Positions 1 to 36,881 of a DNA stretch of 36,881 nucleotides are shown piece after piece (position 1 is the first letter of the stretch; the number at the start of each line of letters is the position of its first letter). Made by a program: the position numbers and the translations under genes. This stretch comes from an uncultured virus (IMG/VR IMGVR_UViG_3300013823_000004) (lineage: Duplodnaviria; Heunggongvirae; Uroviricota; Caudoviricetes), in IMG/VR virus record IMGVR_UViG_3300013823_000004; one strand, given 5' to 3'. The notes beneath the pieces were generated by a model. The model was not told where the DNA came from. It saw only the letters and a program-made list of their open reading frames with translations, and ran no database searches.

Positions 1-240
1 GACGGGCAGCGGCTTGATGCCCGTGCTTCCCTTCGGGGATGCCGCAAGGCCGAATGCCATCGCCATCGGCGCGACGGTCGCCACGGCGACCGCGGCAACC
101 TTGGCCGCCAGCTTGATCGAGACCGGCAACGGCGCCGCGGTGATGTCCGAGAACGCCGGCCCCGGAGCGTCGGCCGTCAGCACCTGCCCGCCGCCCGTCA
201 GCAGCCGGCGGCCGTCGCCAGTGAGCAGGTACTTCGTCAT
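1..240 (-). CDS. Putative tail-associated protein, 5' part only (runs off window)
   Basis: ATG at 240 overlaps the upstream stop (ATGA); open to position 1: MTKYLLTGDGRRLLTGGGQVLTADAPG..., Ala/Val-rich; not in the supplied ORF track. Confidence 0.7.
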   Translation of the reverse strand, partial: MTKYLLTGDGRRLLTGGGQVLTADAPGPAFSDITAAPLPVSIKLAAKVAAVAVATVAPMAMAFGLAASPKGSTGIKPLPV

Positions 241-764
241 GCGGGCCAGCCCTCCGTTACGTCATATGCAAGCGCCGCCGACAGGTCGGGCAGCGCGTCG
301 ATGGCTTCGTGGTGCGCGCGCTCCGCCGAGAAGCAGGCTTGAACGTGCGCGGTGATCGCACCCGCGATGCCTTGCAGCTCCACCGCCGTCAGGTAGACCC
401 AGCCGTTCTCGGCCTTGAAGTCCACGCCGTCCACCTGCGCCACCTGCATGGCGGCCAGGACCGAGGCGATGCGATTCTGGTCCTGCAGCGCTGTGGCCAC
501 TCGCACGCCGCCGAGCGTCAGCCCGCCCGTTTCGCGGGACCAGCGGCGGGCGGTAGCCGCTGCACGCAGCTTTTCCTTCACCACGGCCAGGTCTGGTGCG
601 GAGAGCTGCTCCTGCACCCATCCGCTGCGCCACACCACCCGGAAGCCGGTATCAGCGACCGGCGGCTCGGTGGGCGTGCAGCGCACAGGCAGCGGCCCAT
701 TCTCTTCACATTCAACCGTGCCAGCCGGAGCGCCCGTTTGGTCCCACAGATAGAAGGTCTTCAT
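237..764 (-). CDS. Tail fibre assembly/chaperone-like protein (DUF4376-like)
   Basis: RRW..ETGG..GVRVAT...DFKAENGWV.L...HVQACFSAE pattern; directly after the fibre gene with ATGA overlap. Confidence 0.75.
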   Translation of the reverse strand: MKTFYLWDQTGAPAGTVECEENGPLPVRCTPTEPPVADTGFRVVWRSGWVQEQLSAPDLAVVKEKLRAAATARRWSRETGGLTLGGVRVATALQDQNRIASVLAAMQVAQVDGVDFKAENGWVYLTAVELQGIAGAITAHVQACFSAERAHHEAIDALPDLSAALAYDVTEGWPA

Positions 765-1978
765 GCCTTGATGTACCCGGTGAGCCCCGCCCCGATACCC
801 GCGAGCGAAGGCGTGATGAACTGCGTTCCGGAGTCGTAGCTGTACTCGGGCAGCGAGCGGAACTGCACTCCGTTACCCACTGCCACGGCAGTGGTGTCCT
901 CGATGGCGAAGGCCGCCGTCGCATTGGTCAGCGCAGTGGAGATGGCGGTCCAGCTGGCCCCAGCATCGAACGAGTAGTAGCTGGTACCCGAGGTGGTGAC
1001 GATCACTGCCACAAGGGCCGACGTGCGAACGACGCCGGCCTGCGTGGTAGTCACGCCCGCCAACGTCGAACTCGTCCAGGTCGTGCCTCCGTCGATCGTC
1101 CGCAGGACCACGCCCGTGCTCGAGACGGCAATGGCGCGAGCCTCATCAAAGGCGCACGCGCCCCTGACATTGCTGAAGCTCGGAACAGTAATCGCGGTCC
1201 AGGTTGCCCCGCCGTCAGTGGTCCTGGCCGCCGAGGTGCCCGTGTTCGCAAATGCAACGGCAACGCTTGCGCTGAACCGAACCGTCCGCCTGGCGTCCGC
1301 CATAGCCGCGGCGCCTGCGCCGAACGAGGAACCCCCATCGGTGCTCAGTCGGCCGGTGCTGCTGTCACCGGTGAGATAGATGCGCGACGCCGTGAACACG
1401 GTGATGGTCCGCAGGGCATTCGTGGTGCCACTGGAAACGGCGGTCCACGTCGCACCGCTATCCACGCTGCGCAGAACTACGCCTGCCTGGCCACACGCGA
1501 TAACCACAGTACTGGACGCGCGGGCCACCGCCAGCAGGTTCCCCGCAACGGTGATCTGAACCCAGTTCACACCGCCATCCGTGGTACGCCAGACCACGTT
1601 GTTGCCTACGGCCACGGCAACGCGCTCAGTGATCCAGCACGCATCGTTGATCGCGGTGGTGATCCCGGTGGTAGGTGTCTGGGCTGCCCAGTTGCGGCCC
1701 GGCGGAACATCGCCGATCAACCCCACCAGCCCGTAGAGGTCAGGGTATGCCGATTGGCTGTAAACGGTGCCCAGCCTAAGCCAACCGGCTCCCGGGTTAC
1801 GGGCCGAAACCAGCGTATCGCCGGTCTTCGCGCCGGAGCCGGCCATCGCCAGGATCGCGGCGATGGTGGTGCGCAGCGTGGAGTCCTGACCCGTGCCGCG
1901 CTGGACCGCGACCACCTCGGCCCCGGTCAGCGCCCCGGCATCGGGCAGCCCATTGAAGTCGGTGCCCATGTCGGCCAT
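761..1978 (-). CDS. Tail fibre/receptor-binding protein: tail-collar domain plus Asp-box (BNR) beta-propeller
   Basis: Collar motif GWLRLGTVYSQSAYPDLY...YIKA; six (S/T)xD(G/S/A)Gxx(W/F) repeats. Confidence 0.8.
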   Translation of the reverse strand: MADMGTDFNGLPDAGALTGAEVVAVQRGTGQDSTLRTTIAAILAMAGSGAKTGDTLVSARNPGAGWLRLGTVYSQSAYPDLYGLVGLIGDVPPGRNWAAQTPTTGITTAINDACWITERVAVAVGNNVVWRTTDGGVNWVQITVAGNLLAVARASSTVVIACGQAGVVLRSVDSGATWTAVSSGTTNALRTITVFTASRIYLTGDSSTGRLSTDGGSSFGAGAAAMADARRTVRFSASVAVAFANTGTSAARTTDGGATWTAITVPSFSNVRGACAFDEARAIAVSSTGVVLRTIDGGTTWTSSTLAGVTTTQAGVVRTSALVAVIVTTSGTSYYSFDAGASWTAISTALTNATAAFAIEDTTAVAVGNGVQFRSLPEYSYDSGTQFITPSLAGIGAGLTGYIKA

Positions 1979-1979
1979 A

Positions 1980-2429
1980 TCAGTCCACCGTCACGTTGAT
2001 GGTTGCGGGGTCGAACTTCGGCGCGATGCCGGGCGAGACCGCCAGCGATGCCGGATCATCGAACGCGCCATGCCACAGCAGCTTTCCAGCGCCTGCCGCG
2101 GCGGTGCCGATGCCGATGTGCGTGATCGTGCTGGCGCCCGATGTGCAGGCCGGGAACTGCACCGCGGCGGTGTTCGACGCGACGCTGCCGGTGATGGTCC
2201 AGCCGCCCGCGGTGCGCGCGACGCCGACGCGGGCATAGCCGCCATAGGCCGCCTCATTCGTGGCCTGGTTGCCGGCCTCGCCCGGGTCTGCGGTGTGCAG
2301 GCTCACGTACAGCGAGCCGGCGGCAGCAGAGCCCAGCAGGCCGGCGGCGTCGCCCAGGCCGGTGAGGGCCGTGTTGTTGAACAGCAGGGCCAGAAGGCCG
2401 TTTTCGAGGGTGTCGGTGGCTGCGGTCAT
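1980..2429 (-). CDS. Small tail fibre-associated structural protein
   Basis: LYVSLHTADPGEAG...E..YGGYARV motif typical of phage tail proteins; GAGGA RBS before ATG 2429. Confidence 0.75.
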   Translation of the reverse strand: MTAATDTLENGLLALLFNNTALTGLGDAAGLLGSAAAGSLYVSLHTADPGEAGNQATNEAAYGGYARVGVARTAGGWTITGSVASNTAAVQFPACTSGASTITHIGIGTAAAGAGKLLWHGAFDDPASLAVSPGIAPKFDPATINVTVD

Positions 2430-2442
2430 TGTTTCCTCGTGC

Positions 2443-2469
2443 AAAAAGAAGGCCCGCTTGCGCGGGCCT
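2443..2469 (-). terminator. Intrinsic terminator after the tail tip gene
   Basis: AGGCCCGC-GCAA-GCGGGCCT followed by TCTTTTT on the minus strand. Confidence 0.8.
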
Positions 2470-2475
2470 GGTGGG

Positions 2476-5400
2476 TTACTTGATGTAGGTGAATCCGCTG
2501 GTGTCGTTCCATGGCACCGGGTCGTTCAAGGTGGCGAGGTAGTCCGTCAGGTCGTCAACGGCGGCCTTGTATGCGTCGAACTGTTCCGTCGCCTCGGACA
2601 GCTGCGCCTCGGCCTCGATCCCCGGCAGCTCGTTGAGCAGTGCCTGGTAGTCCCGGATCAGCTGCGGCTTCTCGTCGGCCGAGATGATCGAGTCCGACAG
2701 AATCGTGTTGATTCGCTCCTGCGCCGCAGCCACCGCCGCCTGCCTGGCTGCCCGCTCTGCATCGATCTGCTGCTGACGCTGCAGGGCTTCGGCAGCGATC
2801 TGGTCGGCACGGTCAGACGCTTCCTTGGCATCCCCCTCGAATCGCAGCCGGTTGGCCTCATCGATCTGGCGCTGCAGCTCGATCAGCTTCTCGGTCGTAC
2901 CCTCGGGGTCCAGGTCATCGATGATCTCGCCCAGGTTGGGGCCGAACGTCCTTGTCACCGTGCGCATGCCCTCGGACAGCTGCCCGGCCGTGTTGCGCGA
3001 TCGACATGCGATGGTCCACTCGCCTGCCGCCGGGAGCACGCTCTCGAACGGCGCCGTGTAATACCCCGACTCCCCCAGCGGGGTCATCGTGTTCCAATCC
3101 GGCACCGGGGCATTGCCGGCCGTGTAGCGGATCTCCACGCCCGCGAAGTCCGGCGAGCGCATCGTGTCCGCCAGCCAGCCCCAGGTGTATACGCGGACGC
3201 CACCACTACGCTCGACCACGTCGAACAGATCCACCAGCACTGGAGGGAGCCCAGCCCCCCCGGTGGTGTAGACCGCCTGCACTGCAACGCCGGCCTCGCC
3301 ATCGGGCGAGAACGGCCGCACGACGATGGTGTACGTGCCTGGCTCGTTGATGCGCCAGGTCGCCGTCCGTGTCACCGTCTGAGCCACGTCCTGCAGCTCG
3401 CCGCCGGCGCCGGCCGCCCGAACCACCGTTGCCCCCACAGGCCCGGTCACGTCGAACGTGGCCGTCAGCTCGGTGAATGTGGTGTTGCCCTGGACGATCT
3501 GGGCCTCGCTGATCCGGAGGTTGCTGGCCACCGGCCGGGTCTGCAGGAGCGATTGATTCGGCGCCGGGATGTAGTGCCCGGTGAGCACGTAGTCCCAGAA
3601 CTCCGGCCCCTCCGGCACAACCCGCACCGCGGCGCCCTTCAAGTCTGGCTCCGGCTCGATGCTGGTCACGCGCACCCGATAGCCCGGCGTCTGCCGGAAG
3701 TCGTAGACCCAGATGGTGTCGTGGGCCGGGTTGTCCGGATCGGCCCCGGGGATCGCGGCATCTGCCGGCCACGGATCGGCCAGCGTGATGCTGTTGCTCG
3801 TGCCGCTGAACGGCTGCACGCGCAGCACCCGGTACACCCGCTCGCCGGGGATGCGCAGCCCGATGTACGCGTTGCCGGCCGCCGGCGCCGGTACGGGCTC
3901 GTCCAGTAGCAGCGTCATCGCGCCGACGGTACCGCTGGCGCCCTGGACACGCCCGCCGTAGCCCCACTGCGTGAGGTCGTGCTGCAGGGCCAGCAGCGAC
4001 AGCCGCTGGTAGCTCAGGTGCTCGATGTCCGTGCTGTAGCCGATGTCCTTGTACTGGTACAGGTGCTGGGCCAGATGCCAGCGCGCGGCTCGGGCCGCGT
4101 GCTGCTCCGTGCTCACGCCCTCCCCTGACACCTGGGCCGGGTTGAGCATGATGTCCACACCCGGCGCCGGCACCCGCAGGGTCTTGGCCTGCCAGTCGGT
4201 CGAGTCGATGTACGTGTACTCGATGCCGTCCGCGGCGTTCGCCAGCGTGTAGTCGACCTGGAACGTGCCCTTCTTGATCGTCGGCATGGCGACGACGCCG
4301 GACAGCGGCTGTTCCTGCGCTGCCCAGACCACGCCCAGCCGCCCACCGGCCCAGGTGATCTCGCCGAAGCCCGCGCGCGCGATGGCGGCCAGCACGTCGG
4401 TGTGGCTGCGCGCCTCCTTCACGTAGAAATCGTAGGTGTAGCCGTTGGCGGCGCAGTGCAGGCCGAACGCCTTCCACGACTCGATGTCGATCTGAGCGTC
4501 CGCCAGGGCCATGCCCGCCAGCAGGCGCGATCCGGCCCAGATGCCGCGCGCGTACGCCAGGCACTGCGCGCCCGGGTTGCTGCTTTCCTTGGTGACCCAG
4601 CCGGTGCCGCTCCACTCCGGAATCGGCGCCGCGAAGGCGACGCCCCGCAGCTCGTCCGGCGAGCCATTGAGCTGGCCGGTGGCCTTGATCCGCACGCCGC
4701 TGCGCGCGATTCCGGTGTAGTCGGCGTCATCCGCCTGCACCGATGTGAGCTGGGTCCACTGGAAGTCGTTCTTCTGGGTGTTCTTGCCCTCGTAGTTGCC
4801 CTGGCCCAGCATGCGCACGCGCACGTCGTACTGCCCGCGCGCGACATCCCGGGCCAGGGTGGCGCGGCGCACATCGAATCGGTCGGAGCGGAACGTCTGC
4901 GACGCCAGCGGCTGCCAGTTCGTCGTGCCCACCGGGCGGTACTGCGCTTCGACGGTCTCCGAGACGTAGTAGCTCTTGCCGCTGGTGCCGGTGCCGCCGA
5001 GGACGTATTCCAGGTTGATCTGGATGCGCACCGTGTCGGCGCTGGTGGTGCGCTCTACCCACGCCTTGTCCTTGGTCAACTCCGCGCCGTCGATGGTGTC
5101 GGCGTTGCTGTACAGCGGGATGGTCTGCTCCGGCATCTGGCTGTAGCCAGCGTGGTAGACCTGCACGCCGTCGTAGTTCGACAGGGGCGTGTCGCCGTTG
5201 TACAGGGCCTCGATGCGGCCCACGTTGATGCCGGCCGACAGCAGCAGGCCGAGGAATTGATCGTTGCCCTCGTACCAGGTGTATGGCTTGCTCAGCAGGT
5301 CCGGGGTGATCTGCACCCGGCCGAACAGCAACGGGTACGGCTCGTATAGCCGCAGCTGGTTGCGCGCGCCGCTGATCGAATGCACCGGGTCTTGCTGCCG

Positions 5401-5856
5401 GTTGTCCACCTTCGGCTGCTTGGGTGCCAGCACCTTGTTGATGAGCATCGATCCGGCCATGTAGACGCCGGCTGCAGCCAGGGCGCCCCAACTGCCCGCC
5501 ACCGCCCCGGCGCCCCACATGCCAGCCGTGGCGCCGCCAAAGCCGAACGTGAAATAGGTCAGGGCCAGCACGGCGACGAGCGCCAGCGCGGAACGGCCGA
5601 CACCGCCGCGGACCTCGATCACCTGCCCCTGCTTCGGGTAGACGTGGTGCCACAGGTGCCGCTCGACCGACCGGCCGCCGATGCACACCTCCCATCGCTG
5701 CCCGTCCAGCTCCGGCACGTTGCGCTGCAGGATGGCGTACAGGCTCTCGCCGGCGCGCGCCTCCCACACAACGTTCCGCTGGCCGTCCAGCATCAGCGGA
5801 TGCGGGGTCACGATCAGCTGGCCCGGCCCCAGCGGCGGTTGTTGCATCACGCCCAT
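2476..5856 (-). CDS. Tail tip/host-specificity protein J with a gpI-like N-terminus (start may be 5847)
   Basis: 1126 aa; GARNQLRLYEPYPLLFG, YDVRVR, SSNPG motifs; FnIII-like C-terminal part; position after NlpC/P60. Confidence 0.88.
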   Translation of the reverse strand: MGVMQQPPLGPGQLIVTPHPLMLDGQRNVVWEARAGESLYAILQRNVPELDGQRWEVCIGGRSVERHLWHHVYPKQGQVIEVRGGVGRSALALVAVLALTYFTFGFGGATAGMWGAGAVAGSWGALAAAGVYMAGSMLINKVLAPKQPKVDNRQQDPVHSISGARNQLRLYEPYPLLFGRVQITPDLLSKPYTWYEGNDQFLGLLLSAGINVGRIEALYNGDTPLSNYDGVQVYHAGYSQMPEQTIPLYSNADTIDGAELTKDKAWVERTTSADTVRIQINLEYVLGGTGTSGKSYYVSETVEAQYRPVGTTNWQPLASQTFRSDRFDVRRATLARDVARGQYDVRVRMLGQGNYEGKNTQKNDFQWTQLTSVQADDADYTGIARSGVRIKATGQLNGSPDELRGVAFAAPIPEWSGTGWVTKESSNPGAQCLAYARGIWAGSRLLAGMALADAQIDIESWKAFGLHCAANGYTYDFYVKEARSHTDVLAAIARAGFGEITWAGGRLGVVWAAQEQPLSGVVAMPTIKKGTFQVDYTLANAADGIEYTYIDSTDWQAKTLRVPAPGVDIMLNPAQVSGEGVSTEQHAARAARWHLAQHLYQYKDIGYSTDIEHLSYQRLSLLALQHDLTQWGYGGRVQGASGTVGAMTLLLDEPVPAPAAGNAYIGLRIPGERVYRVLRVQPFSGTSNSITLADPWPADAAIPGADPDNPAHDTIWVYDFRQTPGYRVRVTSIEPEPDLKGAAVRVVPEGPEFWDYVLTGHYIPAPNQSLLQTRPVASNLRISEAQIVQGNTTFTELTATFDVTGPVGATVVRAAGAGGELQDVAQTVTRTATWRINEPGTYTIVVRPFSPDGEAGVAVQAVYTTGGAGLPPVLVDLFDVVERSGGVRVYTWGWLADTMRSPDFAGVEIRYTAGNAPVPDWNTMTPLGESGYYTAPFESVLPAAGEWTIACRSRNTAGQLSEGMRTVTRTFGPNLGEIIDDLDPEGTTEKLIELQRQIDEANRLRFEGDAKEASDRADQIAAEALQRQQQIDAERAARQAAVAAAQERINTILSDSIISADEKPQLIRDYQALLNELPGIEAEAQLSEATEQFDAYKAAVDDLTDYLATLNDPVPWNDTSGFTYIK

Positions 5857-6239
5857 GCGTAGTAGCCCTCTATCCTCAGCCCGAAGTCGGGCAGCTCGCG
5901 CACGCGGTGCAGCACGCTGCAGCCGTTGCGCCCGTTCGTGTGGAGTACCCAGCCCTCGTAGGCCAGGAAAAAGAAAACCCCGGCATGGCCGGGGCGCTTC
6001 TGTCCGTGTTCGACCATCAGGACGAGATCCCCGTCCTGTGGCGTGTCCGTTCGTCGTCCATAGGGGCGCGACAGCTCCCCAAGGGCCGCCTGCCCCTCCA
6101 CGCCCCGCGGTCGACGCCCTGGAAGCGGAACCGTGCGGCCGAACAACGCCCGTTGGACCAGCACCACCAGGTCGGCACAGTCGAACTCCCGCTCGTCGTA
6201 CGGGATGGCGACGAATCGCTCCACATCGGCCAGGCGCAT
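5847..6239 (-). CDS. NlpC/P60 tail tip protein (gpK C-terminal-like)
   Basis: PY...FDCADLV...GDLVLM...HAGV...LH motif; TGATG overlap with the upstream gene. Confidence 0.85.
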   Translation of the reverse strand: MRLADVERFVAIPYDEREFDCADLVVLVQRALFGRTVPLPGRRPRGVEGQAALGELSRPYGRRTDTPQDGDLVLMVEHGQKRPGHAGVFFFLAYEGWVLHTNGRNGCSVLHRVRELPDFGLRIEGYYAWA

Positions 6240-6700
6240 CAGAACGCCCCCGGGGCGGTGAAGGGCGTGTACCGCAGCCGCACCGCCTGTTGGCGCATGA
6301 TCGCGTCGTAGCCGCACTGCGCCGTCGCCGTCCTGGCGTTGACCGACACCTGCGTCAACGGCAGCAGGAATGCGCGCTCGATGAGGTTGGGGTCGGCCCG
6401 GTCGCTCAACAGCAGCCGGGCCATCACCACGTCGCCGGGCAGCAGCCGTTCCAAGTCCTCCGTGATGCCGCGGCCCACGTTGTCCATGGTCAGCACCGCC
6501 CGCGGCGTCTGGCCGCCCACGTCGCTGGGCAGCTTGAACCCGAACGGCACGCCGACGTACTCGATGCCGTTGCTCGTCCAGTTCTGCGTGTCGTTGACCA
6601 GCCGCAGAGTCTCGCCGAACGAGGGGGCGGTGATCTCCAGGAACAGCAGCGTTCCGGCCGTGTCGGTGACACGCTGCCGGCGCTCGGTGAAGGTCGTCAT
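6239..6700 (-). CDS. Minor tail protein (DUF1833-like, gpL position)
   Basis: LRLVNDT...Y.GVPF.F.LP...LTMDNV...YTP..APG.F. Confidence 0.8.
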   Translation of the reverse strand: MTTFTERRQRVTDTAGTLLFLEITAPSFGETLRLVNDTQNWTSNGIEYVGVPFGFKLPSDVGGQTPRAVLTMDNVGRGITEDLERLLPGDVVMARLLLSDRADPNLIERAFLLPLTQVSVNARTATAQCGYDAIMRQQAVRLRYTPFTAPGAF

Positions 6701-7053
6701 CGCTGGTACTCCATGATGACCGTCCGGCTGGCGATGTAGAACGCCGGCCCCAGCGGGACGAGCGTGCCGATGCTGCCGCCCTCAAAGCGGGCCGTGATCG
6801 TCGCACCCGTCCTTGGGTGCTTGATCTGGAACCAGCCGATGCGCTTGATGGTGTCGAAGTACCAGGACTCAAACGATGCGATGTCCGCCTTCTTCCGGAA
6901 GAGGATCGTCGCGCTTACATTCGCCATGACCTGCGTATTCACCAGGCGCTGCTTGGGTACACCCCGCTCCATGTCGGTGCGCTCCACCGCCGGATCGAAC
7001 GACTCCGTGAAGCCATCCGCCAGGATGTGCGCATAGCTCGGAAAATCAGCCAA
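6697..7053 (-). CDS. Minor/distal tail protein (gpM position)
   Basis: RTDMERGVPKQR and FESWY...GWF motifs; immediately after the tape measure gene; TTG start. Confidence 0.75.
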   Translation of the reverse strand: MADFPSYAHILADGFTESFDPAVERTDMERGVPKQRLVNTQVMANVSATILFRKKADIASFESWYFDTIKRIGWFQIKHPRTGATITARFEGGSIGTLVPLGPAFYIASRTVIMEYQR

Positions 7054-9763
7054 GTTGATCCCTCCATCCGTATCGGCTCTTGCCGGCCTGGGCCACCCTG
7101 CCGCCCGAGGCCACGTCGTCGGCCACTGTGTCGAGAATGAGCCGGATCAGCTGGCTGCCGTCCGGCTGTTGCTCCGCCGACGCCGTGGCCTTCACCGGTT
7201 GCCCCTTGTTGATCACCTCGACCTTGACCGACGGTGCGCCACCGCCGGCAGCGGAGACGCCCAGGCGTCCGTCCGGGCCGCGACGGAGCGGCATGATCGC
7301 CTCCGGCCCCGCTTCTCCGAACACGCCGGCACCCTTGGCGAACGCGAACAGGTGCGGGCTGTCGTACACCCCGCCGGAATAGGCCGACAGGCTGGGCGAG
7401 TTGTAGGCGCCGCCCTTGGCGTTGGGGATCAGCTGCCCCATCAGGCCCGCGGTGATGCTCTGCGTTCCGCCACTGACGAGCGCATTCCCCGCCGCGGTGG
7501 TGCCGCCGAACAAGCCGGCCAGGGCATTGCCGAGTACGCCCGTGATCATCTGCCGTGCAGCGATGCGCGCCAGGTCCGCGATGATCGAATCCGCCAACTC
7601 CGAGAACGACAGCTTCCCGGTCTGGACGAAGCGCACGATGGCATCCTCCGCTCCCTGGAAGGCGTTGGCGAACAGATCGCTGGACTGGCCTGCAACGTCC
7701 GCGGTAGCCGCCATGTAGTCCTCCAGCGCGGCATTGGCGCCAACGCGCCAGTCGCCCATCAGCGCCAACCGCCGCTGCTGAAACTCCCTCTCCGCGTCCA
7801 GCATCCGTTCGCGGCTCGCACGCAGCTCCTGTTCCTGCCGACGCCACTCTTCCGAGTCGGCGGCCACGCCCCGGTCGCGGATCTGCTTCAACCCCTCCTC
7901 ATACTCCCGCTGGATGTCCAACTGCCTGCGCAGCATCTCGACGGCATCACCGCCCCGCCCGTACGACAGCAGATCGATGGTGTTGGCACGAAGCCGGTTC
8001 TCCTCGGAGACCCGAATCTGCGCCTGTAGCCGCTGCAGCTGTTCCGTGGCCCGCGCCTCCTTCTCCTTGGCGTCCACCAGCTGGCCGGTCGCGTCCAGCT
8101 GCTTGAGCAGTTGGTTGATCGCCTCGCGGCGCTCAGGCGCGGCCTTGGCGCCCAGGTCGAGCAGTTCCTGTTCCACCTGGATGCGCAGGCGCTGGCTGGT
8201 CGTCAACTTCGCCTCCGCCTGCAACTGCTCGGTGTTCAGGGCGATCTGCTGCTTGATCCGCTGCGCCAGTGCCACGGTCGGGTCGGTCGACTTGCGCCCC
8301 TTCGACTCCGCCTCGGCGAACCTCTTGCGGGAGGCGGCGATCTGCCGATCGACATCCTCCTGCGACTTTCCCAGCGCCTTGGCGGTCGCAATGATCCGCG
8401 CCTCCTCGGCCAGCTGCTTCTCGCGCTTGCTGAGGTTCTGGCCGACCCACCGATCCCACTCCTCCTGGGCCTTCTTGCGTTCCTCTCGGGCCTTGGTCTC
8501 CTTTGGACCTACCGGCTCGCTTCCGTCAGCTTCAACGCCAGCCCAGATGACTTTCGGCGGCTCCGCCGTATTCGCCGGCTGGGCCCGATACATGTCCCTG
8601 GCAAAGTTGAACGCCCCCAGGGGACCGGCCTTCTGCAGCCAGGATCGTCCCTTGAACTGCTCTTGAGTAGCGGCGAGGAATTCCGCGAAATCTTTGACTT
8701 CTGCCCAGGCGGCGGAGGTCTGCTCCCTGAGATCGCTCCACATATTTGCGAGATGTGGCCTGGCCGCCTCTGCTGCGGCGGCAACATCGCCCAAGTGCTC
8801 CTTGTAGATTTCGGTGGCTACCGCTGCGGCCTTCGTTTCGTTGCCCTCCGCGATCAGAGCATCGACGCGTGCAAGCTGCGCGCGGGTGAGGAAGTGCTCG
8901 GTCTCGTTCAGTTTCAGCAGCGCATCTACCGGAGACTTCGCAATCTGCTCGAACTTTGAGATGGTGTCCTCAATGCTCTGGCCGGTGGCGGCCTGCATCC
9001 TGGCGGCCGACTCGGCAACCTGCAGGAACTCGTTGCTTGCGAACCGCCCCGACGCTGCAACGGCGGTGAGGGCTTCAACAGCTCCGCCATGCGTCACGGA
9101 CTGCAGGCTTGCCAGTTCCTCAACAAGACCCCGGAACTGGCCGGCGCTCGCACCTGCATAGTCACCGGTGGTGGCGAGCGCAGTATTGAATGCCTGCTGC
9201 TCGTCTGCGCCTTGCTTCCAAGCTACCGCGAGCGTCGCAAGGACGCCTACGGCAATCGTCGCGGGGTTGATCATCGCGGATAGCTGCGCAGCCAATGCCT
9301 GCACTGCCGGCACGGTCCCGCCGAACATGTCTTTCAACTGGCCGCCCTGCTGGAGCAGGACCGTCATCGGCCGCTGGCCGCCCTGCAGGGAGACGAAGAT
9401 GTCGGTGATCTGCGCGGGGACACCCCGCATTGCGGCCTGCTGTTGCTTGAGGCTGATTCCCTGCCTCTCGACCTCGGCTGTGTTCCGCGCGAGCCGGCGC
9501 GTGATCTCGTCCAGCAGCGGGCCGCTGGTCCGCAGGGCAGCAGCGTATGCGATCTGCTGCTGCTTGTTCATGTTGACGACATCGGCCTGCTTGATCAGGC
9601 TGTCGATGCGTCGCTTCTCGGCGCTGGCCAGCTGCTGGTACTGCTGCTGCGCGGACGTGGACATGTCAGACACAGCACGCTTTGCGGCGGTGACTGCTGA
9701 ATCGAACTGCGACGTATCGACGGTTACATCGATGCGTGCGGTACCGATGGCGGAATCGTTCAC
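7046..9763 (-). CDS. Tail tape measure protein (lambda gpH family)
   Basis: QITDIFVSLQGGQRPMTVLLQQGGQLKDMFGG N-terminal motif, long Ala/Gln/Glu helical body, GEAGPEAIMPL C-terminal motif; GTG 9763 with AAGGA RBS. Confidence 0.93.
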   Translation of the reverse strand: MNDSAIGTARIDVTVDTSQFDSAVTAAKRAVSDMSTSAQQQYQQLASAEKRRIDSLIKQADVVNMNKQQQIAYAAALRTSGPLLDEITRRLARNTAEVERQGISLKQQQAAMRGVPAQITDIFVSLQGGQRPMTVLLQQGGQLKDMFGGTVPAVQALAAQLSAMINPATIAVGVLATLAVAWKQGADEQQAFNTALATTGDYAGASAGQFRGLVEELASLQSVTHGGAVEALTAVAASGRFASNEFLQVAESAARMQAATGQSIEDTISKFEQIAKSPVDALLKLNETEHFLTRAQLARVDALIAEGNETKAAAVATEIYKEHLGDVAAAAEAARPHLANMWSDLREQTSAAWAEVKDFAEFLAATQEQFKGRSWLQKAGPLGAFNFARDMYRAQPANTAEPPKVIWAGVEADGSEPVGPKETKAREERKKAQEEWDRWVGQNLSKREKQLAEEARIIATAKALGKSQEDVDRQIAASRKRFAEAESKGRKSTDPTVALAQRIKQQIALNTEQLQAEAKLTTSQRLRIQVEQELLDLGAKAAPERREAINQLLKQLDATGQLVDAKEKEARATEQLQRLQAQIRVSEENRLRANTIDLLSYGRGGDAVEMLRRQLDIQREYEEGLKQIRDRGVAADSEEWRRQEQELRASRERMLDAEREFQQRRLALMGDWRVGANAALEDYMAATADVAGQSSDLFANAFQGAEDAIVRFVQTGKLSFSELADSIIADLARIAARQMITGVLGNALAGLFGGTTAAGNALVSGGTQSITAGLMGQLIPNAKGGAYNSPSLSAYSGGVYDSPHLFAFAKGAGVFGEAGPEAIMPLRRGPDGRLGVSAAGGGAPSVKVEVINKGQPVKATASAEQQPDGSQLIRLILDTVADDVASGGRVAQAGKSRYGWRDQLG

Positions 9764-9778
9764 GAGCTTTCCTTTAAC

Positions 9779-9808
9779 GACAAAACCCGCCGGATGGCGG
9801 GTTTTGTC
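9779..9808. terminator. Bidirectional intrinsic terminator closing the moron
   Basis: Perfect 13-bp inverted repeat GACAAAACCCGCC-GGAT-GGCGGGTTTTGTC. Confidence 0.8.
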
Positions 9809-9837
9809 ATGAGTAGGGTTATCTAATCCAAGGTGAT

Positions 9838-10305
9838 CTATGGACCTGTGGTGCATCCGACTCTGTTGGCTGTCCGGCGCAACTCGTTCACCATAAGGCT
9901 TCTTGCCTCAACAGCGAGATCAGCCACCTTCCCGCTTGATGGACGAGACAAGAAGAGCGGAGATATCTCATATCTCCCGTTACCTAACGGCCTTTTAGAG
10001 ACAGAGCCCACCAATCCAATGCGCGGGACGTAGGTTTCCAACATATAGTCGGTCGCGATACGAATGCGCATTCCACTGTACCGCTGCACCCCCTCTGTTG
10101 CGCTTACCCACATCGCCTCGCATTGATCCTGACAGTTGCAGACCGGGTCGCCATTAAGGGATTGATTACCGTCTCCTGGACTTTCCGCCACCTTTGTCCT
10201 AGGCGCGATCTCGATTATTGGATCAATCGGCAGCTTCACTACTGGCATCTCCTGATCGCCAGCCATCGCCGCTACTGAAAGAGTAAATGCCATGATTATC
10301 CCCAC
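9838..10305 (-). CDS. Moron: putative exported protein of unknown function (start 10305, 10293 or 10329)
   Basis: Visibly more AT-rich than its neighbours; AGGAG RBS before GTG 10305; hydrophobic N-terminus ending AMA; four Cys; own terminator. Confidence 0.7.
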   Translation of the reverse strand: MGIIMAFTLSVAAMAGDQEMPVVKLPIDPIIEIAPRTKVAESPGDGNQSLNGDPVCNCQDQCEAMWVSATEGVQRYSGMRIRIATDYMLETYVPRIGLVGSVSKRPLGNGRYEISPLFLSRPSSGKVADLAVEARSLMVNELRRTANRVGCTTGP

Positions 10306-10377
10306 GCCCCCTCCTTTTTCTGGAATCACCCAGCACGGTATAGCGGAAGCATGCCATCACCCTAGTTTTTAGCCAAA

Positions 10378-10698
10378 TTAACCTTCGCCTGAGAGCAGGC
10401 TGATAGCAGCTGCTTCAATGATCCGAATCCCGGCCATCACCTCCTCTCGGTGCTCGCCTTCCAGCCCCTCGCGTTCAAGCTCCCGGTGCACCTCCTGGTA
10501 GTCCAGCCCTATCAGGCCTCCGGCGCTGCTGCGCCACTGGGTGGAGACCCGCGAATAGATCGTGATCGGCAAGGCGCACTCCGGCCACAGCTCAACCTCT
10601 GGCGCGGTGAAGTGCTTGGCCTTGAGGCCGGTGCCGGCAAGCTCGGCCTCGGTGGGGGCGCGCCAGTACAACGCCCCCACCGCCTCTGTCAGTTTCCC
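10378..10698 (-). CDS. Tail assembly chaperone gpT part (DUF1799-like), reached by -1 frameshift
   Basis: VELWPEC...STQWR...GLDY...IRIIE.AA motif; no good start of its own; begins at the slippery heptamer. Confidence 0.85.
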   Translation of the reverse strand, partial: GKLTEAVGALYWRAPTEAELAGTGLKAKHFTAPEVELWPECALPITIYSRVSTQWRSSAGGLIGLDYQEVHRELEREGLEGEHREEVMAGIRIIEAAAISLLSGEG

Positions 10699-10997
10699 TT
10701 GCGGGCCACCTGGATCGCCTGGGCGTAGCCGTGGATGATCGCTGTGTCGAGGCCGATCTGATGCTGCAGGGCCGTTTCCACGCCGTCGGTGTCCAGGTCC
10801 ACGTCCGCATCCCACTCGACCACCAGCTCCAAGACCGCCTGTACCGCGGTGATCTCGCCGGCCGCCAGCTTGTCCATCAGCGCCTTGTAGTCGTCCTTGA
10901 GCAGATGGCGGTACGTCAGTTTCAGCTTCTGCTCGCGTCCCTGTCCCACGATGGTCAGGGTGGTTCCGAACGTCTCCGGTGCTTTGACCTTGAACAT
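10689..10997 (-). CDS. Tail assembly chaperone gpG
   Basis: MFKVKAPETF... 102 aa after the tail tube gene, ends RKGN* on the slippery site. Confidence 0.85.
   Translation of the reverse strand: MFKVKAPETFGTTLTIVGQGREQKLKLTYRHLLKDDYKALMDKLAAGEITAVQAVLELVVEWDADVDLDTDGVETALQHQIGLDTAIIHGYAQAIQVARKGN
10692..10698 (-). other. -1 programmed frameshift site GGGAAAC
   Basis: XXXYYYZ heptamer directly before the gpG stop; -1 frame continues GKLTEAVGALYW. Confidence 0.88.
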
Positions 10998-11656
10998 CAG
11001 GCCACCTCCACCAGGGTGGAATCGCTCAGCGCGGTGAACGTCATGGTGTTGCCCATGGGGTTGTTCGCCGTGATGGTCGGATCGCCGTCGAAGGACATGT
11101 AGCCGTAGCGGTACAGCGTGTCGCCGCCGGGCAGCTTCGCGCGCAGGATCAGCGGCAAGCCCTTCGCATCCGCAGCCTTGGCCGCTGCATACCACGGCAG
11201 CTTCGGATCGAAGTAGAGCGGCAAGGTGAGCACCTTGGCGTTCTTGAACGTCGGGATCTGGATCTGGCGGCCGGTGGGGTCTTCCATCAGCGTGCCGGTC
11301 CAGTACTGCTGGTCACCGCCGGAGGTGGAGGCGTCGCCCTGCTGGGTGAAGTCGATGAAGTCGCCGGCCTTCTGCAGGAAGCCCGCGCCGCTGGTGCCCG
11401 GGTACAGCACGGCGTCGGTGGTGTCCAGGCCGATCAGCGGCACCGCGCCGCCGGCTTCGGCGCCGGCCTGCGAAACCAGGTTGTTCAGGAGCGGCCAGCC
11501 CGGCGCGCCGATCAGCACGATGTCGCCTTGATCGACGGCACCGGATGCCACGCTCGCCAGCGGCGGCGCCGCCTTCGAGAACGCAGAGACGGGAATCTGG
11601 GTGGTGATGATCGGCGCGAAACCGAACTGAGTGCCCTTGGGCATCTTGAGAGCCAT
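10997..11656 (-). CDS. Major tail tube protein
   Basis: MALKMPKGTQF...STSGGDQQY...QIPTFKNA...YFDPKLPW; GAGGT RBS. Confidence 0.85.
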   Translation of the reverse strand: MALKMPKGTQFGFAPIITTQIPVSAFSKAAPPLASVASGAVDQGDIVLIGAPGWPLLNNLVSQAGAEAGGAVPLIGLDTTDAVLYPGTSGAGFLQKAGDFIDFTQQGDASTSGGDQQYWTGTLMEDPTGRQIQIPTFKNAKVLTLPLYFDPKLPWYAAAKAADAKGLPLILRAKLPGGDTLYRYGYMSFDGDPTITANNPMGNTMTFTALSDSTLVEVA

Positions 11657-11681
11657 TCGTACATACCTCGCTGGGGTCAAT

Positions 11682-11706
11682 AAAAAAACCCGGCGCGAGG
11701 CCGGGT
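11682..11706 (-). terminator. Intrinsic terminator upstream of the tail tube gene
   Basis: ACCCGGC-CTCGC-GCCGGGT plus a T run on the minus strand. Confidence 0.75.
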
Positions 11707-11733
11707 GGTTGGGGTTGGTGCTGGGTGGATCGG

Positions 11734-12090
11734 TCAGGGGTCGAGATACCAGAGCCCGAAGTCCTGCCGGGCCGTGTACTTCTTGATGGCGTCCGCGTAC
11801 CCGGACACGGCGGCGCCCAACGGCTCGGACTTCGGCAGGCCGGCGCAGATGCGGTCCTCGATCTGCCGCATCAGCGTGTTGGCCTGCGCGCGCGTCTCGG
11901 CCCATAGGGTGATCTGCACCCGGGCGTGCTTGTGGTCGGGCATGGCGCCCTCGCCGAACCACAGCGAGCGGCCGCCCACCTGCTGGTAGACCGCGCACGG
12001 GTATTGCGGGTTGTCCGGTGGCACGTCCGGGTAGAACCGGCCGGCCAGGAGCGGCGCCAGAAGGGCGGTCAACTGCGGCTCATAGCTCAT
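11734..12090 (-). CDS. Tail terminator protein (DUF3168-like)
   Basis: GRFYPD..P....YP..VYQQVGG...RVQI..WA.TR..A. Confidence 0.82.
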   Translation of the reverse strand: MSYEPQLTALLAPLLAGRFYPDVPPDNPQYPCAVYQQVGGRSLWFGEGAMPDHKHARVQITLWAETRAQANTLMRQIEDRICAGLPKSEPLGAAVSGYADAIKKYTARQDFGLWYLDP

Positions 12091-12577
12091 CGTCGCCTCC
12101 CTTGCCGGCCAGCAGCTCCGGCAACCGCGCCCGGCCGCGCTCGATCATCGCAGCCTTCGCACGCTCCCCGGCTGCATCCAGCGCCGGCCGCAGGAACGGA
12201 TCGGCCGGCACCCACTTGGGCGACGCCAGCGGCGCGCCCGTGTACCACTCGCCGTCCTTGCCCTTGTAGCGTGCATGGGTCTGCCAGTGTCCGAACTCGA
12301 CCAGGTGCCCGTGCGGCGCCGCCTTGGCGTTCCAGCTCACCGCGTAGACCTCGGCCTTGTCGGTCGACGCCTTGTCCCGGTACGCCAGATAGATCGCGTC
12401 GCGCAGCTGGCCGGGCCGCTTGCTCCCTTCGCCCACTGGCGCGCGCGCCTTGGCCTCGTCCCGCAGCACCTTGCCGCCGGCCACCGCCATGGAGCGTGCC
12501 AGCTGGTGGCGGACATCGGCGAGCAGGTCCAAGCCCCGCACCGCGTCGCTGAAATCGACGTTCGCCTTGATGGTCAT
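12080..12577 (-). CDS. HK97 gp10-like tail completion protein
   Basis: RDEAKARAPV...GQLRDAI...HLVEFG...A.PFLRPALD. Confidence 0.88.
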   Translation of the reverse strand: MTIKANVDFSDAVRGLDLLADVRHQLARSMAVAGGKVLRDEAKARAPVGEGSKRPGQLRDAIYLAYRDKASTDKAEVYAVSWNAKAAPHGHLVEFGHWQTHARYKGKDGEWYTGAPLASPKWVPADPFLRPALDAAGERAKAAMIERGRARLPELLAGKGGDDEL

Positions 12578-12930
12578 CCGCTGTTCCCACCTTGCTCGGT
12601 GATGATCCACGCCGCCGTGCGGTCCTTCATGTCTCGGGTGGCACCCTTGATGTCGAACACCAGGCCGTCGTAGACGATCCGCATGCCAGGGTTGATGCCC
12701 AGCCGGCCGACAACTTCGAAGCGCACCAGGAAGCTGTAGCGGGCGATGGAGGCGGGCGCACCGGACTGCAGGTTTGATCGAATGGCGCCAAGGCCGGTTT
12801 CGCCCGCGATGCCGGCCCACACCTCGCCTACAGATGCCCACGTCTCCACCGGTTGGCCCCACCCGTCCTTGCCGGTACCGCGCTGCTCGATAGTGATGCG
12901 GCGGTTGAGGTCGCCAGCATTGATCGCCAT
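12574..12930 (-). CDS. Head closure/head-tail adaptor
   Basis: AGDLNRRITIE...D.WGQPVETW...VWA...MRIVY.G.VFDI. Confidence 0.88.
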   Translation of the reverse strand: MAINAGDLNRRITIEQRGTGKDGWGQPVETWASVGEVWAGIAGETGLGAIRSNLQSGAPASIARYSFLVRFEVVGRLGINPGMRIVYDGLVFDIKGATRDMKDRTAAWIITEQGGNSG

Positions 12931-12932
12931 GC

Positions 12933-13271
12933 TCAGATTCCCAGGCCGACACGGTGCGGCCACAGCAGTTGATGAACACCCATGGGAAGCTCCCGCAGCT
13001 GCTCGGAGCCCACGCCCTCTCGGTTGCGGTACAGGTGCCCGGCAATCAGCAGGATGGCCGCGCGGATCGCCGGGTTGACGACAACGGGGTCGGCGCCCGC
13101 AACACCGCTCTCGATCGCTGCAGCCATCGTAGCTTCATCGGGGTAGACCTTCCGATTGAGGAAGTCCATCGCAGCCTGCTCTGCTGCGTCTCCGTACACT
13201 CCGAGCATGTCGTCATCCGCGGCATCCGCCCGACACTGCAAACGAGCCTGCTCGATGGTGATCAGATCCAC
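12933..13271 (-). CDS. Head-tail connector (gp6-like)
   Basis: IRAAILL..GHLYRNRE...LP.GV..LL.PHR. Confidence 0.9.
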   Translation of the reverse strand: MDLITIEQARLQCRADAADDDMLGVYGDAAEQAAMDFLNRKVYPDEATMAAAIESGVAGADPVVVNPAIRAAILLIAGHLYRNREGVGSEQLRELPMGVHQLLWPHRVGLGI

Positions 13272-13275
13272 GGGT

Positions 13276-13620
13276 TCAGCCCTGCGGCTGCTCGAGCGCG
13301 ACGATATGCGCGGCCAGCGCTTCGATCACGGTCTTGCGCTTCTTGCCGGCCTCGGCCTGCTCAGCTGCCAGGGCGGCGCGGGCCAGCTCGACCTCGGTCA
13401 CGGCGGCCAGGCCGGCGATGACCTCGGCGGCAGTCGCCGACACCAGTTGCTCGGCCGGGCTCGGGCCGTCGACGAGCGGCGCGGCCAGCTCGACCTCGGT
13501 CACGGCGCCTTCTTTGACCAGAATCGCGGATCCGGTGTCGACGAAGTGCTGCCCGCGGCTGCTGTCCATGCGGACGGTCTGGCCGGCACGTGGGTCAGGC
13601 TTCTGGAACTTGATGAGCAT
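13276..13620 (-). CDS. Hypothetical virion-associated protein
   Basis: GGAGGT RBS; internal repeat VTEVELA; C-terminal E..GKKRKTVI.AL motif; follows the capsid gene. Confidence 0.7.
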   Translation of the reverse strand: MLIKFQKPDPRAGQTVRMDSSRGQHFVDTGSAILVKEGAVTEVELAAPLVDGPSPAEQLVSATAAEVIAGLAAVTEVELARAALAAEQAEAGKKRKTVIEALAAHIVALEQPQG

Positions 13621-13642
13621 GGGGTACCTCCGAAAGGAGAGA

Positions 13643-13660
13643 GGCGCGCCGAAGCGCGCC
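13643..13660 (-). terminator. Hairpin/weak terminator after the capsid gene
   Basis: GGCGCGC-TTCG-GCGCGCC followed by a pyrimidine tract. Confidence 0.5.
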
Positions 13661-13694
13661 CCTCAATGCCACCTGCGGACAGGCAGCGCTGAGA

Positions 13695-15029
13695 TCAGGC
13701 CACGTTGCCCAGGTCGCCGTAGATGAAGGCCTGCGGGCGGTACACCGCCAGCGCCAGGCGCTCCTCGGCCAGGATGGTGACAAGGTTCTTGACGAAGTCG
13801 TCCTCGTTCTCCGTCGCCACCTCGACACGAGCCTGCCAGCGATCGAACACCTGCGCGCCCAAGCGGAACGCACCGGTGAGGAACTTGTCCACCGCGATGG
13901 CCTGGGTGGCCACCACCGGACGGTTCCACAGGCTTGCGCCAATGACGCCCTGCGGATTGCCGATGATGTAGCGGCCAGTGGTGTCCTTCAGCAGCTCGAC
14001 GCGCGCCCAGTCGGTCGGGTTCATCACGATGCCGGTGGCCGGATACTCGGCCAGTTCGGCCTGAAGCATCGCCAGTCGGATCTGGTCGATCACCGTGGCG
14101 TCGCCCGGGTCGAACGGAGCGGCGTAGGCGGTCGCCTGCGGGATGATGCCCAGCAGGTTCTGGCCGGTGCCGTCGCCGTTGAGAAGCTGCTGCTCTTCCT
14201 TGAAGTCCAGGCCATAGCGCAAGCGGCCGTCGATGTAGCTCTGCAGCTGGGAGGCGTCGTCGAGGATCTGGCGCGAGGCCTTCACGAAATGCGCGATCAC
14301 CTTGGCACTGGTGTTCACCAGGTCGAACTTCAGGGTGGACTCGGGCTTCTTCGCGCCTTCGGCGACCATGCCAGCGTTGTTGGTGAAGCCGGTCTCCTTC
14401 ACGTACTCCAGGGTGCTGCCGTCCATGCGGCCCGGAGTGATCAGGTCGCGGACCGTCATACGGCGATCCGGCGGCGCGATGATACCCGGCAGGCGGGTCG
14501 TCTGGACCAGATCGCCCGCGGCGCCGTCGGTGTCCGTGGTGATGCTGGTGATCGCCGCCTTGAAGGTCATGTCCACGCGGCCGCGCGGGGTGGTCTGGCT
14601 TCGGAAGGCCTTCCACTGGTCGCTGCCGATGAACTGCTCGCCGAAGGTCTGGTGCTGCACGTCGCCGCCGGCGCCATTGGCCTCGATCCGGGCAAGCTTC
14701 TGCTCGGCACCCTGCAGGTTGGCCTGCAGCTCGCCCTGCTTGATCAGCAGTTCGTCCACCTTGGCCTTGGTTTCATCCGCCAGCTTCGCGTGCGCCTTGA
14801 TCTCGCTCTGCGCCTGCTCGGCCATGGACTTGACCTGGTCCCCGATGCGCTCCAGCTCTGCCTTGATGCCTTCCGGCAGCGCGGCCATGACCGGGGCGGC
14901 CATCACGAGGCCGGCGTGATCCGAGTGCAGAAGGTGCAGCACCAGGTTGGCGGCAGCTGCGTCGAAGGTGAAGAACAGCGCGACGATCGCGATAATTGCC
15001 GGCAAGTAGAGGTACTTCTTCGTGTTCAT
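13695..15029 (-). CDS. Major capsid protein, HK97 family
   Basis: VAEGAKKPES, SRQILDDA.QLQSYI..RL.YG, F.KNLVTILAEERLAL.V.RP.AF; GGAGA RBS before ATG 15029. Confidence 0.95.
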   Translation of the reverse strand: MNTKKYLYLPAIIAIVALFFTFDAAAANLVLHLLHSDHAGLVMAAPVMAALPEGIKAELERIGDQVKSMAEQAQSEIKAHAKLADETKAKVDELLIKQGELQANLQGAEQKLARIEANGAGGDVQHQTFGEQFIGSDQWKAFRSQTTPRGRVDMTFKAAITSITTDTDGAAGDLVQTTRLPGIIAPPDRRMTVRDLITPGRMDGSTLEYVKETGFTNNAGMVAEGAKKPESTLKFDLVNTSAKVIAHFVKASRQILDDASQLQSYIDGRLRYGLDFKEEQQLLNGDGTGQNLLGIIPQATAYAAPFDPGDATVIDQIRLAMLQAELAEYPATGIVMNPTDWARVELLKDTTGRYIIGNPQGVIGASLWNRPVVATQAIAVDKFLTGAFRLGAQVFDRWQARVEVATENEDDFVKNLVTILAEERLALAVYRPQAFIYGDLGNVA

Positions 15030-15043
15030 GGTGTCTCCGTTGG

Positions 15044-15916
15044 TCACTTGGTGAGGGAAAAGCTGCGCAGCGCGGCGGCGATGGCCTCCTCGCTGGGTAC
15101 TGCACCGGCGTCGTCGCCGGGTTCGGTGGGATCGCCCTCACCGCTGCCAGCCGGGTCACCCGAGCTGGTCTTGATCTCGCTGATGAGGCGCATGGCCTCG
15201 TTCTTGGGCAGGCCGCTGGCGCGCAGCGCCGACTCGATGCGGCGCACGGCCGATGCGCTGGCCTTGCTTGCGCCCTTCTCGACCTTGTCCGAGGGCAGCA
15301 ATTCATCAGCGAAGCCGTCCTCCACCGCTGCCTCGCCAGCGATCCAAGTTTCCCGATCCATGAGCTTCGCCATCGCCTTGGTGTCCTGGCCGGTCTGAGC
15401 TGAGTAGATGCTGGCCATCGCGTCGTCGAACGGCTTCAGGGTCGCGGCCACCTCTTCGAGGTCATGCCGGTTGCCCACTGCCATGACCCAGGCGTTGTGA
15501 ATCATCAGGAAGGCGGCGCGGGCGATCTGGATCTTGTCGCCGGCCATGGCAATTACCGAGGCAGCGGACGCAGCCAGGCCGAGGACCTTCACGGTCACCT
15601 CGCCGTCGTGCTCACGCAGCAGGTTGTAGATCGCCAGGCCTTCGAACATGTCGCCGCCGGGCGAGTTGATGTTCACGGTGACCGGGCCTGCGCCCATGCC
15701 GCGCAGAGCGGCCGCGATGCGCTTCGCCGTGACGCCGTCGCCGGTCCAGTAGTCGTAGCCGATCACGTCGTAGATGCTGATGCTGCGCTCGCCCTCGCTG
15801 TCGGCCGCGGCGCGCACGCCCGAGTTCCAGCGGTCCAGGGCGCGCGGCTGCAGCTGGCTACTGACGCCGGCGCACGGCCGACCCTCCGGAGCACCCGGCA
15901 GCGTCTTGATGGTCAT
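15044..15916 (-). CDS. ClpP-like head maturation protease
   Basis: INSPGGD.FEG.AIYN, GLAASAASVIAMAG, LMIHNAW, ETW...A...GFAD. Confidence 0.95.
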   Translation of the reverse strand: MTIKTLPGAPEGRPCAGVSSQLQPRALDRWNSGVRAAADSEGERSISIYDVIGYDYWTGDGVTAKRIAAALRGMGAGPVTVNINSPGGDMFEGLAIYNLLREHDGEVTVKVLGLAASAASVIAMAGDKIQIARAAFLMIHNAWVMAVGNRHDLEEVAATLKPFDDAMASIYSAQTGQDTKAMAKLMDRETWIAGEAAVEDGFADELLPSDKVEKGASKASASAVRRIESALRASGLPKNEAMRLISEIKTSSGDPAGSGEGDPTEPGDDAGAVPSEEAIAAALRSFSLTK

Positions 15917-15920
15917 GGGA

Positions 15921-17204
15921 TCAGTCCTTCTGGTCGTCGGAGAAGCCCAGGAACGCGCGAATCGCGGCCCGGGCCTGGTTGGCATCGGTGCTGGTGCCGA
16001 TGGCGTCCAGCGTGGTCATCGCCGACTGCACGGTGAGCACGGCGGCGTTTCCGCCCATGGCTTCGCGATCCTCGAGCTCGCGGACCTCGTCGCGGGTCAG
16101 GATGCCGTTGTTCACCATGGCGGTGTAGAAGGCTGCGCGGCCGGCGCTGTCGGCGCGCAGCAGGCCCTCCACGTTGAACTTCGGGTAGTACCGTAGGCGC
16201 TCGCCCGGGGTCAGCAAGTCCTTGCTGATGCCCTGCTCAATCCGGCGCAGCCAGGGTCCGAGCGTGAAGGTCAGGAAGCCGATCATCTGCTGCTCGATGC
16301 CGGTGCCCCAGCTGGTCGACTTCTCGGTGTGGCCCACCATCCACGGCGGAACGCGGAACCACCGGCAGATCGACTCGACCGAGAAGCCGCGCGATTCCAG
16401 CAGCTGCGCGTCCGCCGGATTCACGCCCAGCGTGCCGGCCTCGGTGCCACCTTCCAGCAGCGGCGCTTCGCCGCGCTCGATCGAGCCGACCAGGTTGGTC
16501 TTGAACTCGGCGCGTTGCTTCGCCGTCAGGAAGGCGTTGATCTTGTAGTAGATCGTCTGCAGCAGGCCATTGCGGAACGTCTGAGCGGCGGCCTTGTCCG
16601 CCGCCATCGCGTTGCCGAACACCTTCGCGCCGTACCGGATCACCGAGACGCCATGCTGGCCGTCCAGGGTAAAGCCAGGCAGCGTCCAGATCCGCGCGGC
16701 CGGGACCACGCGCGGCGTGCCGTCGGGCTTCAGGTAGCGGTAGATCTTGTTCCCGCGCTGGTCGCGGTTGACCGTCAGCTTGTCCGGGTCGAGGAACAGA
16801 AGACCGACGACGCGCGTGCCCGCGTACAGCTTCTCAGCGCACGCGTTACCGCGCAGGAGCATCGCCACCACCATGGCCTCCCAGAAAACCGCCGCCGTCG
16901 ATTCGTCGTTAGGCTGATCGTGGATGACGAAGTGCAGCGGGTGCTGGCTGGCCACACGCTTGCCGGCCGAGGTGCGCTCATACATCGACAGCGGCAGCGT
17001 GGCGATGGTCTCGGAGATCAGGCGCACGCACGACCAGACCGCGTCGAGCTGAAGCACCGTCTTTGCCGTGACCTCTACACCCGCCTCGCTCGCGAGCACG
17101 CGGTCGGCGTAGAGCTCGCTGTCCCGCAGGGTGAAGGACCGCACCCAGCCATCCACTGCGGCGCGCACGCGGCTGACGATGCCGCCGGTCGGCTTGATCT
17201 TCAT
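15921..17204 (-). CDS. Portal protein, HK97 family
   Basis: AVWSCVRLISETIATLPL, DAQLLESR.F.VE.ICR.FRVPP.MVG, GIEQQ, EGLLRADS. Confidence 0.95.
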   Translation of the reverse strand: MKIKPTGGIVSRVRAAVDGWVRSFTLRDSELYADRVLASEAGVEVTAKTVLQLDAVWSCVRLISETIATLPLSMYERTSAGKRVASQHPLHFVIHDQPNDESTAAVFWEAMVVAMLLRGNACAEKLYAGTRVVGLLFLDPDKLTVNRDQRGNKIYRYLKPDGTPRVVPAARIWTLPGFTLDGQHGVSVIRYGAKVFGNAMAADKAAAQTFRNGLLQTIYYKINAFLTAKQRAEFKTNLVGSIERGEAPLLEGGTEAGTLGVNPADAQLLESRGFSVESICRWFRVPPWMVGHTEKSTSWGTGIEQQMIGFLTFTLGPWLRRIEQGISKDLLTPGERLRYYPKFNVEGLLRADSAGRAAFYTAMVNNGILTRDEVRELEDREAMGGNAAVLTVQSAMTTLDAIGTSTDANQARAAIRAFLGFSDDQKD

Positions 17205-18904
17205 GCGCGGCCTGCCCTCACCGGGTTACTGAGCCAGTCATCCATACAGCCTTGTCCTTCAGGGTTGAGCGCCATCAGCGACACTGCGTTGAAGAGAGCC
17301 ATCAGCGGGTCGATCTTTGCCGAACCGCTGACCTGCTTGTTGATCGTCACAGCGTTGCCCACCGGTACCACCTTCGCGTTGCCAACGGCCCAGGCCATCA
17401 GCGGCTGGCCACCGTGCACCAGGTCGCCGCCAGCAAGCGCGCGTTCGGTGGTCTTGATCGCACCGTTGAGCTTCCAGCCCTGGGAAACTGCCACAACCTG
17501 CTCGATCGCGATGCCTCGCTCCGGGCTGGTCAGCTCATCCACGATGGCGCCGATGCCGGCGGGGTCCACCCCGATCGCATGCTTCTCCGGCAGCAGGCCG
17601 GCAGCAGCGACCTGGCAGACGATGTCCGCCACGTCCTCCACGTCGCGGCCTGGAAGCTCGACGATGGTCAGGTCGCCGACCTTCTCCAGGTCGCGCAACT
17701 TCGGCTCCAGCTCCTTGCGCCGCTCCAGCACGATCTCGTGCGCCCAGGCATGAGCCCAAGCTAGCCACCGGCGCGTCCCGCGCTCCCTGCCGACCAGCAC
17801 CAACCCCAGCAAGTCGTCCAAGCCGCCGCCGTCGATACCAGCCGTCACTACCTCGCACTGCGCAATCAGTTCCTCGACCGACAACACCAACTCAGCACGC
17901 CTCTCCCAGAACTCGGCGCCAGCCCAGCCAGCAGCGGAGAGCGCGAGACCAATCTGCAGGTTGAGGTGCTGCGAGGCCCACACCCGCAACTCTGCCTCGC
18001 TGGTGTCTTTCGCCTCGCGATAGTCGGCTTCGAGCCGATCCAGCGTGATCGACTTTCCGAGGTTCGGAGTCACCAGCGGCCACAGCTTCGGATTCTTCCA
18101 CTGCCGGTCCTTCGACTCTTGGATCTCCTTGGGGAACTCGAATAGCACCGGGAGCATCGCGCCCTCGCGCTTTCCGTCGCGTATGTCCCGCGCCTTCTGC
18201 AGCTCGTCGGCGAACACACCCACCGGAGGCTCGTCGCTCTGGGTGGTGATGAATGCCAGGAACGATTCGGGGAACGGCAGCATGCCGCCGCGGATCTGCC
18301 TTAGCGCTTTGGGAGCTTTGGCCTGCTTGGCACACACGTGCAACTCGTCGATCAGCGCGCCACCGGAGATCTTCTGTCCAGTCAGCACTGTCGGATCAAA
18401 GGTCATGATCTCAAGCTCGGCCTTTGTCTCCCTGTGCAAGATGGTCTTCAGGTGGTGGCGCACGTGGAACTTCTTGGCCAAGACCGGATCGAGGTCAATG
18501 GCACCAGCGGCAGCGTCGAACGCCAGCTGTGCGACGTCCTGGACCGGGGCGGTCATGACGAACCCCGCGCGCGGCCGCTCGTTCAGCAAAAGTGCGGTCA
18601 CCATCATCAGCGCACCGTCCGTGGTCTTGCTGTTCTTCTTCGGGACCAGCCCGAACAGCTCGCGGATCATGCGCTGACGCGTCACCGGGTCCGTGCATCC
18701 AAACATGGCGCGCACGATGTCCCGGAACCACTCGCCGCCGGCCTCCTCCATCGTGGGGGTGCCCGGAACGTCGGCCAGGCGCAACTTGTTGAAGATCCTG
18801 ACGGCTCGCTCCCCCTCTGCCGTCCAGAGGGGCAAGTCCGGAACCAGCGACCGGACCTGTTGCAGCCGCTGCCACCAATCAGGGCACGACAGGTCCCAGG
18901 CCAT
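17201..18904 (-). CDS. terL: Terminase large subunit
   Basis: Walker A-like VPKKNSKTT, Walker B LIDELH, ITTQS, GIDGGGLDDL, KIDPLMAL. Confidence 0.93.
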   Translation of the reverse strand: MAWDLSCPDWWQRLQQVRSLVPDLPLWTAEGERAVRIFNKLRLADVPGTPTMEEAGGEWFRDIVRAMFGCTDPVTRQRMIRELFGLVPKKNSKTTDGALMMVTALLLNERPRAGFVMTAPVQDVAQLAFDAAAGAIDLDPVLAKKFHVRHHLKTILHRETKAELEIMTFDPTVLTGQKISGGALIDELHVCAKQAKAPKALRQIRGGMLPFPESFLAFITTQSDEPPVGVFADELQKARDIRDGKREGAMLPVLFEFPKEIQESKDRQWKNPKLWPLVTPNLGKSITLDRLEADYREAKDTSEAELRVWASQHLNLQIGLALSAAGWAGAEFWERRAELVLSVEELIAQCEVVTAGIDGGGLDDLLGLVLVGRERGTRRWLAWAHAWAHEIVLERRKELEPKLRDLEKVGDLTIVELPGRDVEDVADIVCQVAAAGLLPEKHAIGVDPAGIGAIVDELTSPERGIAIEQVVAVSQGWKLNGAIKTTERALAGGDLVHGGQPLMAWAVGNAKVVPVGNAVTINKQVSGSAKIDPLMALFNAVSLMALNPEGQGCMDDWLSNPVRAGRA

Positions 18905-19317
18905 CACTGAGCCTTGCGGATCGGAGTGACCTTTCCGGCGCCGATCAGGTCGTCCCAATCGGTACCATCTGCCGCAGTGCGCGCGTCGACGTTGGCCTGT
19001 TCCTTCTTTCCGAGTGGCTTCTTCGGCTCGACCGGTGGTGCGGCCAGCGTCGGGGTCATCGTCAGCAGCTGCTTCAGAGCCGAGACGTTGCCCTTCAGCC
19101 CAGCCCTTGCCAACGCGTCGCGGAATTCCATCTGGCGCCGCAGCGCCCCACCGGCCAGCTCATCACCGAAGTACTTCTCAAGGGTGTGCCGGTGGATTTC
19201 CAGGGCAATAGCGATCTCCTCGTGGCTCATACCCGTGGCAGCGGCATTTCGGACCATTCGGCGCTGCGCCGGCGTTGGCTTGAAGGCCGGACGGCCCGGT
19301 TTCGCGTTCTTGGCCAT
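18904..19317 (-). CDS. terS: Terminase small subunit
   Basis: N-terminal HTH (GRP.FKPT...GMS.EEIA.AL.I...TL.KYF..EL); TGATG-coupled to terL. Confidence 0.8.
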   Translation of the reverse strand: MAKNAKPGRPAFKPTPAQRRMVRNAAATGMSHEEIAIALEIHRHTLEKYFGDELAGGALRRQMEFRDALARAGLKGNVSALKQLLTMTPTLAAPPVEPKKPLGKKEQANVDARTAADGTDWDDLIGAGKVTPIRKAQ

Positions 19318-19339
19318 AAATCCTGCTCATCCGGAGTTT

Positions 19340-19420
19340 CAGCCCGGGAAAAAAACCTCTGCGTGCGGGGACAGGTGGTTTCCCAGACACAGGAGTGCCC
19401 AAGATTTACCCACCCCCCAT
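19340..19420 (-). other. Probable cos packaging site region
   Basis: Intergenic gap between HNH and terS, the usual cos position; G-run then GGAAAC-CACCTGTCCC-CGCACGCAGAG; cut site inferred only. Confidence 0.5.
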
Positions 19421-19430
19421 GCGTGGAACG

Positions 19431-19751
19431 TCAGCGACGTGGAACGCCGCCCCCTGCCTGACGGAGGTCTACCCTCGTCTTGGCCTTGTGGCACTCGATG
19501 CAGCGCACCCTGCTGTTCTCGTCGGTGTCCTGGCCTCCATTGACCAGTGCCACCTCGTGATCCAGTTCGAACCCGTCCGGATAGCGGGTCTCCTGATTGC
19601 AGTCGCTGCACCGAGGATCCGCCGCCCAGATGCGTAGGCGCCTGGCCTGAAGCTGGCGTCCGGTGATGCGCCGCTCGCTCGGTGTGGGCGCCAGTGCCAA
19701 CCGACTGACAGCAGGCTTGAGCCGCGGTGGCAGCGTCTTGAGCCTGCCCAT
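19431..19751 (-). CDS. HNH endonuclease (terminase cofactor, HK97 gp74-like)
   Basis: CxxC...ELDH..AL..GG.D..EN...CxxCH..KT. Confidence 0.92.
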   Translation of the reverse strand: MGRLKTLPPRLKPAVSRLALAPTPSERRITGRQLQARRLRIWAADPRCSDCNQETRYPDGFELDHEVALVNGGQDTDENSRVRCIECHKAKTRVDLRQAGGGVPRR

Positions 19752-19841
19752 CAGGCCCTCCCGCTGGTGCGGAAATCGCGGAAGTGGAATGCCCAGCCTT
19801 CTGCGCCGACGATTGCCCCATCACAACGGGACTTCACCAAC

Positions 19842-19946
19842 ATGGACATCAACATCACCATCATTCTCTCCGGCCCGGTCGCCGCTGTTGCGGTCCTTGC
19901 CCTGTACCGGCTCGCTCGCTCACCTCGACGGCGCACCCGGCGCTGA
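19842..19946 (+). CDS. 34-aa single-pass membrane peptide, antisense to Rz
   Basis: MDINITIILSGPVAAVAVLALYRLARSPRRRTRR; GGGA upstream; C-ending codons in the 5' half. Confidence 0.5.
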   Translation: MDINITIILSGPVAAVAVLALYRLARSPRRRTRR

Positions 19947-20487
19947 CCATGGCCCGCCTGGTGTCGATCAGTTCCTGCTGGAGCCACCGGATCCATGCGT
20001 CGGCGCGGTCGCCTCCCGCAACAAGATGCGTCGCGCCTGCCCACCGAAGTTCGGCGGCAGCATCTTGTCCTCTGGCAATGGCCGTAGCTCCACCGGCGCC
20101 TGCTCCGGGCGCAGCACAGGCCCACTCTGGCCGCAGCTGCACAGTGCCGCGGCGCAGAGCAGCGGCAAGATCACGTTCGGCACGGTTCGCATCGTTGAGG
20201 GCCTTCTGGTAGCGGGTGTCGTTCTCGTGCCGGCTCTGGGCCAGCTTCTCGGATGCAGCGCGCGCCTTGGCAGCCACGGCGGCGGTGGCGTCTGCCAGCT
20301 GCTGCAGCGTCGCCGCGTGCTGCGCGTTCTCGGCCGCGCGCGCCTTGACCTCGGCGGTGTACTCGCCCTTCCAGTGCGAGCCACCCCAGCGGTAGCCCAT
20401 CACCACCAGCAGGACGGCCAGCAGAGCTATCGCACCCCAGCGAATCAGGTCGGCGTAGGGACGCAGCGGGTCTATGGAGATGCTCAT
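19861..20487 (-). CDS. Rz: Inner-membrane spanin
   Basis: N-terminal TM helix (WGAIALLAVLLVVMGY), Ala-rich coiled coil, AD..IR.LQ motif. Confidence 0.85.
   Translation of the reverse strand: MSISIDPLRPYADLIRWGAIALLAVLLVVMGYRWGGSHWKGEYTAEVKARAAENAQHAATLQQLADATAAVAAKARAASEKLAQSRHENDTRYQKALNDANRAERDLAAALRRGTVQLRPEWACAAPGAGAGGATAIARGQDAAAELRWAGATHLVAGGDRADAWIRWLQQELIDTRRAMVSAGCAVEVSERAGTGQGPQQRRPGRRE
19968..20192 (-). CDS. Rz1: Outer-membrane spanin lipoprotein embedded in Rz
   Basis: MRTVPNVILPLLCAAALCSC lipoprotein-type signal, Pro-rich mature part, alternative frame inside Rz. Confidence 0.75.
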   Translation of the reverse strand: MRTVPNVILPLLCAAALCSCGQSGPVLRPEQAPVELRPLPEDKMLPPNFGGQARRILLREATAPTHGSGGSSRN

Positions 20488-20792
20488 CAGTCGCTCCCGC
20501 CTGCGCGGATCGTGTCGCTGTCCAGGTCGAACGGCGGCGGCTCGATGCCAGATCCGCGCATCAGCCCCTCCAGCCTGTAGATGTGCCGGATCATCCGGCC
20601 CTCGCGTGCTTCCAGGGAGCCGACGCGCGCGCCCAGCCGCGCGATCTCGTCCCGCATCAGCTGGATTACATCCACCTCGGCGCCTTGGCGGGCGTTCTCC
20701 ACCACCTGCTTCCGCCACCACAGCCCAACACCGCCGGCGCCCAGCACCAAGCCGCCGACGGCCGTTCCGATGGCCTGCCAGTCCACGGCCAT
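20487..20792 (-). CDS. Putative holin (single N-terminal TM plus coiled coil)
   Basis: Between endolysin and Rz, coupled on both sides by TGATG; Gly-rich TM followed by WWRK. Confidence 0.55.
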   Translation of the reverse strand: MAVDWQAIGTAVGGLVLGAGGVGLWWRKQVVENARQGAEVDVIQLMRDEIARLGARVGSLEAREGRMIRHIYRLEGLMRGSGIEPPPFDLDSDTIRAGGSD

Positions 20793-21421
20793 CAGCCGAA
20801 CACCTTCAACGCCGCCGCGTAACGGGCATTCCGGTCTGCGGCGCCGTTCTGGCCGCCGTTGATCCGGGTCGTGATCTTGCGGAAGTCGCCGACGTCAGCC
20901 AGGTCGTTGAGGCTGCGCGCTGCCCAGAAGGCACCGGCCGCCAGTGCGCCCCATTTCGGATCGGCCAGCAGGTCCGGAGACAGTTCGAAGTCCGGAACCT
21001 GCCGCCCGGTCTCCCGCAGCGCGTCGCGGATCGCCGCGTAGTTGGCCCGGCCGGTGATCTGGATGGGGCCACGGCCGCGGTAGCGCCAGCCGTCGCCGCT
21101 CGCCTCGTCGCCGTTGCCCATACGGTTGGCGTAGGCGTGGTTGGCGATGCGCTCCGGCTTGCGCGCAAGCTGCTCGGCTAGCTCGTGGGTGAAGCGGTTG
21201 GGCCAGGTAGCCAGCAGGCCAGCGGCCGAGTAGTTCAGGTTCTCCACCACCAGCGACAGGCCGGCCGACTCGTGCCCAAGCTGCGCCAGGAACGCGGCAA
21301 TGCGCTTGGGCGAGTTGATCTCGAAGGCGCTGCAGGTGTCGCGCAGCGGGGTCTCCCAGCGGGCCGCAGTTGATGCGGAGCATCCAACCGCCTGCTCAAT
21401 TTGTCGGGCGGTGGGAAGCAT
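20792..21421 (-). CDS. Endolysin, glycoside hydrolase family 19
   Basis: AAFLAQ.GHES, ENLNYS, YANRMGNG, DGWRYRGRG.IQITGR.NY, IT.RINGG.NG..DR. Confidence 0.95.
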   Translation of the reverse strand: MLPTARQIEQAVGCSASTAARWETPLRDTCSAFEINSPKRIAAFLAQLGHESAGLSLVVENLNYSAAGLLATWPNRFTHELAEQLARKPERIANHAYANRMGNGDEASGDGWRYRGRGPIQITGRANYAAIRDALRETGRQVPDFELSPDLLADPKWGALAAGAFWAARSLNDLADVGDFRKITTRINGGQNGAADRNARYAAALKVFG

Positions 21422-21555
21422 CGCTATCTCCAATAGAGCGCCCGCCGCGCCCCGGGGACGGAGGAAACCCGGGCGGTACGGCGCGGCAGGCAATAGGTGC
21501 CCGTCACCGCAGCCCGGCAGGCTTCGATGATTGGTCCGGTGAGGGTGGACGGGCG

Positions 21556-21590
21556 GAAACGAAGAAGCCCCGGCTTTCGGCCAGGGCTTC
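21556..21590 (-). terminator. tR'-like terminator downstream of the late promoter
   Basis: GAAGCCCTGGC-CGAAA-GCCGGGGCTTC then TTCGTTTC. Confidence 0.7.
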
Positions 21591-21616
21591 AGGTACAATT
21601 ATTGACGGTCGCAGAA

Positions 21617-21645
21617 ATGGTGGGTTTGCGTGTGCAACTTGTCAA
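21617..21645 (-). promoter_or_regulatory. Late promoter (pR'-like)
   Basis: TTGACA-17 nt-CACCAT upstream of the terminator and lysis genes, downstream of the Q-like gene. Confidence 0.65.
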
Positions 21646-21890
21646 GCGTTGCGAAATCCTACGGTGATCATCACCAGCGGAATGCCCTCGGCAGACGGTG
21701 GGCAGTGAAAGCTCTCGTAGACGCGCTCAGTACCAAATTTCCAAGCATCGAACTCGCCTCGCCATGAGTTTGGGTCCGCCTCGCTCTTTCTGACAAACCA
21801 GCTCAACGAAAAGAACCGGCGGAGTCCACCGCCGTCCGCCTTCTCCCAGTGCTCATCTGGAATGTCGTTCAGCCATTCGAAGTTCGCCAC
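21642..21890 (-). CDS. Hypothetical 82-aa Trp-rich protein (accessory)
   Basis: GTG start after a G-rich RBS; fills the gap between Q and the late promoter; more AT-rich codons. Confidence 0.55.
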   Translation of the reverse strand: MANFEWLNDIPDEHWEKADGGGLRRFFSLSWFVRKSEADPNSWRGEFDAWKFGTERVYESFHCPPSAEGIPLVMITVGFRNA

Positions 21891-21905
21891 ACTACCCCCC
21901 GGGGG

Positions 21906-22439
21906 TCAAGCGGCGATCCTGCCGCCCAGCCAGTCTAACCCGCGCTGCAGCTCACGTCGGTACTGCCAGACCGACAGAGCGCCACCGTAGGCTTCCGCCA
22001 CCATCCGCGCCTTGACCGCCTGGCTGGCCGAGACCGTGTATTCGGTCCGAAGTACCATCGCGCGCAGCAGGTTCTGGCGCTCCATCGCCACCAGCGCCGA
22101 CTCCACCCATCGCAGGTTGTCGGGGATGCCTTGGTCGACGGCAATCTCCGCGTTGTCGTGAGGCCGATCAGCATCGTTGGTCGACCGGATGGGGTCCACG
22201 GCCCAGGTGGGCAGCACGTGCATGGCGTCGACGCCGCACCGCTGACCCATGAAGCGCCGGCGACTGATCCCATCCCTTCCAACCAGGTCGCGCAGCGCCC
22301 GCTCCATGGTCCCCGGGGCGAAGTCCCGGGCCTTGTCCAGCACATGCACACTGCGGTCGGCACGCGACAGCGCGTAGCGGTTGGCCTGGGCATATCCCCA
22401 TGCCCGCAGCGCCTGCACGGTGGGATCTTCATTGCGCAT
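21906..22439 (-). CDS. Putative late antiterminator (Q-like)
   Basis: Last nin-region gene before the late promoter; L.AWG N-terminus and HTH-like C-terminus (Y.R.L..G..WL). Confidence 0.6.
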   Translation of the reverse strand: MRNEDPTVQALRAWGYAQANRYALSRADRSVHVLDKARDFAPGTMERALRDLVGRDGISRRRFMGQRCGVDAMHVLPTWAVDPIRSTNDADRPHDNAEIAVDQGIPDNLRWVESALVAMERQNLLRAMVLRTEYTVSASQAVKARMVAEAYGGALSVWQYRRELQRGLDWLGGRIAA

Positions 22440-22641
22440 CGCGCAGTTCCTCCATTACTTCGTGGTCCAGCCGGAACGCCGGCAGCTTCCCGTCGATCGC
22501 ACATGCACCCTGCCTGTCAGGCTGGCGCTGGCAGTGGAACGTCCCGTCGCTCAGCTCGCGGAACTGACAGACAGAGCAGCGCCCATGGCGACGGACCCGG
22601 GCTCGATAGCGCTTCCACATGCGGGCTACTGCGTCGGTCAA
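22429..22641 (-). CDS. Small Cys-rich hypothetical protein
   Basis: TTG start overlapping the upstream stop; CxxC...C...C; overlaps the next start. Confidence 0.6.
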   Translation of the reverse strand: MTDAVARMWKRYRARVRRHGRCSVCQFRELSDGTFHCQRQPDRQGACAIDGKLPAFRLDHEVMEELRDAQ

Positions 22642-23153
22642 GCGGCCACCCCACTGGCCAGGCGCTGTTCCCCGTACAGGGCAATCAGCAGGGCATCGGC
22701 CCGGCCGTTGTCCTTCTTCCGCTTCAGTTCGGCCGCCACGGTGGGGAACCGCTGGATCGCCAGCACCCGGGACGCATCCTTGGGCTGGCCGGTCAGGCCG
22801 AACTGACGCTTCCAACTGGCCGGCTCGGCGCGGGTGTACGGGATGCCCAGCAGCTCCAGCACCGCCTTGGCCTTGCCGTAGTGGTCGCCGAAGTTGAACG
22901 ACGACTGCGCGCCAGCCCTCCGCTCGCCGTCCTTGGGCGGCATCGCCCGGACGCGCTCAATGACCGCCGACACCGAGGCGCCAGGGTGCAGGTCACGAGC
23001 GGCGCGGATGAACAGCGCCACCTGCCGGGCATCCACCTCCCTGTCCTCGCCCAGCAGCGGCATGTCGATGATCGGGCCAGCCTCGCCGTCGGCCAGCACA
23101 GCGATAGCCCCAGAAATTCCCGGGTCGATCCCGAAGGTCAGGCGACTTGCCAT
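22638..23153 (-). CDS. RuvC-like Holliday junction resolvase
   Basis: GIDPG.SGAIA, VIE.V, F.FG..YG, P..WK, RADALLIA. Confidence 0.85.
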   Translation of the reverse strand: MASRLTFGIDPGISGAIAVLADGEAGPIIDMPLLGEDREVDARQVALFIRAARDLHPGASVSAVIERVRAMPPKDGERRAGAQSSFNFGDHYGKAKAVLELLGIPYTRAEPASWKRQFGLTGQPKDASRVLAIQRFPTVAAELKRKKDNGRADALLIALYGEQRLASGVAA

Positions 23154-23521
23154 GCACGCGTCCTCAGTTGGTGCTGCTCGATCAGGGTGTTCTGGAGGTC
23201 CAGCAGGTAGTCGTCGCTGCCGATCTCCTGCCGGAACCGGCGCGGTTGCTTGGCATAGGAAGGGCCGAACAGGCGCTCGCAGGTGTCAGCCGACATGCCG
23301 CCGAAGGGCTCGCCGCGGTGGCTCCACGGGTTCAGGCCCACGGTGAAGTCGTGGCCGCGCCGCTTGGCGCCGTGCTTACCGCCGATGGTCAGGTGGTGAA
23401 CCTCGCAGGGGACATGCCCGAGGCCCAGCGAGTGCGCGACGATGCAGCCGATCTCGCGGATCGCGTCCATGCGCTGCTGCTGCGCGCGCGTCGGGGTGGT
23501 GGTGGAACGGCCGCGGCGCAT
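23138..23521 (-). CDS. Ref-like/HNH-type nin-region nuclease
   Basis: GCIV...EVHH...R.GH.FT..L.PW.H.G...F....GS...LL. Confidence 0.7.
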   Translation of the reverse strand: MRRGRSTTTPTRAQQQRMDAIREIGCIVAHSLGLGHVPCEVHHLTIGGKHGAKRRGHDFTVGLNPWSHRGEPFGGMSADTCERLFGPSYAKQPRRFRQEIGSDDYLLDLQNTLIEQHQLRTRAWQVA

Positions 23522-23766
23522 CAAGCCCCCTCCTGCATTTTCTGCAATGCAGCGAGCATCGCCACGCGCGTGAATGCCACCTTCGTGGCTTTGCTGATAG
23601 CCATCAGGGTGGCGAGTCGCGGGTTGAAGGTCCGGCCGTGCTCGAGCTCGAACAGGGCCACCTTCGAGACGCCCGACAGCTTGGCGAACTGATCGAGCGA
23701 GTAGCGGTTGTCTCTCCGCCATTGCCTCAGCCACTGTCCGAACTGCCCGGTTGCTGGCTTCGCCAT
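23521..23766 (-). CDS. XRE-family HTH protein
   Basis: LRQWR....SL..FAKLSGVSK..L..LEHG...NP.L.TL..I; coupled on both sides. Confidence 0.85.
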   Translation of the reverse strand: MAKPATGQFGQWLRQWRRDNRYSLDQFAKLSGVSKVALFELEHGRTFNPRLATLMAISKATKVAFTRVAMLAALQKMQEGA

Positions 23767-24221
23767 CACGCCACCCTCCGCGGCTGCTCGCCGTAGTCCC
23801 GATACCGCGGCTCGTTGAGCCGCACGCCGTTCTCCACGGCCCAGGCCTGCGCGAAGGTGATCAGGTCCGCCATGTCGCCAACGGACATCGTCCGGGTCTG
23901 CACGGCCAGGTTCACCACGCTGGCGCCGTCCAGCGACGGCACGATGTCGCCCTGCTGTCGGCTCTCGGTGCGCGCCCAGGCGTCGACCAGCAGGCGCTTC
24001 CAGCCCTCCTTGTCGATCCAGCGGCCGGCCCACTGCCTCTGCTGGGCGATGTCCTCGCAGATGGCGTGGAGCATTGCGTTCTGCTCCAGGCTGCGGGTGG
24101 ACTTGCACTCCTTGACCTCGACGCGGACGGCCCGGCCAAGCTCCAGGTACTGGCAGGCAAAGCGCCAGGCCGCGGCCATGCGGTCCCGGGCGTTCTCGGC
24201 CCGGAGGATGAAGGTACTCAT
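23766..24221 (-). CDS. ninB: NinB/Orf recombination protein
   Basis: RSLEQNA.LHA...DIA.Q..W.G...WK.L...VP.LDG...T..M....M.DLI. Confidence 0.88.
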   Translation of the reverse strand: MSTFILRAENARDRMAAAWRFACQYLELGRAVRVEVKECKSTRSLEQNAMLHAICEDIAQQRQWAGRWIDKEGWKRLLVDAWARTESRQQGDIVPSLDGASVVNLAVQTRTMSVGDMADLITFAQAWAVENGVRLNEPRYRDYGEQPRRVA

Positions 24222-25714
24222 TGGTCACCTGCCCTTGCCGCTGCGGCCGTGGTCTTCATCCGGCCGAAGCCGGCCGCCTTCGCGGGCTTGTCGGGGGTAG
24301 TGGCGATGGGCGCCGGCTGCCAGTACTCCGGCAGGTTGGAGAACCGGAACTGCTCGGGCTGGTACAGCACACGCACGTCACCGGACGGGCCGTTGCGCTG
24401 GATGCCAACGATCAACTCGGCCGTGCCGCGGTAGCGGGTGTGCCGGTCGTAGATCTCGTCGCGGTAGATGAACACCACGGCGTCGGCGTCCTGCTCGATG
24501 GACCCTGAGTCGCGCAGGTCCGAGACAATGGGTCGCTTGTCGGGCCGCTTCTCCAGGTCCCGGTTGAGCTGGGACAGCAGCAGCACCGGCACCTTCAACT
24601 CGGCCGCCATCAGCTTCAGCGCCCGGGTGATCTCGCCGATGCCGGCCGCACGGTTGTCTCCCACCACGGTCATCAGCTGCAGGTAGTCGATCACCACCAG
24701 GCCCAGCGGGTTGCGGGCATGCTGCCGGCGCACCTGCGCCACGACATGCTCCACGCGGGCATTGCGCGGACGGCTCACGAAGATGGCGGCCTCGCGCAGC
24801 CGCTTCATCGCACGGGTGACGTTGCTCCAGTCGTTGTCGTCCAGCTCGCCCGAGCGGATCCGCTGGCCATCGATCCCGCCGATGCTCGCCAGCATGCGAT
24901 CGCCCAGTTCCTCGGGCTGCATCTCGAAGCTGAAAACCGCCACGGCCTTGTGCTGCTGCAGCGCCACCCACTCGGCGATGTTCTGCGCCAGCGTAGTCTT
25001 GCCCATCTTCGGGCGCGCTGCCAGGACGTACAGCCCACCAGGCTGCAGGCCGCCCAGCAGTGCATCCAGGTCCGTGATGCCCGTGGACAGCCCGTGCACC
25101 TGGGTGCCGGCGGTGGCGCGCTCGGACAGGCGGTCGTAGACCCGCTGCATCACCGGTGCGACCGACTCCAGCTCGCACGGCTCGCTGTCCAGCAACCCAC
25201 CGATGCGGCTCTGGGCCTCGCCCACCAGCTCCACGCTGCTGCGGCCGTCCGGCGCGAAGCCGTCGTTCACCATGGCCGTGCCGACCTCGATCAGCTGCCG
25301 CAACCTGGCCTTGTCGGCCACGATCTCGGCATAGGCCCGGATGTTCGCCGCCGACGGCGTGGTGCTGGCCAGCTCCAGCAGGTAGGCACCCTCGCCCACC
25401 TGGTCCAGCTTGCCGCGGGACTCGAACCACTCGCCGATGGTCACCGCGTCGAAGGGCTGTTCCTTGGCCGCCAGTTCGGCGATGGCCCGGAAAATCAGCT
25501 GGTGGTCGCGGCGGTAGAAGTCCTCGGCCGTCACCACGTCCGCCACGTTCCACCAGGCCCGCGCCACCAGCATCAGCCCGCCCAGCACGGCCTGCTCGGC
25601 GTCGATGCTGTGCGGGGGAACACGGGCGCCCTGCGGTGCCGCGGAATCCTTGGCGCTGCCGTACAGAGCCGCCAGCCGTTCCATCTCGCCCTGGGTGTCG
25701 ATCGGTGCGCTCAT
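24218..25714 (-). CDS. dnaB: Replicative DNA helicase
   Basis: PPHS.DAEQAVLG, AARPKMGKT, FSFEM, VVIDYLQL, LSQLNR, DLRDSGSIEQDAD, QRNGP.G. Confidence 0.96.
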   Translation of the reverse strand: MSAPIDTQGEMERLAALYGSAKDSAAPQGARVPPHSIDAEQAVLGGLMLVARAWWNVADVVTAEDFYRRDHQLIFRAIAELAAKEQPFDAVTIGEWFESRGKLDQVGEGAYLLELASTTPSAANIRAYAEIVADKARLRQLIEVGTAMVNDGFAPDGRSSVELVGEAQSRIGGLLDSEPCELESVAPVMQRVYDRLSERATAGTQVHGLSTGITDLDALLGGLQPGGLYVLAARPKMGKTTLAQNIAEWVALQQHKAVAVFSFEMQPEELGDRMLASIGGIDGQRIRSGELDDNDWSNVTRAMKRLREAAIFVSRPRNARVEHVVAQVRRQHARNPLGLVVIDYLQLMTVVGDNRAAGIGEITRALKLMAAELKVPVLLLSQLNRDLEKRPDKRPIVSDLRDSGSIEQDADAVVFIYRDEIYDRHTRYRGTAELIVGIQRNGPSGDVRVLYQPEQFRFSNLPEYWQPAPIATTPDKPAKAAGFGRMKTTAAAARAGDQ

Positions 25715-26535
25715 GCCGCATCCCCCAGCGCGGTCACGGCCTGGTCCATGATCTGCGCGAAGCGGTCTTCGGCCAGCAGCACGTCCAGGTTCTGCTTCCA
25801 CCGCGGATTGTTCGGGTTCGGCACGTCGCCGCGCAGCCACGGGTCAGCGGCGCACTGCTCGAAGTAGGCCTGCCAGAAGGCCGCGGCGTCGTACTCCCAG
25901 CCCAACTGCCGGCACAGCTGGCGGGCCAGCTTGTCCGCGGCCAGCACCCGCCGCTGGCGTTTCGGGTTCAGCACCACGATGCGCTGGCAGCTCGGCAGCA
26001 GCTGGTGGTAGGCAGCCAGTACGATCTCGGCCGTCTTGCCGCCAGGGTGCGGATGCACGGTTGCGGCTTGCGGGGCGTCCGGCAGCAGGTCGACGGCGTC
26101 GGCCGGCGGCTGCAAATCCGAACGAAGTGAGGATTGCTCTCCTCCCTTCCCTTCCCCTCCATTCCACTCCGGGGGTGAGGGCTCGTCGAGCGCTCGCCGA
26201 GCATCAGCAGAGAAAGGCGGATGCTTGTACGTCGGCTTGTCGATTTTCTGGTGCTTCTTCCAGCCAGTGACGTGCAGGAATTCCTTGGAATCGCTGGTAT
26301 AGAAGGCGATCAGGCCATTCGACGAAAGCTCGTCGAGCAGTCCCTGAACATCCACCGAGGAAATGTCGTCACCGGGGAAGATTTCAGCCTTGATCGTCTT
26401 GGCACTGGCCACGTGGTTGCCGGCGTCGTCGCAGAAATTCCACAGGCCGATGAACATCAGCCGAGCCATCGGCGAGCATTCCATCACCTGCTCGCTGGAC
26501 CAGAACTCGGGCTTCACGGATCGAATCCTGGCCAT
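25711..26535 (-). CDS. Replication initiator (O-like)
   Basis: MARIRSVKPEFW...ARL.FIGLWNF.DD.G...W.KHQKI winged-helix N-terminus; upstream of DnaB. Confidence 0.85.
   Translation of the reverse strand: MARIRSVKPEFWSSEQVMECSPMARLMFIGLWNFCDDAGNHVASAKTIKAEIFPGDDISSVDVQGLLDELSSNGLIAFYTSDSKEFLHVTGWKKHQKIDKPTYKHPPFSADARRALDEPSPPEWNGGEGKGGEQSSLRSDLQPPADAVDLLPDAPQAATVHPHPGGKTAEIVLAAYHQLLPSCQRIVVLNPKRQRRVLAADKLARQLCRQLGWEYDAAAFWQAYFEQCAADPWLRGDVPNPNNPRWKQNLDVLLAEDRFAQIMDQAVTALGDAA
26138..26202. repeat. Putative replication origin repeats inside the initiator gene
   Basis: Tandem near-palindromes GCTCGTCGAGC/GCTCGCCGAGC (26181-26202; another copy 26328-26338) beside a pentameric polypyrimidine tract. 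Confidence 0.45.
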
Positions 26536-26630
26536 CACGCACCCCGCAACAGCTGCAGGCAGCCGGCGATGTGCCAGCGCTGCTGGACCAGCCAGATGAC
26601 CCTTTCCAGGGGATCGGTCATGTACTTCAT
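26535..26630 (-). CDS. 31-aa hypothetical peptide
   Basis: MKYMTDPLERVIWLVQQRWHIAGCLQLLRGA; ATGA overlap with cII stop, TGATG overlap with initiator start. Confidence 0.55.
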   Translation of the reverse strand: MKYMTDPLERVIWLVQQRWHIAGCLQLLRGA

Positions 26631-26989
26631 GCGGCCGTCCTCATCAGCGCGGCCAGGCGCTGCACGTCGCTGACGCCGTCCAGGGCGCGCTGCAGGTCCA
26701 GATACTGCCGCAGAAGGTTGGTGCCAGTGGCGGCGCACAGCGGGCCGATCAGGCGGTGCGGGATCGGCGCGGAGCCGGTCTGCATCCGCGACACGTAGCT
26801 GCGGCTGCGCCCGATGCAGGCCGCCACGTAGTCCAGCTTGTGCCCACCGGCAGCGATGGACACCGCCAGCGCCTGGGCCTCGCTCTCGATCTGCCGAACG
26901 ACCTTGGCCGGGGCATTGGCCGGTGCCTTGTGCATCCCGAACGCGAGCGGCAAAGGCCTTTGGTTGCAGGAGGTTTCATGAAGTTTCAT
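26627..26989 (-). CDS. CII-like HTH regulator
   Basis: HTH (LDYVAACIGRSRSYVSRM..G); GGAG RBS; between cro and the initiator. Confidence 0.7.
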   Translation of the reverse strand: MKLHETSCNQRPLPLAFGMHKAPANAPAKVVRQIESEAQALAVSIAAGGHKLDYVAACIGRSRSYVSRMQTGSAPIPHRLIGPLCAATGTNLLRQYLDLQRALDGVSDVQRLAALMRTAA

Positions 26990-26998
26990 AGCGTTTAA
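26963..26998 (+). promoter_or_regulatory. Phased direct repeats, candidate CII site of a pRE-like promoter
   Basis: GTTGCA, GTTTCA, GTTTCA, GTTTAA at exact 10-bp period over the cII start. Confidence 0.5.
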
Positions 26999-27046
26999 CT
27001 CCGCCTCGGGGCGAAATAAAGGCCCAGCCCCGAAGGACCGAGCCGC

Positions 27047-27217
27047 GTGGATTCAGTGAAGGAATGCCCGACCGTCGTGACGCTCGTGCGGATGTGCGGC
27101 CGGCTCTACGCCGTGAGTCGCCGCGGTGATCGCGTGGCCGTGCGCTTCATCCCGAAGCGCGAACTGCAGCGCCCCACCAGGCCCGGCGTGGTCGTGCCGT
27201 TCCCGGGGAGCCGCTGA
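27047..27217 (+). CDS. 56-aa hypothetical protein, antisense to the pR operon
   Basis: AAGGA RBS, GTG start, MDSVKECPTVVTLVRMCGRLYAV...VVVPFPGSR; GC-ending codons. Confidence 0.55.
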   Translation: MDSVKECPTVVTLVRMCGRLYAVSRRGDRVAVRFIPKRELQRPTRPGVVVPFPGSR

Positions 27218-27293
27218 GTGGTCAGGGGGATAGGCGCCCGCCTGCCGGTAGGATTGGGGGTGCGAACCAACCCAACCGCTACCGGAGACGGAC

Positions 27294-27527
27294 ATGGAAA
27301 AACTGAAAGTGCTGACTGTGGTGTTCAGGACACCCGGCGACATCCGATTTGGAGAGATGGTCTTCATCGACGATCAGCCCCATCTCGTTTGGGACTGGGA
27401 GGGCGATCAGCCCCTGACGATGACTCCACTCGACCCGCAGTACCTGACAACCGCGGCAGACCAAGTGCCGCCCGGAGCAGACGCTGCGTACAGCCGAGAA
27501 GTCGAAGACCCGCGAAAGCTGCTGTAG
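27294..27527 (+). CDS. 77-aa acidic hypothetical protein, antisense to the pR operon
   Basis: GGAG RBS; protein-like composition. Confidence 0.7.
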   Translation: MEKLKVLTVVFRTPGDIRFGEMVFIDDQPHLVWDWEGDQPLTMTPLDPQYLTTAADQVPPGADAAYSREVEDPRKLL

Positions 27528-27642
27528 CGGTCCTGCGGTGGCCGTTGCGCATGGCCCAGCAACACACGCGCCACACGACGCTGAGCGAGCGCGGAAGCGC
27601 GCAGACGACCTGCGTTCCTTCCCGGCGGATAGGGGTGGCCAT
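27364..27642 (-). CDS. Hypothetical protein; its C-terminal half overlaps the antisense gene
   Basis: ATG 1 nt after the upstream stop; G-rich RBS. Confidence 0.4.
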   Translation of the reverse strand: MATPIRREGTQVVCALPRSLSVVWRVCCWAMRNGHRRTATAAFAGLRLLGCTQRLLRAALGLPRLSGTAGRVESSSGADRPPSPKRDGADRR

Positions 27643-27643
27643 G

Positions 27644-27862
27644 TCAGCCCGCCCCCCCTTCGCGTGCCAGCTGCGTCTGCTGCCACTGGGCGAACATCGC
27701 CGCCGCGAACTCGGCATTGGTACGCTGCTCGACCAAGGCCCAGAAACCGATCTCGGCCATGGCATCCTCTGCATAGCCGGCAGGCACCCCGCCATTGGCG
27801 GCGCACCACTCCAACATGCGGCCATGGGCCGTGAGCAACCGATCCGAGGTCTTCTCAGACAT
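27644..27862 (-). CDS. 72-aa hypothetical protein
   Basis: GGAGGT RBS before ATG 27862; MSEKTSDRLLTAHGRMLEW... Confidence 0.65.
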   Translation of the reverse strand: MSEKTSDRLLTAHGRMLEWCAANGGVPAGYAEDAMAEIGFWALVEQRTNAEFAAAMFAQWQQTQLAREGGAG

Positions 27863-28028
27863 GGCCACCTCCGAACAGATCGACGCGGCACTGGCGAGGC
27901 TGGAACGAGCCAAGGCCGAGCGGGACAGCTGGAAAGGTCGCAGCGACCACCACTACGCGATGGCTGCGCATCTGGTCGCCGCCTTGGAAAAGGAGCTGGC
28001 CAGGCTGTTGAGCGAAGGCGAACACTAG
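27861..28028 (+). CDS. 55-aa helical hypothetical protein convergent with cro
   Basis: GAGGT RBS; MATSEQIDAALARLERAKAE...; stop shares CTAG with the cro stop. Confidence 0.6.
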   Translation: MATSEQIDAALARLERAKAERDSWKGRSDHHYAMAAHLVAALEKELARLLSEGEH

Positions 28029-28222
28029 GCCGCCTCGCCCTTCGCGGGCGCCGGGAACAGCTCCGGGCGCATGGCCTGGAGCTGCCATTGACGCGCCTGA
28101 GGGATCGGCTGATCCGCGGGCCACTGCCCTACAGCCCAACGACCAATCCCAAGGAGGGAAGCCAAGGCGGCGTCCGTTTCGATGTTGAGGGCGGCCTTCA
28201 CCGCAGCTTTGGTCATGTCCAT
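28025..28222 (-). CDS. cro: Cro-like repressor
   Basis: 65 aa HTH (ALA.LLGI...AV.QW....IP..R..QL), divergent from cI. Confidence 0.88.
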   Translation of the reverse strand: MDMTKAAVKAALNIETDAALASLLGIGRWAVGQWPADQPIPQARQWQLQAMRPELFPAPAKGEAA

Positions 28223-28229
28223 GAGCGCG

Positions 28230-28292
28230 AGTCTAGTTATCTAGACTTTTATGTCAAGCGCTCTAGTCGATTTTCAGCCTAGTTTTCTAGTT
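28230..28292. promoter_or_regulatory. OR: three operators and promoter pR
   Basis: AGTCTAG-TTAT-CTAGACT (28230-47), GTCAAG-CGCT-CTAGTC (28253-68), GCCTAG-TTTT-CTAGTT (28277-92); minus-strand TTGACA-16-TAGACT. Confidence 0.85.
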
Positions 28293-28294
28293 CT

Positions 28295-28984
28295 ATGGAC
28301 ACGATGGCTGAACGCGTTAAGCGCGCGCTAGAGCTTCGGGGCATGACCCCTTCCGACCTGATCGCCAGAAAGGTGCTCAGTAAGGCAGGCGTGTACTTCA
28401 TCCTCGACGGAACGACCAAAGCCGACAAGATCCGGGCAACGACGGTCGACAAGCTCAGCCGGGCTCTGAACGTCAGCGGCGAATGGATCCAGTATGGCAA
28501 GGGCCCCATGGAATTGACCCATCAGCCCGTTGTCGACGATGACGACTACACGGACGTGGTCGGCTACTCCCAGGCCGTTGGCTTAGGCGTGGGTGGAGCT
28601 GAGGCGGTCGACTATGCCGAGACCCACAGCCTGAAGTTCAAGAAGACCAGCCTACGCCGCCGGGGCATCTTGAACCGCCCACTGGCCGTCTACTACGGCA
28701 AGGGCGACAGCATGGAACCGACGATCGAGGACGGCGACGCCATCCTGTTCGACACCAGCGACACCCGTGTACTGGACGGCCTGCTGTACGTGATCCAGGT
28801 CGATGGCGCGGCCAACCCCGAGTACTACGTGAAGCGGGCCATGGTGCTGGACGCTGGCGTCTACTTCGCCAGTGACAACCCGAACGGCGACCATGACTGG
28901 AAGAAGCCCAAGGCGATGGACTCGAAGAAGCACCCGATCACGGTCATTGGCCGTGTCCATTGGATCGGCGGCTGGGCCGACTAA
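28295..28984 (+). CDS. cI: CI-like repressor (HTH plus S24 peptidase)
   Basis: N-terminal HTH; GDSMEPTI.DGD (Ser), YYVKR (Lys), SDNP, VIGRV. Confidence 0.93.
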   Translation: MDTMAERVKRALELRGMTPSDLIARKVLSKAGVYFILDGTTKADKIRATTVDKLSRALNVSGEWIQYGKGPMELTHQPVVDDDDYTDVVGYSQAVGLGVGGAEAVDYAETHSLKFKKTSLRRRGILNRPLAVYYGKGDSMEPTIEDGDAILFDTSDTRVLDGLLYVIQVDGAANPEYYVKRAMVLDAGVYFASDNPNGDHDWKKPKAMDSKKHPITVIGRVHWIGGWAD

Positions 28985-29028
28985 GGCCAAGCACCTATCA
29001 AACGAAACGGAAATTCACAGGGGCAATA

Positions 29029-29868
29029 ATGAACCTTCCCACCTCGCAAGGCAGAAAGAGCTTCGAAGAGATCCGTCATGTCTCTGAGCATGGTGTCGAG
29101 TACTGGCTCGCTAGAGAGCTTGCGTCTGTCTTGGAGTACTCCACCTATCGGGACTTTGCAAGCGTCGTAGATCGCGCAAAAATTGCCTGCAAAAACAGTG
29201 GGTTAGGCGTGTCAGACCATTTTGAGGACACCCTCAAAATGGTGCAAATTGGGTCGGGAGCAGATCGAAAAATCAGTGACGTCAAGCTGTCACGGTACGC
29301 TTGCTACCTCATTGTCCAGAACGCAGATCCGGCCAAATCCGTAGTTGCGGCGGGTCAAACCTACTTCGCTGTGCAAGCCCGTAGGCAGGAGATTTCAGAC
29401 GAGAGTAGGTTCGACCAGCTTACCGAGGATGGGCGCCGGCTGATGCTCCGCGCAGAGATGGCACACCACAATAAGGCGTTGAGCGCCGCCGCCAAGAAGG
29501 CTGGCGTCGAGACCGGGCTGGACTATGCCATCTTCCAAGACCACGGCTACAAGGGCCTGTATGGCGGGATGAGCAGCAAGGATATTCACGAGTCAAAAGG
29601 CCTGAAAAAAAGCCACAAGATCCTTGACCATATGGGCAGCACGGAGCTCGCTGCGAACCTGTTCCGAGCCACTCAGACCGAAGAGAAGATCAGGCGCGAA
29701 AACATTCAGGGGAAGATCCAGGCCAACAACGCCCACTATGAGGTTGGCAGGAAGGTAAGACGGACCATCCAAGAGTTGGGCGGAACAATGCCGGAAGACC
29801 TTCCGGTGCCAGAGAAGAGCATCCCTCAACTGGAACGCGAGAAGGCGAAACGGCTGAAGAAGGACTGA
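29029..29868 (+). CDS. dinD: DNA damage-inducible protein D homologue
   Basis: EYW.AREL...LEY, LSRYACYLIVQNADP.K..VA.GQTYFAVQ.RRQE, GYKGLYGG, ILDHMGSTELAANLFRATQTEEK, ELGGTMPEDLP. Confidence 0.92.
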   Translation: MNLPTSQGRKSFEEIRHVSEHGVEYWLARELASVLEYSTYRDFASVVDRAKIACKNSGLGVSDHFEDTLKMVQIGSGADRKISDVKLSRYACYLIVQNADPAKSVVAAGQTYFAVQARRQEISDESRFDQLTEDGRRLMLRAEMAHHNKALSAAAKKAGVETGLDYAIFQDHGYKGLYGGMSSKDIHESKGLKKSHKILDHMGSTELAANLFRATQTEEKIRRENIQGKIQANNAHYEVGRKVRRTIQELGGTMPEDLPVPEKSIPQLEREKAKRLKKD

Positions 29869-29876
29869 AAACACCT

Positions 29877-29898
29877 ACCCCGCTCCGGCGGGGTTTTT
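29877..29898 (+). terminator. Terminator of the cI-dinD transcript
   Basis: ACCCCGC-TCCG-GCGGGGT then TTTT. Confidence 0.85.
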
Positions 29899-29958
29899 GT
29901 TGGGCGACGCCTGACCCTGAACGAAAACTAGACTGTTCATAAAAACACTCAGCGCGAA

Positions 29959-29998
29959 AGTCTAGAGTGCTTGACTGTATAGTCTAGTGCGCTAGACT
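29959..29998 (+). promoter_or_regulatory. OL: two operators and promoter pL
   Basis: AGTCTAG-AGTG-CTTGACT and AGTCTAG-TGCG-CTAGACT; TTGACT-16-TAGACT. Confidence 0.85.
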
Positions 29999-30039
29999 TA
30001 CTCCCCAAGCCGGCCCACCCGGGCCGAACGGGGTCAGAC

Positions 30040-30441
30040 ATGGCACTGCAGCACCAGACGATGAGGCGGTCCGCACAGCGGGCCTACGACAACCAGGCGC
30101 CGTCCGAGGATGGCGAAGCGCTCGCCGAGCGCATTGACGCCCTGATCGAGCAGTACCGGGCAAACCCGGCGAAGGTCGCCGAGGCGGACCAGTGGATGTC
30201 CGGGGGGCTGAGCGAGGCCGCCTATGACGGCATCGAGTCGATGTTCGCGGACATTGGCGACCGCATCCCGCCCTACGGGATGGTTCTGGGGTCCGACCTG
30301 GAATTCCTTCCGCAGCCCGTGATCGACAAGATCGCCGCGGTTGCCCGCGAGGCGTCGGCCAGCCGGTCGGTGTACCTGCGAGACCTTGCCGAGGCGGCCG
30401 CGAACAGCGAATCGCGTTTCGCTCCGGAGGCTGCGGCATGA
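30040..30441 (+). CDS. Hypothetical early protein
   Basis: First pL gene; GC-ending codons; ATGA coupling to the next gene. Confidence 0.75.
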   Translation: MALQHQTMRRSAQRAYDNQAPSEDGEALAERIDALIEQYRANPAKVAEADQWMSGGLSEAAYDGIESMFADIGDRIPPYGMVLGSDLEFLPQPVIDKIAAVAREASASRSVYLRDLAEAAANSESRFAPEAAA

Positions 30442-30776
30442 GCGCGCACAAGCACACGCCGGGACCGTGGAATGTCGGAGCAACTGATGCCGAGACGGCA
30501 GAAATTGATGTCGTCAGCGAGGGCAGGCCATACATCTGCCTTGTTCTCCCCGGGGCAGTGGACGGTCGTACCGAAGCAAACGCCCGCCTGATCGCCGCCG
30601 CGCCGGATAGCCACGAGGCGAACGTCATGTTCGTGAAGGCGATGGACAGATTCTGCGGCATCAAGCCCGATTGGGACGACGACTGCATCTATGACGAGCT
30701 GCCGTCGTCCGAACTGGCACTCGCCTACTTTGCCGCCCGCGCCGCCATCGCCAAAGCCACGGGAGAGCCGGCATGA
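30438..30776 (+). CDS. Hypothetical early protein (HTPGPW...ANARLIAAAP type)
   Basis: Motifs common in phage early genes; ends AAIAKATGE. Confidence 0.8.
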   Translation: MSAHKHTPGPWNVGATDAETAEIDVVSEGRPYICLVLPGAVDGRTEANARLIAAAPDSHEANVMFVKAMDRFCGIKPDWDDDCIYDELPSSELALAYFAARAAIAKATGEPA

Positions 30777-30895
30777 GCTTCGAACAAGCCCTCAAGACCG
30801 CGGCGAAGCAGACCGCGCGCGACATGGTCGTCATCGCTGTGCTGGCGTTCCTCGCTGGCTTCGGTGCGGCAACGCTGCTGGGGGCGCTGTCGTGA
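30773..30895 (+). CDS. 40-aa membrane peptide
   Basis: MSFEQALKTAAKQTARDMVVIAVLAFLAGFGAATLLGALS; 4-nt overlaps at both ends. Confidence 0.65.
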   Translation: MSFEQALKTAAKQTARDMVVIAVLAFLAGFGAATLLGALS

Positions 30896-31026
30896 TCGCC
30901 CTGGCCCTGACGATGATCGGCCCGGCGCTGGGTGGCGCGCTGATCCTGCACCTGTGGCAGACCAGGCCGCCGAAACCCCGCCCGCCGATGGCCGTGTACC
31001 GCCGCCGCAGGCAGGTGCAGCCGTGA
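30892..31026 (+). CDS. 44-aa membrane peptide
   Basis: GTGA overlap; MIALALTMIGPALGGALILHLW plus Pro/Arg tail. Confidence 0.6.
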   Translation: MIALALTMIGPALGGALILHLWQTRPPKPRPPMAVYRRRRQVQP

Positions 31027-31256
31027 TCCGGCTCGCCCTCTACACCGCGGCGCTGGTGTTCTTCGCCGACATGGCCCGCCGCGCGGTGATCGTGCGCGCC
31101 GACTCCTTCGTGCTGCCTCTGGCTCTCCTGTGCCTCTGGCTGCTGGTGCTGATCGTCCGCGCCTACCGCCGGGAGCATCGCCGGCTCACCCGCCGCCGCA
31201 CCGACTTCGTCCGCCCGCGCAGCTTCCCCGCCCAGCGCAAGCGCGACACCCGCTGA
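31023..31256 (+). CDS. 77-aa two-TM protein with an Arg-rich tail
   Basis: GTGA overlap; two hydrophobic segments. Confidence 0.65.
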   Translation: MIRLALYTAALVFFADMARRAVIVRADSFVLPLALLCLWLLVLIVRAYRREHRRLTRRRTDFVRPRSFPAQRKRDTR

Positions 31257-31294
31257 TCCCCGCCGGCGTGGCCGGCCCTACGGAGGCAACACCC

Positions 31295-31810
31295 ATGTTC
31301 CAACTGGAAAAGCACGATTCGGCCATCGCAAACGTCAACCAGCGCATCGAGCGCCATGGCGAGGAACGTGAGCTGGCAGCCGACATCAAGTTCACCACCA
31401 GCGCCGGCAATAGCCTGCTGGACAGCATCGAGAAGGGGCTGAAGGAAGCCCTGTTCCGCAAGCCCGGCAAGGGCGAGCAGCAGGACCTGCCCATCGGCGA
31501 TACGCCCCTGTCGGCCGTGAAGTTCCCCAGCCTGGAGCCGCTGAAGCTGGCCCACGAGTTCCTGGGCTACGAACTGCAGATCGACGGCCTGCTGGAAGGC
31601 GTGGAGCCCATCGTCCTGGTCGACGTAAAGCTGAAGCGCTTCGTGATCGAGCCCAAGGAAGGCGGCAGCGTCGGCCTGTCGTTCACCGCGTCGGCCAACG
31701 TCACGCCCGACGAGCTTGCCGAGCTGTCCGAAGCGCTGATCCGCGAGGACGTGCTGCTGACCCTGACCCCGCCGAAGGCTGCTGCCCAGCAGACCGACCT
31801 GGCCGCCTGA
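31295..31810 (+). CDS. Hypothetical phage protein (171 aa)
   Basis: GGAGG RBS; strong GC3 bias; N.R.ERHGEE...AADI pattern. Confidence 0.8.
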   Translation: MFQLEKHDSAIANVNQRIERHGEERELAADIKFTTSAGNSLLDSIEKGLKEALFRKPGKGEQQDLPIGDTPLSAVKFPSLEPLKLAHEFLGYELQIDGLLEGVEPIVLVDVKLKRFVIEPKEGGSVGLSFTASANVTPDELAELSEALIREDVLLTLTPPKAAAQQTDLAA

Positions 31811-31817
31811 TCCCCCT

Positions 31818-31902
31818 GCCCTGCGCACTCCCCAGCGCAGGGCGAACCGCGGAACTGGCCTCCCCTCCAGTTCCGCACCCGCGCCGGCCGGGCAATGCCG
31901 GC
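31818..31902. repeat. Array of three adjacent hairpins with 8-nt loops
   Basis: GCCCTGCGC-ACTCCCCA-GCGCAGGGC; GCGGAACTGG-CCTCCCCT-CCAGTTCCGC; GCCGGC-CGGGCAAT-GCCGGC. Confidence 0.75.
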
Positions 31903-31960
31903 ACCTCATTTCATGTCGAAAAAATTCCCACCGCGCCGGCACCGCCGGCAGGAGCTATCG

Positions 31961-32719
31961 ATGAACGCTGTAGTCACCACCATCCCCCAGCAGGCAGCCG
32001 GCCAGCAGCTGGCGCCGCTGCAGCAGGCGCTGGAGCAGGCGCTGATGCTGCCCGACCAGGGCGTCGAGCGCCTGGAACGCATGTGGGAGATGCACAAGGA
32101 AATGCAGGACCGCGACGCGAAGCGGATCTACGCCGACGCGATGAAGGCTTGCCAGAAGGAAATGCCGGCCATCAAGAAGCGCGGCAAAAACAAGCAGACC
32201 AACAGCAAGTACGCGCTGCTGGAGGACATCAACCGGCTGATCACGCCGATCTACACCCGGCACGGCTTCTCGCTGTCGTTCGGCACCGTGCGGTCAGAGC
32301 TGGAGGACCACGTCGGCATCGTCTGCGACGTGATGCACGAAGCCGGCTACTCCAAGACCTACACCTACGACGCCCCCATCGACAACGTCGGCATCAAGGG
32401 CGAGAAGAACAAGACCAGCACCCACGGCCGCGGCTCTGCCATCAGCTATGGCCGCCGCTACCTGATCCTGATGATCTTCAACCTGACCATCGGCGACGAC
32501 GACGATGGCAACGCCGCCGGCGAGAGCGAGCAGCAGCGTATCGCGCGCGAGGTGGCACAGGAGTGGGTCGGCATCGCCGACGGCGTCAGCACCTACGAGG
32601 AATACATGGCTCGCAAGGCCGAAGTGCTTAACGCCTACGGCGGCAAGGCCGGCAACCTGCCGCCCGAGGTGCGCGAGGCGTTCAACCGCGCCGCTGAAGC
32701 CACTAGGCCGAAGGACTGA
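31961..32719 (+). CDS. erf: ERF-family single-strand annealing protein
   Basis: SKYA.LEDI...I.PI...HG.S, H..G, GSAISYGRRY....IFNL...DDDDGN; AGGAG RBS. Confidence 0.9.
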   Translation: MNAVVTTIPQQAAGQQLAPLQQALEQALMLPDQGVERLERMWEMHKEMQDRDAKRIYADAMKACQKEMPAIKKRGKNKQTNSKYALLEDINRLITPIYTRHGFSLSFGTVRSELEDHVGIVCDVMHEAGYSKTYTYDAPIDNVGIKGEKNKTSTHGRGSAISYGRRYLILMIFNLTIGDDDDGNAAGESEQQRIAREVAQEWVGIADGVSTYEEYMARKAEVLNAYGGKAGNLPPEVREAFNRAAEATRPKD

Positions 32720-32722
32720 CCC

Positions 32723-33334
32723 ATGCAGATCCTGACCTTCGAGCAGCGCTCCCCCGAGTGGTACGCCGCACGTCGCGGTGTGCCCACCGCTAGCGAGTTC
32801 GGCAACATCATCACGCCCAAGAAGGGCGAGTATGCCGCCGCCGCGGACACGTACATCAACCAGCTGATCGATGAGCTGATGCGCCCCGACGCCGGCCAGG
32901 CCTTCACCGGCAACCGCCACACCGAGCGCGGCGAGCTGCTGGAGGACGATGCGCGCGAGCTGTACGCGTTCGAGAACGAGCTGGCGCCGCAGCAGGTCGG
33001 CTTCATCCTCAACGACGCTGGCACCCTCGGCTGCAGCCCGGACAGCCTGATAGGCGAGGACGGCGGCCTGGAGATCAAGTGCCCGGACGGCCCCACCCAT
33101 GTGAAATGGGTCCGCGCCGGCGGCATCCCCGACGAACACAAGCCGCAGGTGCACGGCAGCCTGATCATCACCGGCCGCGCCTGGTGGGACTTCCTGTCGT
33201 ACTGCCCCGGCTATGAGCCGCTGCTGGTGCGCGTCACACCCGATGGCTTCACCGAGAAGCTGCAGGGCCATCTTGACCGGTTCCTGCGTGAGTACCACGC
33301 AGCGCGTGCCCGGTTCCTCTCGGAGGCGGCCTGA
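32723..33334 (+). CDS. YqaJ/lambda-type exonuclease
   Basis: EQRSPEW..ARRG..TASEF, G..LE..AR..Y, GCSPD.L, LEIKCP, QV.G.L..TGR.WWDF.SY. Confidence 0.92.
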   Translation: MQILTFEQRSPEWYAARRGVPTASEFGNIITPKKGEYAAAADTYINQLIDELMRPDAGQAFTGNRHTERGELLEDDARELYAFENELAPQQVGFILNDAGTLGCSPDSLIGEDGGLEIKCPDGPTHVKWVRAGGIPDEHKPQVHGSLIITGRAWWDFLSYCPGYEPLLVRVTPDGFTEKLQGHLDRFLREYHAARARFLSEAA

Positions 33335-33561
33335 TGGGCACCGTCACCTTCCAACCCGAAGAGAGCCGCGCCGGATCGCGACGCGGTGGTGCTGCCCGGG
33401 CCGCGCTGTACGCGCACGTGGTCGAGGGCAAGAACGTCACCACGGCACAGATTGCGCGCCGGCTGGGCATCACTGAACACGCGGCGCTGGGCCGGGCCAA
33501 GCGGGGACCGTTCCCCCTCACCTGGGACGCCCTGGCCAGCAAGCGGAGGAAGGCTGCATGA
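33334..33561 (+). CDS. Small HTH-like hypothetical protein
   Basis: T.AQIARRLGI..H.A..R; coupled on both sides. Confidence 0.7.
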   Translation: MGTVTFQPEESRAGSRRGGAARAALYAHVVEGKNVTTAQIARRLGITEHAALGRAKRGPFPLTWDALASKRRKAA

Positions 33562-33815
33562 GCCGCCACTTCACCCGCCGCGCCCCGAAGCGCAACGAAG
33601 GCCTCAGCTGGGGCCGCTTCCCGACCGACGACGGCTCGGCCGTGACCTACCGCCTGTTCCGGCGCGACCACCGAGGCGCTCTGCACATGGAGGCTCGGAC
33701 CTTCTTCACCGGCGCCGATCCGACCTACATCGCCAAGGTCCTGCGCCACGCCAAGCGCCAGCTGCGCGACCGCGTGGACGAGATCGACCTGGCCGCAATG
33801 GAGCAAGCAGCATGA
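33558..33815 (+). CDS. Hypothetical protein (85 aa)
   Basis: ATGA coupling; GC-ending codons. Confidence 0.7.
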   Translation: MSRHFTRRAPKRNEGLSWGRFPTDDGSAVTYRLFRRDHRGALHMEARTFFTGADPTYIAKVLRHAKRQLRDRVDEIDLAAMEQAA

Positions 33816-33871
33816 AGGCGGCACGCCAATGGAGAGCCCATATGCAATCGCACACGAGCCGACCAAGCACC

Positions 33872-34459
33872 TCAGTCCACTTCGAACAGAGGGAGAAGGG
33901 CTTTAATACCGCTACCAGGTACTGCTGCCTCAAGCTCTTTAATCACATTATTGATGTAGAGGCGAGCGAAATCGATTGTGACGACGTATGTCTTAGCAGA
34001 GTCGGCGTCAAAAAATCCCATTTCGTGAGTCTTGACATACGCAGCAAGTTTAAAGAGGACTCCCTCAAGGGAAGCCATTTCAACTCGAAGCGCGCCAAGT
34101 GCCTTCTCGCGCGGCTGAGGGGGCAGCGGGTGCGGAACTATACAGTCACGGACAAACCTCAGACTATCCGTGAAATCGCCAATGCCCTGTGCAGAGGCCA
34201 AGTTCGCGGAAATCGCGTCGATGCCAGCATGAATGTTGATCAGCGCGAATACCGTGCCCCGACCTGCAATTTGTCCATCGACATAGTCGGATTCCTGGCG
34301 ATCCTTCAGGGCCTTTCGGTACTGCCTAAACGGGAGCAGGACCGCGAAGAAAGTCGCAGCCGCAGCCGCCCATCCGCCCATTGCAGCGATGGCAACCCAG
34401 TCGAACCTGCAGTCGGCGGCGGTGCTGAAGCAGGGAACCAATATTTCAGCGGCAATCAT
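33872..34459 (-). CDS. Antisense moron: single-TM membrane protein (195 aa)
   Basis: More AT-rich insert; DW.AIAA.G.WAAAAATF.AV.LP TM then helical domain; GGAAG RBS; possible extended -10 TGGCAGAAT upstream. Confidence 0.75.
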   Translation of the reverse strand: MIAAEILVPCFSTAADCRFDWVAIAAMGGWAAAAATFFAVLLPFRQYRKALKDRQESDYVDGQIAGRGTVFALINIHAGIDAISANLASAQGIGDFTDSLRFVRDCIVPHPLPPQPREKALGALRVEMASLEGVLFKLAAYVKTHEMGFFDADSAKTYVVTIDFARLYINNVIKELEAAVPGSGIKALLPLFEVD

Positions 34460-34538
34460 CACGTCACTTCCGTGTGGATTGGGCGGCATTCTGCCATGCG
34501 TCCGCGCACTCGAGCGGCCCGCCCGCAGGGGGTGAAAG

Positions 34539-35060
34539 ATGCTGGCTGATACCCCGCCGGTGCTGGACCCGTGCTGCGGCGGACGGATGATGTGGTTCGA
34601 CCCCAGCGACCAGCGCTGCCTGTTCGGCGACCGGCGGAACGAGACGCTCATCGTTACCGACCGGACGCACCGCGAGGACGGCACCCGCGCCGTGCACGTT
34701 CGCCCGGACGCGCTGCTGGACTTCCGCGCCCTGCCGTTCGCTGACAACTCGTTCCCGCTGGTGGTGTTCGATCCGCCGCACCTGGTGCGCGCCGGCCGGC
34801 ATTCCTGGCTGGCCGCCAAGTACGGCCGCCTCGGCGCCAACTGGCGCGACGATCTGCGCGCCGGCTTCGCTGAGTGCTTCCGCGTGCTGCGCCCAGAGGG
34901 TGTGCTGATTTTCAAATGGTCCGAGGTGCAGGTGGCCACGCGCGACGTGCTGGCCCTGACGCCGCACAAGCCGCTGTTCGGGCATCCGTCGGGCAAGCGC
35001 GCCGGCACGCACTGGATCACCTTCATCAAGCTGGCGGACAGCCAACAGGGGGTGAGGTGA
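34539..35060 (+). CDS. Small SAM-dependent amino (N6-A/N4-C) DNA methyltransferase
   Basis: LDPCCG.RMMWFD motif I, VVFDPPH catalytic motif, ECFRVLRP.G.LIFKW. Confidence 0.85.
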   Translation: MLADTPPVLDPCCGGRMMWFDPSDQRCLFGDRRNETLIVTDRTHREDGTRAVHVRPDALLDFRALPFADNSFPLVVFDPPHLVRAGRHSWLAAKYGRLGANWRDDLRAGFAECFRVLRPEGVLIFKWSEVQVATRDVLALTPHKPLFGHPSGKRAGTHWITFIKLADSQQGVR

Positions 35061-35266
35061 TGGCCCGGTACTTCATCAACGACACCGAGGTGTCGCGCGA
35101 CGAGGCGTTCTATGCATGGCGCTTCTCGCAGACCTACCGTCAGGCGCGGCACAAAAACGTCATCTGGTACAACGCGCATTGCGGCCAGGCTGCAGCGCTG
35201 AACCATCTGCGCGAGGCAGGCGTCAGGATCGAAGCGGACAGCCCGCAGGAGGCGAGCGATGCGTGA
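35060..35266 (+). CDS. Hypothetical protein (68 aa)
   Basis: GAGG RBS; TGATG coupling; overlaps the next start. Confidence 0.7.
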   Translation: MARYFINDTEVSRDEAFYAWRFSQTYRQARHKNVIWYNAHCGQAAALNHLREAGVRIEADSPQEASDA

Positions 35267-36614
35267 GCCGATCCGCTACCTGTCCCTGTTCTCCGGTATG
35301 GAGGCTGCGCATCTGGCCTGGGCGCCGCTGGGCTGGGAGTGCGTCGCCGTCGCCGAGATCGAACCAGCGGCCTGCGCACTGCTGGCGCACCGGCTGCCGC
35401 ATGTCCCGAACCTGGGCAGCGTCACCGACATCACCGCCGAGAAGATCGCGGCGCTCGGACACATCGACGTCGTGATCGGCGGCAGCCCGTGCCAAGACCT
35501 GTCGGTCGCCGGCAAGCGCGCCGGGCTGGCTGGAGCGCGCTCTGGCCTGTTCCATGAACAACTGAGGATCTTCAATGCAGCAAGGACTCTTTGCGGCGCT
35601 CGCTGGCTCGTGTGGGAGAACGTCCCCGGCGCCTTCAGCATCAACCAGGGACGAGACTTTGCTGTCGTGGTTGGCGCGCTCGCAGGATGCGAGCTCAATG
35701 TCCCGCCGGACGGCTGGGGGAGCGAGGGCGTGGCGCTGGGCGACAACGGGCTCGTCGAATGGAGCGTGCTTGACGCGCAGTGGTTCGGAGTGGCGCAGCG
35801 GCGCCGTCGCGTGTTCGCTGTCCTCGATACTGGAGACTGGGCCGGTAGACCCCCGGTACTACTTGAGCCCGACAGCCTGCGCGGGGATTCTGCGCCGCGC
35901 CGAGAAGCGGGGGAAGGTATTACCGGAACCCTTAGCGCTCGCACTTCAGGCGGTGGCGGACTCGGCACGGACTTCGACATCCAAGGCGGCTTAGTTCCTG
36001 ACGTTGCGCCGACGCTGCTGGCCCAGGGCAATCGCACTGGCGGGGATCGCCCGCCAGGTACCTCTGTGGACACATGCGAGTCGCTGATACCTGAAGTCGC
36101 TCACACCCTCCGCGTAGATGGCTTCGACGCCAGCGAAGACGGCACAGGACGGGGTACGCCGCTGGTGCCGGTGCTGCCGTTCGACACGACGCAGATCACA
36201 TCGGCGACCAATGGGAGCAGCCCCAAGCTGGGCGATCCATGCCATCCGCTTTGCGCTGGCGCGCATGCGCCTGCTATCGCATTCGACTGCAAGGCCAGCG
36301 GCCAGGCTGGCTTTGGCGTTGGCGACATCGCCAGCACGATGCGCAGCATGGACCATGCCGACAGCCACCAGAACGGGGGCGGCCACTTGGCAGTGCAGCA
36401 AGGCATGCAGGTCCGCCGCCTCACCCCGCGCGAGTGCGAGCGGCTGCAGGGCGCCCCCGACGACTGGACGCTGGTGCCGAACGTCAAGGGCAAGCCCATG
36501 GCCGACGGCCCGCGCTACAGGATGCTGGGCAACAGCTTCGCGGTCCCGGTGATCCGCTGGATCGGTCAGCGCATCCAGATCGCCCATACCTGGCTGCTGA
36601 GGGCTGCAGCATGA
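35259..36614 (+). CDS. C5-cytosine DNA methyltransferase
   Basis: Motifs I (SLFSG), IV (GGSPCQD), VI (WENVPG), VIII (QRRRRVF), IX (RRLTPRECERLQG), X (RY.MLGNS). Confidence 0.95.
   Translation: MREPIRYLSLFSGMEAAHLAWAPLGWECVAVAEIEPAACALLAHRLPHVPNLGSVTDITAEKIAALGHIDVVIGGSPCQDLSVAGKRAGLAGARSGLFHEQLRIFNAARTLCGARWLVWENVPGAFSINQGRDFAVVVGALAGCELNVPPDGWGSEGVALGDNGLVEWSVLDAQWFGVAQRRRRVFAVLDTGDWAGRPPVLLEPDSLRGDSAPRREAGEGITGTLSARTSGGGGLGTDFDIQGGLVPDVAPTLLAQGNRTGGDRPPGTSVDTCESLIPEVAHTLRVDGFDASEDGTGRGTPLVPVLPFDTTQITSATNGSSPKLGDPCHPLCAGAHAPAIAFDCKASGQAGFGVGDIASTMRSMDHADSHQNGGGHLAVQQGMQVRRLTPRECERLQGAPDDWTLVPNVKGKPMADGPRYRMLGNSFAVPVIRWIGQRIQIAHTWLLRAAA
35575..35994 (+). CDS. Nested alternative-frame ORF, putative methyltransferase beta-like subunit
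   Basis: GAGGA RBS 6 nt before ATG; EW.S....CSLSSILETG.V..RYYLSP.ACAGILRRAEKRGK.LP. Confidence 0.65.
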   Translation: MQQGLFAALAGSCGRTSPAPSASTRDETLLSWLARSQDASSMSRRTAGGARAWRWATTGSSNGACLTRSGSEWRSGAVACSLSSILETGPVDPRYYLSPTACAGILRRAEKRGKVLPEPLALALQAVADSARTSTSKAA

Positions 36615-36647
36615 CTCCCAACCTGCAATGCAATGGAGGTAGCCGAC

Positions 36648-36881
36648 ATGGCTGACGAGATCGCCCTGTGGCCACTGAAGGAGGTCAAGCTCCGGGTCGG
36701 CCTCAGCACGGCCACGATCTACCGGATGATGGCCAAGGGCCTGTTCCCGAAGCCGCGCAAGATCGGCACGAAATCGCTGTGGTTCTCGCCGGAGATCGAG
36801 GAATTCATCCTCGCCGTTGCGGCCGGCAAACCATGGTCCCCGAACATGGGGCAAAACATGGGGCAAGACCTCGCGGCATGA
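36648..36881 (+). CDS. alpA: AlpA-family excisionase/regulator
   Basis: LKEV..RVGLS.ATIYR.M..G.FPKP.KIG....W...EI; GGAGGT RBS. Confidence 0.9.
   Translation: MADEIALWPLKEVKLRVGLSTATIYRMMAKGLFPKPRKIGTKSLWFSPEIEEFILAVAAGKPWSPNMGQNMGQDLAA
36843..36866 (+). repeat. Tandem 12-bp direct repeat, candidate integrase arm-type sites
   Basis: AACATGGGGCAA twice at the 3' end of alpA. Confidence 0.55.

Follow-up and report, generated by a model that had tools for sequence, protein, structure and literature searches.

The window, i.e., the whole analysed stretch of viral DNA with a length of 36,881 nucleotides, probably encodes a two-chain C5 cytosine methyltransferase, both chains of which would be read from a single segment of DNA. 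In the main frame, a chain of 451 residues would carry motifs I-VIII, the target-recognition region (TRD) and motifs IX-X, and a second chain of 139 residues would be translated in the +1 frame from its own GAGGA/ATG at 35575. The core of this reading, first put forward in a preliminary description made from the sequence, is backed by the conservation of the +1 frame, by homology to the beta chain and by a model of the complex. Two-chain C5 methyltransferases are treated as rare exceptions, namely M.AquI and M.EcoHK31I, in the available excerpts of PMC3404938. The M.EcoHK31I design would now be seen in a prophage, with a small chain without any of the ten canonical motifs.

The main, alpha-like gene is located at 35259..36614; this and all other features described here are on the plus strand. 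Its product of 451 amino acids matches Pfam PF00145 in two stretches (E 4.6e-43, 148.3 bits with a cut-off of 22) and phrog_116 of the PHROGs database (E 1.5e-78). Invariant in alignment A2 are P77 C78 Q79, the ENV of motif VI (E120 N121 V122, 35616..35624) and Q180 R181 R182 R184 of motif VIII (QRRRR, residues 180-184, 35796..35810). Motif IX is VRRLTPRECERLQG at residues 385-398 (36411..36452), and the core of motif X is GNS at residues 424-426 (36528..36536). All ten canonical motifs are present in the main frame, together with the target-recognition region, and the nested ORF ends before motifs IX and X, which agrees with the preliminary description. The catalytic motifs and their order are the same as in Dcm and M.HhaI; in those enzymes, however, the segment after motif VIII lies in the single chain. 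Here, the frame-0 DNA just after motif VIII would give only a poorly constrained connecting stretch (approximately residues 186-235, ...PPVLLEPDSLRGDSAPRREAGEG..., 35814..35963).

The nested, beta-like ORF (35575..35994, ATG start, 139 codons, TAG stop) is located wholly within the main ORF with an offset of +1 and starts at main codon 106. Six bases 5′ of its ATG there is a Shine-Dalgarno-like (SD) GAGGA (35564..35568), the AGG of which encodes Arg in the main frame. Upstream, the nested frame is closed by the TGA stop at 35563-35565. The ORF overlaps the main-frame motifs VI-VIII including ENV and QRRRR, and the peptide CSLSSILETGPVDPRYYLSPTACAGILRRAEKRGKVLP was found within its translation, so that the coordinates and signals given in the preliminary description could be verified. 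Two parts can be distinguished. The N-part (residues 1-76, 35575..35802) is overprinted on motifs VI-VIII, and it is followed by a conserved helical block (residues 77-128, AVACSLSSILE...YYLS...ACAGILRRAEKRGKVLPEPLALALQAVA, 35803..35958) with invariant columns in alignments A1 and A3. The block DNA is the one read in frame 0 as the connecting stretch, the DNA of motif VIII also codes for the residues just before the block and for its first residues, and the nested stop falls 11 codons past the block. When the nested chain was folded alone, the block residues reached a pLDDT of 86-97, the N-part was of low confidence and 54 of the 139 residues were below 50. None of the ten canonical C5 motifs is present in the nested chain.

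The G + C content of the region is 67% and long spurious ORFs are common in the window, for which reason an open alternative frame alone has little weight. These properties would also suit an ORF that is not translated at all, open through its G + C content and conserved passively, by the methyltransferase motifs or by constraint at the RNA level; pieces of the N-part are in fact fixed by main-frame motifs (G-K/R-T-S-P opposite W-E-N-V-P). The comparison with relatives makes this explanation extremely improbable. In a sampling that favours look-alikes, as its 80 metagenomic loci are the best matches to the window's own nested protein, 87 of 89 related genes have the block in the +1 frame relative to motifs I-VIII. 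Ahead of the block, 86 of the 89 genes keep the +1 frame open for 79 codons or more, with a range of 79-181 codons. Only L007, L072 and L019 depart from this, and L019 is truncated by the end of its contig. Stops in this frame of the homologues, named earlier as evidence against a gene, are not the rule. The +2 frame, followed through the same position, usually has an open stretch of only 30 codons. The arrangement also occurs in a phage gene with a G + C content of 39%, that of Streptococcus phage Javan105, where the +1 block is retained while the frame-0 stretch of the same DNA is unrelated.

The predicted nested N-termini are alike across the related genes (MQLxxF...). The predicted start codons of 75 genes are 56 ATG, 15 TTG and 4 GTG. 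An SD run of at least four bases precedes 67% of these starts compared to 25% of the control positions, and for runs of at least five bases the values are 33% and 6%, respectively.

Synonymous constraint was determined from pairs with an identity of less than 60%, drawn from the 75 genes whose main frame is intact. Outside the overlap, the third-base identity at main-frame fourfold sites is 0.30-0.33, whereas it is 0.78-0.83 under the block and a moderate 0.47-0.54 under the N-part, with a baseline of about 0.31 at which such sites are saturated. The block is above the baseline in nearly all pairs (245/247 and 1005/1006), the N-part in most of them (214/255 and 826/1008) and the non-overlapped TRD region in fewer than half (103/220 and 279/649). 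Codons 56-105 have a fourfold identity of 0.32 in the subfamily with a later-starting nested ORF and of 0.42 in the subfamily where they are covered by it (above baseline in 129/254 and 681/1008 pairs, respectively). The constraint tracks the extent of the nested ORF in each subfamily. Within the clade of the window itself, third positions change at a rate of 0.10-0.22 under the block and of 0.40-0.62 in the flanks. RNA-level signals could in principle cause such constraint, though its extent matches the ORF. The lowered synonymous variation and the dual-frame conservation, both proposed as checks in the preliminary description, were found in the relatives. The nested ORF is confirmed as real, beyond a chance ORF, and on the comparative sequence evidence it is a conserved coding gene under selection. 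One member of the family is, moreover, a biochemically studied subunit according to excerpts of PMC2836561.

Translation from an own start is also to be weighed against recoding, in which the +1 sequence would be reached from the main frame by ribosomal frameshifting or transcriptional slippage after motif VIII, or left again for frame 0 at the nested end, resulting in fused products. In a few database proteins, P0101, P0129, P0144, P0148 and P0172 among them, frame-0 motifs and the +1 block do stand in one chain. Most of the joined proteins, however, have no in-frame motif VIII, and the contigs that encode them are short, which would be expected if the assembly were wrong or the genes broken. 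Near the junction of motif VIII and block, one of the 75 genes has an in-phase slippery heptamer (XXXYYYZ) and none has a homopolymer run; near the nested stop, one gene has a heptamer. Recoding was rejected, as no slippery site is conserved. The long open stretch upstream of the block, the conserved nested N-terminus and the enrichment of SD runs before the start speak for separate initiation as well, and recoding is considered very unlikely.

The alpha and beta chains of M.EcoHK31I were reportedly described by Lee, Kam and Shaw in 1995. The enzyme is from E. coli and has the target YGGCCR (excerpts of PMC2836561 and PMC3404938). As far as the excerpts of PMC2836561 go, methylation needs both chains, N-terminal deletions of beta weaken the association, and the activity of the tethered enzyme drops between beta deletions of 65 and 70 residues, a point that coincides with the start of the block as judged by the primers in that paper. 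These supplementary primers encode pieces of the beta chain with RWSNSGM and LSQVLET. One published beta primer matches exactly in 80 out of the 5426 E. coli genomes and nowhere in the plasmid collection. The E. coli locus found with it (L089) fits the other primers except for one residue and consists of a 309-aa alpha ORF, a convergent NotI-family endonuclease gene and an unannotated 176-aa ORF in +1, which begins at alpha codon 104 compared to codon 106 in the window.

The resemblance of the nested block to the EcoHK31I beta chain, named in the preliminary description, was recovered in the alignment to the +1 ORF of L089 (BLASTP E 2e-11, 35% identity over 74 residues). For the main ORF, identity to the L089 alpha chain is 36% over residues 9-208 (E 3e-29) and 40% in the motif X region. 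Judged from these alignments, the nested protein and the beta ORF of this M.EcoHK31I-type locus are homologous, and so, each with its counterpart, are the N-part, the block and the alpha core. In both loci beta is nested in +1 within alpha, starts at the matching place and begins with MQ, and the DNA of motif VIII continues directly into that of the block. The two differ in that the +1 ORF of L089 carries motif IX (VRRMLPSEYERLQGFPENW) and its alpha chain lacks it, resuming at motif X, whereas in the window the main frame holds motifs IX and X as well as a recognition region of much greater length, and the nested chain comprises only the N-part, with a putative anchoring function, and the helical block. 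Furthermore, L089 is located beside a restriction endonuclease gene and the gene of the window in a prophage. Because motif IX is in the main frame, the locus of the window is a variant and not a plain member of the M.EcoHK31I type.

Co-folding of the main and the nested chain, as suggested beforehand, resulted in an ipSAE of 0.72 (0.71, 0.72, and 0.74 in the individual runs), whereas the best of three controls reached 0.00. The partner pLDDT is at least 59 and the runs share at least 56% of the contacts. Of the solved complexes, 116 of 157 attain the ipSAE mark, as do 2 of 215 mismatched pairs; this calibration is rough here as own alignments were used, and co-variation in the chosen alignments could have helped the model. 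Residues 385-389 of the main chain are modelled as pairing with nested residues 95-97, and main residue 392 with nested residues 85-87, with expected errors of 0.7-1.0 Å, which makes motif IX the best-defined predicted contact of the nested chain. Furthermore, nested residues 61-75 are modelled as pairing with main residues 153-159, and main residues 194-215 are in contact with the nested chain. The model supports binding of the latter beside motif IX. In the proposed mechanism, the block (approximately residues 77-128) would pack on motif IX and on the main-chain stretch after motif VIII and would help to form the small, DNA-recognition side of the enzyme, and the N-part would run along main residues of about 138-179, holding the chains together. 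We infer that the nested chain is produced and binds the main chain. By analogy to the published work on M.EcoHK31I, and in line with the conservation, methylation would require it.

Since the main chain already carries motif IX, unlike that of M.EcoHK31I, it might also be active alone. The nested protein would then be made and selected as a regulator, as a timing or activity switch or as an assembly helper. The presence of all ten canonical motifs in the main frame would be consistent with this, as would the predicted disorder of most of the N-part alone, and the predicted binding suits a regulator as well as a subunit. On the other hand, the homologous beta chain is reported to be required for activity (excerpts of PMC2836561), and the tightest conservation is found in the block that contacts motif IX in the model. 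In addition, nested-type sequence is fused in frame to motif IX and/or X in 34 of the 150 top family representatives and to the whole enzyme in permuted relatives, which is the behaviour of a structural part. A purely regulatory role is accordingly rated as unlikely, and no result obtained here favours the activity switch that the preliminary description had offered beside an obligate subunit.

For the subunit role, the nested block had been equated with the post-VIII segment (L..ILE...KYYLS) of single-chain C5 enzymes. No likeness to this segment was detected in E. coli Dcm, the one enzyme tested directly, neither by hhalign (probability 0.3%) nor by an HMM (rank 596 of 3001 against shuffles). 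By eye, the block and the Dcm segment are similar in pattern, and the tests place this similarity not above chance. It is only from the order of parts in fused relatives, i.e., block, TRD, IX, X, that the block can be assigned to the position of the post-VIII segment. The Pfam search with the nested ORF gave no PF00145 and only a chance-level HTH_psq (E 0.12), the PDB sequence search a chance-level uL4 (E 0.028), and the profile of the nested family against the PDB E-values above 0.9. One weak match was obtained in PHROGs (phrog_16143, "DNA methyltransferase", E 2.6e-4). Foldseek with the model of the nested chain alone returned no rows at E ≤ 0.001, and the nearest clusters in the ESM Atlas are mostly viral "hypothetical proteins" that provide no functional lead. 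For the model of the fused relative P0124 (pLDDT 62.8), Foldseek matched C5 methyltransferases only over the 46-57 columns of the IX-X end (E at least 0.4), a weak likeness of this C-terminal part in fold to M.HhaI and DNMT3 chains, and VIA-align gave nothing clear for the block (Z at most 3.8). The exact structural role of the block thus rests on one model, because no relative by sequence or fold and no likeness to Dcm were found.

The family comprises 4,999 cluster representatives at E ≤ 0.001. In so-called type B relatives (L080, P0122, P0131, P0137, and others), motifs I-VIII are in one ORF and the block, TRD, IX and X in the other. This division of motifs is like that of M.AquI, known here by description, whose alpha and beta polypeptides (CYCGRG) are split in the variable region after motif VIII according to excerpts of PMC3404938; the second chain of the window differs in having no canonical motif and in being encoded wholly inside the first gene. 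It is conceivable, with slightly more doubt than confidence, that the out-of-frame pair, far from being an oddity of E. coli, is how a very large family of phage methyltransferases is normally built. The one constant would then be that the block is barred from the chain of motif VIII by the shared DNA, and TRD, IX and X would have moved between the chains via small frame changes. If true, there would be four layouts: that of the window with all of these on the main chain, that of M.EcoHK31I with IX on beta, type B with TRD, IX and X on beta, and the permuted single chains. The family would show one enzyme divided at a series of naturally occurring split points, and the pair would be among the oldest and most widespread same-strand overlapping genes of bacterial viruses.

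The nested gene is under strong selection in a family of thousands of clusters. It was listed in none of the nine annotated records inspected, including that of the E. coli M.EcoHK31I-type locus, which bears out the expectation that it is easily missed by annotation. No description of it outside M.EcoHK31I was found in the full-text literature searched, a body from which subscription journals are mostly absent. Phage genes and overlapping genes would accordingly be undercounted, and recoded or "optimised" clones of such methyltransferases would no longer encode the second chain, which might leave them inactive. The family would also be a source of natural heterodimers that could serve as scaffolds like those employed for targeted methylation in PMC2836561.

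The annotation of the neighbourhood covers the last 2.3 kb of the window, which ends 267 bases past the gene. No restriction endonuclease was seen beside the gene in the 2 kb examined, and the neighbours within the annotated 2.3 kb do not form a type II restriction-modification pairing with it. The locus is part of a prophage, in which the gene is located between a second DNA methyltransferase gene (phrog_954) and an excisionase-like gene and is also adjoined by a 68-aa ORF.

The C5 cytosine methyltransferase gene lies in the final 1.6 kb of the window as an ORF of 451 codons on the + strand (35259-36614; Pfam PF00145, 148 bits, E 4.6e-43; phrog_116, E 1.5e-78). In its +1 frame, a nested ORF of 139 codons runs from an ATG to a TAG (35575-35994, + strand). 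It is preceded by an in-frame TGA (35563-35565, +) and by a Shine-Dalgarno-like GAGGA (35564-35568, +), which is followed six bases further on by the nested ATG and the AGG of which is an arginine codon in the main frame. Main-frame codons 106-245, including ENV (120-122) and QRRRR (180-184), are overlapped by the nested ORF, and the main frame also encodes motif IX (385-398) and motif X (424-426). The preliminary description, which had claimed such an ORF with its own ribosome binding site over motifs VI-VIII and motifs IX and X in the main frame, was right wherever it could be checked.

Judged from sequence comparison, the nested ORF is a real gene under selection. For this, a codon alignment of 75 type A genes (the window's layout) with a main frame unbroken from motif I to X was used, and the identity of fourfold-degenerate third bases was scored at columns with the same residue in pairs less than 60% identical. 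The third-base identity was saturated at 0.30-0.33 outside the overlap (codons 1-55, recognition region and motifs IX-X), compared to 0.78-0.83 under the block, the conserved helical part of the nested chain (residues ~77-128) encoded just after motif VIII, so that the dual-frame conservation with reduced synonymous variation that had been proposed as a check was found. Under the nested N-part (residues 1-76, main codons 106-182) it was 0.47-0.54. According to their start, the nested ORFs form two groups, starting either ~300-316 nt into the gene (short-start, including the window's) or at ~166 nt (long-start), the latter having an extended conserved N-terminus (MxQLTFWSEE…). Codons 56-105 serve as an internal control because they are overlapped in the long-start group only, and their third-base identity was 0.32 in the short-start versus 0.42 in the long-start group. 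The number of pairs exceeding the mean of the two flanks, which is descriptive and not a probability due to the non-independence of the pairs, was 245/247 short-start and 1005/1006 long-start pairs for the block, 214/255 and 826/1008 for the N-part, 129/254 and 681/1008 for codons 56-105, and 103/220 and 279/649 for the non-overlapped recognition region. Compared with its three closest relatives, the window shows 0.40-0.62 third-position changes per codon in the flanks versus 0.10-0.22 under the block.

In the loci from IMG/VR (L009-L088), the long-start N-terminus MxQLTFWSEExPA…DW…GWxGRTSP…RWxNSGM is well conserved and overprinted on motifs II-V. The open +1 frame of some of these loci reaches back to the first codons of the methyltransferase.

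A tblastn search of 50,697 phage records with the 139-residue nested protein matched 136 records, and among the matches listed, 40 of 40 rows coincided with a methyltransferase gene or, in the same position, an unnamed gene. In the first five phage records inspected (hosts Caulobacter, Sinorhizobium, Vibrio, Mycobacterium and Streptococcus; gene G+C 39-63%), the match lay +1 to the annotated methyltransferase CDS in all five, in a frame open for 135-165 codons in each. The Streptococcus phage (39% G+C) retains the +1 block (…LSQILMEKVPEKYYLSPRACLGILKRANARGKELP…), and its frame-0 reading of the block DNA is unrelated to that of the window. Scanned with an alignment made from nested proteins, IMG/VR yielded at least 587 confirmed stretches, of which 80 were kept and surveyed by local tblastn together with eight phage loci (L001-L008) and the window, resulting in 89 loci. 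The block is +1 relative to motifs I-VIII in 87 of these, the exceptions (L007 and L085) both having a broken N-terminal half. Two loci reach the contig end before motifs IX-X. In 82 of the remaining 87 the block is +1 to IX-X (type A), in three it shares their frame (L009, L041 and L080, of which only L080 has a single +1 ORF of 310 codons through IX-X, type B), and in two IX-X lie in the third frame (L004 and L070). Stops in the +1 frame of homologues, named in the preliminary description as an objection, are not the picture found: in 86 of the 89 loci, an open stretch of 79 codons or more precedes the block in this frame, compared to mostly 30 codons for the +2 frame at the same point.

The annotated 'DNA methyltransferase' of L007 (Curvibacter phage PCA1, partial genome, 920-2330) starts with nested-frame sequence owing to a frame break located between motifs VI and VIII, which reflects either a sequencing error or a broken gene. 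The enzyme of L004 (Mycobacterium phage NihilNomen, 1071-2188) is apparently split into three pieces: motifs I-VIII belong to gp123 (232 aa), the block to an unannotated +1 ORF (~157 codons), and motifs IX-X to gp124 in the third frame.

M.EcoHK31I requires both an alpha chain with motifs I-VIII, X and the recognition domain and a beta chain with motif IX, which is encoded entirely inside alpha in a different frame (PMC2836561). N-terminal deletions of beta weaken the association of the chains stepwise (PMC2836561, citing Fung et al. 2006), and with tethered chains activity is kept up to a deletion of 65-67 beta residues and falls by 70 (PMC2836561). Pieces of the beta chain were read as codons from the truncation primers in the supplement of PMC2836561. 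They contain RWSNSGM and, at residues 65-70, LSQVLE, the two motifs most typical of long-start nested proteins, and judged by the primers the activity drops off at the block start. An exact copy of one 31-base beta primer occurs in 80 of 5,426 complete E. coli genomes, in all of them chromosomally, and zero plasmid records match it exactly. At such a chromosomal locus (L089), the alpha gene is annotated in RefSeq as a 309-residue 'DNA cytosine methyltransferase' (2514-3443), convergent with a 'NotI family' endonuclease gene. The +1 beta ORF of 176 codons (2824-3354) starts with MQNSS at alpha codon 104 and has the order N-part, block (…CTLSQVLET…INRAKERGQMLPEPL…) and motif IX. It is missing from the RefSeq annotation, which holds the alpha chain only; reportedly, the M.EcoHK31I-type beta ORF has been known experimentally since 1995.

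Residues 54-125 of the window's nested chain align to this beta ORF (E 2e-11, 35% identity), which bears out the likeness to the EcoHK31I beta chain given in the preliminary description, and the main chain aligns to alpha with E 3e-29. Whereas M.EcoHK31I beta carries motif IX, the nested chain of the window is without it; on these alignments, it is a beta-chain homologue lacking motif IX. A full-text literature search, mostly judged from listings and abstracts, found no description of a nested gene outside M.EcoHK31I.

Folded alone with a 48-sequence alignment, the nested chain (mean pLDDT 62.7) has an unconfident part of 80 residues followed by a confident helical block (pLDDT 86-97 over residues ~85-135), with helices predicted at 82-88, 99-112 and 118-134. 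With a separate alignment supplied for each chain, the model of main and nested chain, as suggested in the preliminary description, reached an ipSAE of 0.71, 0.72 and 0.74 (best of three controls 0.00), with a partner pLDDT of at least 59 and at least 56% of contacts shared between runs, which supports binding of the nested to the main chain. Of 157 solved complexes, 116 reach this mark, as do 2 of 215 mismatched pairs; both counts are only rough here because self-made alignments were used. As sequence and profile searches found no two-chain C5 methyltransferase among solved structures, it seems unlikely that the result is owed to a memorised structure. In the best-defined modelled contacts, nested residues 95-97 (YYL) lie against the motif IX strand VRRLT (main 385-389), 85-87 (ILE) against main E392, and 65-69 against main 153-159; the nested chain is also touched by main 194-215, which the block DNA encodes in frame 0. 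As a separate polypeptide beside the main chain, the predicted nested product would most likely complete the enzyme's recognition side and stabilise it.

The predicted nested starts of the 75 genes (56 ATG, 15 TTG and 4 GTG) fall at alignable N-termini (MQLxxF…). Shine-Dalgarno runs of at least four bases precede 67% of them versus 25% of control positions in the same genes, and runs of at least five bases 33% versus 6%. Since recoding signals (slippery heptamers, homopolymer runs) are near-absent (1/75, 0/75 and 1/75 genes), independent initiation of the nested chain is the best reading.

A second DNA methyltransferase of 173 aa (34539-35060; phrog_954, E 2.4e-68) is encoded directly upstream, and a 68-codon ORF (35060-35266) between the two methyltransferases overlaps the neighbouring genes with its start and stop; all three genes look translationally coupled. 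Downstream of the C5 methyltransferase lies an excisionase/AlpA-like gene, and no endonuclease gene was seen in the annotated end of the window (last 2.3 kb). The methylase looks like a self-protective prophage orphan rather than a restriction-modification partner.

A profile of the nested family found 4,999 cluster representatives at E <=0.001 and 3,887 at <=1e-10. Gene callers tend to drop ORFs nested within longer ones, and the class shares are biased for this reason: sorted by custom regular expressions, the best 150 of the 4,999 comprise 95 block-then-stop chains as in the window, 34 that extend into motif IX and/or X without a frame change, one with in-frame motifs I-VI upstream, and 20 matching no class pattern. 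The relatives also include permuted single chains with the nested-type part, the target-recognition region (TRD), IX and X, followed by I and II. Because the order block, recognition region, IX, X is constant in every layout, the block topologically takes the position of the post-VIII segment of single-chain enzymes. The proposal that it is this segment fits its place; direct comparison with the segment of E. coli Dcm detected no likeness (hhalign probability 0.3%; HMM rank 596 of 3001 against shuffles), and fold searches with models of the nested chain and of a fused relative were uninformative for the block.

Among the retrieved relatives, P0169-P0171 and P0173 are circularly permuted (N-part and block, TRD, IX, X, motifs I-II) and cut by contig ends. 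P0176 (1393 aa), a C5 methyltransferase that is permuted too, carries Hint/intein Pfam domains. Its block (…LSDILE…GILRRAEKRGKVLPEPL) follows both motif VIII and a frame-0-type '…IVFE…' stretch at a long distance within one chain, and is therefore free of overlap.
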